From Promethearchaeia archaeon (GTDB lineage: Archaea > Asgardarchaeota > Lokiarchaeia > Sigyniarchaeales > SOKP01), in assembly GCA_029856125.1 (NCBI GenBank), contig JAHQWJ010000147.1, forward strand, positions 12,509-76,508: a stretch of 64,000 nucleotides of DNA, written 5' to 3'. Positions within the stretch are counted from its first letter, which is position 1. Every line of letters begins with the position of its first letter. Both the position numbers and the translations under genes were made by a program. Positions 1 through 64,000 of the stretch are shown here, one piece after another. The notes under the pieces were generated by a model. The model saw nothing but the letters and a program-made list of their open reading frames with translations. It was not told where the DNA came from and made no database searches.

Positions 1-527
1 TTTACAATTTTACAAACTCTTTCAAATTTTACCAAGTCTGTTTTAAAAGCATCAGAGTTAATAGGACATGTATGCGTCTCAGTTAGAGTAAACGGAATTC
101 CATGCTGATATAGAACGCTACAAACAGATAATTTTCCGCAGAATGCATCTCGTCTAAATTTTCGATGCATTTTGTCGACTTCATCAGATGAAGCTTGAAT
201 AAGGATTGGAACATTTAAATCAGATAATTTTAGAGTGTTGACGATACCTTTTTCATCTCCAAAATTTGGTAAAACTACGATAATACCCATTATTTGTTCT
301 TTCTTTTCTTTAAAAAGTTTAGCACATTTTTTTGCGTCAGAATAAGATTCAACTACGCCATCTTTTGTATCGCTCTCGTTTAAAATAACATAACCATACC
401 CTAATTCTTTCAACACACTTATAATTTCTATTCGTCCTTCTTTAGCAAGATGATCTGGAAAAACATCTCTATTACCGACGATTACTCCAAATACTAAATT
501 TTTTTCACTTGTTTTCGTTATTGACAT
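1..527 (-). CDS. L-fucose/L-arabinose isomerase family protein (N-terminal part; runs off window start)
   Basis: Manual translation from ATG at 527: MSITKTSEKNLVFGVIVGNRDVFPDHLAKEGR...LPNFGDEKG...RRDAFCGKLSVCSVLYQHGIPFT. The GNR, NFGDE and RRDxFCGK motifs are typical of the fucose-isomerase-like family. Not in the ORF track because it is truncated. Confidence 0.75.
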   Translation of the reverse strand, partial: MSITKTSEKNLVFGVIVGNRDVFPDHLAKEGRIEIISVLKELGYGYVILNESDTKDGVVESYSDAKKCAKLFKEKKEQIMGIIVVLPNFGDEKGIVNTLKLSDLNVPILIQASSDEVDKMHRKFRRDAFCGKLSVCSVLYQHGIPFTLTETHTCPINSDAFKTDLVKFERVCKIV

Positions 528-540
528 TTCTAAAACTATT

Positions 541-1434
541 TTACGGGTTATTTTTAATAAATTCTATAATAACTTCTGCCAGTTCAGGACCTTTATCTTC
601 TTGAACAAAATGACCTGCATTTCTTATTGTAGTGTGTTTTTGACCTTGTGCGCCTGGTACGTTTTCTTGCCAAAATTTATCCCCTCCTCTTGTAATTGGA
701 TCCCCATCAGAAAATGCTGTTAAAAATGGTTTTTCCCATTTTCCAAACTGCTCAATAGCTTTTTTATTGGTTATGTGTTCTGGATCATCTTTACTAATAG
801 GAACTAATGAAGGCATGATACGGGCGCCAGCTTTAAAAAAATCATCGGGAAACGGTGCATCATAAGCTTTAATGACATTTCTCGGCAATTTGGTGGTTGT
901 TGCTCCTTGTACTATCCTTCCAACATAGAACTTGGTTGCAGTTCTAGAGAATTCTCTCCAATTTGAAAAAGCATCACTCATTCTTTGCTCACCTGTTGGG
1001 AGCCCTCCATTTGATAAAACAATTCTATTAAACCGATCCTGATTTTCAATAGCAAGTCTTAAACCTATTAACGATCCCCAATCTTGACAAAATAAGGTAA
1101 TATTTCGAAGATCGAGTAATTGTAGCCATTTCGTCATCCATTCCACATGTTTAAGGTATGTGTGGTCGTTTTGTTCAGTTGGTTTGTCTGACCGACCAAA
1201 CCCTACTAAATCTGGGGCTAAGATTCTAAATCCTGCTTTCACCAGAATAGGAATCATATGCCTATACAAAAAACACCACGATGGCTCACCGTGCATAAGT
1301 AAAATGACTTCTGCTTGTTTGTTACCCTCGTCTAAATAATGGATATTGATTCCATCAACTTTTATAAAATGTGGGTCAAATGTAAAATCGGGAAGGTTTT
1401 CAAACCTTTCTTCTGGAGTGCTTAGTAATTTCAT
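541..1434 (-). CDS. Haloalkane dehalogenase (alpha/beta hydrolase)
   Basis: TPEERFENLPDF N-terminus, HGEPSW, nucleophile elbow QDWG, AGHFVQED catalytic His. Confidence 0.9.
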   Translation of the reverse strand: MKLLSTPEERFENLPDFTFDPHFIKVDGINIHYLDEGNKQAEVILLMHGEPSWCFLYRHMIPILVKAGFRILAPDLVGFGRSDKPTEQNDHTYLKHVEWMTKWLQLLDLRNITLFCQDWGSLIGLRLAIENQDRFNRIVLSNGGLPTGEQRMSDAFSNWREFSRTATKFYVGRIVQGATTTKLPRNVIKAYDAPFPDDFFKAGARIMPSLVPISKDDPEHITNKKAIEQFGKWEKPFLTAFSDGDPITRGGDKFWQENVPGAQGQKHTTIRNAGHFVQEDKGPELAEVIIEFIKNNP

Positions 1435-1558
1435 TCTTTACAAACCTATTTTATTCATTAATTAATGATATATAGTTAGTTATTTTTTCGAATTTAAAAA
1501 ATTTAATTGTTATGGACAAATTCTAAATCTTATAATATAAGAGTTATACAAATATTGA

Positions 1559-2833
1559 ATGACATTGAAAGTTTTATTCATTCGAGTATTTAATAAATTG
1601 AAAGAATTCTGGAATGAGAAGATCTTCCGGTATGCTATCCTAATTCAAATATTTTACGTTCTTTTGTCTATAATTTTATTTTTCTTATTTTTATACCAAA
1701 AAAATGATTTCGTAATCTTTTATGAATCGGGGAAGATTTTTCTTACAGATATTGAGAATTTGTATAATCAAGCAAATTATCTTTGGGATTTTAGGTATTT
1801 TCCTTTATCTGCATTCTTTTTTATTCCGTTTTCTTTTTTGGATTTCGGGCTAGCATTTATTCTTTTCAATGTTCTCAATTTCATATTGAACATTCTGATC
1901 TCTTTGATGATGTATAAAATCATAAAAGCAATTCGAGGGCCAGATCACGAAACTGACGATAAACGAATAATACTTTACATTAGTTTATATTTAATGGGAG
2001 TACCACATATTCTAAATTATATTTATGGCCAAATTAATTTATTCATTACATTTTCAATCTTAGCTTCGTTATTGATTTTTCTATTCTATAAAAAAAAAAA
2101 ATGGCAACTACTTGGTAGCGTTATATTAGGAATCAGTATTATAATCAAGCCAACTTCGTTCTTCCTAATTCCGTTTTTATTAGTAATTCATTTTGATATG
2201 AGTACTAAAAAGTTGAAAATCGACTTTTCAACGAGTGTAGTAAGATTGGTTGGAGTCTTAATACCCGTCTTATTGAACTTTGCACTTTTCGCTGTTTACC
2301 CTAAGCTGTGGAGTGATTTTCTCTCTACTAATTTTACGGGAAGCAACCCTCTTGCATTAAATTTTTCTTTCAGCTTGACAAAACTTGTGACGAATTTCTG
2401 TTATTTCTTTAATATACCATTCAGTCAATTAATCATATTGATAGTTTTAGTCGGATTAATTGGGGGATTAGGATTTTTTTCTTACATATTGAGAAGGAGG
2501 AATAAGAATTATATTTTACATGGTTATACAATTGGAATTATAATCATGCTCCTTACATATTTTGATAGTTGGGACCACCATTTGTTAAATCTAACTCCCT
2601 TACTGATTATAACAATCTTCAATCTTCCAAGAAGAGCGAAATTGATAGATTATATAAAACCAAGTTTCTTTTTCTTCAATTTTTTTGATATAATTTTTGT
2701 AGGTGTATGGTTTTTAACTTATCCCTTGTTTCCCTATAACTTTGTAGGGACTTTTTTTCTATTCGTGGTATTATATAGCCTAATGAGGTATTTTCTGGTT
2801 AAAAGATTAAAAACTGATGAGGTAAAACTTTAA
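1559..2833 (+). CDS. GT-C membrane glycosyltransferase (GT87/DUF2029-like)
   Basis: Polytopic membrane protein with DFxxFY, FRYFP, GQIN, IKP and WDHH motifs. Confidence 0.75.
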   Translation: MTLKVLFIRVFNKLKEFWNEKIFRYAILIQIFYVLLSIILFFLFLYQKNDFVIFYESGKIFLTDIENLYNQANYLWDFRYFPLSAFFFIPFSFLDFGLAFILFNVLNFILNILISLMMYKIIKAIRGPDHETDDKRIILYISLYLMGVPHILNYIYGQINLFITFSILASLLIFLFYKKKKWQLLGSVILGISIIIKPTSFFLIPFLLVIHFDMSTKKLKIDFSTSVVRLVGVLIPVLLNFALFAVYPKLWSDFLSTNFTGSNPLALNFSFSLTKLVTNFCYFFNIPFSQLIILIVLVGLIGGLGFFSYILRRRNKNYILHGYTIGIIIMLLTYFDSWDHHLLNLTPLLIITIFNLPRRAKLIDYIKPSFFFFNFFDIIFVGVWFLTYPLFPYNFVGTFFLFVVLYSLMRYFLVKRLKTDEVKL

Positions 2834-3576
2834 TGAAAATTAAAAAAAGAGCCATTTTTTTCAGTATAATGCTCTTATTTCTTTTCATATTAGGGTTCTC
2901 ATCAAATGTAATTGCAAATGAATATCAAAATGGAATTAAAATTAACGATGAGTTAATTTGGAATTGCCATTTATGCGATGATAAAAAAATGGATGCATTA
3001 TTTGGAGAATTTTGGAACGAAGCGGGAATATTTGAAAATTTGAGCGTGAATAGAAGAATGAAATGGAGCGTAAATATGGTAGAAGAAAACTCTACAACTT
3101 TATCAGCTTTATTTAGTATATGGATGTGGCAGTATGAAGATAATTGGGGTACGCAGGATAATAACTCTAAATTCTTATATCTAAGAAATCCAAGTCTATA
3201 CCCTAGTGGCTTCAATTTTACAGACTTATTTCCATTTATTCCTTTTTGGCTTCCTGTTCCCGTTGGTGAATATTTAGGCGAATTACCTTTAGGTGAGATT
3301 TACGACGTCGATAATAGGGTATTACCAACTTTAAATGTAAAAATTATTAAAAACTCCATCCATCTTAATGAACCTATGGAAACTGTTTATTTTATCGCGG
3401 TCTATAATAGTAATGGGATTCTGAGCTCTTTTAAGTTATATACAAGCGGTAATGTAGTCGTAATTGACATTTCATTAGAAAACTTACCGATTTTTGTTAT
3501 CCCTTCAACGATAGGTTTAGTATTAGCATTTGTTTGCTTCATAGTTTTATATATAAAGAAAAAACGGATCAATTAA
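2833..3576 (+). CDS. Secreted/membrane-anchored hypothetical protein
   Basis: N-terminal signal peptide, C-terminal TM helix followed by KKKR; translationally coupled to the upstream gene (TAATG overlap). Confidence 0.7.
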   Translation: MKIKKRAIFFSIMLLFLFILGFSSNVIANEYQNGIKINDELIWNCHLCDDKKMDALFGEFWNEAGIFENLSVNRRMKWSVNMVEENSTTLSALFSIWMWQYEDNWGTQDNNSKFLYLRNPSLYPSGFNFTDLFPFIPFWLPVPVGEYLGELPLGEIYDVDNRVLPTLNVKIIKNSIHLNEPMETVYFIAVYNSNGILSSFKLYTSGNVVVIDISLENLPIFVIPSTIGLVLAFVCFIVLYIKKKRIN

Positions 3577-3604
3577 TATTCAATTAAATTTTACTATAAG
3601 TCCC

Positions 3605-4873
3605 ATGAATTATAAAGGAATATACAATAGCACTAAAAAACGGTTAGCAGAACTCTGGAATATAAAGTCTTTTAGATACGCAATTTTACTTCATTTCTTT
3701 TACTTCTTTTTATCATTATTTTTAACACTTTTCGTTTTAAGAACGCAGAGTGATTTCTATGTGTATTATAAAGTTGGAGAAATTTATGTAAACGATCCCA
3801 ATAATCTTTATAACCCTGCTTACTATGTAGACATATGGCCTTTTAGATATTTCCCTCTATCAGCCTTACTTTTTGTCCCTTATTATTTATTGGGTTTTAA
3901 TTTAGGATTTATTATTTTCAATTTTATCAATTTTATCCTAAATATTCTGATCTCTGTAATTCTATACAAAGTCATTATTATGGTTAGAGGAGATGACCAC
4001 GAAAAAGAAAATAAAAGAATTATATTATATATTTGTTTTTATTTAATTGGTTTACCTCAGGTTTTTAATTATGTTTTAGGACAAATCAATTTATATGTGA
4101 CTCTATTAATTCTATTATCCCTATTCGTTTTTCTTAAATTTAAAGAAATCAAATATCAATTATTGGCAAGTATTATATTAGGAATAAGCATTATAATCAA
4201 ACCTACTACCTTATTTATGATTCCTTTCATAATTGTTCTCAATTATAGCTACGAGAAAAAGAGAATTTCGTTTGATCTTAGACTTAGCTTTTTAAGGCTA
4301 TTCGGAGTTCTTTTACCTCTATCACTAAATGTTGTAATGTTTCTCCTTTATCCTGGATTACTTAGCGGTTTTTTAGTCACGAATTTTACTGGTTCTGAAA
4401 CCGTGCTATTAAATCATTCTTTTAGCATTACCAAAATCATTTCAAACATATTATTATTTATAGGCGTTCCGTCTAATGGATTAAATGTTTTACCAATATT
4501 CATTAGTGTTTTGCTCGTCTTAGGTTGTTTTGGATTTATATTTTATATTTTTAGAAGGTTTAATAAAAATAATTTGATATACGGATACACTTTTGGAATG
4601 TTAATAATGTTTCTTGCTTATTTTGACTCTTGGGATCACCACCTTCTCAATTTGACTCCACTTCTAATTATTATGTTATTTAATTTACCGCGAAATTCAG
4701 AATTAACAAGAAAATACATAAAACCTAGTTTTTTCTTTCTAAGCTTTTTAGGTCTAGTTTTTACAGGAATTTTTTGGCTTACCCAACTATTCTTTCCATT
4801 TAATTTTGCGTCTACAATCTTTCTAATTCTAATTTTTATCGGAGTCAGCAGATATTGCATACTAAAAAATTAA
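3605..4873 (+). CDS. GT-C membrane glycosyltransferase (GT87/DUF2029-like), paralog of 1559..2833
   Basis: Shares FRYFPLSA, GQINL, ILGISIIIKPT and YFDSWDHHLLNLTPLLII with the first copy. Confidence 0.75.
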   Translation: MNYKGIYNSTKKRLAELWNIKSFRYAILLHFFYFFLSLFLTLFVLRTQSDFYVYYKVGEIYVNDPNNLYNPAYYVDIWPFRYFPLSALLFVPYYLLGFNLGFIIFNFINFILNILISVILYKVIIMVRGDDHEKENKRIILYICFYLIGLPQVFNYVLGQINLYVTLLILLSLFVFLKFKEIKYQLLASIILGISIIIKPTTLFMIPFIIVLNYSYEKKRISFDLRLSFLRLFGVLLPLSLNVVMFLLYPGLLSGFLVTNFTGSETVLLNHSFSITKIISNILLFIGVPSNGLNVLPIFISVLLVLGCFGFIFYIFRRFNKNNLIYGYTFGMLIMFLAYFDSWDHHLLNLTPLLIIMLFNLPRNSELTRKYIKPSFFFLSFLGLVFTGIFWLTQLFFPFNFASTIFLILIFIGVSRYCILKN

Positions 4874-5048
4874 TGGAAATTTGATTTAGATCAATTTTTC
4901 ACCTAATTGAACAGCTTTGTATTCCCACTTCAATGAACACTAATTCTAAACATAATGATTAAAGTTAAATAATTTCTATTCTACACTTAATTTGAAAAAT
5001 TGAATATACATAATAATAAATAAATCCAAAAGACACATTAGAAATAAG

Positions 5049-5759
5049 ATGGTTCAAGAATACATAATCATTTTTATGCCAGCTTTTTTATTAGGAATCT
5101 TACATACTGCTATTCCGTGCGAAGATAAAGCTATCTTCTTTTTTTGGTCTTTTGGAATAGCGAAAACCCCTGGTAAAAGCATTTTTATCTTAGCACTTTA
5201 TGGATTGGGTTTAATCTGTGCAAATATGATCATTGCATCGGTAACAGTTTTAATTCCCCAAGTCCCAAGATTTGTCTTTCCGGGTTTTACCCCAGATCCT
5301 CATATTATCAACTTTTTTGGTGCTTTTACTTCTATGCTCGCTGGAATCGTTCTCTTATTCTTTTTGACAAGGCGAGACTACACGCCACACTCGAGATATT
5401 CGAAGGAAATTTCAACTTTAGATTGGGAATTAAAGAAGACTCCATTTTTCTTTGGTATTCTAGCGGGGTTTGCTCCTTGCATATTTGAGTTAATTATATA
5501 TTCTCAATCATTTCAGTTCGCATTAGGATATGGGTTTATCGAGGGTTTATTAGTTGTTTTTTACTTTTCGCTTGGGACTTTCGTGGGGCTTTTTCCGCTT
5601 GCGTTAGCGAAATATGGAACCTCGCAGATGGTCAAGCCAAATATTAAAAGGAGGAAAGTCATTTTCTATTTAATGATTTTAATCATCATTATTTTCAATA
5701 GTGTGGTAATGATTTTATCGTTTTTACGAATATCTGTATTTCCTATAGAAAGTTTATAG
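5049..5759 (+). CDS. NicO/RcnA/UreH-like (DsbD_2) membrane transporter
   Basis: About 6 TM helices; LLGILHTAIPCEDK and GILAGFAPC resemble the GxxHAxxP and GxxPC family motifs. Confidence 0.55.
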   Translation: MVQEYIIIFMPAFLLGILHTAIPCEDKAIFFFWSFGIAKTPGKSIFILALYGLGLICANMIIASVTVLIPQVPRFVFPGFTPDPHIINFFGAFTSMLAGIVLLFFLTRRDYTPHSRYSKEISTLDWELKKTPFFFGILAGFAPCIFELIIYSQSFQFALGYGFIEGLLVVFYFSLGTFVGLFPLALAKYGTSQMVKPNIKRRKVIFYLMILIIIIFNSVVMILSFLRISVFPIESL

Positions 5760-5928
5760 GTTACTATAAGCAAAACAGTAAATATTATATTTTTAATCAA
5801 AAAATTAAAAACTCATTAATTATTCAAATTAATCAATATTGGTCTTATAAAATAATTTATTATACTGTATTTTTATATATATTATAACTAATTATACATC
5901 TTTCACCAATGATGGAGAGAAGCAAATA

Positions 5929-8301
5929 ATGGTTGACTGCAAATTTTGTGAATCCCAAAACATTTCTTTTACTTGTGAGAAATGCAAGTCAAGTTTTTGC
6001 ATTAACCATATGGCTACAACAGAGAGCTGGCTTTGTAGAAAGCATGAGTTACATTATTCTAAGGCGAGTGCTACTGAGAAATTTTATAAATGTACTGTTA
6101 TTGAAAATAGTAAATGTCCGGAGTGCGATTCTCTCTTAAGATTAGAAAGATTATCATCGGGTCATTATTATTTAGAGTGCATTGACGATACATGCAGTTG
6201 GAACTCCTACTTAAAATCTCCCGGCTTATTTTTTCCTACTAAAGAACAGTTAGCTAGGGAAGCTACGAAATATAATTTAATTAAAGGATATAGGTTAAAC
6301 TTATGTCGTCGATCTCTCAAAAAGATAGTTGGGAAAGATATTTGTCCAAATTGTTTCATAGAGTTTCTCAAGAGAGCCTCAATTACTAACTTCTCCACTA
6401 TTATCGAATCATTCAATCTTACTGCTCAACAAATGGTTAAATTAATTAACCAATACATTGAAGAGGAACGAATTTATGGTATAATTGACCAGAAGAACCA
6501 GATTTTTTACTACATATCCTACGAAATCCGTGAGAAAATTTTATCGAAAATTCAAAACGAAGGTATATTGAAAGTAGCAGATCTGGGAGAAATGCTCGAT
6601 ATGAGTTCAGAAGCGGCTATAAAAGTCATTTATAAGTTAATTAGCCAGTTTCAAATCAAAGGCTCGTTTTCTCAAACAAAACAATTCTATTACTCCCAAA
6701 AATATATAATAGACCATTTAATAGAAGAGATTAATAAAAAGGGAAGGGTTTCGTTAGATAAACTTGCGAAAATATTTGATGTCCCAGGAGAATTGACAAA
6801 ATCTTTTTGCGTCAATCTAATGAGAACAAACGCAATTAATGGATTTTTTGCCGATCGTGGTAATGAAATTATTACTTCTGACCAAATTTATAAAGAAATT
6901 AAAGCTTTTTCAAAAGAAGTAGGTTTATTTGAGCTTTCTAAGCTTGCTACAAAATTAAAAATAGCTATAGAATTAGCAAGAAAAAGTCTTCATGAACTCA
7001 TTAAATCTGGCAAAATTAAAGGGCTTTTCACCCAACGCAGAGAATTCATGACACGTAAATACCTCGAGACGAAAATAAAAGAAATCGCTCGAGCCTACAG
7101 AACGATGCCATTAAGAGAACTTTCGAACAGATTGGGTGTAACTGAATCCAGCATAGAAGAGAATCTTGCTCAACTGATTGGAAGTGGAGATATCGATGGT
7201 TTTATTGATTTAGGAAAGAGAATGTTTACAGCATACTCGGTACCGCGCACTTCATCAGGAACTTCGCGGCCAAAACAGAAAAAAGCAATTCCTGTTGACG
7301 AGGGAAACATTGAAGTTGTAAGGGATTATGATTTCGAGGGTGGACAAGTACACATGAAAATCGCTGTACGGAATAAAAGCGATATGGCTATCAATAATGT
7401 TAAAGTCCTATTAGATGCGCCAACTAACTTCAAAGTAAAACAACCTTTGATAAGTGTTCCCGTAATTGAAGCTAAGAGTAGTAGGGGAGTAGATTTTTAT
7501 CTTGAGCCCAAAAATTGCGGCACATCAAACATTGGCGGAACTGTTATCTTTAAAGATGCAACGGGTGAAAAACACACTAAACACATAAGAAAAAAAGAAG
7601 TTGCTATAAAATGTCCACTTGTTTGTACCTCAATGAGCACTATAGAGGATTGTCAAGTTGCAATACAAACCTTAGGAAACGATGCTCGGGCATTTTTAAT
7701 TGCTGACTTAGACCCTCGTTTAGCTTATAGGGCTGCGATAAGAACGCTAAAAAACTTTGATACTAGCGCTGTAACATCACACGAGGGTTCTGATCCAAAG
7801 GGAAATTACGAAGCTGAAGCATGGTTCTGTTCTGAAGCAAAAGTTACTGGCGGGAGAATTATTACACGAATCTATGTATCTGAAACAAGTCAATCATTGG
7901 AAGTAAGAGTATGGTGTGGAAATCCAGGACAATTAACTGGTTTCTTAGCTAAAATTATAGAAATATTGTTTGAGCAGATAAACATAATCAGAAAAATCAA
8001 ATCAGAGGAAAGAGAGAAAACAATAGATGTCATGGCAATTACACAGAACTTAGCTGAAATCAGCGATTATTGTATGCTTAGATGGAAGGCACAGAATATA
8101 AGAAACAAATTGCATGACACATTTGTACGTTTAAGGAAAATTTTAGGAGATAATGAGGCTATCTTAGGTAGAGTCGAATATTGGCTAACTCAATTGAATA
8201 AATATGGCAAAGACGATAAAATCAGCGATGAGGATGCCGAAAAACTAGTGAATGATGTAGAAAAAATCAAAAGTGTCATTTCCCGAGCCATAAAAATGTG
8301 A
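5929..8301 (+). CDS. Multi-domain protein: Zn fingers, tandem PCI-like winged helices, appendage-like beta-sandwich/platform domain
   Basis: Cys/His clusters in aa 1-145; repeated helix-helix-(I/L)xG-wing units (IYGIID, IKGSFS, INGFFA, IKGLFT, IDGFID); beta-rich C-terminal region after a low-complexity linker. Confidence 0.6.
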   Translation: MVDCKFCESQNISFTCEKCKSSFCINHMATTESWLCRKHELHYSKASATEKFYKCTVIENSKCPECDSLLRLERLSSGHYYLECIDDTCSWNSYLKSPGLFFPTKEQLAREATKYNLIKGYRLNLCRRSLKKIVGKDICPNCFIEFLKRASITNFSTIIESFNLTAQQMVKLINQYIEEERIYGIIDQKNQIFYYISYEIREKILSKIQNEGILKVADLGEMLDMSSEAAIKVIYKLISQFQIKGSFSQTKQFYYSQKYIIDHLIEEINKKGRVSLDKLAKIFDVPGELTKSFCVNLMRTNAINGFFADRGNEIITSDQIYKEIKAFSKEVGLFELSKLATKLKIAIELARKSLHELIKSGKIKGLFTQRREFMTRKYLETKIKEIARAYRTMPLRELSNRLGVTESSIEENLAQLIGSGDIDGFIDLGKRMFTAYSVPRTSSGTSRPKQKKAIPVDEGNIEVVRDYDFEGGQVHMKIAVRNKSDMAINNVKVLLDAPTNFKVKQPLISVPVIEAKSSRGVDFYLEPKNCGTSNIGGTVIFKDATGEKHTKHIRKKEVAIKCPLVCTSMSTIEDCQVAIQTLGNDARAFLIADLDPRLAYRAAIRTLKNFDTSAVTSHEGSDPKGNYEAEAWFCSEAKVTGGRIITRIYVSETSQSLEVRVWCGNPGQLTGFLAKIIEILFEQINIIRKIKSEEREKTIDVMAITQNLAEISDYCMLRWKAQNIRNKLHDTFVRLRKILGDNEAILGRVEYWLTQLNKYGKDDKISDEDAEKLVNDVEKIKSVISRAIKM

Positions 8302-8376
8302 TTTTTTGTTCAAAAACATTTATAAGTGTTATCGTGAATTTATATTAATGATAAGTGAGAAGAGTTTTGAATTATT

Positions 8377-8790
8377 ATGCCCATAATTAGTATATCTATC
8401 AATGAGAGCTTAAAACAATTTATCAATAAACTTGTTTCAAAAAACCAATATGACAACAAATCCAAGCTAATCCGAGATGCTTTATTAAGACTAATGTCTG
8501 ATATTGAAGTATCAAGCGTCGAGTCTATTGGGGATGTGGCTTCGATTGAGAAAAGCATTATTGGAAATCTAATTATAATAATGCCCCATGATCCGATTGT
8601 TCAGAGAAAATTGAACAAAATCGAAAATAAATATATGGAGCAAATTGTTAATAAAAATCAACACTTCCAAGGAGAAAATCTCATATTGTCAATTATTTTC
8701 GATGGGAACGTCTCAGATTTTCAAAATATCGTAGTCGACATAAATGGGATTAAAGAAATTAAGAACTTCCGTTACTTAATAGTCAATTAA
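8377..8790 (+). CDS. Ribbon-helix-helix (CopG/NikR-like) transcriptional regulator with ACT-like C-domain
   Basis: IISISINESLKQFINKLV...YDNKSKLIRDAL RHH signature. Confidence 0.75.
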   Translation: MPIISISINESLKQFINKLVSKNQYDNKSKLIRDALLRLMSDIEVSSVESIGDVASIEKSIIGNLIIIMPHDPIVQRKLNKIENKYMEQIVNKNQHFQGENLILSIIFDGNVSDFQNIVVDINGIKEIKNFRYLIVN

Positions 8791-8952
8791 GCGTAAAATT
8801 AGCTTAAATAAATCTTGTTTTATTCTGCGTAAGGATTAAATAAATTAGTTATATTGAATTTGATACTTAAAACTAATCGGGATTAACTTTAATAGATATA
8901 TCTAATTTAAAACAATATCACATACCATATTATTATTGAAGTATAAAGAAAT

Positions 8953-10053
8953 ATGTCTTATAGAAAATTGCAACAACGGTTGAATACTTTACCAATAGGA
9001 TATCCGGCAACAAAATCAGGTGTAGAGCTTCGAATATTAGAAGCCCTTTTTACTCCTAAAGAAGCAGAGATAGCTGTGAAAATGAGTTTTATACCCGAAT
9101 CTGTAGAAAAGATTTATAGACGCGTGAAAAAAATAGTAGCATCTAAAGACGAATTAAGGGAAATCTTAGATAAAATGTACCACAATGGGGCAATAAACTT
9201 ACAGAGAACCAATCAAGGTAATGGAGAAGAAATTCGATATCATTTAGCATTTTTAGCAGTAGGAATGTACGAATATCAAGTCGGTACGCTTACTAAAGAT
9301 TTTTATGAGGATATTGAGGATTATTTTGATGAAGCTTACCGGGATGAAGTTATAAGTACAAAGATTAATCAATTAAGGACAATACCCATTGAAGAAAGCG
9401 TCACACCCGAACATAATATAGCTACTTTCGACGAATTAAATGAAATTATAAGGAAAACTAGAAAGATTGCAGTTATGGAATGTATCTGTCAGAAAGGTAA
9501 AGAGCTTATAAACAAACCGTGTAAACAAACTGATATGAGAGAACATTGCTTCGCATTAAACAATTCTGCCCAACATGTTGTAGATCTTAACAATGGTAAG
9601 TTTGTCACTAACGACGAAGCCCTACTCATTCTTAAAAGAGCTCAGGAAGAAGGACTAATCCTCCAACCAGGCAACGCTTTAGATCCAAATTTCATTTGTT
9701 GCTGCTGTGGATGTTGTTGCGATTTAATAACTAATATAAAAAAACTTGATCGCCCTTGGGAATTGTTTCATTCAAACTTTATCGCAAGTGTTGATTCTGA
9801 TTTATGTATTGGTTGCGAATCCTGTTTGAATAGATGTCAAATGGATGCTATTGAAATGGTCGAAAATATAGCAACTGTGAACCAAAATCTATGTATAGGA
9901 TGCGGTAATTGCGTCGTCACTTGTTCAGAAGAAGCCATAACTCTCGAGAAGAAAGAGAAAGAGCTGATTCCACCCAATACTACAAAGGACTTATTTCTGA
10001 AAATAATGGATAAGAAAGCAGAATTAAGACGAAAAGAAAAAGGAGTGTTATAA
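8953..10053 (+). CDS. 4Fe-4S dicluster domain protein
   Basis: CICQ, CCCCGCCC and two CxxCxxCxxxC ferredoxin motifs. Confidence 0.85.
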   Translation: MSYRKLQQRLNTLPIGYPATKSGVELRILEALFTPKEAEIAVKMSFIPESVEKIYRRVKKIVASKDELREILDKMYHNGAINLQRTNQGNGEEIRYHLAFLAVGMYEYQVGTLTKDFYEDIEDYFDEAYRDEVISTKINQLRTIPIEESVTPEHNIATFDELNEIIRKTRKIAVMECICQKGKELINKPCKQTDMREHCFALNNSAQHVVDLNNGKFVTNDEALLILKRAQEEGLILQPGNALDPNFICCCCGCCCDLITNIKKLDRPWELFHSNFIASVDSDLCIGCESCLNRCQMDAIEMVENIATVNQNLCIGCGNCVVTCSEEAITLEKKEKELIPPNTTKDLFLKIMDKKAELRRKEKGVL

Positions 10054-10068
10054 AATTTTAGGTGTTGA

Positions 10069-10434
10069 ATGATGGGAAAAGGAAAGTATGGGAAAGGATA
10101 TGATAAGAAAAATCAAGCTTCAAAAGGCTCTGGTTCTAAAGGTGGAGGCGCACCAATTCGTGGAGGTAAGATCAAAGCCAGTCACATTTTAGTTGATAAA
10201 TTTAGTAAAGCTCAAGAGCTTTCTGAAGACATTCAAGCCGGAGAGAACTTTGAAAATTTAGCGAGGCAATTTTCTACGTGTTCGAGCAAGAAAAAAGGCG
10301 GAAATTTAGGAGAATTTGCCAAAGGGGATATGGTAGCTGAATTTTGGTCCGCTTGTGCAAAATTGAAGATCAACGAAATATCTCAACCCGTTAAATCTAA
10401 ATTTGGATATCATATTATTAAAAGAACGGGGTAA
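10069..10434 (+). CDS. Parvulin-type peptidyl-prolyl cis-trans isomerase
   Basis: ASHILV, FENLARQFS, GGNLG, SQPVKSKFGYHII rotamase motifs; K/G-rich N-terminal extension. Confidence 0.92.
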   Translation: MMGKGKYGKGYDKKNQASKGSGSKGGGAPIRGGKIKASHILVDKFSKAQELSEDIQAGENFENLARQFSTCSSKKKGGNLGEFAKGDMVAEFWSACAKLKINEISQPVKSKFGYHIIKRTG

Positions 10435-10443
10435 AAGATTAAA

Positions 10444-10516
10444 TAGCCCAGCACGGATTCGAACCGTGGTTGCAGGGTTCAGGGCCCCGAGTGCTTGACC
10501 GCTACACCACTGGGCT
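10444..10516 (-). tRNA. tRNA-Gln(CTG)
   Basis: Cloverleaf: AGCCCAG/CTGGGCT acceptor (A1-U72, typical of archaeal Gln), CGGGG-CCCTGAA-CCCTG anticodon arm, CACGG-TTCGAAT-CCGTG T arm. Confidence 0.9.
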
Positions 10517-10657
10517 TTAAAAAGATTATTAATTAATAGAATATAGTTAGTATTATCTAAAAAATCTTTTTCTTTTGAATTAAGGCTAATCCAAAAAGTC
10601 TACTAAAGGTTAATAATCTAATTTGTTAAAAAAAAAATATCTTTGAATTGAGATAGA

Positions 10658-10666
10658 TTTTTATTA
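10658..10666 (+). promoter_or_regulatory. Putative TATA box for the 10689 ncRNA
   Basis: TTTTTATTA lies about 25-30 nt upstream of the first G of the predicted closing stem; weak evidence because the region is AT-rich. Confidence 0.35.
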
Positions 10667-10688
10667 GAGTATTACCTTATGAATTATT

Positions 10689-10858
10689 GGATTACACTAG
10701 GTTTACAAGGAGGATTTAAAAAAAAAAAACTTGTTTTTTTTTAATGCTCTTATGAGTATTAAAAACCCGTGAAATTACGCGTTTTCTGCGTATTTTGGGA
10801 AACTGAAAAAACAAAACCCCGTAAACTAAAAGTAATTCTTTATCCTCCGGTGTAATCC
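10689..10858 (+). ncRNA. Unassigned structured RNA with closing stem and pseudoknot
   Basis: GGATTACACT/GGTGTAATCC, GGTTTAC/GTAAACT, GGAGGAT/ATCCTCC plus two internal hairpins; several G-U pairs form only on the + strand. Confidence 0.65.
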
Positions 10859-10860
10859 TC

Positions 10861-10868
10861 TTTTTTTT
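10861..10868 (+). terminator. Oligo-T terminator of the putative ncRNA
   Basis: T8 run starting 2 nt after the 3' strand of the closing stem. Confidence 0.5.
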
Positions 10869-10892
10869 AGAAAGATAATTAGAGAGATTTCT

Positions 10893-12101
10893 CTAATCAG
10901 TGTTATAAAGGGAAAAAATCTCTTGAAAATACTTATCCGACATACCCGCGATAAAATCTCGGGCTATTAATTTAAGGTTTCCATTTTGCTTATTTGGTTC
11001 AAAATAAGTAGTATATTTTTCATCATCAATATATTCTATGTGGTCGATAAAAATAGGAGCTTTAAAATTTTCTTCCTCTAAATCTCGGAGAGAATTTTCA
11101 AAAATTAGGTTAAATTTCTTTGTTAGATTTTCCATGTAGGAAATTTTGGAATCATCGGTTTTATGCATATCTCTTCGACTATATATATTATCATAATTAA
11201 ATCTTTTTAATTCTTTAAACGCTTCAAAAATGTCTTCACTATATCCGATAAAATCGTTATGTAAACTTGTGTTCAATAAATCCATGATAAGTGCTTTCAT
11301 GATTTTCCGATTAGTATCGCCAAGTACATTTTTACAACTATTTGGTATATCTGATCTTTTAATTATTTTTAATAGAATTGCGTCTTCAATATCTCGGCCA
11401 ATATAGGCTACAGAATCCGCAAATCTTACTGCGATGCCTTCGAAAGACATAGGTATTCTTTTAATTTGATTAGCGTTGAAACTTTCTTTATATTCTTTAA
11501 AGTGATCTTCCCAACTCTTTCCGTTTATTGTAGCTGGCTTCAACTCTCTCTCGTTAACTTCGCCATCGTGACATAGAACGCCATCTAGCACTTGAAGGGT
11601 CAGATTTAATCCTTTTGCAGGTTTGTCAGGAAATCTTTTTTCAAGAAAAGATAACCACCTTATCCCTTGAGCATTATGATTAAAAACACCCATATGATTT
11701 TTCAAACTTATATCATTTAATATAGCTTCACCTAAGTGCCCAAAAGGAGAATGTCCTACATCATGACTTAAAGCAATCGCTTCTATTAGATCAGTATTAA
11801 ATTTCAAAATTCGTCCTATTTGACGCGCAATTCTGGCTACTAAAATAACATGTAAAGAACGATGAGTAATATTTGCGTTATTAATGCCAAAAAATACTTG
11901 AGTTTTATCTATATAGCGAGCGTAAGCTTTACTGTGAACAATTCGATCAACATCTCGAAAGAAGGCAGGCCTGATATCAATAGCGGATTCTTCATCTTCT
12001 TCGTAATATCTTACTGCTTGTGAATCAGATATAGCTAAACTTCCGATATCTGAATCCCGCCTCATATGGAGAGTATAAATTTTAAGATTTTTAGGATCCA
12101 C
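10893..12101 (-). CDS. dgt: HD-domain dGTP triphosphohydrolase-like protein
   Basis: RDVDRIVHSKAYARYIDKTQVF, HRSLH, HDVGHSPFGHLGE, HNAQG, RDFIAGMSD. Confidence 0.85.
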   Translation of the reverse strand: MDPKNLKIYTLHMRRDSDIGSLAISDSQAVRYYEEDEESAIDIRPAFFRDVDRIVHSKAYARYIDKTQVFFGINNANITHRSLHVILVARIARQIGRILKFNTDLIEAIALSHDVGHSPFGHLGEAILNDISLKNHMGVFNHNAQGIRWLSFLEKRFPDKPAKGLNLTLQVLDGVLCHDGEVNERELKPATINGKSWEDHFKEYKESFNANQIKRIPMSFEGIAVRFADSVAYIGRDIEDAILLKIIKRSDIPNSCKNVLGDTNRKIMKALIMDLLNTSLHNDFIGYSEDIFEAFKELKRFNYDNIYSRRDMHKTDDSKISYMENLTKKFNLIFENSLRDLEEENFKAPIFIDHIEYIDDEKYTTYFEPNKQNGNLKLIARDFIAGMSDKYFQEIFSLYNTD

Positions 12102-12142
12102 GTATTAACTCACTTACTTATATTAGGATTAATAGCCAATGA

Positions 12143-13093
12143 TCATACACTCCCAAATTTAATATCTATGGCGTCGTAAGGACATTTTTCCTTGCATTCT
12201 AGACAAAGATTACATTCCCCCTTCCCTGTAAAGAAATCAAACGGCTCATCTAATATTCGTATTTGCTTCGGACACACATCCTCACAAATACCGCATTCCG
12301 ACCGCCCTACACACTTAACGGGATTACGCGCCAGTTTTAAAAAGGAGTACTCTGAAACTGCCGAAGAAACCGCAGCAAATGGGCAAATATACCTGCAGTA
12401 TATTCTTGGATACCAAACTGACAATACAATAATCGATAGGTAAAAAAATAAGATTAAATAACCTCCAAAATCGAGCGCACCAAATTGTGCTGGAAGAAAG
12501 ATGTTCTGGACTAAATTTGGGAAATAAACGAAGATAAATTCCGAAAGAGAGAAAAATCCAATAGGTTGGTCAGCGAAAGTACCTAATTGGGCTTTAAAAT
12601 CGATGTAAAACAAAATATTTGCATTTTTAGTGATCCCTAAAGGAAAGATAATGATAATCGTAATAATTATGAACACATACTTTATGTTTAACAGAGTCTT
12701 ATGAGTTTGTATCTTAAATTTCTTTTTTTTAGTAGGGATCGCAGCACAAGCATCTTGAATCGAACCTATAGGACATATCCAGCCGCAAAAGAATCGATTC
12801 GAGAATAATAAAACCAATAATAAAACTGCGATAAGGAAAAAAGGAAAAACTCCTTCTGCCATGGAAAAAAAGATATATTCTAAAATTCCTCCACCTTTAG
12901 ATAACGGATTTCTTGGTGAATTTAAAATAGGTAAAACTTTACTAAATCCTTCTAAACTTAATAAATTAATTGGTAAAATAGCCTCGAGAATAATGTAATT
13001 AATAATTAAAAAAGCTAAAATCTGAATAATCCTTCGGGAGATAGTTATCGAGTTTTCCCTTATTTTTAACTTTTTAAATCTCAAAGATATCAC
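12143..13093 (-). CDS. Membrane 4Fe-4S protein (NapH/MauN/YccM family)
   Basis: RFFCGWICP, RIYCRYICP and C-terminal ferredoxin motifs. Confidence 0.85.
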   Translation of the reverse strand: MISLRFKKLKIRENSITISRRIIQILAFLIINYIILEAILPINLLSLEGFSKVLPILNSPRNPLSKGGGILEYIFFSMAEGVFPFFLIAVLLLVLLFSNRFFCGWICPIGSIQDACAAIPTKKKKFKIQTHKTLLNIKYVFIIITIIIIFPLGITKNANILFYIDFKAQLGTFADQPIGFFSLSEFIFVYFPNLVQNIFLPAQFGALDFGGYLILFFYLSIIVLSVWYPRIYCRYICPFAAVSSAVSEYSFLKLARNPVKCVGRSECGICEDVCPKQIRILDEPFDFFTGKGECNLCLECKEKCPYDAIDIKFGSV

Positions 13094-13245
13094 TTGTTCA
13101 ATTTTAAATTAATAAATAATTGCTGGTTAAAAAAATTGATCTTCCTAAATGAGATGTGTGGATTTTCTATTTTCTAAAAAAAGAGTTTCATCACCTAGAA
13201 TTTTTTATAGTAAATTAGAAATAAAAAAAAATAGTGGAAATCCAT

Positions 13246-13680
13246 TTATGCTTTTTTAATTTTACTAAACGACTTCTTATATTCTTCTGGGTTTCCGCCA
13301 TCATTGAGATAATTAACATATACTTTTAGACTTTTTAAAAATAGGTCTCCTGCCATTTCCATGATGGATCGTTGATCCTCCAACTCAAATTCAGCCCATA
13401 ATGTGACAATAGTAGAATCGCCTTTATCTTCGAAAATATATCCCATTTTTTGCATCGGACTACCCTCTTGAAGGGATGTCATTTTTTCATGAGGTATGTT
13501 TTCTATTTCAGTGTTTGTTACATCTCCTACATTCGTTTTCAGGAAGTATTTTTTAGGTTCAAGCTGTGTGCATTCTGTTACAACTATATTCCATTTAGGT
13601 AAAGCTAAGTAATCGTTAAGAATTTCGTAAATCTTCTCTACAGGTGAATCCATTTCTACTTTTAATTCGATTTCCGGCAT
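13246..13680 (-). CDS. SRPBCC/START-like family protein
   Basis: SPVEKIYEILNDYLALPKWN N-terminal pattern. Confidence 0.65.
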   Translation of the reverse strand: MPEIELKVEMDSPVEKIYEILNDYLALPKWNIVVTECTQLEPKKYFLKTNVGDVTNTEIENIPHEKMTSLQEGSPMQKMGYIFEDKGDSTIVTLWAEFELEDQRSIMEMAGDLFLKSLKVYVNYLNDGGNPEEYKKSFSKIKKA

Positions 13681-13819
13681 AAAATCAACTCTTTTGAAAA
13701 TTAACTAATATTAGTGTATACTTATATTTTTCTAAAAATATAAATTAGGGCAATTCCCGGTGAATTTTTCACGAGTTGATAACAATCAAATATAAAATGA
13801 GAAAATTATTTATTAGATA

Positions 13820-15730
13820 TTACTTTAGGAGTAAAGTTTCTCTATTCTTAGGGCTTTTAGTTGCTTTCCTTAATTTCTTATGAATCATCGTTGATAAACT
13901 CACGCATTTACTCTCTTCGCCGTGATTTGTTATGATGAGCTTAGGTTTTGGTTGAATTCTGCGTAGAAATTGAGATATTTGGCTGCGCGATGAATGACCG
14001 CTAAATCCTTCTAACGTGAAAACATTCAAATTAAGTCGTACTAGTTGGGTTCTTCCTTTTGCGTTAGAATATTGAATTTCACGAAATCCCCGCTGAATTC
14101 TTGACCCTAAAGTACCATTTACTTGATAAGATACGAAAATAAGAGAATTATTTTTATCTTCTGCGAGTGCTTTCAGATATTGTACTGAAGGACCACCAAT
14201 TAGCATACCACTAGTGGCTAATATTATACAAGGTCCACCCATTATAACATTGTTCCTTTCATCGCGACCTGAGACTGTAGTGAAAAATTCGCTCAAGAAA
14301 GGGTTTTTTCCTTGATGTAAGATTTTCTCTCTTAGGTCTGAACTGAGAAAATCAGGGTTAGCGGTGTGTATCGCTGTTGCTTCGGAGATTAATCCGTCTA
14401 GAAAAATGGGAACTTGATCGATGATGCCCTTCGAAATGAACTCTTCTAACACGATTATAAGTTCTTGCGCTCTTCCTACAGCTAACACAGGAATAAGCAC
14501 CTTACCACCTCGCTTAATTGTTGAAGTTAGAATTTGTCTAAGTTCTCGCTCTGAATCTTGCCTGCTGGGAATTCGATCTTGCGGTCCACCATATGTTGAC
14601 TCTATAAGTAAACTTTCGACGCGAGGGAATTTCACAGCGGCTTGTTCGAGCAACCGAGTCTTCTGATATTTGAAGTCTCCTGTATATACGAAATTATAGC
14701 CTCCTTTTCCAAAATGGAGGTGAACTAGCGATGAACCTAATATGTGTCCGGAATTATGAAGTGTCAATTTTATATCGGGAGCAATATCAGTGACTTTTCC
14801 CCATGAAAGAGGGATAGTATGGAGTACAGCGCTTTTCACATCTCTCTTTGAGTATGGCATTGGAACGCCCTCTTTTTCACAAATCTGGACGAAATCCAAT
14901 TGTAACATAGTTGACAAGTTACGAGTTGGAAGAGTACAATAGACTGGACCGTCGTATCCATACTTAAATAAGTATGGAACCATACCACAGTGATCTAAAT
15001 GAGCATGGGTTACAATGACAGCATCTAAATCTCTTATAGAGAATTCGGGAATGTCAAAATTAGGATATTGATCGTTCTTGTTCCCCACATTCAAACCAAC
15101 ATCTAAAAGAATATTGCTATCCCTCGTTTGCATTAAAATACAAGATCTTCCAACTTCTCTAAATCCCCCTAACGCAGTTAGACGAATATCCAATTCCTTG
15201 AACAGAGTAGGTCTGTGGATTCGTTTTCCAATATTAAGGAGTATATCTTTCTGATTTTGTCTTTCTTTGGTAAGCATTTGCCTAATTAAACTAATAGTTC
15301 TCGAGGCAAGAGGAGGAGTTCGGATGGTTTTCGGTTGCCAGAATGTATTCAATCTAATCTCTTTTAAATTAACACCTTTCTTACCAATAACTAATCCTGG
15401 TTTTCCCGATTCTATAATAACTTCGCCACGTGTGTGATCAAATTCAATGTTAGTAATTTCTGCATCCTCGCTTATTAAATTTCTAATGTAATCCTCAGTT
15501 TCAGAGGGATCTTTGCGATCTTCTACATTCCATCGAAAAACCACTCTCTTTCGCATAGATTTAGCTAAATCCTTCAGTACATCGGAATTTTCCATAGATT
15601 CAAGATTTGTATTCTCTGAGTAAACAGCTATTTCAGGACCCTCAAATTCGATTTTTTTTACGACTATCTCGGGAGGGAGATGTGAAATAATTTGGTCTTT
15701 TATCCTTTGTAGTTCTCCTTCGAAACTCAT
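13820..15730 (-). CDS. fttA: Beta-CASP ribonuclease aCPSF1 (KH domains + MBL), transcription termination factor
   Basis: FEGPEIAVY, KPGLVIGK KH motif, LGGFREVGRS, HAHLDH, ESTYGG, GFSGHS. Confidence 0.95.
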   Translation of the reverse strand: MSFEGELQRIKDQIISHLPPEIVVKKIEFEGPEIAVYSENTNLESMENSDVLKDLAKSMRKRVVFRWNVEDRKDPSETEDYIRNLISEDAEITNIEFDHTRGEVIIESGKPGLVIGKKGVNLKEIRLNTFWQPKTIRTPPLASRTISLIRQMLTKERQNQKDILLNIGKRIHRPTLFKELDIRLTALGGFREVGRSCILMQTRDSNILLDVGLNVGNKNDQYPNFDIPEFSIRDLDAVIVTHAHLDHCGMVPYLFKYGYDGPVYCTLPTRNLSTMLQLDFVQICEKEGVPMPYSKRDVKSAVLHTIPLSWGKVTDIAPDIKLTLHNSGHILGSSLVHLHFGKGGYNFVYTGDFKYQKTRLLEQAAVKFPRVESLLIESTYGGPQDRIPSRQDSERELRQILTSTIKRGGKVLIPVLAVGRAQELIIVLEEFISKGIIDQVPIFLDGLISEATAIHTANPDFLSSDLREKILHQGKNPFLSEFFTTVSGRDERNNVIMGGPCIILATSGMLIGGPSVQYLKALAEDKNNSLIFVSYQVNGTLGSRIQRGFREIQYSNAKGRTQLVRLNLNVFTLEGFSGHSSRSQISQFLRRIQPKPKLIITNHGEESKCVSLSTMIHKKLRKATKSPKNRETLLLK

Positions 15731-16094
15731 GTATTTTCAATTCTTTTATATAATTCTATTTAATGATTTTAAAATGTAAAAGCTAATGAATGTTGATTTA
15801 ATTTAGAGTTATTTTATTTTGAGATTGAATTAATTGAAATAAATTAATTACAAACTCCTTTAAAATTATATATGCAGTTATTGTTATTCATTAAATGATG
15901 TTTTTGAACAAATAGAATAATTCTTAGATATTAATACAAATACCAGAGATTAAATTTAAGTATGAATTTATTCTAATTTCTATATATTATATAAATTAAT
16001 CAAATAAAAACATTTTCATTATAGATGGTGTCAAATTAGACATCTAACAAGGCATTAGGTAAAATTTTTTTGACAAAGAGGATTAGAAAAATTT

Positions 16095-16730
16095 ATGACA
16101 GAATTAAAAATAGGTGCTATCGCTAGTGGTTCGGGCTCTAATTTAGAAGCTATAATTAAAGCTTGTAAAACTGGTATATTGAAAAGTAAGGCAAGCGTAG
16201 AAATTCTTATATGCAACAAAGCGGGAGCATTTTGTATGGAGCGAGCAAAAAATCATAACATTCCCTATGAATTAATTGAGTCTAATAAGTATCTACATCT
16301 TCCAAGGGAAGAATATGACAAAAAAATGATAGAGGTGTTTCGAAAGTATAACTGCGAATTAATCGTTTTGGTAGGCTACATGAGATTAGTAAGCGGAGTG
16401 TTTATTGAAGCCTTTAATGGTAATGTTATGAATATTCATCCCGCTTTGTTACCTTCGTTTAAAGGGATGCACGCACATAGAGATGTGTTAGATTATGGGG
16501 TCAAAGTTTCCGGATGTACGGTTCATTTTGTTGATGATCAATCGGATCACGGCCCAATTATTATCCAAAAATGCGTTCCTGTTTATGATAATGACTCTGA
16601 AGATACTTTAGGAGCAAGAGTTTTAGAATGGGAGCATAGAATATTCCCTAAAGCGATCGAGCTATTTTGTAATAAGAAGCTGCATATAGAAGAAAGACTT
16701 GTTATCATAGATGGCGAATTTGAACTATAG
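16095..16730 (+). CDS. purN: Phosphoribosylglycinamide formyltransferase
   Basis: SGSGSNLEAI, GYMRL, NIHPALLPSF, GCTVHFV, DHGPII. Confidence 0.95.
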   Translation: MTELKIGAIASGSGSNLEAIIKACKTGILKSKASVEILICNKAGAFCMERAKNHNIPYELIESNKYLHLPREEYDKKMIEVFRKYNCELIVLVGYMRLVSGVFIEAFNGNVMNIHPALLPSFKGMHAHRDVLDYGVKVSGCTVHFVDDQSDHGPIIIQKCVPVYDNDSEDTLGARVLEWEHRIFPKAIELFCNKKLHIEERLVIIDGEFEL

Positions 16731-16748
16731 CCAAGCTACATTTATTAT

Positions 16749-16855
16749 GCGGGAAAATGAATGAATTCGGTGAAAGCTCTGACCCAACTGAAAGTATGGT
16801 GGATTCCATAACTTAATGAAGAAGATCTTGAGTAATGAGAATTTTCATTTCCCGC
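16749..16855 (+). ncRNA. Box C/D-like guide sRNA (predicted tRNA position-34 2'-O-methylation)
   Basis: Terminal stem GCGGGAAA/TTTCCCGC; C-like ATGAATGA; D' CTGA (16779); internal hairpin; C' ATGAAGA (16816); D ATGA (16835); both guides are complementary to tRNA-type anticodon loops. Confidence 0.7.
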
Positions 16856-16946
16856 TCCTAATTTCCTTAAATAACCCTAAAATTTTAATCAAATCACTCA
16901 TGGTAAGTAATATATTATTAACAATAAACAAGAGAAAAAAGTTAAG

Positions 16947-19136
16947 ATGCCACGTCGGAAGGAGATTTCAGAAATTCTGAATATGATGGAAAAAACGCAG
17001 AATATTAGAAACATTGGATTTGTTGGACATATCGATCACGGAAAGACAACACTTTCTGATTCGCTTCTGAGTGAGGCGGGTTTATTATCACCCGATTTAG
17101 CTGGCGAGGCTCGTGCTTTAGATTATTTAGAGGAAGAACAAGCTCGTGGGATCACTATGAAATCTACCAATATTTCATTATACTACGAAAAATCACTAGA
17201 AGACCATGAGCCATTTCTAATAAACCTCGTCGATACGCCTGGACATTTGGATTTCAGTGGAAAGGTAACTCGCGCCCTAAGATTAATAGACGGGGTTGTG
17301 GTAGTTGTTGATGCTGTTGAAGAAATAATAACACAATCAGAGACTGTGATTAAACAAGCTTTACAGGAAGGTGTAAAACCAGTTCTGTATATTAATAAAG
17401 TAGATCGCCTTATCCGAGAGTTAAAGCTAACAGATGAACAAATAAGAAAAAAATATTCAAGAATTATTAAAGATTTCAATACGCTTATTAAAAGATACGC
17501 TGACAAACCCTTCAAAAAAGAGTGGCAAGTATCTCCGGCAGATGGAAACGTTGCTTTCGGTTCCGCACTTCACAAATGGGGTTTTACTTTGCAACTATTA
17601 GAAGATAACGATTTAAAATTTTCTGATATTAGAACTCGTTATCAGAAAGAAACTTATACCAAAGAGAGTTATGCTGATTTAGCAGTTTATTTTCCAATAC
17701 ATAACGCTATATTAGAAATGGTAGTTGACCATCTCCCCAATCCTAAAGAAGCGCAAGCTTACAGAATTAGAAAGATCTGGGAAGGCGATTTAGAATCGGA
17801 TATTGGAAAAGCGATGATAAATTGTGATCCCGAAGGACCCACAATTATTTGTTTAAGCAAGGTACAAGTAGATAAACACAGTTTGGTAGCGACGGGTAGA
17901 ATTTTTTCTGGAATGTGTTCGATGAAAGAAGACGTTTTTTTGGTAAGAGAAAACAGTTATGATACAATCCGAAGGACAGCTCTCTTTATGGGACAAAGAA
18001 GGGAACAAGTCGAACAAATTCCTGTTGGTAACATTGTAGCAGTTGAAGGATTGAAGCAATTACAGAGCGGTGAAACACTAATCGCCAAAGAGTTTGCCAG
18101 TTTAATGGTTCCGTTTGAAGATGTTAAATATGTATCTACTCCTGTAGTAACCGTTTCAATCGAGCCGGAGTATTTACGAGAACTGGATAAAATGAAGGAA
18201 CTAATTGAAAACTTATTAATAGAAGACCCAAACCTTAAATTTGAAATTAACGAGGAAAACGGTGAATTCTTGCTTTCGGGAGTTGGCCCCCTACATCTTG
18301 AAATCACAGCAAATGAAATAGAAAAACGAGGGATTAATGTTTCTATTTCAGAACCACGAGCTGTATTTAAAGAATCTTGTAAGTATGATTCTCCCCTTGT
18401 CACCGTAAAATCGCAAAACAACAAGAATTCTCTTCAACTTAAAATTGAAAGAATAAAGGATAAGACTTCAAGGTTTTTACAAACTCATGATTTAGCAACA
18501 ATTAAACCTAAAGCGAGATTGAAAGAACTATTTGAGGAACGCACAGAATTAACATTAGAGGAAATACACACCTTCTGGAGGTATTTTGACAATATTAATC
18601 TGCTCTTTTATAAAAAGGATGAAGAAATTGCCCTCACTTATAAAAAAATTATAGAAGAAATCGTTACTAAGATTCTTTCAAACGGGTTTTTGTGTGGCGA
18701 AAAAATTACGGGAATTAAAGTTAAAATTAAAGATTTAACCATCGCTGAACTTAACGAAGAAAACGCTTATACAGAATTATCCACATTGTTCTACGATGCC
18801 ATCAAAAAGGCTTTAAATCAAGCTGAACTAATCCTTCTTGAGCCTATTTATCACACAGTTATTCAATTACCCCCCGATTACGTAAAAAATGCCCTTTCTT
18901 TAGCTTCAAAGTATTCTGCTAAAATAAAGAATGTTAACCAAGAAAAGGATTACCAAGCTATTATTGATATGTTATTCCCAGTAAGAAATTCGATAAAGTT
19001 TGCTGAAGATATTCGCTCGTCTACTTCAGGAAAAGCATTCTGGCAGAATGAGTTTCACTCCTTCATGGAAGTTCCTGGTCAAGAAGCTAAAAAAATAATT
19101 AGCGATTTAAGATTTAGTAAAGGACTTTCATGGTAA
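16947..19136 (+). CDS. Elongation factor 2 paralog (aEF-2p-like GTPase)
   Basis: GHIDHGKT, RGIT, DTPGH, NKVD and EF-2 domain layout; the domain IV diphthamide HRG loop is absent. Confidence 0.85.
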   Translation: MPRRKEISEILNMMEKTQNIRNIGFVGHIDHGKTTLSDSLLSEAGLLSPDLAGEARALDYLEEEQARGITMKSTNISLYYEKSLEDHEPFLINLVDTPGHLDFSGKVTRALRLIDGVVVVVDAVEEIITQSETVIKQALQEGVKPVLYINKVDRLIRELKLTDEQIRKKYSRIIKDFNTLIKRYADKPFKKEWQVSPADGNVAFGSALHKWGFTLQLLEDNDLKFSDIRTRYQKETYTKESYADLAVYFPIHNAILEMVVDHLPNPKEAQAYRIRKIWEGDLESDIGKAMINCDPEGPTIICLSKVQVDKHSLVATGRIFSGMCSMKEDVFLVRENSYDTIRRTALFMGQRREQVEQIPVGNIVAVEGLKQLQSGETLIAKEFASLMVPFEDVKYVSTPVVTVSIEPEYLRELDKMKELIENLLIEDPNLKFEINEENGEFLLSGVGPLHLEITANEIEKRGINVSISEPRAVFKESCKYDSPLVTVKSQNNKNSLQLKIERIKDKTSRFLQTHDLATIKPKARLKELFEERTELTLEEIHTFWRYFDNINLLFYKKDEEIALTYKKIIEEIVTKILSNGFLCGEKITGIKVKIKDLTIAELNEENAYTELSTLFYDAIKKALNQAELILLEPIYHTVIQLPPDYVKNALSLASKYSAKIKNVNQEKDYQAIIDMLFPVRNSIKFAEDIRSSTSGKAFWQNEFHSFMEVPGQEAKKIISDLRFSKGLSW

Positions 19137-19151
19137 TTTTGAAAAGTTAAA

Positions 19152-19222
19152 TGCGCCTGCCGGGAATTGAACCCGGGACGCTGACTTGGGAAGCCAGCAT
19201 ATTACCACTATACTACAAGCGC
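19152..19222 (-). tRNA. tRNA-Gly(CCC)
   Basis: GCGCTTG...CTGGC-TTCCCAA-GTCAG...CCGGG-TTCAATT-CCCGG-CAGGCGC-A cloverleaf. Confidence 0.93.
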
Positions 19223-19494
19223 AAAAAAGAATAAAGTAACAAATAATAATGAGCTCTCGCAAATAAATTTGTATTAATTATTATTCGATTTCTCGAAAAA
19301 GATTGTCGTGTTAAATTAACGAACAACTACTATTTTCGAATAGTGTTATATTGCCATTTTTCATGTTATTCTAGAAAGAAAAGTGTTTTTCATTTTCTAT
19401 TCAATAATAGGTTTAAAATTCTACTATTAGGATTACAGGATTAAAGATCCTAAAGACGTAGATATCCAATTAGGGGAAAAAGGGAGAATTTTAG

Positions 19495-21762
19495 ATGATT
19501 AGCAAAGTAAACAGTCTGAAAAAACATCTCGAAGTATCGGACGAGATTTACAAAACGATTATAAATGATATTAGGGATACAATTGTCGAGATAGATTTGA
19601 ACGGTAATTTCACTTATGCCAGCCCTCAGTGTTTTCAGATGTTTGGGTTTAAACCACATGAGGTGATTGGCAGAAAAGCGCTTCGATTTGTCCATCCTGA
19701 AGATTTGAAGACTGTTATGGAAGCTATGAGAAATGCTATTGAAAAAAAGTTACATCTTTCTTATGAGTACAGAGCAAAACATAAAGATGGGAGTTATGTT
19801 TATGTTTCAACTAAAGGAGGATTAATCACCCGAGAAGGGAAGCAATTTTTAATTGGAGTAGTAAGAGATATTACAGAAAAAAAGATTGCAGAAATAAAAT
19901 TGAAGGAATCAGAGAAAAAATATCGAAATATTATTGAAAATACTAAGGATGCGATCGTCATAATAGATTTTGAGGGAAAATTGTTATACATCTCACCCCA
20001 ACTATCGAAGATGTTGAAAGGAAGAGAAATCACCAAAAACAGTAGATTCTTTTATTATATCCACAAAGATGATGTTAAGAAATTAATTTCTTTTTATAGA
20101 ACTACTATTATAGAGAAGAGTTTTCTTGAACAACCAGTTGAATTCAGAATTATGCCTAAGCATGGAGATTTCATGTGGATTTCCAGTTCTTCTAAAAATT
20201 ACTATGACGATTTTGGAAATGTCATTGGCTTTATTTCAACTCTTAAGGATATTACTGATAAAAAAAATGCTGAACATAAGCTAGAAGAATCGGAACAAAA
20301 ATATCGTCTTATTACGGAAGAATCTAACGATCTCATAAGAGTTTTAAACGACAAATTTGAACTCGAATATGTAAACGAAAATTCACTCAAAATTTTATTA
20401 GGTTATACTAAGCAAGAACTACTTGGTAAAAATTCGATTATCTTAAACCATCCTAATGATTATAAAAAAGTCCGACGTTTTATGCTCAAAGTCTTCAAAA
20501 ATAGAGAAAATATGCATGAAACAAGGATAAGACATAAAAATGGTAAATGGGTGTGGTTTGAGAATAAAGCAAAAATGTTTACCGATGAACATGGTAATCA
20601 AAAATACTTATACATATCCCGGGACATCACTGAAAGGAAAAAAGCTGAAAAAGCTCTTAAAGAATCAGAAGAAAAATACCGAAGTTTATATGAAAACTCT
20701 CCCAATGCTGTAGTTTTAACGAATGAAAAGGGATTGATATTAGATATCAACTCATCAGCAGAAAGAATTCTAGGATATAAACGAGAGGATATTATTGGGA
20801 AAAACTATACGGAATTCAATATGGTTACTTATGATCAGATCTCGACTATTAAAAACAAGTATAAGGATCTTCTCAATGGCATTAAGCCCAAATCTATTGA
20901 GCTACAAATAAAAAGAAAAAACGGTAATATATCATGGATATCTTTTCAGAGTTCAATGATTAAAATTGATAAGGAAATTATAATTGAATCGATTTGTCAA
21001 GATATTACTAAAAAAAAAAAAGCTGAAAACCTCATAATCGAAGAAAATAAAAGATTAATGGAACTAAACAAAATAAAAAACGAATTTATCTCAAGAGCTT
21101 CCCACGAGTTGAAAACTCCAATAACTTCAATATATGGGGGATCTCAAATCTTAATGGAATTATATAAAGATCAGACGTGTTCAGATGCGATAGAATTTAT
21201 AGAATTGATTAATAGAGGGGGAAAGAGATTAAAACTTCTAGTTGATAATTTACTTGATGCTTCAAGAATTGATTCTGATAAATTAAGATTAAATCTTCAA
21301 AGTGAGAACATAACACAAATTATACGGGACAGCACGATCGAAATTCGATACTTAGCCTATAAGCGGAATATTATCATAGAACAGCACTTGCCTGAAACCG
21401 TAAATATTGTAGTAGATAAAATTAGAATTGAACAAGTTATCACTAATCTAATCTCAAATGCGATTAAAAATACTCCAAGAAAAGGGATTATATTGCTAGT
21501 TTTAGAGGATAAACCTGATAGCGTTTTATTTAAAGTAAAGGATTCGGGTATAGGATTGACGGAAAAAGAAATGGATAAGCTTTTTAGGAAATTTGGAAAA
21601 ATAGAACGAATCGGTCCAAAAATGGATATTGACATCGAAGGTTCAGGTTTAGGATTGTATATTTCAAAGGAAATAATAGATCTGCACGGAGGAAATATTT
21701 GGGTCGAATCTGAGGGCAGAAATAAAGGGGCAACATTTTACTTCAAGCTATTTAAAAAATAA
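19495..21762 (+). CDS. Cytoplasmic multi-PAS sensor histidine kinase
   Basis: Four PAS/PAC repeats ending in DIT, H-box ASHELKTP, N-box NLISNAIK, DSGIG, GSGLGL. Confidence 0.93.
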   Translation: MISKVNSLKKHLEVSDEIYKTIINDIRDTIVEIDLNGNFTYASPQCFQMFGFKPHEVIGRKALRFVHPEDLKTVMEAMRNAIEKKLHLSYEYRAKHKDGSYVYVSTKGGLITREGKQFLIGVVRDITEKKIAEIKLKESEKKYRNIIENTKDAIVIIDFEGKLLYISPQLSKMLKGREITKNSRFFYYIHKDDVKKLISFYRTTIIEKSFLEQPVEFRIMPKHGDFMWISSSSKNYYDDFGNVIGFISTLKDITDKKNAEHKLEESEQKYRLITEESNDLIRVLNDKFELEYVNENSLKILLGYTKQELLGKNSIILNHPNDYKKVRRFMLKVFKNRENMHETRIRHKNGKWVWFENKAKMFTDEHGNQKYLYISRDITERKKAEKALKESEEKYRSLYENSPNAVVLTNEKGLILDINSSAERILGYKREDIIGKNYTEFNMVTYDQISTIKNKYKDLLNGIKPKSIELQIKRKNGNISWISFQSSMIKIDKEIIIESICQDITKKKKAENLIIEENKRLMELNKIKNEFISRASHELKTPITSIYGGSQILMELYKDQTCSDAIEFIELINRGGKRLKLLVDNLLDASRIDSDKLRLNLQSENITQIIRDSTIEIRYLAYKRNIIIEQHLPETVNIVVDKIRIEQVITNLISNAIKNTPRKGIILLVLEDKPDSVLFKVKDSGIGLTEKEMDKLFRKFGKIERIGPKMDIDIEGSGLGLYISKEIIDLHGGNIWVESEGRNKGATFYFKLFKK

Positions 21763-21853
21763 GTTATAGAAAATACTTAGTTTTATTAGATTTTATTCAC
21801 TTGCTTTTTTTTTATGATAAAATTTTAATTTTCTTGCTTTTATCTAGAATGTT

Positions 21854-22528
21854 ATGAGCGTTGAGAAACGATATTATCAAAAAAATATGTGTATTAACAA
21901 TACTAATGCTCTGATAATTGTTGATATGCAAAATGATTTTATGCCTGATGGGGCTTTACCTGTCGAAGAGGGCGATCAAATAATTGATGGTATAAATCGA
22001 ATATCTGAAATTTTTAAAAAATATAATGGAAAGATCATTTTAACACAGGATTGGCATCCAAAGAATCATAAATCTTTTGCTAGTAGCTACATTGATAAAA
22101 AACCAGGTGATGAATATCATTCTGATGGCATTGGACCTATATTATGGCCAGATCACTGTGTCCAAGGAACAAAAGGAGCACAATTTCATGATAAATTGAA
22201 TATTGATCTAGCTCACGCCACAATCCGTAAAGGTTTTAATCCTGAGGTAGATAGTTATTCAGCCTTTATTGAAAATGATAAAAAATCTGAAACTAGACTT
22301 AAAGGTTGTCTTAATTCCTTGAAAATTAAAAAGATTTTTATTTGTGGATTAGCTTTAGACTATTGTTGCTATTACACCGCTTTAGATGGAATAGCTTTTG
22401 GTTTTGAGGTTTATTTTTTAGTAAATTTAACCAGAGGTATTGATTTACCTCCTGGAAACATCTCTAAATCTCTTCAGCACATGAAGGAGAAAGGAGTTAA
22501 ATTCGCTACAATAGATAATTTGATATAA
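21854..22528 (+). CDS. pncA: Nicotinamidase/pyrazinamidase
   Basis: VDMQNDF, QDWHP, WPDHCVQ, DSYSAF, GLALDYC. Confidence 0.92.
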   Translation: MSVEKRYYQKNMCINNTNALIIVDMQNDFMPDGALPVEEGDQIIDGINRISEIFKKYNGKIILTQDWHPKNHKSFASSYIDKKPGDEYHSDGIGPILWPDHCVQGTKGAQFHDKLNIDLAHATIRKGFNPEVDSYSAFIENDKKSETRLKGCLNSLKIKKIFICGLALDYCCYYTALDGIAFGFEVYFLVNLTRGIDLPPGNISKSLQHMKEKGVKFATIDNLI

Positions 22529-22637
22529 TATATAAATACAAATTTCTAATCATTTAACTTCAATTGCTAAACTAATATTCAAAATCATTTCTAAATCATA
22601 AATTAATTATTAAGAAAAAGAATTTTCAACACTATTA

Positions 22638-23102
22638 ATGAATTTTTCTAATTTACTAATAGTGTGTTCTGTCAGTACTGCCCGCAGCAAGATGGCCGAA
22701 GGATTTTTCAGAGATTTCTTTATCCGTAATGGAATGGATGTTTCGGTATCTTCTGGGGGCATAGCTTCAAACGCAAGGGATGGAATGCTTATATCTTTAG
22801 ATGCGAAATTGGTTATGAAAGAGATAGGTATCATATTATCTGACAATGCAGTGTCGATCGACCTAAAAAAAAGACCGGAATTAATTAACAAAGCAGATTT
22901 AATTCTGACGCTAACTGAAAAACATAAAAAAGAAGTGCTAAAATATAATAACTCCAGCGATAATAAAGTCCAAACTTTAAGAGAATTTGCTGGAGAGAGT
23001 GGAGATATCGAAGACCCATCAATGAAAGGAGTTGAGGGTTTTCGAAAATCACGTGACGAGATAAATCGTTGTATTTTTAAAGGATTGAAAAGATTTGAAT
23101 GA
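22638..23102 (+). CDS. Low-molecular-weight protein tyrosine phosphatase/ArsC family protein
   Basis: VCSVSTARSKMAEG (CX5R), ADLILT, DIEDP. Confidence 0.8.
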   Translation: MNFSNLLIVCSVSTARSKMAEGFFRDFFIRNGMDVSVSSGGIASNARDGMLISLDAKLVMKEIGIILSDNAVSIDLKKRPELINKADLILTLTEKHKKEVLKYNNSSDNKVQTLREFAGESGDIEDPSMKGVEGFRKSRDEINRCIFKGLKRFE

Positions 23103-23953
23103 TAATTATGATTGAATATATAATAATAGCTATATTACAAGGGTTATTCGAATGGTTACCAATTTCTTCTTCGGGTCAAGTTATGATAGTTTCAGTTAAT
23201 TTTTTTGGAATTCCTCCTGAACAAGCCTTTAGTTTAAGTATTTGGATGCATTTGGGAACAACATTTGCGGTCTTGCTTAAGCTAAGAAAAGATTACATTC
23301 ATATTATTAAATCGATTCTACCAAAGAAGTTTGAAGTTGATGGAAACGATATTAAGAAAAGAAACTGGTTAATTTACGCCACAATTGGAACTGCTATAAC
23401 TGCAATCCCATTATATTTCCTGTTTAAATTCGTAATAATAAAAGGATTTGACGCATTTCAAGGTGAGATTTTAACTTTAGTAATTTCCGGCTTGTTAATT
23501 ATAACTGGAATTGTTTTACTGACTTTTAGAAGTAAATTTGGCATAAAAACTATCGATACTGTTTCAGATCGGGATCTCATCAGGGATTCTAGCATATCTG
23601 GATTAATTCAAGGGATTGCCATACTTCCAGGAATATCCCGTTCAGGTTTTACTGTCTCTACTATCTTATTCGAGAAATATAACCAAGATCAAAGTTTAAA
23701 ATTAAGTTTTTTGATGTCCGTCCCAGTAGCTCTTGCGTCAATCGGGATGGATATTATTTTCGGAGAAGGATCGGTTTTTGGAACAATTGATCTTTTCACA
23801 ATTTTGATTATAACAGCAGTTAGTTTCATTGTAGGTTACTTTTCAATGGAACTATTGTTAAGAATCGCACGAAAAATCAATTTTAGTTATTTTTGCATCT
23901 TATATGGAGTAGTGTCATTCGTAATAATTGTTCCTTTCATGTTTTTCGGGTAG
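23099..23953 (+). CDS. uppP: Undecaprenyl-diphosphatase (BacA/UppP family)
   Basis: QGLFEWLPISSSG, HLGT, PGISRSG. Confidence 0.9.
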   Translation: MIIMIEYIIIAILQGLFEWLPISSSGQVMIVSVNFFGIPPEQAFSLSIWMHLGTTFAVLLKLRKDYIHIIKSILPKKFEVDGNDIKKRNWLIYATIGTAITAIPLYFLFKFVIIKGFDAFQGEILTLVISGLLIITGIVLLTFRSKFGIKTIDTVSDRDLIRDSSISGLIQGIAILPGISRSGFTVSTILFEKYNQDQSLKLSFLMSVPVALASIGMDIIFGEGSVFGTIDLFTILIITAVSFIVGYFSMELLLRIARKINFSYFCILYGVVSFVIIVPFMFFG

Positions 23954-23956
23954 AAT

Positions 23957-24853
23957 CTATAAATTTCTAATATATTCAATCAGATAACTAGATAAAGCGT
24001 TTTCTACATTTTCTATTCCTCTAAATCCCGGAAAATCGTTTAAATCGATAAGATAAAAACGATCCTTATTTGTTAGTTTTATTAAATCAAATCCAAAAAT
24101 TTTAAGGTTAAGTTCTTCTGACAAAATTTCTGCTAGATATCTAATATCAGCATTGACCTTGAACTCTTTCCGCTTAATAGTATCAACATTAATATTGGAA
24201 GGTTTATCTCTCAAAAAAATATAAATCGGATTTTCTCTTATAATGCCATAAACTTTATCTCCTATTACATAAACCTTTCTTTCAAATCCATCACACTCAA
24301 TAAATTTCTGAATATAGACATCGTAGTATAAAAGATGTTTATACCGATTGCAAAATGTATCTACTTCTTCAATCTTTCTAACTAAGAAGTTAAATCTATT
24401 ATATTTGTCGTGCTGATAATGACTTTTAATTACGATTGGAAGCTTAGGTAAAGCCCATTTTTTAAATTTAAGGACATCTGTAGCATTATTATTCCATGAG
24501 TTAGGAAATGAAAACTTTTTACTAATTTTGGGGTGGTTTTTAAATACCTTTCTTAGAGCATAATCAAGGGATATCTTGTTTTTACACATTTGAACGGTAT
24601 CGACATTATGTAGCGTTGGAATATTATTTGTTTTAGCGTAATGAAGTAAATCGATAGAACAATCGTTTCTTACTTTGACTATTATTAAATCTGCTTCTTT
24701 AATCGATTTAGGCATTCTGGAAAGGTTAAAAAACTTTTTTGTAGGATCGTGAAAGTGTAAGTTAACATCGGGTAACCTTTTTAGCTTATTAATAACACCC
24801 TTAATTATTTCGTGATCTTCCCTAGCTGAAAAAACGACATTTCTTATCATCAA
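23957..24853 (-). CDS. ATP-grasp inositol phosphate kinase (ITPK1-like) A
   Basis: QKFI...KVYVIG...FGFDLI...IDLNDFPGF resembles ITPK1 motifs; inside the ino1 cluster. Confidence 0.7.
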   Translation of the reverse strand: MMIRNVVFSAREDHEIIKGVINKLKRLPDVNLHFHDPTKKFFNLSRMPKSIKEADLIIVKVRNDCSIDLLHYAKTNNIPTLHNVDTVQMCKNKISLDYALRKVFKNHPKISKKFSFPNSWNNNATDVLKFKKWALPKLPIVIKSHYQHDKYNRFNFLVRKIEEVDTFCNRYKHLLYYDVYIQKFIECDGFERKVYVIGDKVYGIIRENPIYIFLRDKPSNINVDTIKRKEFKVNADIRYLAEILSEELNLKIFGFDLIKLTNKDRFYLIDLNDFPGFRGIENVENALSSYLIEYIRNL

Positions 24854-24966
24854 TTAAAAATAAAGAAGCGCAGAATATTCTTAAATTTTCCCTCAATGCA
24901 TACTTTCTTTTTGTATTGTATATTTTAGAAAAATAATAACTTCTTTAAAAAAATGGGGATATTAAT

Positions 24967-26259
24967 TTGAAAGAAAAAGTGTTTAGTAAATTTCTCAGAA
25001 GACAGGTATTGTTAATCGGATTGCTTTACATGGGAGATTACCTTTTCTTCTTTTTTGAGCAGAATTTTTTCAACACGTACTTAGATCATGTACTATATCT
25101 CCCAGAACTCTTCATTTCTATAATGGTTTCCTTATCAGCTACGGTTGGTCTTTTAAGTATGCCATTATGGGGGATTGCAAGTGATAACACAAGAACAAAA
25201 TATGGTAGGCGTCGGCCATTTCTATTATTTGGTATTATGGCTGGATTTGGTATGGTATTATTTAGTTTTGCATATCTGTTATTCGGGAGAACAGAGAGTG
25301 CATATATATGGTGTTTAATAATTGATGTTTTACTTATCGGTATTGCTTCAAATGCGTTTCTCGTAGCTGAAAGATCTCTTATTCCAGATACAGTCGAAGT
25401 TGAAAAAAGGGGGCGTGCAAATGGTATCATTAATTCAATTAGCTACATTGGGCTATTAATTGGTGTAGTATTTCTATTACTAGGAAATGAATTATTTGGC
25501 ATTCCTGATCCTCGCCCGGGTGCTACAGGAACGATTATTACACAAGATGGGCATATGATATTATTATCTATGGGTGGACTTCTTTTTGCTATAGTTGGAA
25601 TTATTGGTTTTTACTTCATAAAAGAAAAACCTGTTTCTGAGCTTCCTGAGAAGAAAAAGTTCTTAACAGAGCTAAAGCAAACTTTTAATATAGCAGAATT
25701 GAAATCCCATAAAGAATTCTTTAAAATTCTTCTAGCATTAGTCATATTCCAGTCTGGGATTTCTTCGATTATGCCGTTTTTATTTATTTTCATCTTCGAT
25801 CAAGGGCTCACAACTCTACAACTCTTATTAGGGATCGCAATCGCATTTCCAGTTGTGTTCGTTGCAACTATTTATTTAGGAAGATTGTCAGATAAATTTG
25901 GAAGAAAAAGATTCGTACCTATATCTATGATTATAGTAAGTATGGGATACCTTTTAATGCCATTTGCTTCAAGTAATTACATCCTATTTATGATTGGTTT
26001 GCCATTCGTGTTAGTAGGTGTATTATCATTAGTAACACCCTTGAATGCGTGGTCTCAAGATTTGTTACCAGAGGATAAACGTGGAAAATTTACAGGAATA
26101 CTAAATATTGTTAACACAGTATCTCAGATTATAGGTTCCTTTGCAGGAGGCATAGTTGCTACTTTATTTGGCATTTCTTGGATATTCGTTCTAGGTCCTG
26201 TCTTTTTTCTAGCCTCGATTCCACTATTTTTGAAAGTAAAAGAAACTGTAAATTTATAA
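24967..26259 (+). CDS. MFS transporter (GPH/sugar-type)
   Basis: SDNTRTKYGRRRPF and GRLSDKFGRK MFS motif A; about 12 TM helices. Confidence 0.9.
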   Translation: MKEKVFSKFLRRQVLLIGLLYMGDYLFFFFEQNFFNTYLDHVLYLPELFISIMVSLSATVGLLSMPLWGIASDNTRTKYGRRRPFLLFGIMAGFGMVLFSFAYLLFGRTESAYIWCLIIDVLLIGIASNAFLVAERSLIPDTVEVEKRGRANGIINSISYIGLLIGVVFLLLGNELFGIPDPRPGATGTIITQDGHMILLSMGGLLFAIVGIIGFYFIKEKPVSELPEKKKFLTELKQTFNIAELKSHKEFFKILLALVIFQSGISSIMPFLFIFIFDQGLTTLQLLLGIAIAFPVVFVATIYLGRLSDKFGRKRFVPISMIIVSMGYLLMPFASSNYILFMIGLPFVLVGVLSLVTPLNAWSQDLLPEDKRGKFTGILNIVNTVSQIIGSFAGGIVATLFGISWIFVLGPVFFLASIPLFLKVKETVNL

Positions 26260-26482
26260 ATAAAATAATACTCTTTTCTCTTTTTTTTACTTCTTTTAGG
26301 ATTCTACTATGATTTTCATCCACAAATATCTCCAATCAAATAATTTCAATAGTGTCAAAAATATCAAAAATCTAATAAATAGAATCCATCTCTATAGTTT
26401 ATTTCAAAATGATTTAAATAATACTTTTTAATATAGATACTATAACGGCGACCACTAAAAATTTAGAAAAAAGTTGAATTAA

Positions 26483-27577
26483 ATGACTGAAAATGATATA
26501 AAAGTCGCAATTATCGGAGTAGGTGACGTTGCAAGCGCATTAGTTGCGGGAGTCGAGAATTACAAGAAAAATCCAGATAAGATCATTGGTTTATTACCAG
26601 AAATTACTCAATATGGAGTAAAAGATATAAATTTTGTCCTCGGTATTGATGTTAATGCTAAAAAGATTGGTAAAGATTTAAGTGAAGCTATTTTTGTTGA
26701 ACCAAATTGTAATAGAAAAACATTTGAGCCAGGATTTTTAGACGCTCCTGTCCTAAAAGGTCCAATATTAGATGGATTAAAAAGTAATATCAAAAACATT
26801 ATACCCGTTGATGAGAATCAAAAAGTCGTAGAGATTGTGAAAGAGTTTAGAAAACGGGATGTTGATGTTGTTGTTATTTTGCTTCCAACAGGCTGCCATG
26901 AAGCGGTTAAATTCTATGCTATGGCAAGTCTTGATGCGGGAGCTTGTGTGGTTAACGGTATGCCTTCACATGTAGTTAAAGATTCAGAAATTGTTGAAAA
27001 AGCTCTAAAATTAGAACTTCCATTAATTGGTGACGATGTAAAATCTCAAATAGGAGCTACTATAATACATCGATCGCTAGCAAATCTCTTTCCAATGCGT
27101 GGCGCAATTCTTGACAGAACTATACAGCTTGATTGGGGAGGGTCATCGGATTTCTGCAATTTATTAACCCCTCAATCTAATGGTGAATTAATATATGAGG
27201 AAGGAAAACGTCAATCTAAAACTGAATCGGTAATAGCAAATTTACAGAATAAAGACGATTTAGAATGTCGAATATCTGCGGTAGATTATATTCCATTCTT
27301 AAAGAATCAAAAAGAGGCTTATATGAGATTAGAGGGGAGGATTTTTGGTGGTGCCCCTGTTCGAGTCGATATTACTATGTTTGTAGAAGATGGTAATAAT
27401 TCCGCAGGTATAATAGCAGATTGCATAAGGGTTATAAAAATTGCTAAAGATCGCAAAATTGGGGGGGTTTTACAATCAGCTTGCTCGTTTTTTAATAAAC
27501 ATCCTCCAGAACAATTAGATGATTATGTTGCAAAAAAACAACTTATAGAATTTCTAGAAAATAGAAGAGAACGATAA
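26483..27577 (+). CDS. ino1: myo-Inositol-1-phosphate synthase
   Basis: IIGVGDVASAL, GDDVKSQIGAT, QLDWGGSSDF, SKT, EDGNNSAG. Confidence 0.88.
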   Translation: MTENDIKVAIIGVGDVASALVAGVENYKKNPDKIIGLLPEITQYGVKDINFVLGIDVNAKKIGKDLSEAIFVEPNCNRKTFEPGFLDAPVLKGPILDGLKSNIKNIIPVDENQKVVEIVKEFRKRDVDVVVILLPTGCHEAVKFYAMASLDAGACVVNGMPSHVVKDSEIVEKALKLELPLIGDDVKSQIGATIIHRSLANLFPMRGAILDRTIQLDWGGSSDFCNLLTPQSNGELIYEEGKRQSKTESVIANLQNKDDLECRISAVDYIPFLKNQKEAYMRLEGRIFGGAPVRVDITMFVEDGNNSAGIIADCIRVIKIAKDRKIGGVLQSACSFFNKHPPEQLDDYVAKKQLIEFLENRRER

Positions 27578-27609
27578 TAAGATACGTGAAACTTGATACT
27601 TTTAAAAAC

Positions 27610-28521
27610 TTAGCTCTTAGCTTTAACAAATGCGTTTCGATATATTTCTCGCGTATTAATTAAATTATAAATATGATCTGAAACTAAACTTATTCCTTCT
27701 GGCACGCTCCTAAAGCTAGGAAAATCGTTAATATCTACGATATAAGGTCCCTTCTCGGTTAATATGTAATCTAACCCAAAAACTGACATCCCAAACTTTC
27801 GGCCTAATCGAATAATCCTCTTTTTGAATGGTTCTTCCACTGGAATCCTAATATGGATGAGTTCCAGAGGAGACAATTTATCTAATTGCTGTAAACGATT
27901 ATGAGAAGTTATTGAAACAACCCAATTACCTATAACATAAATTTTATAGAGAATATCATGTTCCCCTAAATATTCTTGAAAAAATAACTCGCTTCCATTG
28001 TAATTTTTTATCAATTCAAGTAATTCTCTGTGATTTTTAGCGATACCAATTATTCTATCATTCTTAGGTAAATCTGGAATGTTATGAGGATTTAATTTTA
28101 CAATAATTGGTGTGCCTTTTTGAGAAACACGAATCGCTTCTAATTTATTAGAAAAAGAGCGTGGGGTTAGAATTTTTTTGTAATTTTTATTTATAAAATT
28201 AAAAGTGTTTTGCCTACTCTCACATAATTGAACGGATTCTAGGGTGTTAAGAATAGGAATTTCAGGACACGTTTTTTTAACGATTCTATAGATTTTTTCA
28301 TTTAACTCTTGAGTTGTCAGTTTTACAAGTAAAAACGAAATTGGATATTTTCTTAATCGTTTTTCAAGATACTTAGCATTAAACGATTCTAATCCGTTTT
28401 TCATTAAATTAACTATTGTTATATTATAATTTTTAATTAAGAACTTCTTGATGTTTTCCAAAACTTCAAGATCTCTATTACAAATGGCTCCAATATATTT
28501 TCGCTTTAAATTATTCGCCAT
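27610..28521 (-). CDS. ATP-grasp inositol phosphate kinase (ITPK1-like) B
   Basis: QEYL..HDILYKIYVIG, VFGLDYI, VDINDFPSF. Confidence 0.72.
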   Translation of the reverse strand: MANNLKRKYIGAICNRDLEVLENIKKFLIKNYNITIVNLMKNGLESFNAKYLEKRLRKYPISFLLVKLTTQELNEKIYRIVKKTCPEIPILNTLESVQLCESRQNTFNFINKNYKKILTPRSFSNKLEAIRVSQKGTPIIVKLNPHNIPDLPKNDRIIGIAKNHRELLELIKNYNGSELFFQEYLGEHDILYKIYVIGNWVVSITSHNRLQQLDKLSPLELIHIRIPVEEPFKKRIIRLGRKFGMSVFGLDYILTEKGPYIVDINDFPSFRSVPEGISLVSDHIYNLINTREIYRNAFVKAKS

Positions 28522-28713
28522 TTAAAAAACCCATGCAATTTGATTTCTAAAAAACAAATTAAAATATATAAATGTATTGATAAATGAGTCCGAGTAATAT
28601 TTCTATTTAGTTTATTATTTTTTCGCTATTATATATACTTTAAAATAACTTAGTTTTATATTATTCATAAAGGAAAGATTTTTTCATCGATTGCGTTTAA
28701 TTGGGGTGGTTAT

Positions 28714-29532
28714 TTGATAAAAATAGGATTACTGACGGATAGTTACCATTTAGAGAAAAAATCGATTCAATTCTTAAAATATATTAAACCATTAGCAGAT
28801 ATATCAGTTTATCTCGAAGAAGACTATCTAATTAATTTCTCGAATTACTTTTTCGAGGAAGATATTTTTTTTGTGAAAGCGAAAGGAGACTTAGTATTAA
28901 ATTTAGTGAAATTAATAGAAAAAGAAACTAGTATTCCAGTAATTAATTCATCAAGAGGAATCTCTCTTGCTTTTAATAGATTTTTAAATAGCGTTGCCTT
29001 AAGAAAAGCGGGGATTCAAGTTCCCAATTTTTCGCTAAATCCTGTAGGACAGCCACCCCCATTTAATGAATACATAATTAAAAATATTATGGACCAAAAA
29101 AATTATGCATTTAATCCTCAAGTTCAGAAAAAAGAGGGATATTTAAGTGTAATTGATGTTCGCGCTATCAATGAATCGAGTGGAAATTACCCAAAATACA
29201 CACATCTATACTATCAAGAATTTATTAAGAGTAAATGGGAATACAAAGTGTATCTTGTAGGTGAAAACCTTCTTTACTTCAAACAATTACCAGTTTTAAT
29301 AAATCCTGATAAAATGAAATCTAGAACAAAAATAGAGAAAATTCCCGAATTAACAGAAATGGCTTATACTGCTACAGAAACAATTGGATTAAAAATAAGC
29401 TCTATGGATTTCTTAAAATCAAAAGATGGAAATTATTTCTTGACAGATATAAATGCATCCCCAAATTTTAATTACATCAAGAATGGTCCTAAAATTATAG
29501 GAGATTATCTGATAAAACAAGCTAAACTATAG
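28714..29532 (+). CDS. ATP-grasp inositol phosphate kinase-like protein C
   Basis: QEFI...YKVYLVG, MDFL, TDINASPNF; GGGGTGGT SD before TTG. Confidence 0.6.
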   Translation: MIKIGLLTDSYHLEKKSIQFLKYIKPLADISVYLEEDYLINFSNYFFEEDIFFVKAKGDLVLNLVKLIEKETSIPVINSSRGISLAFNRFLNSVALRKAGIQVPNFSLNPVGQPPPFNEYIIKNIMDQKNYAFNPQVQKKEGYLSVIDVRAINESSGNYPKYTHLYYQEFIKSKWEYKVYLVGENLLYFKQLPVLINPDKMKSRTKIEKIPELTEMAYTATETIGLKISSMDFLKSKDGNYFLTDINASPNFNYIKNGPKIIGDYLIKQAKL

Positions 29533-29546
29533 GAAGAAGAGCAATT

Positions 29547-30329
29547 ATGAAAATAGGAATTTTATCAAAAAGGAGGGGAAATTTCGCTGGGGAAATTCAA
29601 AAATATCTTGAGCTTAAAGGGCATGATGTAAAAATCTTTACAGTAGATGATTTAATTGTTAATGAAATGCTTCTTAAAAGAGATTTATATATATTAAAAT
29701 CTAAACACTTACTTTATCTTTATGCAGGTTATTTTTTAGAAGCTAATATGATTCCCGTCATTCCAAACACTACTATCAGTTATTTTCATAAAAATCGGGT
29801 TGAATCGTATTTTTCTATGAAAAAGCTTGATTTATTATGTCCAAATATTTTTATGGGTACCTTTAAAACTCTTAGAAGTCAACTTCAAGAGTCAAGTTTT
29901 CCCCTCATTTCAAAACCTATGCATGGATCTGGAAGTAGGGGTGTCAAAGTGTATAATTCTCTTCAAGAGTTTAATGTTTCTACCGATAATTATCTCTATC
30001 TAGAAAATTTTATCAAAGGAACGCACTATTTAGCTTATTTTATAGAAGATGAAATTTGCATATGCAAAAAAAGACCACTCTCAAATGAACATCAAGATAC
30101 TGAATTAATCGAATCCGATAAAGAAATAGAAAAATATCTTATTAAATGGAAAGAAAAATATAATCTGTTATTTGGACATCTCGATCTAGTTAGAGAAACG
30201 AATACAAATAAGTTATATGTGGTAGATGCAGGTACTTTTCCGGAATTCTCTAATTGGAAGCGTGATACTGATCCTACTTCGAAAATATGTGACTTAATTT
30301 TAAAAGAATTCAGGATGTTAAAGAACTAA
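29547..30329 (+). CDS. ATP-grasp protein D (ITPK1/RimK-like)
   Basis: FPLISKPMHGSGSRGV, LENFI, LFGHLDLV, VDAGTFPEF. Confidence 0.6.
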   Translation: MKIGILSKRRGNFAGEIQKYLELKGHDVKIFTVDDLIVNEMLLKRDLYILKSKHLLYLYAGYFLEANMIPVIPNTTISYFHKNRVESYFSMKKLDLLCPNIFMGTFKTLRSQLQESSFPLISKPMHGSGSRGVKVYNSLQEFNVSTDNYLYLENFIKGTHYLAYFIEDEICICKKRPLSNEHQDTELIESDKEIEKYLIKWKEKYNLLFGHLDLVRETNTNKLYVVDAGTFPEFSNWKRDTDPTSKICDLILKEFRMLKN

Positions 30330-30378
30330 ATAGGTGTAAATAATAAGTTAATTAGTAAGTATTGAATTTCAATTCTTA

Positions 30379-31518
30379 TTAGGATTTTTTTTCTACTGAA
30401 TCTTGTTCTTGCTCTTTGTTATACTCTTCTACTTTTTGCATAACGGATTCCGCAGGTGTCTGAGGTATAGGCATTTTCTCATACACTTCAATGAACTTGA
30501 CATCTTCAATTTCATCACCCATATGAGTCTGTAAATCCATAGCTAAACCGAATTTAAGATATGTAAGGTTTTGAAACAAGAGCATTTTAGGAACAGTAAT
30601 TTCTAGAGTTTTGTCCTTCAAAAGATTTACGATAAATTCAGATGCGTTTTCTTTAGGAATTCCCTTTGAAATCATAAAGTAATCGATTTTTTCGTTAAAT
30701 GATTCGATCTTATCTACTATCTCAAGGTTATAATCTATTGATTGTCCTGCTAGAGGGTGATTGTAATCAATAATTACTTTGCCTTGAAGAATATTTGAAA
30801 TAACACCTCTCTGTCCTTTTTTATTTGTAAAGTCTTGACCGTATTCTGGGTTTTTTCCATCGTTTAATTTTCTAAATTTAGCTATGCCAATTCTTTCAAT
30901 TTTTTGAGGATCCCTTTTACCAAAGGCTTTAGTAGGGGGAATCTTTACAGATTTTTTTTGAAAGTAGTTCATATCTTTTACAGTTTCAGTTAAACCTTCA
31001 TTTAAAAATCCCGGTTTTCCAATTATTACAAATTCCGGAGTGTAATACCCTTGTTGAGCTTTTTCCTCCTCATACATTCCTGCTTTTTTTGCATCTTCTT
31101 CAGAAGATACTCTAAAAATCTTTCCTTTTTGCGTCCTTGCTGTCATCTTAAGTAAAACAAAATCGCCTTCTTCTGCCTTTTTGCCTTCTAACTTCGCTTT
31201 CTTCTCTTCTAGCTTTTTAGCTTCTTCTTCAAGCTTTTTGGTTTCTTCTTCTTCCTTTTTTGCTTTCTCTACGTCCTCTGAGGGTTGTTCAAGAACTGAA
31301 TCATCGCTTTCTATAGTAGACTCTTTTGATTCACTTAATAATTCTTTAGCGTTGCTTACGAATTTTTCAGCTGTAGCTTTTCCAATGCCTTTTAATTGCG
31401 TTAAATCTTCCACACTTGCGTTAGCTAACTTCTCTACGGATTCAATACCCGCTTCAATCAGCACATCTTTTTTTTTACCTACGCCTTTCACATCTTCTAA
31501 ATTCATAGAAAATACCAT
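30379..31518 (-). CDS. FKBP/SlyD-type PPIase with N-terminal helix-hairpin-helix domain
   Basis: LEDVKGVG/LTQLKGIG HhH, charged linker, IPPTKAFGKRDP and IDYNHPLAG FKBP motifs. Confidence 0.88.
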   Translation of the reverse strand: MVFSMNLEDVKGVGKKKDVLIEAGIESVEKLANASVEDLTQLKGIGKATAEKFVSNAKELLSESKESTIESDDSVLEQPSEDVEKAKKEEEETKKLEEEAKKLEEKKAKLEGKKAEEGDFVLLKMTARTQKGKIFRVSSEEDAKKAGMYEEEKAQQGYYTPEFVIIGKPGFLNEGLTETVKDMNYFQKKSVKIPPTKAFGKRDPQKIERIGIAKFRKLNDGKNPEYGQDFTNKKGQRGVISNILQGKVIIDYNHPLAGQSIDYNLEIVDKIESFNEKIDYFMISKGIPKENASEFIVNLLKDKTLEITVPKMLLFQNLTYLKFGLAMDLQTHMGDEIEDVKFIEVYEKMPIPQTPAESVMQKVEEYNKEQEQDSVEKKS

Positions 31519-31588
31519 TAAATATAATTAGTTAAATTGTTGCTAGTAGGATTTAGGAATTAATCATTCCTTATTATTTTTTCTAAAA

Positions 31589-32701
31589 CTAAGAGACTGG
31601 CTCATACAAGATTCCTAAATCGTCAGCATAATTTTTCGCTTCGTGAATTTCTCCCATTGATGGCCTACGATTTATCTCAGGATATTCAGAGGACTTCCAT
31701 TGTGGTCTATATTGAGCCATCAGGTTCACTACAGCCTTCGGAAGATCTTTAGCTACAAAATCTAATATGGGTTTAGAACAACATTCTATGTGATTGGGCA
31801 TAATTAAGTGTCGGATTATAATTTCTCCACTTCCCTCATCGTGGATTCTTTTGTGATTTCTGGCAATGACATCAAAGTAATTATCAATACCAGAGTATTT
31901 TTTTCCACATGTATTATTTCCATACTTCCAGTCTGGCAACCAGAAATCCATGAAATCTATAATTAATGATAAGGATTTGTTAGTCAAGAAAAAGTTCGAA
32001 TTCCAAAGTTGAGTTATGTTTGAGGTTTGATATTGTAAGCTACCAACAATAGTATGGATGTTTGGAATAGGATCTCCTCCTACATAGTTGATATTAATCG
32101 CACCTTTCTCAACTAATCTGTCTGCAAGAGCTGCTAATTGTTTTACATCAACTTTTTGAGCAACATCCTCAATTTTTTTCGTGTTTTTCCATGACTGAGA
32201 TATATCGTAGTTTTGGCAGAAAACACACCCAAAATTGCATCCTTGGAAAAATATTGTACCACTGGGTATTAGTGGAGCTTCTTCCCCAGAATGAAGAAAA
32301 GCAGATGATACATAAGAATCCTTAGAAAGATAGCAAAAACCAGTTTCACCTTTAATACGATTAACTTTGCATTGTCTTTCGCAGAAAATGCAGTTCTCAA
32401 GATATTTATTTGCTAATTCTTCTGCCAGATTAATAAAATTTTTAGAAACTATACTACGTTTCTTTTGTTCTTCAGTAGATTTTTTTAATACTTCTTTAAA
32501 TTCAAGAGATTTTTCTGCTAACAAATTCTCTAAGTTTTTAATGGATTCATTAGTATCAAAGTCACATTCTATGCTTTTTGCGATTAGATACCGAGCAATT
32601 TCTTTATCATCAATGATACTTCTGTATCTGGCAAATCGTTTGCGAATTATCTCATTTTTCCAAACCAAAGCTGAGTCTGGCCGAAGAATTCTAAAAACCA
32701 T
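31589..32701 (-). CDS. PflX-like radical SAM protein
   Basis: CIFCERQCKVNR, GEE..L.PSGTIFF.GCNFGCVFCQN, IIRHLIMP, MAQYRP. Confidence 0.88.
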   Translation of the reverse strand: MVFRILRPDSALVWKNEIIRKRFARYRSIIDDKEIARYLIAKSIECDFDTNESIKNLENLLAEKSLEFKEVLKKSTEEQKKRSIVSKNFINLAEELANKYLENCIFCERQCKVNRIKGETGFCYLSKDSYVSSAFLHSGEEAPLIPSGTIFFQGCNFGCVFCQNYDISQSWKNTKKIEDVAQKVDVKQLAALADRLVEKGAININYVGGDPIPNIHTIVGSLQYQTSNITQLWNSNFFLTNKSLSLIIDFMDFWLPDWKYGNNTCGKKYSGIDNYFDVIARNHKRIHDEGSGEIIIRHLIMPNHIECCSKPILDFVAKDLPKAVVNLMAQYRPQWKSSEYPEINRRPSMGEIHEAKNYADDLGILYEPVS

Positions 32702-32763
32702 TTTGGTTTTCGCTCTTTTTTGCCTTAATTATGGTTAACTGCATAAAAATAGTGAGAATAACG

Positions 32764-33495
32764 CTATATATCAAAACTAAGCCATTTAATAATGTTAGAT
32801 AGAAATGGTATGTTATCTCCTGCGTCTAATCCAAAATCATCTTCAATAAGCCAATCAGATGAACCAATAGTTACACATCTTCCACTGAAAAAATTGCTAA
32901 CGACACAGATAGGGACAGTACCAATACTTCCCATGTCATCGTCAGCAAGATATTTAAACTCTGCTTTTTCTGAAGTCACTATAATATCTTCAACATCTTC
33001 TTCAGTTATTGTAAAAAATGTACAGTTAGGGAGTACGACTTCAGTTATACCCTGAGTGATCGGATGGACAAACAGGTCATTTACTAACACATTTTGTTTA
33101 TTTACTAAAAAATGTGATGACGCTTCTTGTATAACCCCATTCCAATATCTTCGCACTCCAGTCATTTTATATAATACTCTGAGGGACCCCATCTTCATTG
33201 GAACGTCTTGATCTCCTCCAGCTCCAGTAGTTATAAAAAGTCCCCCGCCGTCTCCAACATACCGCTTAATTGCTAATAATTCATCTTTAGTGAATTTATC
33301 TTCTTTGCCATCCTTAGTATGTTGGATATTTCCCAGAAATAAAACATCGTAATCTTCAAGTAAATCGTAGTCAATAGGACCTTCATTCTTGTCTATGTAT
33401 TCGACCTCAAACTCATCATCACCCATAGAAAATTCGGGAAATTCCTCTATTTTTTCTCGATGTGATAAATCCACTATGACACTGTAAGGGCTCAT
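32764..33495 (-). CDS. Stand-alone GIFT (GldG/IFT52-like) domain protein
   Basis: DLSHRE, KFTKDELLAIKRYVGDGGGLFITTG, HPITQG, GRCVTIGS, DNIPFLSNIIKWL; no signal peptide or TM helix. Confidence 0.6.
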   Translation of the reverse strand: MSPYSVIVDLSHREKIEEFPEFSMGDDEFEVEYIDKNEGPIDYDLLEDYDVLFLGNIQHTKDGKEDKFTKDELLAIKRYVGDGGGLFITTGAGGDQDVPMKMGSLRVLYKMTGVRRYWNGVIQEASSHFLVNKQNVLVNDLFVHPITQGITEVVLPNCTFFTITEEDVEDIIVTSEKAEFKYLADDDMGSIGTVPICVVSNFFSGRCVTIGSSDWLIEDDFGLDAGDNIPFLSNIIKWLSFDI

Positions 33496-33911
33496 TTTAA
33501 ACCGACTCCAAGGCTATTTTGAAGTAAATTCTAATTTGTTCTAAGTGTAAATTCTATTATCTAAAATAATATAATTTTTATTTTTAAAGATATGGTATTA
33601 TTATTAAAGGTTTCTAAATCGGAATACTGCTAACGCAAAGTTTAAATATTTAGAGGAGAAAATATAAAGGATCAAAAAAATAAAGCACATTTATATTCGC
33701 ATACTTCTTCTCCGTGTAAATTTTCCGCGAATAAAATTTTAAGGAATTTAAATGAATTAAACCTCTTCAAAATTCAAGAATTACATCCTATAAATTCTAA
33801 CTGCAAAATTGTGTGTAGATGTATCAAAGTAATATTAGGATCAGTTTAATGAATTATAATCAATTTTAAAAAATAGTGGACAAATAGAACTAGAAATATT
33901 GAAATATTTGA

Positions 33912-34616
33912 TTATATGGAAATAAAATCTCGTTCTGCAGGGCCATCTTTTTTGATGATTGCGATGTCTATTCCATTTCCTGAAGCCATATCTCTTATGA
34001 TACTTGAAGTGACTGCTTTTATAATTATTTCTTTTCCTGCACTAATCGATAAGTTATCTTTATACTTTGCTTCGAGCACACCATAAGAGAAATTTTGACC
34101 ACTACCTACAGCACAGAATTTATCAGGTAAAATGGAACCATATGCTCCAAGATTTAGAAGTACTGGGCCTTCTTCTTCAGTTGCCCCTCCTAAAATGAGA
34201 CCTACTTGAAACGGATACATTTTATTTTGATAGAGGATATTAGATAACATTTTTCCAGCACTTTTTATTTTAATTGGTGCTTCTTCCTTTAGTTGGTACA
34301 ATGCAGTTTCAGCCCGGAGAACATCGACCAGATACATTGCGTCAGCCACCCCTCCAGCAATAGTCATGTATAAGTGTTCTTGGATTTTATGTAATTTTTC
34401 AGCAGTTTTACTCGCTACAAAGTAACTCATTGTAGCCCTCCTATCCGTACCTAAGATTACAGCGTCCTTGCACACTAGACCTACCGTAGTTGTCCCCGTT
34501 TTTAATGTTTGACTATTTCTTTGCGTAGATTGTTTGTTATCGCTGCTTATGGAATCTCGTAAAAAAATAGATTCAGATGGTTTAACTAAATCTTCTTTTC
34601 TCATAATTAATATCAT
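33912..34616 (-). CDS. psmB: Proteasome beta subunit
   Basis: Propeptide followed by KTG/TTTVGL, DRRAT, AGGVAD, GSG, RDMASGNG. Confidence 0.95.
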   Translation of the reverse strand: MILIMRKEDLVKPSESIFLRDSISSDNKQSTQRNSQTLKTGTTTVGLVCKDAVILGTDRRATMSYFVASKTAEKLHKIQEHLYMTIAGGVADAMYLVDVLRAETALYQLKEEAPIKIKSAGKMLSNILYQNKMYPFQVGLILGGATEEEGPVLLNLGAYGSILPDKFCAVGSGQNFSYGVLEAKYKDNLSISAGKEIIIKAVTSSIIRDMASGNGIDIAIIKKDGPAERDFISI

Positions 34617-34711
34617 TAAAAGACTCTTGTCTTAATAATTTTTTTTTAATTTTTTATAAATATATTGTGTTCTTAGGAGAAGAATCAAAGATTATCTAAT
34701 GATTTAATATG

Positions 34712-35044
34712 CTAGACTTTTAGATTCTCAAGGGATTCTATACCCCATAGGTATTTTTTGAGGTCAATTTTGTTTGTAGGGCTTATTTCAACACCTTCTT
34801 TTTCAAGCAAAATTTTTTGATAATCTTGCCCGTCTTGTGATTTCAAGGCAATTTTACCTTGTGAATTTATAACCCGGTGCCATGGTAAATTATATTTTTT
34901 TGTGGATGAATGTAACAACCATGAAACTTGTCTTGCTCCATTGGGATTACCAGCCAATTTTGCAATCCTACCGTAAGTGAATACTTTACCTTCAGGGATA
35001 TTTTGTATTAATAAAATCACATTTTGAGTAAAATCAGTAGGGAT
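34712..35044 (-). CDS. Alkyltransferase-like (ATL) protein
   Basis: IPEGKVFTYG, ARQV, PWHRV (Trp in place of the catalytic Cys). The ORF-track start is GTG 35020; the frame is open to ATC 35044, just after an AGGTGA SD. Confidence 0.85.
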   Translation of the reverse strand: MPTDFTQNVILLIQNIPEGKVFTYGRIAKLAGNPNGARQVSWLLHSSTKKYNLPWHRVINSQGKIALKSQDGQDYQKILLEKEGVEISPTNKIDLKKYLWGIESLENLKV

Positions 35045-35194
35045 TTTAATTCACCTTAAGAAGTTCATAAGTTTTCTTTAATACAATTTATTTAGAAGAA
35101 TAGACGCCTAATTATAAAATTTTATGAATAAAGCACAAATGGTATTTCTTACTTTTTTATCAGTTTAGAAAATATAGGAGATAATTTTAACTAG

Positions 35195-38395
<3,201 letters not shown>

Positions 38396-38412
38396 GAATA
38401 GAGAGTATTTCT

Positions 38413-39549
38413 TTAATTTGTATAATTTTTTATTTCTTTCAGTTTTCCTCCATCACGAGCAGATTGAGAAGCTTGAATCCCAGACATACAGAAATTGGCC
38501 GCTATTTTAGCGTGTATTGAAGCTTTGGTCCCATTTTTTATTGCTTGAAACCAGTTATCTAAAATACGAGCATTAGCACCAGAATGAAATCCTTCAACTC
38601 GGGAAATTATGCTAGATAATGATTCCTGATCAATTTTTCTAGCTTTTCCTTTTCTACGTTGGGCTTTATTAATTTTATGTCCATCGGCTATAAACAATCG
38701 ACCAGGTTTATCAACTTGAGAGCATTCATAAGTGCCAGTCCGACCTACCACTTGAATCGAAATTCTAGCGGGTTCTCGAGCAAAGACATAAGCGTTAGCA
38801 CACTTAGCTATAGCTGTAGTTTCTGTTCTAAACAACGCAACTTGGAAAGCTTTAGCAGGTTTGCATATTGGATTTCCCTGATACCCACCAATATCGTTAG
38901 CAAAGCTTGTAACTTCGATAAATGGCATTGGATTTTTTAGTCCTCCTAATACAACTTGAGCGGGACCAATGGAATGGGCGTACATCATTGGGTCAAACAA
39001 CTGGTACCATGAATTGACACGAGGAGTATCAACATCTCCAAAACCTTGATCTCTCCATCTATAGGTAACATCATGCAAATATTCTGACTCAGCATATACT
39101 GGCTCACCTATTTTACCTGTTGATGTAAGTTGGGCGGCATATAATACTTCAGGGTAGAAACAATAGTTTTCTCCAAGTTGATAAACTTTTCCAGACACAT
39201 CCTCAGCATTTATGATGCGATTTATATCATCCCCTTTAATAGCCATTGGAACTTCAGAAAAAACATGCAAGTTCGATTCTAGTGCAGCAACAGATTGATC
39301 CACATGATATTGAGGTGGGCTTGCTATAATAATTCCATCAAGTTCTTCAGTGTCTAATAAATCCTCAAAAGTTTTTGCAGTTTTAAATCCCTCAATCTTT
39401 TTGAACATTTCAGTAGCGATTGAATTTGGATCATAACCAGCCACCAATTTAGATTGCCCTTTTAGTAATGGATGGTTTTCTAACTCGGCTTTGATGCTAA
39501 TTGAGTGAAGACCAAAACCAACAATACCAAGATGTATTAGCTTTCCCAT
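38413..39549 (-). CDS. Gfo/Idh/MocA family oxidoreductase
   Basis: GIVGFG, ASPPQYH, HVFSEVP, ESEYLH. Confidence 0.85.
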   Translation of the reverse strand: MGKLIHLGIVGFGLHSISIKAELENHPLLKGQSKLVAGYDPNSIATEMFKKIEGFKTAKTFEDLLDTEELDGIIIASPPQYHVDQSVAALESNLHVFSEVPMAIKGDDINRIINAEDVSGKVYQLGENYCFYPEVLYAAQLTSTGKIGEPVYAESEYLHDVTYRWRDQGFGDVDTPRVNSWYQLFDPMMYAHSIGPAQVVLGGLKNPMPFIEVTSFANDIGGYQGNPICKPAKAFQVALFRTETTAIAKCANAYVFAREPARISIQVVGRTGTYECSQVDKPGRLFIADGHKINKAQRRKGKARKIDQESLSSIISRVEGFHSGANARILDNWFQAIKNGTKASIHAKIAANFCMSGIQASQSARDGGKLKEIKNYTN

Positions 39550-39650
39550 AATTTTAGATAATTCGCGAAAATATTAATAGTTAAGCGTAGCTGACAAATT
39601 TGTAAATTAATATCCTATATGTTTAATTTTTGTAAGGACTTAAACAATTT

Positions 39651-40976
39651 ATGGATAAAAAAATTGTCTTGATAGGAGCAGGCTCTGCTGCATTTGGACC
39701 TCCAACTTTTGTCGATTTAAATTTAAGTAAAGTGTTAGCAGGTTCTACTATTACGCTTGTCGACATAGATACAGAAAAATTACAAATGGTATATGAAGTA
39801 TTATCAGAAGATAATAAAAAAATTGGGAATAAATTCAATATTGAATGTACACCGAATCGAGAAAAAGCTCTTAAAGGAGCAGATTTTGTTATAAATTCTA
39901 CTGAACATGGAGATCGATTTGAGCTACGTTGGCAAGATAATACAATCCCTAGGAAACATGGCTCAACAGAAAGAATGGCTGAAAACGGTGGTCCTGGAGG
40001 ATTTTTCCATAGCGCTCGCCAAATTCCTGAGATTATTAAGATTGCCAAAGATGTAGCGAGAATATGCCCTGACGCATTTTTTATTAATTATAGTAATCCA
40101 ATGTCCCGTATATGCTTAGCTTTAAAAAGAGTAGTGCCTAATCTTAAAATGTTTGGTCTTTGTCATCAAATAGAACTTCTGGTACCTCATCATTTATCGA
40201 AAATTATAAAAAAAGAAATGAAGGATGTTCAAATAATTACTGGAGGTCTAAATCACTTTGCGTTTCTGCTGGGATTAAAAGATTTAAATACTGGAGATAA
40301 CTTACTACCTGTTTTTAACGCAAACTGTCAAAAATATTTTCAAGGTAAGTGGGATCGATTCCACTATGCCGATTTAACCTTCGAGATTTACAAAAGATTT
40401 GGTTGGTTTCCGTACGTAGGTGATAACCACATATGCGAATATCTACAATTTGGTTCTCATTATACAACAGCACAAGATTTAACAGATTGGATTACTAGAA
40501 TGGAACTGGGGAAGAAAGCAATAAATTTTCAACTAAAGTGGCATTATAAGAAATTAAAGAAGGGTAAATATCCTAAAAAGGGTATGCTTATGAGAGAATT
40601 TTCTGGTGAAAGAGCAATCCCCATTATCGAAGCAATCATAGAAGATAGTAATTCGTACGAAATAGCAGTAAACATTCCTAATGACGGCATTATTGAAAAT
40701 CTCCCAAACGATTTAATAATTGAATGTTCTGGTATTGTTAGTAAAGAAGGAATTCGTGGGGTTAATTTGGGTAATATTCCAAAAAATATTGCCGCTCTAT
40801 TAAGAATTGAAGCCTCCATTCAAGATTTATGCGTTGAAGCCATAATGCGGGAATCTAAAGATCTTGCAATTGATTGTCTTGCGATGGATGTTAATTGCGG
40901 TAGCTTTGAGATGGCTGAAGCAATATTTCATGAAATGTGTGAACTTCAAAGAGAATATTTACCTGATTTTAAATAG
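39651..40976 (+). CDS. Family 4 glycoside hydrolase (alpha-galactosidase-like)
   Basis: KIVLIGAGS, ENGGPGG, NYSNP, GLCH, GLNH. Confidence 0.9.
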   Translation: MDKKIVLIGAGSAAFGPPTFVDLNLSKVLAGSTITLVDIDTEKLQMVYEVLSEDNKKIGNKFNIECTPNREKALKGADFVINSTEHGDRFELRWQDNTIPRKHGSTERMAENGGPGGFFHSARQIPEIIKIAKDVARICPDAFFINYSNPMSRICLALKRVVPNLKMFGLCHQIELLVPHHLSKIIKKEMKDVQIITGGLNHFAFLLGLKDLNTGDNLLPVFNANCQKYFQGKWDRFHYADLTFEIYKRFGWFPYVGDNHICEYLQFGSHYTTAQDLTDWITRMELGKKAINFQLKWHYKKLKKGKYPKKGMLMREFSGERAIPIIEAIIEDSNSYEIAVNIPNDGIIENLPNDLIIECSGIVSKEGIRGVNLGNIPKNIAALLRIEASIQDLCVEAIMRESKDLAIDCLAMDVNCGSFEMAEAIFHEMCELQREYLPDFK

Positions 40977-41029
40977 AAGAACGATCTTAACACAAATTTT
41001 AAATCAATATAAAACCAACTTAAAATATT

Positions 41030-41926
41030 ATGAGTAAATTAACACTTATAGAAAAACTTGGATTTGAGACTTCAGATAAAGTCGTAATCTTTCACATTGA
41101 CGACGTTGGTTTTTCCCACTCTTCAAACCTAGCCTCATTTGAATGTTTAGACTTCGGTATTGCTAGTTGTGGTTCTGTAATTGTTCCTGCTCCATGGTTT
41201 TTAGAAGCGGTTTCCATATGTAGGAGTAAGCCTCAGTACGATATTGGTGTGCATCTTACTCTTACTTGTGAATATGATCTATACCGATGGCGCGCATTGA
41301 GTAGCGTGACCCCAGATTCCGGTCTATTTGACTCAGAAAAATCTTTATGGCGAACCACAGAGGAAGCAATTGCAAATGTAAATGCTAAAGCGGCAGAAAT
41401 TGAAATGCGTACTCAAGTTCAAACAGCGCTTGATAGTGGTATTGACATCACACATATAGACACTCATATGGGAACTGTCATGGCTCCTAAATTTCTTCCC
41501 TCCTATTTGAAGATAGCTCGCGAATTTAAAGTTGCTCCATTTTTACCTCGAGTCTCTAGGGAAGATCTTGAAGCTGTAGGTTTAGGAGACGCTGCTGATG
41601 TTTATTTAAAGATGTTTGATAAATTAGAAGAAAGTGGTACTCCTATTCTTGATTCTATGATTATCGATACGATGGGAGATAGTCCAAATAAAACAGATTA
41701 TTATTGTAAAAGGTTTGGCGAAATTAAACCAGGGATAACACATTTTTTGTTTCACGCAGCGAAAATGAGTCCAGAATTGAATGCAATAACTCCCGATTCT
41801 GCAAGTTGGCGAGATCTCGATTATCAGGCATTTACCGATCCAAAAATTAAAGATTGCGTTGAAAAGTACAACTTAAAGATAATTGGGTATAGAGAAATCC
41901 GTGATGTAATTAGAAAAGAATCGTAA
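41030..41926 (+). CDS. ChbG/YdjC family carbohydrate deacetylase
   Basis: HIDDVG, GVHLTL, THIDTHMG. Confidence 0.88.
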   Translation: MSKLTLIEKLGFETSDKVVIFHIDDVGFSHSSNLASFECLDFGIASCGSVIVPAPWFLEAVSICRSKPQYDIGVHLTLTCEYDLYRWRALSSVTPDSGLFDSEKSLWRTTEEAIANVNAKAAEIEMRTQVQTALDSGIDITHIDTHMGTVMAPKFLPSYLKIAREFKVAPFLPRVSREDLEAVGLGDAADVYLKMFDKLEESGTPILDSMIIDTMGDSPNKTDYYCKRFGEIKPGITHFLFHAAKMSPELNAITPDSASWRDLDYQAFTDPKIKDCVEKYNLKIIGYREIRDVIRKES

Positions 41927-41972
41927 TGAATATCGAAGCTATTCCACGATTTCTTTCTAATCTAAATTTTTT

Positions 41973-43958
41973 CTAATTAAAATTTACCCAAATAGGAGAT
42001 GTCCAACCTCTTTCCCCATCAAACTGAGTAGCTCGAGCATAAAAATAAGCAGTATCACATTTATTTAGATCGGTATCTTCAAAAGCAAACTTAATTCGAT
42101 CATTTGTTGGTACTCGAATTGCTACAACATTTCCATTTTTTAGTAATTCTACACTTTCCAGTTTATTGGTACCACAAACGGTAACAATTATTACTGGGGA
42201 TTTATTCACTTCAATATTTTGACCCATCAAAGCAGAATCTATTTTTATTTTCAACCACATTCTCTCTCCAGTAGTCGCATAACACATCCTTTGGTTTAAA
42301 CTCCGAATCAAATTTTTAGAATCTAACTGATTAGAAAATATAGCAGCAATTCCAGGTTTGTATCTTAAAATTGGGACTAAATTTTTCATCTTATATTGTT
42401 TTACTGGGCAACCAGGATGCGAGTAATGATCGTCACCGCCACCTATGAATCCCAATTTAAAACCGTTATTTAAAGCCCAGTTTACGCTTCCTTTTTTCTT
42501 ATTGTTAACTAAAGGTCTATAATTACCTTTCATTGATTCGCTAGAACCATGTGAAGAGTAGATCTCAACAACCTTTTCCATTTCGTTATCAACTTCTGTC
42601 CAGGATGTACCCATTACATAACTTATTGGAGTATGGGAAATTATAGTGCATTCTATATTTTTTAGTGCTTCATATAGTTGATGTTGAAAACATCCCTCTT
42701 TAGAGTAATAATCGACTAAGGGAGCATCTTTAGCGGACTCTAATGGAAATAACATTACCTTATCTGAGATTGATTCGTAAGGACTCTTTGTTTTTGTAGC
42801 ATTAGTAACACAATAATTACGTCCTGACCACTCGTACGCTGGAATTGCTGTAAACTTTTTATCAGTCCAATCAGCACACAAATCTATTAGAGATTCCCAA
42901 ATAACTTTGTTATATGGATATGAGATGCCTTTTCGACCTTCCATAAAAGTATTACTTCTTTGGTTTAAATGATCTCCTAAAGCAGCAAAATCATGAAGTA
43001 CTACGTTTTTTGCGTAGTGAAATGCGTCAGCGCCCGTTCCCATACCATCAGAAAATTCTCTAGTATGTATATGAGTATCCCCCCAGTAAACTTGACTCGA
43101 GATATCCTCGTCCCAAACAATTGGATTTGAAGTTCCAGTAAGATTTCTATTGCTAACATATAACTTCCCAATATTTGATACTATTTCAGAAGATACGGGA
43201 TACAGCGCAAACCCCATATTATATCTTAGTAACCTACTGATTTTTGAATTTGGTTGGACTTCTTCCTTAAATTTCAATGCTTGTTCAATTAACACGTATC
43301 CCTCTCTCAAAGTTGCTTTATTTGGGAAGTCTAGGCAATTATCACCTTGAAGTTCAACTTCTCCATTGAAGGAATAATCTCGATTTCCAAATTTATCTAA
43401 AGCAACGATTTTAACATCCACTGGTTTTCCACGGTAAATTGTAGGGATTTTAATAAGAAAAAAAAAAGCTTTTTCTGAGATCATAGAAATTCTCTTTAAT
43501 CCTATTCTATTGAACACTTTTTCTTTGGGAAGTTTAACATCTATAGCGAAGTAAACTTCATCAATGTAGGCTACATCTCCAGCCGTATTTACGTTCTTCA
43601 ATTTATTATAATTAAACTCAATTGTATCTCCAATGATCATTGGATCGTGCAATATGTATACAACCATTAATGTGGATTTTGTCGCTTTAATCTTCCCTTT
43701 CACAGAGGATTCGATAGAGCAAATTCCATTCTTTAAATTGATTGGTTCCCATCCATAAGGGATTATGAATCTAAATTGAGTACGGCTTGGATAATCTTTT
43801 TTTGCTTTAAGGATTATTTTGATTGGTGTTTTACTGTTGACAACTATTTTTTCATCTATATCAAATGTAATATCATTTACATTATCTAATTTCACTCTAT
43901 AATCGAGATACTCTGAATTATCTTTTGTTAGATCCATTTTTATCAGTTCTTTCGACAA
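41973..43958 (-). CDS. DUF3604/PHP-like metallohydrolase
   Basis: YWGDTHIHT, SDG, DH, YEW, EIYSSHG, GFIGGGDDH, YATTG, WTSPIW. Confidence 0.8.
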   Translation of the reverse strand: MSKELIKMDLTKDNSEYLDYRVKLDNVNDITFDIDEKIVVNSKTPIKIILKAKKDYPSRTQFRFIIPYGWEPINLKNGICSIESSVKGKIKATKSTLMVVYILHDPMIIGDTIEFNYNKLKNVNTAGDVAYIDEVYFAIDVKLPKEKVFNRIGLKRISMISEKAFFFLIKIPTIYRGKPVDVKIVALDKFGNRDYSFNGEVELQGDNCLDFPNKATLREGYVLIEQALKFKEEVQPNSKISRLLRYNMGFALYPVSSEIVSNIGKLYVSNRNLTGTSNPIVWDEDISSQVYWGDTHIHTREFSDGMGTGADAFHYAKNVVLHDFAALGDHLNQRSNTFMEGRKGISYPYNKVIWESLIDLCADWTDKKFTAIPAYEWSGRNYCVTNATKTKSPYESISDKVMLFPLESAKDAPLVDYYSKEGCFQHQLYEALKNIECTIISHTPISYVMGTSWTEVDNEMEKVVEIYSSHGSSESMKGNYRPLVNNKKKGSVNWALNNGFKLGFIGGGDDHYSHPGCPVKQYKMKNLVPILRYKPGIAAIFSNQLDSKNLIRSLNQRMCYATTGERMWLKIKIDSALMGQNIEVNKSPVIIVTVCGTNKLESVELLKNGNVVAIRVPTNDRIKFAFEDTDLNKCDTAYFYARATQFDGERGWTSPIWVNFN

Positions 43959-44002
43959 TTAAGTTTAATTTCAAATCAATTTTAAGGAAACTGAAACGTA
44001 TT

Positions 44003-45217
44003 CTATGCCTGACTTAAGAGATTAGATATATATTCCCATTTCTTGTTGATTTTTTCGGCAGTTCGTAATCGATTGAATATTTTATATTCGAAAGCTCCAA
44101 TTAAATTATATAAGCCTTTTACTTCCTTGTATACATCGTAATTCTCGAAGACATTTTTATAATCTTCAATGTTCTCCGTACTCCATATATCTTCCTTCTC
44201 TTTCATTTTCTTTGCTATATTCGTTACCCATAAATTTGCCATTTCCATAGAATAATATAGACCTGACGAACCAAATGGATTAACAAATCCCGCACTATCT
44301 CCAATAAGAACAATACCAGGGCGTGGTACGAAGTTTTTTACCATTCGTGCATTCGGGAGTACAGTTACTTCTTCGTAATCAATTTTTGCCGCTTTAAAAA
44401 ATTCACTAAAGCCGGGGTAATTTTTCTTCAAATTTTCCCAGACTCTTAAGATTTCCTTATTATCCGGGACAATTACAGTTTTCATTTGAGGAACTTGTGC
44501 CATACGCAACATTAGTCCCACTTCTAATCGTTTATTCTCTAAAGGAAAAACATAAGCCACACTCGGAGGAAAATTAGGTGAATAGTTTAAATCCCCATTT
44601 CCAATGAAAAAGAACTGTAAACCAGGAGTTTTTTCAATCTCTATGTTAGCTTCACTAACTAAAGATTTAATTATTGGACAATTAATTTCTTCGTCATAGG
44701 GGACACCATAATATCTTCCAATAACACCTGTATATCCGCTACAATCTAAAATTGCTTTTCCATAAATCTCGTTGATGTTACTGGACTCATCCTTGTATTT
44801 TAATCCAACACATATCCCATTTTTCTCAATTGGTTCTATTACTTCGCTCTTAAGTAAAATATCAACTCCTACTTCTTTTGCTTTTTCTACGAACCTATCG
44901 ATAAATTCCCTCCATTCGAAAAAATAATGAGGATATTCGCGGAAAGTCGTTGTTATCTGTAGATCTCCTGGAGAATGCCAAACTCTAGCACCATCGGATT
45001 TAAATCCTATAGATGGTAAAAAATCTTTTCCTAGAATATCATCTACAATAGAATAATAACCCATTCCCTCACCACGAGGTTTTGGTCCAGCTTGGTCTCC
45101 TTTCTCTATAACCACTACTTTAAATCCTTCTCTGGCAGCTACAATACTGGCAGTTAGCCCTGCAGGACCTGCTCCAACGATTACAAAATCAAAAATGCTT
45201 GAATTATTTGATGCCAT
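44003..45217 (-). CDS. FAD-dependent oxidoreductase, geranylgeranyl reductase family
   Basis: IVGAGPAG, YVFP, IGDSAGFVNPFGSSG. Confidence 0.8.
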   Translation of the reverse strand: MASNNSSIFDFVIVGAGPAGLTASIVAAREGFKVVVIEKGDQAGPKPRGEGMGYYSIVDDILGKDFLPSIGFKSDGARVWHSPGDLQITTTFREYPHYFFEWREFIDRFVEKAKEVGVDILLKSEVIEPIEKNGICVGLKYKDESSNINEIYGKAILDCSGYTGVIGRYYGVPYDEEINCPIIKSLVSEANIEIEKTPGLQFFFIGNGDLNYSPNFPPSVAYVFPLENKRLEVGLMLRMAQVPQMKTVIVPDNKEILRVWENLKKNYPGFSEFFKAAKIDYEEVTVLPNARMVKNFVPRPGIVLIGDSAGFVNPFGSSGLYYSMEMANLWVTNIAKKMKEKEDIWSTENIEDYKNVFENYDVYKEVKGLYNLIGAFEYKIFNRLRTAEKINKKWEYISNLLSQA

Positions 45218-45468
45218 AAAATGAAATAAGAATAAGGGTAATTAATTACTTTTGGTGATGACACATCAAATACAATAGTGTCCATGATTACTAATGAGCC
45301 TATAGGAAATCATTTTTAACGCTTTGGCTATAATTTTATAGCAATTGATTTTTCGCAATTTTTTCTTAGATGTTTTTTTAAAAATAATTTATAAACGATC
45401 GAGAATAGTCATATATACATTTTTAGCAATTACACAAAAATGTGAAATGTATTGAGAGGTGAAATTAA

Positions 45469-45789
45469 ATGGTAATAGTTATTATGAGATTAATTCAAAA
45501 AATAGCAAATGGTAAATGGGATGAATTAGAAGAGCTTGATAAAAAATTCAATGAAATTGAGGACAAAATAGGTTATCCTCCAAAAAAGCGATATCGTAGC
45601 CTATCGGGGGCCTATGACAACAACGTAATTATTATTGAAAGAGAATGGCAAAGCTTATCAAAAATGGAAAAGGGTTTGACAAAAGGTTTCTTAGATCCTG
45701 AATTAGCAAAATTAGAAAAAAAATTAGGTTCAATTGTTGAATGGCAAAAAACAGAATTGTATGTACCTCATCCACCATTTCCGGTATAA
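45469..45789 (+). CDS. Hypothetical protein (NIPSNAP/dimeric alpha-beta barrel-like)
   Basis: GAGGTGA SD; IIEREWQSL pattern. Confidence 0.55.
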   Translation: MVIVIMRLIQKIANGKWDELEELDKKFNEIEDKIGYPPKKRYRSLSGAYDNNVIIIEREWQSLSKMEKGLTKGFLDPELAKLEKKLGSIVEWQKTELYVPHPPFPV

Positions 45790-45887
45790 AGATTATTTCA
45801 AAATCGTTAACTCTCCTTCTTTCTTTTTTTTATATTTCGATGAAATAATGTTTAAAGGGCTTCCTATATTTATCAAACTAAGTTATA

Positions 45888-46496
45888 ATGGAGAAATTAA
45901 AGACATATTACCTTAAAACATATAATTTGTTACCAGCACCAATTTATGGATTGCTTTCAGCAATAGTAGGTATAGGCGGAGATATCATAGGCATAGCTCT
46001 TTTTCCGGGTTATAATTTAAACTATATGATAAGTGCTTTAGGAGCCGGTCCTGGTGCGATATATTTTAATATTGGAACAATCTTATCTGGTATATTCGCC
46101 TTATTATTCTATTTATATATGATAAAGGCTATTGGAAACGAAAAAAATGATCCAAAATTACAAAGAGTAGGCCATTTTTTCGCAATTAATTCATGTATCT
46201 TTTTTTCATTAGTTGGTGTTTTTCCTACTTCAACAAATATGATACTTTTCTATCTTCATGGAACTTGTGCTTTAATTAGTTGGTTGAGCGCGATTATTTA
46301 TTTAAGCATTTTTAGCTCTTTGATATTTAAAAACAAGGTTATTCCAGAATTTTTTGGGTATTTAGCACTAATAACTGCGGGCACAATAATTGTGTTCTTA
46401 TTAACATGGATACCTATAATAGAATGGATTATGGCATTAGGAGTCACAGTTTGGATAACTCTACCCTCTATATATATGCTCTACCATAAGATTTAG
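45888..46496 (+). CDS. DUF998-like membrane protein
   Basis: PGY...ISALG...FN, LVGVFP, LH motifs; about 5 TM helices. Confidence 0.7.
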   Translation: MEKLKTYYLKTYNLLPAPIYGLLSAIVGIGGDIIGIALFPGYNLNYMISALGAGPGAIYFNIGTILSGIFALLFYLYMIKAIGNEKNDPKLQRVGHFFAINSCIFFSLVGVFPTSTNMILFYLHGTCALISWLSAIIYLSIFSSLIFKNKVIPEFFGYLALITAGTIIVFLLTWIPIIEWIMALGVTVWITLPSIYMLYHKI

Positions 46497-46572
46497 GGGC
46501 CCCTTATATCCATTTCTTTACAAATTTAGTATATAAGAGAGTTTTAATGCGATATTTAATAAGATTAAGATA

Positions 46573-47508
46573 ATGTCAGATTTAATTGGATACATTTTAA
46601 CCCTTGATGCTTTGTTCACTTGGGGTATTGCTTCGTTAGTTTATAAATTTAGTCTAGGTAAAATTGAATCAAAACCCGGTCTTCTATTTAGGTTAATATT
46701 CGTGTCGTGCTCCACTTTTATTCTCGCTCTTTTCTTCGGCACATTCTCTTTCATTCCCTTATTGAGTTCGCAAAATTTAACAAGCTATATAATCGCATGT
46801 TTAATTTCAGGGTTATCAGTCACAATAGGAGATTTGCTTTATTTCGCTTCCTTAAAGAAAATTGACGCCTCTCGAGCATTTCCGCTAACTCAATTAAGTT
46901 TAATCTTTGTTTATCCATTTGCGTTTATTTTTTTTGGGGAAGAATTGAAACTTTCTATAGTACTAGGCGGTTTATTAATCCTTCTGAGTGCTTTTATTTT
47001 AAGTACTAAAGATAAAGAAAATGTAAATGAAAATGGTTCAGAAAAGAAAATCCAATCTTCAGAGAAAATGGTTATTGGAGTTCTACTAGCCATTGGTTCG
47101 GCATTTCTCTGGGGCCTTTCTATAGTTGCATTCAATCAAGCAAGAATTATCTCTAACGATGTGTTCGTTACAAATTTTATCAGAGTATTTTTTGGTACTA
47201 TATTCTTTATCATACTTGGTATTTTTCAGATAGAATTTTACTCTAGTTTTACAAAGGCTAACAGAAAAAAATTTAAATACTTTATATTTGTTGGAATAGC
47301 AGGAGCGTTGTCTTTAGGTTTAGCAGATACATTATTTTATAAAGCAGCGGAAATAAACGGCTTAGTATTGACATCAACATTTACAGCTAATACACCAATG
47401 GTCCAACAAATTCTATCAATATTGATTTTAAAAGAGAAATTCCGTAAGAGATTTATATTTGCTGTCGGATTAATAATTATTGGCAATTACATCATTTTAT
47501 TTTTATAA
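46573..47508 (+). CDS. EamA/DMT family transporter
   Basis: Two 5-TM repeats, FFGEEL and ILKEKF motifs. Confidence 0.88.
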   Translation: MSDLIGYILTLDALFTWGIASLVYKFSLGKIESKPGLLFRLIFVSCSTFILALFFGTFSFIPLLSSQNLTSYIIACLISGLSVTIGDLLYFASLKKIDASRAFPLTQLSLIFVYPFAFIFFGEELKLSIVLGGLLILLSAFILSTKDKENVNENGSEKKIQSSEKMVIGVLLAIGSAFLWGLSIVAFNQARIISNDVFVTNFIRVFFGTIFFIILGIFQIEFYSSFTKANRKKFKYFIFVGIAGALSLGLADTLFYKAAEINGLVLTSTFTANTPMVQQILSILILKEKFRKRFIFAVGLIIIGNYIILFL

Positions 47509-47535
47509 ACTTCATTAATCTAAGTAAGAATTATT

Positions 47536-48567
47536 ATGATTAGAGTCGAAATAGAATTATTAACTAATAATATTGTTTTACCTTTTCAAAATTTACGAGA
47601 AAATCCGGAAATTGATTTTCTTGAATTAAATAAATTATTTGCCTCAAAGTCACTAGCTGAACACGGTTTAGGCTTTTTAATTAATGTTTATGAAGTGGTA
47701 GATTTAGATCATCCTAATAATTATAAATTAATTAAAAAAATTGTGTTTGATACCGGAGGTACAAATCTTACATATTTACATAACATAGATGTTCGAGGAT
47801 ATCCATTATACGATGTAGATTGCATTGTATTGTCACATTGGCATTATGATCATTCTGGGGGATTATTCAAAATATTAGAACGAATAGATAAGAAAGTTCC
47901 AATTATTAGTCATGAGAGTGCTAAGTTTGAGAGATTTTTTAAGCGAGTTAGAAATTTAAAAAATGAAGATTTGATGGGAAAAAAGAGGACAGATCTTTTA
48001 CATCTGCTCTCATCTTCAAAAATCGTCAGTCAGGAACCAATGAATATAGAGCTTGTTAAAAATTTAAAAGGTCATATCCACTTTACAAAGGAACCTTATG
48101 AAATCCTCAATATCGAAGGACTTAAAATAGTTGCTAGTGGAGAAATTCCTAGAAATCACACAGAGGAAGATTTTAATAACTTTTTTTCGCTACAAGCAGG
48201 AATTCTTAATGTTGACAAAATTTTGGACGATAAATGCTTGATTTTAGAGTTTGAGGAAAATATCGTTTTGCTAAACGGATGTTGTCATTCAGGTTTAATG
48301 AATACATTAGATTATGTTAAAAGCTATTCAAGTAAACCAATAAGTCATATTATAGGGGGATTTCATATGGCAGGCGCATCTGATAAAAGGATTAGAATTA
48401 CGCTCGAATATCTAAATTCGCAGAATATGTTTAAAAATACGCTTTATCTCTTTCCAATTCATTGTAGTGGAGAAAAATTCATTGAGATGGCTAATACAAC
48501 TAGTAACAATAGAATCAAGGCGTTTAATCCTAGCGTAGGTACAACCTTCTATTTTAAAAAAATTTAA
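47536..48567 (+). CDS. MBL-fold metallo-hydrolase
   Basis: AEHGL, FDTG, LSHWHYDHSGG, GCCHSG, GGFH, HCSG. Confidence 0.85.
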   Translation: MIRVEIELLTNNIVLPFQNLRENPEIDFLELNKLFASKSLAEHGLGFLINVYEVVDLDHPNNYKLIKKIVFDTGGTNLTYLHNIDVRGYPLYDVDCIVLSHWHYDHSGGLFKILERIDKKVPIISHESAKFERFFKRVRNLKNEDLMGKKRTDLLHLLSSSKIVSQEPMNIELVKNLKGHIHFTKEPYEILNIEGLKIVASGEIPRNHTEEDFNNFFSLQAGILNVDKILDDKCLILEFEENIVLLNGCCHSGLMNTLDYVKSYSSKPISHIIGGFHMAGASDKRIRITLEYLNSQNMFKNTLYLFPIHCSGEKFIEMANTTSNNRIKAFNPSVGTTFYFKKI

Positions 48568-48674
48568 AATTTAATCTTTTTGTATTATTATTGCATTTTA
48601 ACTTTCAATGAATTTACGGATTAAATAATAAAAAATATAAAGTTATTTATCAATGAAATTATTGATGATTATTT

Positions 48675-49319
48675 ATGAATGTTCGATCATTATTGAATAA
48701 ACGGAAAGTATTTGTTGATGATGTTATAACTGCACTTCTATTAATAATTGTATTATATTTAATCATATTTAATATAAGATTAGCTATTGTGTCATTGGGT
48801 GTGTATCCTTTCTTTTCTCTTATATTGTATGGATTCTATAGATCTTACAAGGGTATTTTTACGAGAAAATTAGATTTTATACTTAGAGGTTTAAATTTAT
48901 TATTTGGAATAGCAAGTATTATTTTCTCAATTATTTTTATAAATTCTTTACTTTCACACCGTGACGCACCTGCGAGTTTTAGTATATATCTCTTAGGAAT
49001 GCCTATATTTCTTATAGGACTTGCTGGATTATTAAAGGGATTAATTGTTAATGTATACTCTCCTAATTTTCGGTATTTAAATATAATAATCGGCGCAACC
49101 ACTGTACTTATTACTGTTATCGCCATAATTTTTGCGGAAACAGGTTTTATGTTTCATATTTTTACTCTTTTGACTACTTTGGCGCTCAACGGGATATTTA
49201 GATCAGCGTTATATTTGAGTGAATATGGATTATCACTAAAAAACATTAAAAATTTAAAACTTGTTTGGTTCATGATGGATAATCTTCCACTAGAAATACC
49301 TCAACTAGAGGAGAATTAG
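48675..49319 (+). CDS. Hypothetical membrane protein
   Basis: About 6 hydrophobic segments. Confidence 0.65.
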   Translation: MNVRSLLNKRKVFVDDVITALLLIIVLYLIIFNIRLAIVSLGVYPFFSLILYGFYRSYKGIFTRKLDFILRGLNLLFGIASIIFSIIFINSLLSHRDAPASFSIYLLGMPIFLIGLAGLLKGLIVNVYSPNFRYLNIIIGATTVLITVIAIIFAETGFMFHIFTLLTTLALNGIFRSALYLSEYGLSLKNIKNLKLVWFMMDNLPLEIPQLEEN

Positions 49320-49456
49320 ATTTAACTATAAAATAAAATCTCAAGAATTTTTTATCCTCAACTTAAGGTTTTAGTATGAATATTATATCATAATCTTTTA
49401 TTATACATAATATATAAAATTTAAAAAATAATTAATTCAAGGTTTCTGGTTAAATC

Positions 49457-50575
49457 ATGGCAGAAATACATTTTAATAAAGAAAAAGGCTCTCAAACAAA
49501 ATTATTCACTCCCGGACCAATCAATATTCCTGAAAGGATATTAAAAGAAATGGCAAAACCAAACGACACCCACAGGTCAAAACCATACACAGAGATGCAT
49601 CAACTGGTTGAAGAAGGACTAAAGAAAATTATGTACACATCTAACACTTGCTTAATTTCTACTTCGAGCGCTACAGGATTAATGGAAGCTTGTGTAAGAA
49701 ATTTGGTCAAAAGCGACGAAAAGGCTCTTTTTCTATCAATTGGTGCGTTTGGAGATCGTTGGTATAAAATTGGTGTTGCAAACGGGAAGACATCCGTAAA
49801 AGAGGGCGTTGAATGGGGTAAAGCAGTAACTCCAGAAGTTGCAAAAGATGTTTTAAGCAAAGATAAATACGCTGTAGTTTTCATTCAATCTAATGAGACA
49901 TCCACAGGAGTGTATAATCCAATGGATGAAGTTATTCCGATCATAAAAGATTCTGGGGCTCTTGTATGTGTTGATGCGACGTCTTCCATGGCTGGTATTA
50001 AAATTGAGGTCGATAAATTAGGAATAGATGTATGCTTAGCTTCAGTTCAAAAAGCTTTCACGATCCCACCAGGATTAGCCGTGTGTTCCATATCTCAAGC
50101 AGCGATTGAAAAGTTTCCACTAGTTAAGAATAGAGGATTTTATTTTGATTTCAGTGATCTACTAAAACGGGCTGAGAAGCATCAAACACCGTCTACTCCA
50201 CCTATTCCACAAATTAGGGCTTTAGCCGCTCAAATTGATTATATTTTGAATCAGGAAGGCTTAGAAAATAGATTTGAAAGGCACGCACAACTTGGTAAAC
50301 GAACAAGGGAATGGGCAAAAGACACTAATTTTGAAATGTTTCCAGAAAAAGGATACGAATCAAACACGGTCTCTACTATGAAAAATTCTTTAAATATCGA
50401 TATTGCAAAAATGGTTTCAACGCTTTTAGAAAACGGTTATCGAATAGTCAACGGTTATGGTGATTTGAAAAACAAGACATTCCGTATTGGTCACATGGGT
50501 GAAGTTACAGTAAAAGAGCTTGATGAAATGTTAAGCGTTCTATCAGATATCGTATCTGATTTAAGATTAAATTAG
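49457..50575 (+). CDS. Class V PLP aminotransferase (serine-pyruvate/archaeal phosphoserine aminotransferase type)
   Basis: LFTPGP, NETSTG, VDATSS, SVQKAF..PPGL, FRIGHMG; near serA. Confidence 0.88.
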   Translation: MAEIHFNKEKGSQTKLFTPGPINIPERILKEMAKPNDTHRSKPYTEMHQLVEEGLKKIMYTSNTCLISTSSATGLMEACVRNLVKSDEKALFLSIGAFGDRWYKIGVANGKTSVKEGVEWGKAVTPEVAKDVLSKDKYAVVFIQSNETSTGVYNPMDEVIPIIKDSGALVCVDATSSMAGIKIEVDKLGIDVCLASVQKAFTIPPGLAVCSISQAAIEKFPLVKNRGFYFDFSDLLKRAEKHQTPSTPPIPQIRALAAQIDYILNQEGLENRFERHAQLGKRTREWAKDTNFEMFPEKGYESNTVSTMKNSLNIDIAKMVSTLLENGYRIVNGYGDLKNKTFRIGHMGEVTVKELDEMLSVLSDIVSDLRLN

Positions 50576-50691
50576 TGAAATTATTAAATCTAATATTTTC
50601 TTTTATTTTATTGAATAATTGGGGAAAATAATCAAAGTTCTTCTATTTTAATGAAGATAAATATTTAAGTGAAAGAAATAATTTTATTCTG

Positions 50692-50958
50692 ATGGATAAA
50701 GAAAAGAGAGAAGGTAACAGTAAAAGAGAAAAAAACCAAAAAATGGAAAGCAAAAAAGAATTTAAAACGCTTATCTTTGAAATATTAATTGTTGATATTA
50801 TATTGTTGCCTTTTTTTATTATATTCTTGTTCCTCTGGGTGTCAAGTATGTTTTTTCTATTTTATTTTATTTTTTTAGGAATTATAATATTTATTGGTGT
50901 ATTGGGCATACTTCTGATTACGAAAAAGATTTCGATAATTAAGTTAAAATCGAGATAG
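50692..50958 (+). CDS. Small 2-TM hypothetical protein
   Basis: Charged N-terminus and two hydrophobic helices. Confidence 0.5.
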   Translation: MDKEKREGNSKREKNQKMESKKEFKTLIFEILIVDIILLPFFIIFLFLWVSSMFFLFYFIFLGIIIFIGVLGILLITKKISIIKLKSR

Positions 50959-51073
50959 AATATCGAATGGTATAATTAATTGCGGTATTTAAAGGGATAT
51001 AATTAGAACAGCAAAAATTCTTTTATATATTAGTTGATTAGAATAAGTATTCTATTAATTGGAATCATAAGAA

Positions 51074-52015
51074 GTGAATCGTATGAAAATTTTGATTAGT
51101 GATAAACTTCAAGAAGAGGGCGTGAAGATACTTCAAGAAAATGGGTTTGAGGTCGTCAAGAATTTCGAGATAACTAACGAACAGCTAAAAAAAGAAATTT
51201 GTAACTACGATGGAATAGTAGTTCGTTCCCGAACCAAATTGACGGCAGATGTTTTGGAAAACGCAAAAAATCTTAAAGTCATAGGTAGAGCTGGGGTAGG
51301 TTTAGACAATATAGATAGAAAGAAAGCTGCAGAATTAAATATAGAGGTCTTAAACACACCAGATGCGCCTTCTGTTTCTGTCGCAGAGCTGGCGCTAGGT
51401 CTAATGTTCGCTTTGGCTCGACACATCTCAAATGCTGATCGAACCATGCATCTTGAAGAATGGAATAAAAAACAATACTTAGGGTATACACTAAAAGGGA
51501 AGAAACTTGGGTTGATCGGATTTGGAAACATAGCGAAAGAATTAGCCAAGAGGGCAATAGCCCTAGACATGGAAGTGGGCGTATTTTCAAGATTTAGCAA
51601 AGGACCAGAGGCTGTAGAAGAAGCTAAAAACATCGGTTGTAAAATATATTCGTCCATTGAGGAATTATTGCATGATGCTAGGGTGGTTTCGTTACATTTA
51701 CCTGCAACACCTCAAACAGAAAATATTATTAATGAAAACAATATTAAATTGATGAAAAAAGAAGCTATTATAATTAATACTGCCAGAGGTAAGCTCATTG
51801 ACGAAAATGCTCTAATCAAAGCGTTAGAAAATAAAGACATAGGTGGTGCAGCATTAGATGTATATAGAGAAGAACCACTGAAAGATAAGGAACTATGTCA
51901 ATGTAAAGGAAATTTAATTCTTACACCCCATATTGGAGCGCAAACGAAGGAAACTCAGGTAGACGCGGCCATTAAAATTGCAGAAAAAATGTCAAGCCTC
52001 TTAAAAAGTCTCTAA
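51074..52015 (+). CDS. serA: D-3-phosphoglycerate dehydrogenase (short type)
   Basis: RAGVGLDNID, SVAE, GFGNI, NTARG, LDVY..EP, TPHIGAQT. Confidence 0.85.
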   Translation: MNRMKILISDKLQEEGVKILQENGFEVVKNFEITNEQLKKEICNYDGIVVRSRTKLTADVLENAKNLKVIGRAGVGLDNIDRKKAAELNIEVLNTPDAPSVSVAELALGLMFALARHISNADRTMHLEEWNKKQYLGYTLKGKKLGLIGFGNIAKELAKRAIALDMEVGVFSRFSKGPEAVEEAKNIGCKIYSSIEELLHDARVVSLHLPATPQTENIINENNIKLMKKEAIIINTARGKLIDENALIKALENKDIGGAALDVYREEPLKDKELCQCKGNLILTPHIGAQTKETQVDAAIKIAEKMSSLLKSL

Positions 52016-52017
52016 AG

Positions 52018-54051
52018 TTAAATTTTAGTGATCTTAACGATAGTAGAGAAATAAGCTCCCGAACGTCTTGATTCCTCTGAGGTTTCAGGGGTAAAAATAT
52101 TAACATTCTTGTAATCTGAGTCAGTGAAAGGAAGTCCTGAATAAATCAAGGCTGTACCGGGTTTTAAATCGGAATTCTCCCCTAAAATGTATTTCGCTTC
52201 ACCAAATTTGTTAGAAACTAGTATATTTTCGTGAAGTTTTAGCCCGATTGAGTCAATATCATAGGAATTTAAAAAGATTTTACCGAAAACATTCTCGAAT
52301 TCTCCATGAATTTCGCCCATTTGAGAGTGTATGAAATATTTATGAGAATGTGAAAGTAAATAGAATTCATCATCCTTTCGCTTGAGTACTAAATCTAAAT
52401 TTTGGTTAAAAATTTCGATATCGGTTTGATGAATTTGAATTTTACCATTTGAAGTTGGAAATTTTAAATCATTAAAAGGAACATCATTAACATCGAAAGG
52501 TATGTAATATCCTTTAGTTTTGAGAGGTTCTTGAATGAATTTGGGCAATAATCCACAACATTTTTTAAAGATGTCTTTTTGAGTTTCTTGAAAAATAGAA
52601 TCGTCTTGCCATCCTATCTTTTTAGCTAGTCGTTGAAAAAATTCATAATTGGAACTACACTCCGAATATGGGCAAGGGCCTCCTTGATTTGTGGATATAC
52701 CAGGGATAAAATATGGTGTAATTAAATCATCAGTTTCAAGATCGAATTTTACAGGTATAACGATATCTGCGAATTTAGTTGTTTCGTTCAAAAACATGTC
52801 TAGCACAACGGTAAACAAATCTTCTCTCAATAGAGATTTTTCAAGAATGTTTTGATTTGGGAGAGAACTCACGGGATTAACATTATACACAAATAACATT
52901 TTATATTGGTTGGAACGTAAAGAATATCCGAGATTAATAAGGGGAATCCTCCGATTTTGTGAAGTTTTACTTGACTTTGTTATATATTCTATAAGTGGTC
53001 CCTTAAAATCTCGATTAAAGCCACTTTGAGAAAATAGGAATCCAGTTCCTTGATGGCCAAAATTTCCAAGGAATATTTGAATTAAAGCGATTGAATTTAG
53101 GTTTCTTCCCCCGTAAAAATATTTTTGAGGTCCAAATCCTACAATAAAAAGAGTTCTTTGTTTATTATTGATAAGGAGTTTTAAAAATTCGTGCAAAGTT
53201 TCACGATTAAGACTGGTTTGATGGAGAATTTTATCTTCATCGATATTTTCAACTTCCTCTACTAAATTAATACACTTATCGACATGCTGGCTTATAAAAT
53301 TTTCATCACATTCTCCTGAAGTAACTAACTTATTTAAAACATATTTAGCAATCAGAAAATCGGTACCAGGGTAAGGTTGTAGAAACAAATCAGCACTTTC
53401 TGCTAAATTAGTTCTTACTGGGTTCACAACGATTAGTTTCGAACCATTCTTAATTGCTTTCTTAACTAGGAAGTGGGCGTGATTATTTCGATCGGCTAGA
53501 TTACTCCCCCATACTACAATTAAACGATTATTTGAATTAGAAATTTGTAATGGATTTGTTGTAGAATAGTTTCCGAACATTCTTCCTAACGCAAAACACC
53601 CCGCTTCATTGCAGGTACCTTCACTTGTTATGGTTGCTCCAAGCTTACGAAAGAATCGAAAAGGAGAATACATAGAAATCAAACCACTATTTCCAGCGTA
53701 GTAAGCTGCCAGAATAGAAGAAGGTTTATATTTTTCTTTAACAGTAGTAAGCTGAGTTGAGATAAGATTTAACGCTTCTTCAAGACTTACAGAAGTAAAG
53801 GAGTTTGAACCTTTAGGTCCTGACCGTATCAATGCTGTTTTTATTCGCTGAGGATGATAAAGCAGTTTTTCTCTGTTATTTAACTTCGGACAGAAAAAGC
53901 CGTTAGTAAAAGGATGCTCCTTTAAAGGTTTGGCAGTTAAAAGTTTTTGCTCTGGAGCTTGATCGTTCCACTCCCCTATAAATACACATGACCCATAACA
54001 ATCTTTGGAGCATGTTCCATACCTTTTTGTTAGTTCAAAATTCCTATTCAA
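52018..54051 (-). CDS. Molybdopterin-dependent oxidoreductase
   Basis: CSKDCYGSC...FCPK Fe-S motif, WGSN, PGTD, NETTKFADIVIP. Confidence 0.85.
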   Translation of the reverse strand: MNRNFELTKRYGTCSKDCYGSCVFIGEWNDQAPEQKLLTAKPLKEHPFTNGFFCPKLNNREKLLYHPQRIKTALIRSGPKGSNSFTSVSLEEALNLISTQLTTVKEKYKPSSILAAYYAGNSGLISMYSPFRFFRKLGATITSEGTCNEAGCFALGRMFGNYSTTNPLQISNSNNRLIVVWGSNLADRNNHAHFLVKKAIKNGSKLIVVNPVRTNLAESADLFLQPYPGTDFLIAKYVLNKLVTSGECDENFISQHVDKCINLVEEVENIDEDKILHQTSLNRETLHEFLKLLINNKQRTLFIVGFGPQKYFYGGRNLNSIALIQIFLGNFGHQGTGFLFSQSGFNRDFKGPLIEYITKSSKTSQNRRIPLINLGYSLRSNQYKMLFVYNVNPVSSLPNQNILEKSLLREDLFTVVLDMFLNETTKFADIVIPVKFDLETDDLITPYFIPGISTNQGGPCPYSECSSNYEFFQRLAKKIGWQDDSIFQETQKDIFKKCCGLLPKFIQEPLKTKGYYIPFDVNDVPFNDLKFPTSNGKIQIHQTDIEIFNQNLDLVLKRKDDEFYLLSHSHKYFIHSQMGEIHGEFENVFGKIFLNSYDIDSIGLKLHENILVSNKFGEAKYILGENSDLKPGTALIYSGLPFTDSDYKNVNIFTPETSEESRRSGAYFSTIVKITKI

Positions 54052-54082
54052 ACTTTCAAGCGCCTGACTTATAGATTTTTGG

Positions 54083-55285
54083 TCATTCTTCTCTTAAATC
54101 GTGTAGCACTAAACCGGATAAAAGTTTAGGATCGAACCATGTCGATTTCGGAGGCATCACACCTCCTGAATCAGCAATTGACTCCAAATCCTTTATATCA
54201 ACAGGATAAAGATTGAAAAATACATCATTACCTTTTTCAGTTGTATACTCTTCCATGGTATTTGGATCTTGTAATCCCCCAACAAAAAAGATGTTATCGT
54301 CAGCACGAATGTTAATAATCCTTAATATTGGCCCCAAAACTTTATCTTGAAGAATAGTCACGTCTAAGCTGTCCCGTTTTGAGTCAAATATTTTCTCTTT
54401 AGTTTCTAACTTATACCATTTTCCTTTTATGCAGAGTGCAGTTTGATTTTTTCTATTTGGATTAAAAGCTGTTTTAACCTTTTTAATGTAATAAATTTCT
54501 TCCAACTTTCTTAAAAACTCTTCTTTACCATCTTTTAATCTTTTAATAACCCGGTTATAAGGTAGAATTCTAATTTGGTCGTCTGAGGCAACATAAGACA
54601 ATAAAAATTGCCAAGGAGAATTAGAGTTTTCATTTTCATTGGAGTTTTCCATTTGAATTTTACGATACTCTGCTGCACTTGCTGCTCGGTGGTGCCCGTC
54701 AGCAATATAGACTTTTTTATCTTTAAAGAGAACAGATAATCTGGCAATAATATTAAGTTCTGTTTCCTGCCAAAGTATGTGGCGATAACCATATTTATTG
54801 AAGTCAAATTTAGGTTTCTTTTGTTTTATTTGCTCTATTACTTTGTTGATCTCAATATCAGCGCGAAAAACTGACCAGACGAGTCCCGCCGCTACATTAG
54901 AAGTTGTAATATGCTTAGTTCGATCTTCAAGTGGTTTCACTCGAGTATACTCGTGCTTAACTATGTTGTTTTCTTCATAATCTTGAAGTGCGATTCCCAT
55001 AATTAACCCTTCTTGACTAAAATGGGGTGATTCTTGACGGTAAACAAATATACTTGGTTTACCTTCTCGAACGATTATATTTGAAGCTTTAAATCTCTCA
55101 TAAGCCGAGAAGGCATTATGATATAATTCATCTCCTTCACCATCAGGTAAAATCAAATGGATGAGCGAGTTTTTTTGCTTCTTTAATTCTTTTTCTTCCT
55201 CTTTTCCTATTACATCATAAGGATTTGTTGTAAATTCGCTTGCGTTATTTGGGCAATAAGGTCGGATACTAGATATTTTAACCAT
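54083..55285 (-). CDS. DUF1015 family protein
   Basis: PYDV, KHEYT, YIADGHHR, MPPKSTWFDPKL. Confidence 0.9.
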   Translation of the reverse strand: MVKISSIRPYCPNNASEFTTNPYDVIGKEEEKELKKQKNSLIHLILPDGEGDELYHNAFSAYERFKASNIIVREGKPSIFVYRQESPHFSQEGLIMGIALQDYEENNIVKHEYTRVKPLEDRTKHITTSNVAAGLVWSVFRADIEINKVIEQIKQKKPKFDFNKYGYRHILWQETELNIIARLSVLFKDKKVYIADGHHRAASAAEYRKIQMENSNENENSNSPWQFLLSYVASDDQIRILPYNRVIKRLKDGKEEFLRKLEEIYYIKKVKTAFNPNRKNQTALCIKGKWYKLETKEKIFDSKRDSLDVTILQDKVLGPILRIINIRADDNIFFVGGLQDPNTMEEYTTEKGNDVFFNLYPVDIKDLESIADSGGVMPPKSTWFDPKLLSGLVLHDLREE

Positions 55286-55314
55286 GATTACACTCTCTTT
55301 ATGAATAAATAAAA

Positions 55315-55899
55315 TTAATTTGAGATGAAATTACCTTCTATCTTTAATAAGCTCCTTTTTAGATTAATTTGCCAATCTTCTTCCATATGACCCATAAATC
55401 CTCCGAGTTTCCTATCTTGTCTTATAACTCGATGACAAGGGATTATTAAAGGTAGCGGATTATTTCTAAGAACGCCTCCTACAGCGCGGAAAGCTTTTGA
55501 ATTGATGCTTTTTGCTAATTCTGAATAAGTAGTTATCTCACCCGGTTTAATTTTTAGAAGAGCTTTTAACACTTGTTCAGAAAATGGAGTACTGAATTTA
55601 CCATCGAGATCAAAAGAAATACCTTTATTCTTCAAAGAATTGAATAAATCTATTTTACCATCCTCCAAGTATGCGTTGATAATACTTTGAACTTCCAATA
55701 ATACGGAATATTCATTTTGATTATTTTTGTCAAAGATTTTTAGTTTATTATTGTCAATCTGATTCAAAATATCGGATTCCTCTTTAAAAAACTCAATCTC
55801 CTTCAGTATTATAATATTCTGAGTGGTCTTATACTCGTAAAGAATGTATATATATGGATCAATAACTTTTGGTTTAAAATAATAAACGGGAATTTCAAT
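55315..55899 (-). CDS. ogt: Methylated-DNA--protein-cysteine methyltransferase
   Basis: TYSELA, RAVG, NPLPLIIPCHRVI. The ORF-track start is TTG 55767, but the frame is open a further 44 codons to ATT after a GAGGT SD (true start uncertain). Confidence 0.85.
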   Translation of the reverse strand: MEIPVYYFKPKVIDPYIYILYEYKTTQNIIILKEIEFFKEESDILNQIDNNKLKIFDKNNQNEYSVLLEVQSIINAYLEDGKIDLFNSLKNKGISFDLDGKFSTPFSEQVLKALLKIKPGEITTYSELAKSINSKAFRAVGGVLRNNPLPLIIPCHRVIRQDRKLGGFMGHMEEDWQINLKRSLLKIEGNFISN

Positions 55900-56092
55900 T
55901 AACCTCTAATTCTTTAAAAATAACAAATTCATTAGTAGATACAATGTAGTTATCATTTCGATAAGTATATAAATTGTATCTATTATCTGAATAATAACAA
56001 TATATGGTTTTAATGGTTAAAACATTAATAAATATATTACTATAAAATTGATGAATTAATATTAATTTAATTTTAAAAGTGAGTAAAAAACC

Positions 56093-57130
56093 ATGCCTGA
56101 CGATCTTAAAAACGTAATCGATGGAATCGAATCAAGCGAAAAAGAAACAGCAGTACTTCAAACTAAGATTGATAGATTACAACAATTGCTCGAGAAGCAA
56201 AAAAATGTTATCCAGAGCCTTGAGGAGGTTATCGAAGAACAAAAAATTAAAATCACAAGAATGTATGATGTTCCAGAAGACGTGCTTGAATTAAAAGAGT
56301 TAATAGGAACTCAAAGAGCTCTGCTTAACGAGAGAGAAAACGATTACGATCTTGCGAAAGGTGAAGTTCTGGCAATTAAAAAAGAGTTAGAGTTTATGCA
56401 AAGACAAAACGTACCAGCTATGAAACGATTGGATGAAAGCTTTGATCAAATTGGGAACTTAAAAGCGGAGTTAGCTGAAAAAAAGTCAGAATTAATTCTA
56501 AAAGACAGCAACGTTAAATCTTTAGAAAATAAAGTAAAGGAACTTCAAGCTTTCGCTGATAAATTGCAATCCGAGCAAGTCAAACTATTAACTGATATGG
56601 ATCAGAAGTGGAAACAAGAAATCGAAAAACTTAGAAATGATCAAATCGAAGAAAAAAAAGAACTTATGGGCAAAATATCAGACTTAGATACGTTTCTTTT
56701 AGATAGTAAATTGGTGTCAACTGAAGCAAGCTCAGAAGCTAAAGACTTAAAGTCTAGATTCTCTGAAATTCGTGATAGACAAGAAGAATTAATAAATAAG
56801 TTAGAAGACGCTTTAGAGAAAAAACGAGAAGCTGACGAAGCCTTAAGAAATTCGAAATATGAAATGGAAGATCTTCAGGAATTTAAGAAAAACAACCTTA
56901 AAAAAATTAATTATTACGATAAATTAACAGCTCTAATGGAACATGAAGCTCAATTTAAAGCGTTTTTAATTGTAGAACAAGTAGGATCAATGGCTGTTGA
57001 AGATCTACGAAATGCGCTTGGTTCTCCCATTGTACTTGTCAAGAAAATTGTTCAGAATTTACAAGATGTTGATTTGTTCGAAATTAACGAAGCAGGAAAA
57101 ATTGTTGTTAAAAAACAAGAAGAAGCTTAA
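56093..57130 (+). CDS. Long coiled-coil protein with C-terminal winged-helix-like domain
   Basis: Heptad-rich E/K/L sequence for about 280 aa, then GSMAVEDLRNALG...VKKIVQNLQDVDLFEINEAG. Confidence 0.7.
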   Translation: MPDDLKNVIDGIESSEKETAVLQTKIDRLQQLLEKQKNVIQSLEEVIEEQKIKITRMYDVPEDVLELKELIGTQRALLNERENDYDLAKGEVLAIKKELEFMQRQNVPAMKRLDESFDQIGNLKAELAEKKSELILKDSNVKSLENKVKELQAFADKLQSEQVKLLTDMDQKWKQEIEKLRNDQIEEKKELMGKISDLDTFLLDSKLVSTEASSEAKDLKSRFSEIRDRQEELINKLEDALEKKREADEALRNSKYEMEDLQEFKKNNLKKINYYDKLTALMEHEAQFKAFLIVEQVGSMAVEDLRNALGSPIVLVKKIVQNLQDVDLFEINEAGKIVVKKQEEA

Positions 57131-57175
57131 CTTGAACTTTTTTCTCTCTTATTTCTAATCAAAGACCTTAAAGTA

Positions 57176-57553
57176 TTAGATTTTAGCTAAATCTTTATAG
57201 AGGTTAGGTAGAAGCTTTAAAAACTTACTATCCTGAGTTTGGTCGAGTATTTCAGCTGCGATAGTTTTTAAAATTTCTCTATATTTACTAGGTTTTTCAT
57301 CCCTTCGTAATAATAACGCAACGACATAATTTTCCACACTTATGTGGTCATCTCCTACACCAGAGAAGAAGGAAACAACTTTATTGTTCTTTAAGCTTAT
57401 CGATGCGAATCCTGGCTTTAAGCTTTGATATCGATGTGACGAATACACTTGGGTAAGCAAGTTATTTGTAATTTTAAGGTTATCTGGATAAAAACCTTCA
57501 TTTATTGGACCAATTTCATTATCCCAACGAATTATAAGAATTCCGACTGGCAA
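57176..57553 (-). CDS. Longin/uDENN-like domain protein
   Basis: GILIIRWDNEIGP...YP N-terminus, typical of uDENN/longin-like folds. Confidence 0.55.
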   Translation of the reverse strand: MPVGILIIRWDNEIGPINEGFYPDNLKITNNLLTQVYSSHRYQSLKPGFASISLKNNKVVSFFSGVGDDHISVENYVVALLLRRDEKPSKYREILKTIAAEILDQTQDSKFLKLLPNLYKDLAKI

Positions 57554-57868
57554 AACATTAACCTCTAAGATGTCTATTAATTTACTTATTTTGTTTTATT
57601 ATAAATTTAATATCTTGTTATTATTTATTTATTTTTATTTTTAGAATGTGACTTGTAACTTGTTCATTCATTAATAGTTCCTTACTAATTATAAAAATGA
57701 TTTAATACCTAGATATTAAAGAGTAAGCAAAGGATATTTAGAAACCTATAGCTAAGGTAAAAATTTAAATTAAAACTAAAATTTCTCAATAGTACACTTA
57801 AAACCTATTAGATTTAATAAAAAACACCTTATTTTTCTAATTCAGTTGATATCAACCTATAAAATTTT

Positions 57869-57988
57869 GGCGGGATTACCGAGTCTGGTCAAAGGTCTTT
57901 TGGTTTAGAAGGGTCAAGACCGATTAGAGGTGCTGGACTTAAGATCCAGTGGCAAAGGCCTTCGGGAGTTCGAATCTCCCTCCCGCCA
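57869..57988 (+). tRNA. tRNA-Leu(TAA) with 35-nt intron at position 21/22 (57893-57927)
   Basis: GGCGGGA/TCCCGCC acceptor, CTGGA-CTTAAGA-TCCAG anticodon arm, long variable arm, BHB motif in the D arm. Confidence 0.9.
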
Positions 57989-58089
57989 CATTCTTTTATT
58001 TTAAAATTTTACTTCAATGAAAGAATAAAATTCATATTTTCATTATTTCTTATTTAATAGTAATTTAAAATAATTTAATAGGGATTGAA

Positions 58090-59391
58090 ATGAAATTAAT
58101 TGAAATTATTGGTTTAGAAGCAAAACATGCAAAACTTTTAGAGAAAGCTGGTATAAAGGAAGTCGAAGATCTTCTCTCTCTTAGTTACTATCAGATCAAA
58201 CAACTGGCAAGAAGCATAGGAGTTGCGGTGAAAACTCTTGATACATGGCAAGAACACGCAGATCTAATGAGGATTGATGGTGTAACCCCAAAAATAGCGA
58301 ATGCCTTAAACCTAATAGGGATGGATTCCGTCAAGGAATTTGCTTATAGAAATGCTAAAAATTCGTTTGAAAAATTAAAATTACTGAAAAAAGATAATCC
58401 GGCCGTTCTTACAAAAGTACCTACATTAAAAGCTATAGAGAATTGGATTGTGGAAGCAAAAAAATTAGCGGATGTGCCTAAAAAAGGGGAAAAGGTTAAA
58501 AAGAAGCCCATTCCTAAGGAAACGCAACCGCCTAGAGAGACTCCAGATTCAACTATACCAATCATACCAAACTATAAACCTTTTGAACAATTTGAAAAAG
58601 ATTACGGGAAATATGGACCTGATTATTGGAATGATAAATGGGATACTGCCCCCATCATCTATACAGGACGAGCGTTAAGAGGGGAGTCCTATAACAAACA
58701 AATTGATGTAGATGTAAAAGCATTTATTAAGAAAAACGATGCTATTCTATGGCACGTCTTAACTCAACTTAATTTAAGAAAAGACACTCCTAACGACACA
58801 GCTTTATCAATCCAAAATTTTGTATGCAATTTTCTTAAGTACAAATACGACGATATCGCATCAGAATGCCCCGAATTCTGGTTATTTCCCTTTGAAGCTA
58901 TTCAATCTGAGATTGGTGATTGTGAAGACGGAGCAATCTTAATTGCAAGCTTATTAATTAATGCAGGAATACCTTCGTGGAGAGTAAAAGTATGTGCAGC
59001 CCAAGTTATGGCGGACCCTATCTTTGCACCATCAGACACAGAATTAGGAGGCCACGCGTATTGTATTTATTTAGCGGATCGCCCAGATTCAGAACGAAAA
59101 TTAGAGTGGGTAATATTAGATTGGTGTTATCTGCAGGATCCAGAAATTCTAGTTGCAGAGAAGCCATTAGCTCGAAATGGAGGGACTGAGGGTGCTTATC
59201 GAGAAATTTGGTTTACATTTAATGACCTTCACTCGTGGGCTCAAAGTAGTTTTGAAGTTGGGTCACGGATTAGTAAGAATCGAACAACGCAAAAAGACGA
59301 AGTTTTAGCTCCATTAGAAGATATATTGAAAAGTTTAGCAAGCGATACAATTGAGAAAATCTTTGAGAAACTAAATATCGACATAGAATAA
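58090..59391 (+). CDS. DUF4332 (HhH) domain fused to a transglutaminase-like cysteine protease domain
   Basis: WQEHADLMRIDGV (DUF4332-like), GDCEDGAIL, GHAY, ILDW catalytic triad. Confidence 0.75.
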   Translation: MKLIEIIGLEAKHAKLLEKAGIKEVEDLLSLSYYQIKQLARSIGVAVKTLDTWQEHADLMRIDGVTPKIANALNLIGMDSVKEFAYRNAKNSFEKLKLLKKDNPAVLTKVPTLKAIENWIVEAKKLADVPKKGEKVKKKPIPKETQPPRETPDSTIPIIPNYKPFEQFEKDYGKYGPDYWNDKWDTAPIIYTGRALRGESYNKQIDVDVKAFIKKNDAILWHVLTQLNLRKDTPNDTALSIQNFVCNFLKYKYDDIASECPEFWLFPFEAIQSEIGDCEDGAILIASLLINAGIPSWRVKVCAAQVMADPIFAPSDTELGGHAYCIYLADRPDSERKLEWVILDWCYLQDPEILVAEKPLARNGGTEGAYREIWFTFNDLHSWAQSSFEVGSRISKNRTTQKDEVLAPLEDILKSLASDTIEKIFEKLNIDIE

Positions 59392-59477
59392 TTGTAATAG
59401 CCAGAATAGTATCATTCTATTCATTTTTTTTTGAAATTAAAAAATAAAGTATAAAAAAAGAAATTTCAATAAGAGAG

Positions 59478-60104
59478 TTATTCTTTCTTTTCTGTCTCTT
59501 TAAGCATATTTGCCCCACAACCTGAACAATATAAGGCAATTCGTTCGATTTCAGAACCACATTTCTCACATTTCCTCTTATATTTTAGAGTTGAAGGAAT
59601 TGTTTCTACTACGGTTTCTAAGATTTTTTTAATTGAATTTTGGACTTCGATAATTATCTCTTCCTTTTCCTCCTTAGGATGAGATTGAATATAAATCGAT
59701 GAAAGTTCAATTAGAACGTTTCGAACAAAATTCAACTGGTCTTCAAAATTTTTATTAACTTTTGTTTTTAATATATGTTCTCCTGCTTCTGTTAATGAAT
59801 ATACTTTGCGAATTGGCCCTATAGGACTTTTAACGGGACGAGAGTAAAGAAAACCATCTCTCTTCAATTTAGAAAGAATAGGATAGACGGTTCCTGACTG
59901 AGCTTCCCATGTTCCAGCAAAATGTTTGTTCAGATTTAATATTAAATCGTAACCAGCTAGTTCTCTACAATTAAAAACAGTTTCTAGTATTGTAAACTCT
60001 AAGGGCGTCAATTTATATTTCTTAATGCCTTGAAATAGTTCTTTTTGTATTTTGGATCCTAAATCTTTTATATCTTCAAAATCCAAGAATTTTCCTAACC
60101 ACAT
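59478..60104 (-). CDS. PadR family regulator with C-terminal zinc ribbon
   Basis: GYDL, GTVYPILSKL, RKVYSLTEAG; CEKC...CSGC. Confidence 0.88.
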   Translation of the reverse strand: MWLGKFLDFEDIKDLGSKIQKELFQGIKKYKLTPLEFTILETVFNCRELAGYDLILNLNKHFAGTWEAQSGTVYPILSKLKRDGFLYSRPVKSPIGPIRKVYSLTEAGEHILKTKVNKNFEDQLNFVRNVLIELSSIYIQSHPKEEKEEIIIEVQNSIKKILETVVETIPSTLKYKRKCEKCGSEIERIALYCSGCGANMLKETEKKE

Positions 60105-60126
60105 TCGATTTTAAGCCTCGAGGAAC

Positions 60127-60669
60127 CTATTTTTTAAATTTAGATTTCATTTTTTCTATTTCTCTTTCGATCGCTTTTTCTCGTTTCGATTTTTCTATTC
60201 CTTCTTTGTCAACTTTACTTCTAAAGAAAATCACATGAACGGCGATATGTATTAATAAACCAGTGCCCCAAAACACTAACGGATATAAGAACCAAGTAAA
60301 CGCGGTGTGTTCTATAAGCAATACAAAACTAGGATAGTAAACCTCATTATAATAAAAAATAACAAATAAAAGCAAATTCACAAAAATATAAGCGACAATA
60401 TGAAAGATCACGCTTCTTTTAGTGTTTGGGTAAACCCCCTTTGCATAGATTATATACGCAGTTACATGTTCAGCCACACCAATTAACCAGCCAAATAATG
60501 GATAGATTATCCACCAATAATATGGTGTCGTCAAACTATTTATAAAAAGTATTAAAATCATTACAATCAGATAGATACTAACGTGTAATCTGACAGCAAA
60601 TCTATAGACAACTTTTTTTTTAGCAATTTCTCTTAAATTTTCTTCTGAAAATCCATCATAACTTTCCAT
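60127..60669 (-). CDS. 2TM-domain membrane protein
   Basis: Two repeats of H..Y..VN...W..(Y/F)P..(G/F)W. Confidence 0.7.
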   Translation of the reverse strand: MESYDGFSEENLREIAKKKVVYRFAVRLHVSIYLIVMILILFINSLTTPYYWWIIYPLFGWLIGVAEHVTAYIIYAKGVYPNTKRSVIFHIVAYIFVNLLLFVIFYYNEVYYPSFVLLIEHTAFTWFLYPLVFWGTGLLIHIAVHVIFFRSKVDKEGIEKSKREKAIEREIEKMKSKFKK

Positions 60670-60890
60670 TGGAATACTTCTCCATGTATTTTACAATCTA
60701 AGAAGTTAAACTTAGATACTTGTATAATTAATAATTACTATATTATTTAAACTTGTTGATTCTACATAGTAAATGTTAATTCTACCTACTGATGAAACAT
60801 ATTATTAAACATATTAAACTGGTTTTTAGTTGGAAAACCTTTTAATACTCGAAAAAACACTAAATCTCAATTCATTATCTAATAACGAAA

Positions 60891-61538
60891 ATGTCGATAT
60901 TATCTGATTACTTAGATAAACTACTGGAATGGGATGACCGAGCGTTCCTTAGCTTGTATAAGAGCGATTTTTCTAAAAGAACAAAACAATTTGCGAAAAT
61001 TTTCAGCTTTTTAGGTTCGTTATATTTCTGGAGTATTATCATTGTAGTATGGTTCTTCTATGGCTATGTTACAAAAGATTATTATCTTCTTGTGCTATTT
61101 GTTTCAGGATTTGAACAATCCTTAATTCTTCATGTAATTATTCGGTATGGATTAATTAGAAGGAATAGACCTTACATCAAACTTAAAAAAGAAGGCGTTA
61201 AAAGACATGATCAATTTATACGAATTCCATATTTAATGTCAGATTCAGACGAAAAATCATTTCCTTCGGGACATGTGACTTTCTTTCTGCTATTTGGAAT
61301 TCTCCTTGCTTATTATTTTAACAGTTGGCCAATTTTTTTCATATTCTTTAGTTTAGATATTATTATGGGGATTTCTAGGGTTATTTTGGGAGTACATTTT
61401 CCTACTGATATTATCTTCGGATTCATTTTCGGGTTTCTCTACGCCTTATTATTTCTTGGATTGACTTATATCTATTGGGTTGAGTTTTACTTTTGGATAG
61501 GTCCAATCTTTTCAGAAATTTTTCATTTCTGGAGATGA
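60891..61538 (+). CDS. PAP2 family phosphatase
   Basis: RNRP, SFPSGH, SRVILGVHFPTD. Confidence 0.9.
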   Translation: MSILSDYLDKLLEWDDRAFLSLYKSDFSKRTKQFAKIFSFLGSLYFWSIIIVVWFFYGYVTKDYYLLVLFVSGFEQSLILHVIIRYGLIRRNRPYIKLKKEGVKRHDQFIRIPYLMSDSDEKSFPSGHVTFFLLFGILLAYYFNSWPIFFIFFSLDIIMGISRVILGVHFPTDIIFGFIFGFLYALLFLGLTYIYWVEFYFWIGPIFSEIFHFWR

Positions 61539-61568
61539 AGGTTTTATTAAGAATAAGAAAAATGAAAA

Positions 61569-62096
61569 TTAGAACCAATCTATAAATTCTTCAAGAGCTC
61601 TTCTTTCTCTTTCTTCTTTTTTTTCAAGAGCTTCGTCAATTAAGCCACAGGTGATGACTCCCATGAGTTCGAATTTTTCAGGAGAAAGCTTAAAAATCTC
61701 ACTTACATGTTCTTTATTTTTTAAGATTTCTCCAATCCAAACCGCACCTAATCCTTTTGCGTGAATGGCTAATAGTAAGTTTTCAATAAAGGCTCCCATG
61801 GCTAATACATCTTTAGTTCGATCGTATCCCCGCTCGTGATCTAAGAAAACTACGAAATTTAAATAAGCACTTTCGATAATCCCGCCATACTTAGACTGTT
61901 CTGCTATTAATCGCTTTACAGTTGGGTGAGAGACTATGCAAACTTTCCATGGTTGACTATTTCTGCCAGAGGGGGCCCATCTTCCGCCCTCTAATATTGT
62001 TCCGATGGTGTCGTTGTCAATTTTTTTATATACGAAATTTCTCACGGATTTTCGAGATTTAATTAAGTCTATTAAGTTGTTTGTTTTTGATTCCAT
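61569..62096 (-). CDS. Nitroreductase family protein
   Basis: RKSVRNF, APSGRNSQPW, GLGAVWIG. Confidence 0.9.
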   Translation of the reverse strand: MESKTNNLIDLIKSRKSVRNFVYKKIDNDTIGTILEGGRWAPSGRNSQPWKVCIVSHPTVKRLIAEQSKYGGIIESAYLNFVVFLDHERGYDRTKDVLAMGAFIENLLLAIHAKGLGAVWIGEILKNKEHVSEIFKLSPEKFELMGVITCGLIDEALEKKEERERRALEEFIDWF

Positions 62097-62135
62097 AGTT
62101 TAAGAATTGTGTTTTCCATAATTTAAGAATTGTGT
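62091..62135. repeat. Tandem direct repeat (22 nt, 23-nt period) covering the nitroreductase start codon
   Basis: TTCCATAGTTTAAGAATTGTGT (62091-62112) and TTCCATAATTTAAGAATTGTGT (62114-62135), 1 mismatch. Confidence 0.85.
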
Positions 62136-62199
62136 AAATATAACACTAACTAAAAGAAAAAGAAAAAGAAAAAAAAATGTTTAAGGGTGTTTATGCTTA

Positions 62200-62727
62200 T
62201 TATTTCGATTTATTTAAATCCGCAGCGTCATCTTCTAAAACATCGTAGTATTCAATATCCATTAATCCACCAGTTCTATTTTCTGCCCACTTAACCTTTA
62301 CGGGCATTCCCACATAAGTGTCTTTAAAATCTATTTCTGGATTTAATTGGGTAATAATGGCTGTATCAGCTCCATCTTGCTGCACTAGTACCGTAGGCTT
62401 TTCTTCAACTTCTCCAGTTTCAGGATTTTTAAGGTAAACGATAGCAAAAGTTGCAACTCTTCCAGTTTCTCGTAAATCAACCCATTGATCTGGTTTTACT
62501 AAACATTTTCCACAAACTAATCTAGGAGGGAAGAAAACACGGTTACATCCTGAACATTGATTTCCTACCAATTTTTTGTCTTTCAATTTTTTTAAGAAAT
62601 GACTAGCATGAGAAATGTTGAATTTAAATTTGTAACTTGCTAAATACCAATTAGCTGGCATTGTTCGTGTCCTCACATAGTCTTTTTTAATATAATCGAG
62701 AGATTTTCTTTGCGTTAATTTTGACAT
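62200..62727 (-). CDS. DUF35 Zn-ribbon/OB-fold protein (thiolase partner)
   Basis: CSGCNRVFFPPRLVCGKC, VGMPVKVKW. Confidence 0.88.
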   Translation of the reverse strand: MSKLTQRKSLDYIKKDYVRTRTMPANWYLASYKFKFNISHASHFLKKLKDKKLVGNQCSGCNRVFFPPRLVCGKCLVKPDQWVDLRETGRVATFAIVYLKNPETGEVEEKPTVLVQQDGADTAIITQLNPEIDFKDTYVGMPVKVKWAENRTGGLMDIEYYDVLEDDAADLNKSK

Positions 62728-62732
62728 TCAAT

Positions 62733-63983
62733 TCATCTCCTCCATTTTCTTTGTGGTTCGTCAGACATCACCATCAAAGTACATAAGTTTAGCGAACCCC
62801 CCCAACCGTGTCCTATTGAAGTATGCACCGTCTTAGGAACTTGATTATCCGCTTTGCCCATTATTTGAAGAGCTGCTTCTGCGGGTCTTTCCATTGCTGA
62901 TGCTCCAATTGCATTTGTCGAATTAACTCCTCCAGAGCAATTTATTGGGAGTTCTCCCTTTAGCGCAGTAACTCCAGTTTCATACATTTTAGGTGCAGTA
63001 GTTTCTTCAAATAAACCAAGTTTTTCAACCCACATAAGTTCTTGATTAGGGAATGGAGAATACACTTCAGCGTAATCTATTTCTTTTCTTGGGAAAGAGA
63101 TACCTGCTTGAAAATAAGCTAACTCAGACGATTTCATAGCGCCTATTTGATCTGAGGGATCAATCTGCCCCGTACCGCTCCCATCGTATCCAAGAACTGC
63201 AGTTTCATTAGCTACGCTAGCTACTCCATTGACGTAAACAGGAATTTCGCACATATCTTTTGCTTTTTCTTCAGTTGTAAAAAGCATAGCACATGCTCCA
63301 TCTGAAGCAGGACAGACCATACCATACCTTAATGGGTAAGATATGTAAGGAGTGTCGAGTACTTCTTCAACTGTGAGGTCAGGCATTTTTAAATGGGTCC
63401 ACCACGTTTTAGCAGCGTTGTGTCTATTTTGTACGACTACTCTTGCTAAATCTTCTTCTGTAATTCTAGTCTTGGCCATGTAGTTTGTAGCTTGGTACGC
63501 TGCTACACCTATTGCAGCTCCCGCAGATAATAGGCGCGATAATTGGTCATACGGAATACCTAATGTGTTTAATACAGAGATTTCACCATAAGCAACGCTT
63601 GCAAGACCAACACTTGTATCTCCCTGAGATTGTTGTTCAAACGCTATTGCTAAAACCGTATCAACTTTCGGTAAACCTGCTGCAACTGTGTAATACCCTG
63701 CTATTGCTACCGTCCCTCCCGTCGTTCCACCAGTTGTTACTCGTAACAAGGGTTTATTCCTTGCCCCCATCCAATCGGTCATCCATAATTCTGGCATATT
63801 TGAACCCTCAAATGCTGGCATATTGCCGTTTACAAACGCATCAATATCACCAAGTTCTACACCAGGTGCATTTTTCAAACAATCTTCAACTGCTTCGCTT
63901 ACTAATTCTGCCATATTAACATCAGACCTTTTTGAAGCGTGTTCGCTAAAACCAGCTGATGCTATAGCTACTTGTCTCCCCAT
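62733..63983 (-). CDS. SCP2-type thiolase-fold protein lacking canonical catalytic residues (Ltp3-like)
   Basis: CPASDGACA, EVYSPF, PINCSGG; TTGGTTGG and STNAIGAS at the catalytic Cys and His positions; GGAGGT SD. Confidence 0.8.
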   Translation of the reverse strand: MGRQVAIASAGFSEHASKRSDVNMAELVSEAVEDCLKNAPGVELGDIDAFVNGNMPAFEGSNMPELWMTDWMGARNKPLLRVTTGGTTGGTVAIAGYYTVAAGLPKVDTVLAIAFEQQSQGDTSVGLASVAYGEISVLNTLGIPYDQLSRLLSAGAAIGVAAYQATNYMAKTRITEEDLARVVVQNRHNAAKTWWTHLKMPDLTVEEVLDTPYISYPLRYGMVCPASDGACAMLFTTEEKAKDMCEIPVYVNGVASVANETAVLGYDGSGTGQIDPSDQIGAMKSSELAYFQAGISFPRKEIDYAEVYSPFPNQELMWVEKLGLFEETTAPKMYETGVTALKGELPINCSGGVNSTNAIGASAMERPAEAALQIMGKADNQVPKTVHTSIGHGWGGSLNLCTLMVMSDEPQRKWRR

Positions 63984-64000
63984 TTTTAATTACCTCCCTC

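Follow-up and report, generated by a model that had tools for sequence, protein, structure and literature searches.

A small RNA family of one Lokiarchaeia family with a repeated motif and a putative tRNA-type intron

Introduction

Archaeal box C/D guide sRNAs serve RNA-guided 2'-O-methylation. Y RNAs and stem-bulge RNAs have ends paired in two stems split by a bulge, a pyrimidine-rich interior and a U tail. In the protein-titrating sRNAs CsrB/CsrC and RsmY/RsmZ, GGA motifs are numerous and occupy hairpin loops. Relaxed BHB introns, of the HBh' type, are non-canonical tRNA introns (reviewed in PMC4090602), and BHB introns also occur in rRNA, in the cbf5 mRNA (PMC2738675) and in a 5' UTR (PMC7714728). 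In the papers that we searched, which cover few subscription journals, we found neither a BHB intron in a small RNA of the kind treated here nor a description of this RNA; the papers searched contain no description of Asgard small RNAs beyond the standard classes.

Here we analyze a locus in a 64,000-nucleotide stretch of DNA (the window) from a Lokiarchaeia genome, for which an earlier note, written from the sequence alone, had proposed an RNA gene of about 170 nt. According to the comparison with its homologs, there is little doubt that positions 10689-10858 (+) are a real stand-alone small RNA gene of one Lokiarchaeia family. The coordinates of its features are compiled in Table 1.

Table 1. 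Features of the RNA gene and its neighbours in the window. Slashes mark the proposed splice sites.
Feature	Position	Strand	Basis
Promoter, BRE/TATA-like, GATAGATTTTTAT	10652..10664	+	conserved archaeal block
Precursor RNA, 170 nt	10689..10858	+	sole model match in own genome; single-copy homologs
P1, 5' strand	10689..10698	+	pairs with 10849-10858
P2 (earlier helix B), 5' strand	10709..10715	+	pairs with 10842-10848
A-tract / CUUG / U-tract element	10718..10742	+	pattern in 62/84 homologs; length variable
P4, clade-specific hairpin	10743..10760	+	96% of cells paired within genus
Motif 1, first half, AAACCCGUG	10763..10771	+	ACCC(C)GUG in 83/84 genomes
Putative BHB intron, relaxed type, 30 nt, CCCG UG/A ... 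UGGG AA/A	10772..10801	+	insert comparison
Motif 1, second half, ACUGA	10802..10806	+	CUGA in 84/84 homologs
Motif 2, AAACCCCGU, predicted single-stranded	10814..10822	+	two motif copies in 70/84 genomes
3' strands of P2 and P1	10842..10858	+	sequence, pairing, covariation
T8 run, probable terminator	10861..10868	+	seen in sequence
tRNA-Gln(CUG), divergent neighbour, context	10444..10516	-	synteny kept in most homologs
dgt-like dNTP triphosphohydrolase, convergent neighbour, context	10893..12101	-	ORF; named after the earlier note and the HD-type sequence; synteny

Results

Promoter, orientation and 3' end

Judged by its homologs, the element represents a conserved, promoter-bearing and covarying small RNA family that is absent from Rfam. 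The Rfam search that had been suggested as a check was run over the window and ten intronless homologs; no family matched the element, and the neighbouring tRNA-Gln was the only match. The best Rfam candidates over the element, Ref84 (E 5.6) and 6A RNA (E 0.16, 26 bits vs 41), were both rejected. Likewise, the homologs share no conserved ORF and no spacing between a Shine-Dalgarno sequence and a start, and the small-ORF reading was rejected for want of a conserved ORF.

In 86 upstream regions, each of the columns from -37 to -25 is conserved at 55-99%, and the ATTT box is located at -32 in 62 regions and at -31 in 15. The TATA-like box that had been pointed out earlier is present at 10657-10664 and keeps its distance across the family; this conserved promoter at a fixed position supports the view of a stand-alone gene with its own promoter on the + strand. 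The proposed orientation is further backed by U-G wobbles in P1 and by the geometry of the intron described below. Judged by minimum free energy alone, 68 of 86 sequences would favour the - strand. None of 200 shuffles folds as well as the 170-nt stretch (z -4.79 on the + strand, -3.64 on the - strand), and the A12 run that had been reported is found at 10718-10729. A T8 run was said to follow the RNA directly: the run exists, but it starts two bases past P1, and a run of T4 or longer lies within 14 nt of the 3' end in only 47 of 86 sequences (T3 or longer in 71). Three metatranscriptome-labelled runs left the element uncovered, which is evidence neither way on expression.

Distribution within the family

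BLAST detected 24 homologs within the genus. Of the 135 family genomes, 90 gave exactly one match each with a covariance model; five more, from the genera g19, g69, g71 and g74, came from a second model, and a motif pattern search added two, one of which is known as a pattern match only. Hence about 97 of 135 family genomes, from 10 out of 13 genera, possess a single copy. A homolog with the same gene order is present in the record of Promethearchaeota archaeon CSMAG_2743, and 21 further homologs reside on metagenome contigs. Most copies are situated between tRNA-Gln(CUG) and dgt, a synteny that is lost outside the family. The earlier note had made its proposal depend on relatives with compensatory changes, and such relatives exist, namely single-copy homologs in which P1 and the second stem covary.

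Outside the family, 26 genomes belonging to other families of its class and another 125 from the phylum yielded no homologs; this search employed three models and three patterns, each of which scores only part of the candidates, and its outcome reads as 'not found', not as 'absent'. One further pattern search of genome contigs was too loose and returned mostly chance matches. No viral copy was found. Within the family, no homolog was found in genus g20 (five genomes, one of them 100% complete in 10 contigs), where the RNA is either dispensable or too diverged. Two loci of this genus, L335 and L336, show a changed arrangement of dgt and tRNA-Gln, with the RNA at neither end of dgt.

Two further elements of the neighbourhood were recorded. 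A parvulin with a Gly/Lys-rich N-terminal tail (window 10069-10434, +) is retained beside tRNA-Gln and the RNA by most family members. A perfect 8-bp hairpin (window 10878-10897) overlaps the dgt stop codon and is lost in close relatives.

Terminal stems and variable interior

The alignment establishes that the ends of the predicted RNA close a two-part rod, which consists of P1, a one-sided loop and P2. Both helices had been proposed from the sequence of this copy, and both are present, conserved and covarying. In this copy, P1 comprises nine Watson-Crick pairs and one U-G; its pairs 1-9 each form in 95-100% of 86 sequences, and nine of its ten pairs show two-sided changes. For P2, two-sided changes are seen in 7/7 pairs, and 92.9% of cells are paired across the family. 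Taken together, 16 of 17 pairs carry two-sided changes vs 5.1 in shuffles, none of 500 shuffles being as high; as the structure was used to fit the alignment and the sequences come from relatives, this covariation is somewhat overstated.

Beyond the motifs, the interior is made up of A/U-rich linkers of variable length (total 102-222 nt). The U-tract of the element at 10718-10742 can pair with the A-tract at 10806-10814. Other clades lack the hairpin P4 or have it replaced. ACUGA is paired with a UCAGU further upstream in most of the other genera, and genus g22 has a compensated version of this pairing.

The repeated motif

Comparison of the homologs establishes the conserved core of the predicted RNA as a repeated single-stranded motif, ACCCCGU(G)...ACUG, which is present in two copies, sometimes in one or three. 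The first half of motif 1 has four C in most homologs, and ACUG follows the C-run after 0-20 nt in 82/84. The predicted mean unpaired probability of the C-run is 0.90 vs 0.45 overall. Motif number and spacing are variable (spacer 0-18 nt), and one copy may decay with another intact.

A probable tRNA-type intron

At one site within the motif, 25 of the 84 homologs contain an insert of 29-32 nt. These inserts represent 23 distinct sequences, and all 25 end in NGGGAA. The CCCG of motif 1 forms the 5' strand of a BHB central helix; its partner is CGGG in 14 homologs, UGGG in 7 and AGGG in 4 (three pairs plus G-A), in keeping with a central helix of 4 bp. A 3-nt bulge lies 3' of the central helix on each strand (UG/N and AA/N), and a cut after the second bulge base followed by joining would yield the two commonest intronless junctions. 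The inner intron helix (h') is represented by a hairpin in 25/25 inserts (-1.9 to -10.4 kcal/mol), the pairing near the bulge being short in many. The exon-exon helix (h) of the canonical hBHBh' is not continuous in any of the 25; because it is missing, we place the insert among the relaxed HBh' motifs. The splice geometry works on the + strand only, and the dgt tree of 36 rows implies at least four gains or losses of the intron. These features suggest that, in all likelihood, a 30-nt tRNA-type intron is spliced out in this copy.

The consequences for the RNA would be considerable. The predicted unpaired probability of the CCCG of motif 1 is 0.21 before splicing and 0.86 after it, and the interrupted motif is the sole intact one in 7 intron-bearing genomes. 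Splicing is very probably needed to expose the conserved motif 1 in this copy, as far as folding predictions can tell, and the mature RNA is predicted to measure about 140 nt. The length of about 170 nt given in the earlier note thus holds for the precursor and not for the predicted mature RNA; of the two interior hairpins that it had listed, both are present in the sequence, but the one with CCCG..TGGG corresponds to the putative intron.

No second copy of the intron was found in the genome. In two relatives (L147:1501-1531 and L148:983-1013), tRNA-Gln(UUG) contains a 31-nt intron at a site of this kind (CCCG UG/A, ending in CGGGAA), and the genome under study has many tRNA introns. Several related observations were made along the way. 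The tRNA-Gln(UUG) genes of L147 and L148 also have a second insert, in the D-arm region. ARAGORN missed tRNA-Gln genes with a T-loop intron, i.e. tRNA-Gln(UUG) on contig C11 of G000 and those near the element in L010 and L011. Family members differ in where the neighbouring tRNA-Gln(CUG) carries introns, with several sites in use. In genus g70, two homologs possess longer inserts (L106:107-328, about 55 nt; L141:1403-1604, about 30 nt), and in L106 the insert could represent an intron at the site described above, either longer or nested, whose central helix contains one mismatch.

Search for features of known RNA classes

The homologs were compared with further classes of small RNA. For box H/ACA RNAs, an ACA box 3 nt from the 3' end occurs in 0/84, and both motifs are on one side of the rod. 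The loop C word of 5S rRNA, CGAAC, is present in only 2/84 homologs, and the reading as a missing 5S rRNA was rejected, a permuted 5S being found elsewhere in the family. This 5S gene is circularly permuted (contig C136 of G000, about 15030-15210, - strand, outside the window; also in L358-L366), and because of this permutation it is missed by RF00001. The SRP54-binding helix 8 motif was found in 0/84 homologs; the SRP RNA of the genome is on contig C126, and the reading as part of a split SRP RNA was rejected. In L033:1501-1790 (-), the SRP RNA scores 59.9 bits (cut-off 96.5), with the first 66 model positions, the Alu domain, unmatched. The 16S gene is also elsewhere in the genome.

Y RNA was rejected, as five genomes searched contain no match to TROVE/Ro60 (PF05731) and Rfam gave no match. 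A template for a reverse transcriptase (telomerase-like, DRT or retron) was rejected as well: there is no match to PF00078 in G000, G233 and G216, and no product repeats, i.e. tandem copies of the motif word, were found in the genome. GGA words, which in CsrB/RsmZ occupy hairpin loops, are here in stems, and the repeated motif is C-rich.

Discussion

A possible role in protein display

What is more difficult is to assign a role to a sharply defined motif in an RNA family confined to one archaeal family. In our preferred model, the tRNA-splicing endonuclease and ligase would remove the 30-nt intron in this genome, freeing motif 1 from the central helix and yielding a 140-nt RNA like that of the intronless relatives; both steps are strongly suggested by the insert comparison. 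The RNA might then act as a display scaffold, its repeated motif serving as binding site for a sequence-specific RNA-binding protein, one or two molecules of which would be titrated or organised following the logic of CsrB/RsmZ. These last two steps are the least certain, and we regard such a display mechanism as tentative, with a probability somewhat below one half. It is consistent with a motif that is repeated, unpaired (0.90) and freely spaced (0-18 nt), of which one copy may decay, and which does not respond to changes in the candidate RNA partners. The proposal is derived from the anatomy of the RNA and from the failure of pairing models.

Resemblance to 23S rRNA

An alternative, which we consider unlikely, is that each motif unit is a same-sense mimic of the H74/H75 strand of the peptidyl-transferase region of 23S rRNA, serving as a decoy for a factor, a modifying enzyme or a toxin, or as a placeholder in 50S assembly. 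The matching 23S positions are the equivalents of E. coli 2062-2069 (ACCCCGUG) and 2077-2080 (ACUG). All 27 of the 27 family 23S genes seen contain the exact word, followed by ACUG 7 nt later. By chance, a bipartite match is obtained with 1.8% of third-order Markov surrogates and 1.1% of letter-shuffled motifs (p 0.011-0.018), values that are post hoc and uncorrected, the match being one among several comparisons; besides, an equally good same-sense match of 11 nt exists in tRNA-Gln(UUG). Many homologs add the H75 partner word CAGUU, and C(A/G)GUU is found upstream in 45/84, but the first unit's helix changes sequence in genus g22, and only 3 of 115 units have a spacer of 7 nt. In E. coli, H74 is unwound by a known enzyme (RlmKL, PMC3351187), and the parvulin encoded nearby carries a basic tail. 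Against the mimic, the RNA is missing from lineages whose 23S word is identical, and the search of the sister family detected no covaried version. If it were true, an Asgard RNA would copy the H74/H75 strand twice, with tRNA-type splicing freeing the active motif in roughly one species out of three. The 23S of G007 (L169, around position 1384) contains the motif in the same sense once more, over 10 nt, on a hairpin strand of a variable region.

Possible pairing with 16S rRNA

It is equally improbable that the RNA acts as an antisense chaperone or orphan guide in small-subunit assembly, in which AACCCCGU would pair with ACGGGGUU at the h15/h4 junction of 16S rRNA, with CUGA perhaps as a D box. 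The genome's own 16S does offer a perfect complement of 8 nt, but the chance p is about 0.09, and the complement is shorter than a guide of 10 nt. CUGA occurs in 84/84 homologs; its distance from the C-run is not fixed (spacer 0-18 nt), and the C box RUGAUGA is found in 0/84, four homologs having it with one mismatch in the first 40 nt. The 16S word differs in sister families (AUAAGGUU, ACGUGGUA), a point in favour of the pairing, but the covaried motif predicted for the sister family is rarer than its control. Also in favour, the 16S of G200 has GGGGCC and GGA precedes motif 2; against it, the A before the C-run stays although the 16S of this genome has C opposite. AUGGGG occurs in the 16S of three genomes, and the two with a homolog keep G, a neutral case as wobble is allowed. 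Furthermore, no homolog was found in genus g20, whose 16S word is identical.

Possible mRNA targets or relation to tRNA-Gln

A third unlikely reading makes the RNA a trans-acting mRNA regulator or a decoy related to tRNA-Gln, the motif corresponding in the same sense to positions 37-48 of tRNA-Gln(UUG). Single-stranded C-rich seeds would suit G-rich sites, and the identity with tRNA-Gln(UUG) of this genome extends over 11 nt. However, the 9-nt word occurs 13 times in the genome, at scattered places that apparently lie in coding sequence. The neighbouring tRNA-Gln(CUG) varies at the site and the motif does not; mimicry of tRNA-Gln(CUG) was rejected for this lack of covariation.

Improbable readings: a DNA-level element or a pseudoknotted RNA

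That the locus works as DNA, as an inverted-repeat site or replication origin, is very improbable: it does have a perfect terminal inverted repeat, tandem direct motifs and an AT-rich interior, but each genome carries one copy, the U-G wobbles are on one strand, the promoter is at transcription-start distance, and the splice geometry of the insert is that of RNA, again on one strand only.

Weaker still is the model from which the analysis started, a pseudoknotted RNA of 170 nt with an RNase P/MRP-like core, possibly catalytic, to which we give hardly any credence. The present copy (-7.5 kcal/mol) and its nearest relatives are able to form the crossing helix A; within the genus, 64% of cells are paired, mostly by A-U, and the helix is confined to this copy and a few close relatives. 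In 75 homologs, the cognate duplex averages -1.43 kcal/mol, compared with -1.50 for non-cognate duplexes and -1.60 for shuffles, and only 4% reach a p of 0.05 or less. The pseudoknot is thus at control level and not conserved, and therefore the analogy to RNase P/MRP falls; moreover, the words CR-I and CR-V are found in 1/84 and 0/84 homologs, the interior is mostly variable linkers, and the canonical RNase P RNA of the genome (124.7 bits) lies on contig C137.

Comparison with known systems

With RNase P RNA (RF00373) and RNase MRP RNA, the RNA described here shares a terminal stem P1 followed by a second stem; unlike them, it has neither a conserved pseudoknot nor the CR-I and CR-V words. Like archaeal box C/D guide sRNAs, it has a pair of short words that could act as guides, with CUGA frequently downstream of each, but it possesses no C or C' box, the spacing of CUGA is variable, and the rRNA complement reaches only 8 nt. 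The resemblance to Y RNA concerns a size of about 100-140 nt, ends in two stems split by a bulge, a single-stranded pyrimidine-rich interior and a U tail; the difference is that this small RNA does not contain the Ro60-binding stem sequence. As in CsrB/RsmZ, a short single-stranded motif is repeated on a loose scaffold in variable copy number, but here the motif is ACCCCGU(G)...ACUG, present in only one to three copies, the ends are closed by a conserved stem, and the host is archaeal.

The inserts agree with relaxed HBh' introns in the 4-bp central helix, in the 3-nt bulges 3' of the helix with a predicted cut after the second bulge base, in the inner hairpin, in the length of about 30 nt and in the patchy occurrence among relatives. 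Unlike the BHB introns described in the papers searched, they reside in a small stand-alone RNA and not in a tRNA, rRNA or mRNA. If this RNA is spliced, endonuclease-spliced introns would extend to a host outside these three classes.

Follow-up and report, generated by a model that had tools for sequence, protein, structure and literature searches.

A box C/D guide RNA of an Asgard archaeon proposed to dock on tRNA intron tags and to direct wobble methylation of three tRNAs

We analysed a window of 64,000 nucleotides (the whole stretch of DNA under study) from the genome of a Promethearchaeia archaeon, and suggest that an RNA encoded at 16749..16855 (+) acts as an sR47-like box C/D RNP whose two arms cooperate on tRNA precursors. 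Its D arm would act on C34 of tRNA-Leu(CAA), and its D′ arm would dock on tags in the introns of two other precursors, so that the same D arm methylates nucleotide 34 of tRNA-Met and tRNA-Leu(UAA); we consider this reading likely. One guide would then probably serve three tRNAs, and the tagged introns would gain a job. The boxes, both complementarities, the co-variation of guide and tag and the distribution of the tag are visible in the sequence itself. An earlier sequence-only reading of the locus had described a box C/D RNA whose D guide is directed at C34 of Leu(CAA), with a plausible link to tRNA-Leu(UAA), and this stands; the second guide it described, for U34 of tRNA-Glu, is not supported.

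Guide RNA gene and box layout

The gene, of 107 bases, is supported by BLAST, a covariance model and the same neighbours in relatives. It starts 19 nt past the stop codon of purN (formyltransferase, PF00551; 16095..16730, +) and ends 91 nt short of a gene for an EF-2 paralogue with Pfam EF-G domains (16947..19136, +). The two genes are neighbours of the guide system and functionally lie outside it. The EF-2 paralogue adjoins the guide RNA in nearly all Lokiarchaeal homologues; its domain IV is eroded, and in the Lokiarchaeal families f1 and f2 the sRNA lies directly upstream of it.

BLAST matches to the guide RNA were found in 31 of the 36 genomes of the same genus, and the covariance model recovered it between the same neighbours in 84/102 genomes of the family. 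A search with the D-guide pattern gave matches in 149 of 301 phylum genomes (45/70 genera), against about five matches for the reversed pattern used as a control; this pattern misses most f10 genomes, and its lack of matches in f19, f21, f32 and f6 is not equivalent to absence of the RNA there. The closed genome G050 has both a homologue and a tagged tRNA-Met. In two other genomes of the phylum, G268 and G308, the sRNA sequence is identical to that of the public Heimdallarchaeota records L292 and L271, respectively, in agreement with the phylum being Asgardarchaeota. In G337 (C69:89891-90003) the homologue begins right after the T arm of a tRNA gene, an arrangement that suggests a co-transcript. 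The source genome (G000, 3.7 Mb) encodes L7Ae, Nop5 and fibrillarin (PF01248, PF01798 and PF01269) as well as the splicing endonuclease. Short contigs from one metatranscriptome, which show neither ends nor strand, cover positions 16725-16849 at a depth of 2-4, and cover purN too. A search of Rfam with the RNA returned no family at the gathering score; the alignment to SNORD25 was weak (E 0.024) and put box C at 16770, while the homologue from G141 matched snoPyro_CD with an E value of 1.2e-4, below the cut-off. A search of a phage collection with the guide RNA gave no match.

Based on its box layout, the RNA is almost certainly of the box C/D class. With box C at 16770-76 and the second of two CUGA words as box D′, two motifs of k-turn geometry (tandem G-A pairs, a 3-nt bulge and flanking stems) are formed. 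The D′ guide measures 11 nt and the D guide 12 nt, within the archaeal range of 10-12 nt, and both lengths are fixed in nearly all homologues. The 5′ arm of the outer stem (16749..16764, +), which contains a 5-nt duplication in the source genome, pairs with 16845-16855. It is followed by the 5′ strand of stem I of the terminal k-turn (16765..16768, +), pairing with 16839-16842, and by the 3-nt bulge (16769-71). Box C (16770..16776, +) is degenerate (GUGAAAG); canonical AUGAUGA occupies its place in G113 and in many distant homologues. Then come the D′ guide with the core UCUGACCC (16777..16787, +), box D′ (16788..16791, +), a D′-C′ hairpin (16792..16814, +) of 12-52 nt among homologues, and box C′ (AUGAAGA; 16816..16822, +), which forms the second k-turn with D′. 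The D guide with the core GAUCUUGAGU (16823..16834, +), whose G16830 is the N+5 base opposite nucleotide 34, precedes box D (AUGA; 16835..16838, +). The long terminal stem and internal hairpin noticed in the sequence-only reading, which quoted its sequences correctly, are real and conserved (fold z -2.65).

The layout was supported by co-variation among 71 distinct homologues compared with column shuffles, a comparison in which kinship inflates the p values, though several pair types occur per position. Pairs C5-D2 and C6-D1 were kept in 58/71 and 41/71 homologues, respectively, each count beating all 5000 shuffles, and pair C′6-D′1 in 70/71. The first pairs of the two flanking stems were kept in 61/71 and 56/71, above the column shuffles; for the former, in stem I, the count of 61 compares with a shuffle mean of 39, and six pair types occur. 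The stem that flanks D′ covaries as well. The D′ guide core (16778-16785, including the first CUGA) was invariant in 68-70 of the 71 homologues of the order, and the D guide core in 71/71.

The terminal C/D motif is degenerate in Lokiarchaeales and has canonical boxes in distant homologues. In many relatives (L097-L132) compensating Watson–Crick pairs stand in for its second G-A pair, or for box D in its entirety (GCUA, GCGA), the changes in box D being met by changes in box C, and C′/D′ stays canonical. Two other ideas about the architecture were discarded. Processing of the sRNA ends through a bulge-helix-bulge is out, the 3′ bulge having 2 nt rather than 3 and no covariation, and a circularly permuted box order was needless after reassignment of the boxes.

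It had earlier been proposed that the D′ guide lay at 16766-16778 and box D′ at the first CUGA (16779-82). The former consists of box C and the bulge of the k-turn, and varies among homologues; the latter sits inside the invariant true guide. That 16766-16778 guides U34 of tRNA-Glu(UUC) is thus very improbable. The genome's own tRNA-Glu(UUC) does pair with the segment, with N+5 on U34, by 9 Watson–Crick pairs and one G-U, its loop running CCU and not the expected CCG. However, the 9-bp match occurs in 1/71 distinct homologues only, the N+5 base is unpaired or in a G-U in 37/71, and the segment changes together with box D in the way expected of box C; the 8-mer of this supposed guide, with a box-like word, has three further chance occurrences in the genome. 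The argument from two independent guides hitting position 34 falls with it, because the Glu guide is unsupported. Service of several wobble positions by one RNA probably holds by another route, in which D′ docks on the tag and the single D arm reads Leu CAA, Met CAU and Leu UAA.

Pairing of the two guides with tRNAs and intron tags

The usual criterion for a guide duplex is 9 bp. At least 9 contiguous Watson–Crick pairs with a Watson–Crick pair at N+5 were found for the D guide on tRNA-Leu(CAA) and for the D′ guide on the tRNA-Met intron, and for neither tRNA-Met nor tRNA-Leu(UAA) with the D guide. The source genome's tRNA-Leu(CAA) (C84:129968) has an intron between positions 32 and 33, and its positions 31-40 are identical in precursor and mature form. 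The complement predicted by the sequence-only reading is present there; the D guide pairs at 10/10 positions (10 Watson–Crick pairs and not 11), with N+5 on C34. It is very likely that the RNA guides Cm34 of this tRNA.

The window itself contains a predicted substrate, recognised from its sequence, a pre-tRNA-Leu(UAA) with a D-loop intron of about 35 nt (57869..57988, +), which ARAGORN misses because of that intron. The pairing over 10 positions that had been noted for this tRNA is present at its positions 31-40 (57937..57946, +) as 9 Watson–Crick pairs and a G-U at U34. On tRNA-Met the D guide forms five pairs around C34, then a 2-nt mismatch (U36, A37) and three further pairs, and its N+5 lands on Watson–Crick-paired C34. 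The last three pairs are restored by AUC at 38-40, kept by nearly all tagged Met genes; the untagged Met genes of G057, G058 and G060, from other orders, are without it. A search of the source genome for further guides flanked by boxes gave none for either Met or Leu(UAA), and a search for a perfect Met guide pattern in the 301 phylum genomes revealed no recurring guide, with scattered unrelated matches in 34/301.

Many tRNA introns of the source genome lie at non-canonical positions and are miscalled by ARAGORN. One tRNA with two introns (C37:5642-5791) reads as Ile(UAU), an anticodon rare in archaea. A CAU tRNA of G155 (C1:2569625-2569702) has in its intron a word resembling box C, GAUGAAGA, and after it a sequence similar to a Leu anticodon; this may be an intron-encoded guide.

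The complement of the D′ guide was first met in the anticodon intron of the source genome's pre-tRNA-Met(elongator) (C2:10216), where the duplex has 9 bp (-16.3 kcal/mol), and in three other genomes; it is also present in the D-loop intron of pre-tRNA-Leu(UAA). In the family, the tag GGGUCAGA was found in 51/51 introns of elongator tRNA-Met, and GGGUCA in all 39 D-loop introns of tRNA-Leu(UAA); outside the tag these introns vary. In the window, the putative docking tag GGGUCAAGA lies at 57911..57919 (+) and pairs by six contiguous bp, a bulged A and two bp. None of the 10 Leu(CAA) introns searched carried a tag. Among the 20 tRNA genes of the source genome recovered by a motif hunt, two carry it, exactly Met and Leu(UAA).

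The place of the tag differs. In the anticodon introns of Met it lies downstream of nucleotide 34, at a distance of 13-34 nt. It lies upstream of this nucleotide by about 30 nt in the D-loop introns of Leu(UAA) and Bathyarchaeal Met, and by 87 nt in G173. The N+5 position of the D′ arm falls on a Watson–Crick-paired base in 32/33 pairs, mostly the same G; the register is shifted to the first G in G041 and G268, and to a C or U in f22/f25.

A ribosomal or other stable RNA target for the D′ guide was also sought. In the source assembly, which has a 16S rRNA and no 23S or 5S match, no run exceeded 6 Watson–Crick bp; helix 51 of 23S rRNA gave a 9-position match with one G-U in the genus and was rejected, because in G042 the guide core is unchanged while the helix differs. 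Scans of 16S, 23S and 5S rRNA, SRP RNA and RNase P RNA showed no conserved site. A tag in the 5′ leader of intronless tRNA-Leu(UAA) was likewise dropped as weak. Four such f12 genes (L391, L405, L406 and L407) have in the 5′ flank a complement of about 14 nt to their own variable arm (-16 to -19.5 kcal/mol) and then GGGGUCA; they belong to four genomes of two genera, and both elements are absent from the four other f12 genera.

The D′ guides differ among families, and the tags follow. In f10, guides UCUAGCCC or UCUAACCC pair with tags AGGGCUAG or AGGGUUAG in 18/18 Met introns. The f12 guides (UGACCCC) match GGGGUCA in 51 of 52, the remaining intron giving a G-U. Perfect 11-bp duplexes of different sequence occur in G193 (f25) and G169 (f24), duplexes of 9-11 bp with Leu(UAA) introns in G141, G150, G163, G202 and G060, and a 9-bp tag in the D-loop intron of tRNA-Met from a Bathyarchaeon. 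In total, at least seven distinct guide-tag states were found across Asgard families and a Bathyarchaeon. The match is weak in f27 and f33 (5-7 bp), and Met of G060 has none.

In a permutation test with one genome per family, the guide-tag run within a genome averaged 8.5 bp for Met against 6.6 bp for permuted partners (p 2e-5, 12 families) and 8.1 against 6.5 bp for Leu(UAA) (p 2.4e-4, 11 families), with 5.2-5.3 bp in shuffled regions; since the genomes were picked for having both parts and the families share ancestry, the test shows within-genome matching and not the number of independent events. Based on these results, pairing of the D′ guide with the tag in trans is highly probable. The opposite view, that the tag is conserved for cis pairing with the tRNA's own anticodon arm and that its match to the sRNA is incidental, is hardly credible. 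The minimum-energy fold of the source genome's pre-tRNA-Met does join the tag to G30-A35, but tag changes follow the sRNA guide and not the invariant anticodon arm, the f10 and f25 tags are unable to form the cis helix, and the permutation test largely refutes it.

Proposed mechanism and its implications

Based on the above features, we infer RNP assembly, simultaneous binding of both arms and methylation, and suggest the following pathway. An RNP would form from the guide RNA, L7Ae, Nop5 and fibrillarin. The D arm would direct 2′-O-methylation of C34 in tRNA-Leu(CAA) through the perfect 10-bp duplex, for which no tag would be needed. The D′ arm would pair with the 8-11-nt tag that pre-tRNA-Met(elongator) and pre-tRNA-Leu(UAA) carry in an intron. 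Once one unspliced tRNA is held by both arms, the D arm could engage the imperfect anticodon loops, and nucleotide 34 would be methylated before splicing takes the tag away. For tRNA-Met, Cm34 formation by the RNA at 16749-16855 seems likely. Um34 in tRNA-Leu(UAA) is possible but rather doubtful; it is the weakest step, because a Watson–Crick pair at N+5 has been reported to be essential (PMC6009581).

Several findings speak against docking: the G-U at N+5 in Leu(UAA); the Met duplex of only five contiguous pairs, under the usual 9 bp; the degenerate box D (GCUA, GCGA) beside the catalytic guide in many relatives; and the short or missing tags of f27, f33 and G060 Met. The Watson–Crick-paired N+5 of D′ in 32/33 pairs also fits plain methylation of the intron. 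Two independent ordinary guides may be considered, D for Leu(CAA) C34 and D′ for a G within the introns of Met and Leu(UAA), for example to stabilise the precursor or the excised intron, with the D-guide near-matches as by-products of similar loops. D′/C′ is indeed the more canonical motif, and the D′ duplex has 8-11 Watson–Crick pairs, its N+5 position meeting the final G of the G run in most families. Yet the shift of the D′ N+5 base in four lineages fits a tether better than selected intron methylation, and this explanation accounts neither for the restriction of the tag to the two D-guide near-match tRNAs nor for the AUC at 38-40 that goes with it. We regard it as unlikely.

No more probable, in our opinion, is that the RNP binds tagged precursors by both arms as a chaperone or checkpoint of folding or splicing, leaving Met C34 and Leu(UAA) U34 unmethylated. 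The G-U and the two Met mismatches would suit such a role, as would the predicted fold of the source genome's pre-tRNA-Met, in which the tag mispairs with G30-A35 and D′ binding would undo this; conserved non-methylating guide pairings have also been proposed for archaeal rRNA (PMC6009581, PMC4644070). On the other hand, the tag may stand downstream of the anticodon, inside the D loop or near the 5′ end, and since its place relative to the splice sites varies so widely, a tether fits better than a splice signal. Moreover, the N+5 of the D guide lands on paired Met C34, a known methylation site (PMC2584109, PMC6601510), and the searches of the source genome and of the 301 phylum genomes produced no other Met guide.

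We regard it as nearly an even question whether tags are, more generally, transferable addresses in Asgard and Bathyarchaeal introns, such that the tag and not anticodon complementarity sets the substrates, mismatches and G-U pairs are tolerated, methylation is timed before splicing, and the orphan second guides of other archaea act alike. The persistence of archaeal tRNA introns is a long-standing question, and docking would give them a concrete job. It would likewise provide a role for the second, "orphan" guide of C/D RNAs that target tRNAs. One of its predictions is that a C/D RNP can depart from the pairing rules of the textbooks once its other arm tethers it. The guide-tag system spans Asgard, the archaeal phylum closest to eukaryotes, in which wobble 2′-O-methylation is split between Trm7/FTSJ1 and SNORD97.

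Comparison with known guide systems

C34 of both Leu(CAA) and Met is a known guide target (PMC7994747, PMC3413156, PMC2584109). The closest known RNA is Pyrococcus sR47, a box C/D guide for Cm34 of tRNA-Leu(CAA) (PMC3413156, PMC7994747), which has the same 31-40 target and the same N+5 on C34. The same 10-nt D guide was found in compact C/D RNAs of Thermococcales, Nitrosopumilales, Thermoplasmata, Micrarchaeota, Bathyarchaeia and Hadarchaeota; the guide is dictated by its target, so its identity with that of sR47 cannot tell homology from convergence. In contrast to sR47, the RNA described here is longer, with an outer stem, a D′-C′ hairpin and degenerate terminal boxes; its D′ guide differs from the Thermococcales core CUCGGCAG, and its D′ arm would address tags in the introns of two further tRNAs. 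For Pyrococcus, an sRNA of its own is described for each of the tRNAs Leu(CAA), Leu(UAA), Met and Trp (PMC7994747).

The sR47-like RNAs of other archaea (L221-L300) have lineage-conserved D′ guides of their own (CUAUCCCU in Nitrosopumilales, CGAACCYUU in Thermoplasmata and CUCGGCAG in Thermococcales), which look complementary to exon parts of tRNA-Leu, namely the 5′ end, T arm and D arm; one Thermoplasmatales Leu(CAG) has a T-arm site for its lineage's D′ guide. Among the Leu(UAA) genes recovered, neither the Nitrosopumilus introns nor Thermococcus showed a tag for their own D′ guides.

In the pre-tRNA-Trp intron (sR50), the intron itself is the guide RNA and is needed for wobble 2′-O-methylation. 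A tRNA intron would be required for this modification in our model too, but it would carry the landing tag alone, the guide being encoded elsewhere: the gene is intergenic, between purN and the EF-2 paralogue, and not within an intron. sR49 and Haloferax sR-tMet are described as guides for Cm34 in the precursor of tRNA-Met (PMC2584109; Joardar et al. 2011, cited in PMC4033218), and one arm of the haloarchaeal Met guide pairs across the exon-intron junction (PMC2584109). Our model shares with them an intron-containing pre-tRNA-Met as substrate, intron sequence in the pairing and a modification that must precede splicing. It differs in that the catalytic guide mismatches Met (full complementarity across anticodon and intron junction, as in sR49, is broken by the adjacent U36 and A37), and that a separate arm pairs wholly within the intron, 13-34 nt off or in another intron.

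In Pyrobaculum, where mature tRNAs only were searched, the second guide is an orphan in about 80% of the sRNAs that target tRNAs, and every guide for a wobble position has a single target (PMC6009581). Our literature search brought up no account of an intron tag, common to different tRNAs, on which a separate arm docks; Clouet d'Orval 2001, Nolivos 2005 and Joardar 2011 may contain a prior mention of D′-arm pairing. Extra base-pairing elements are known from yeast and human C/D snoRNAs and stimulate methylation in yeast (PMC3116282), and here, as there and in archaeal double-guide sRNAs (PMC6009581), a second pairing near the target would raise methylation or rescue a weak guide. Those pairings are made on mature rRNA sequence, whereas the one proposed here uses disposable intron sequence common to different tRNAs. 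Finally, human SNORD97/SCARNA97 directs Cm34 of elongator tRNA-Met (PMC6601510), the same target as proposed here; it does so with a single, fully complementary guide and without an intron tag, whereas the Asgard RNA would reach it through two arms.
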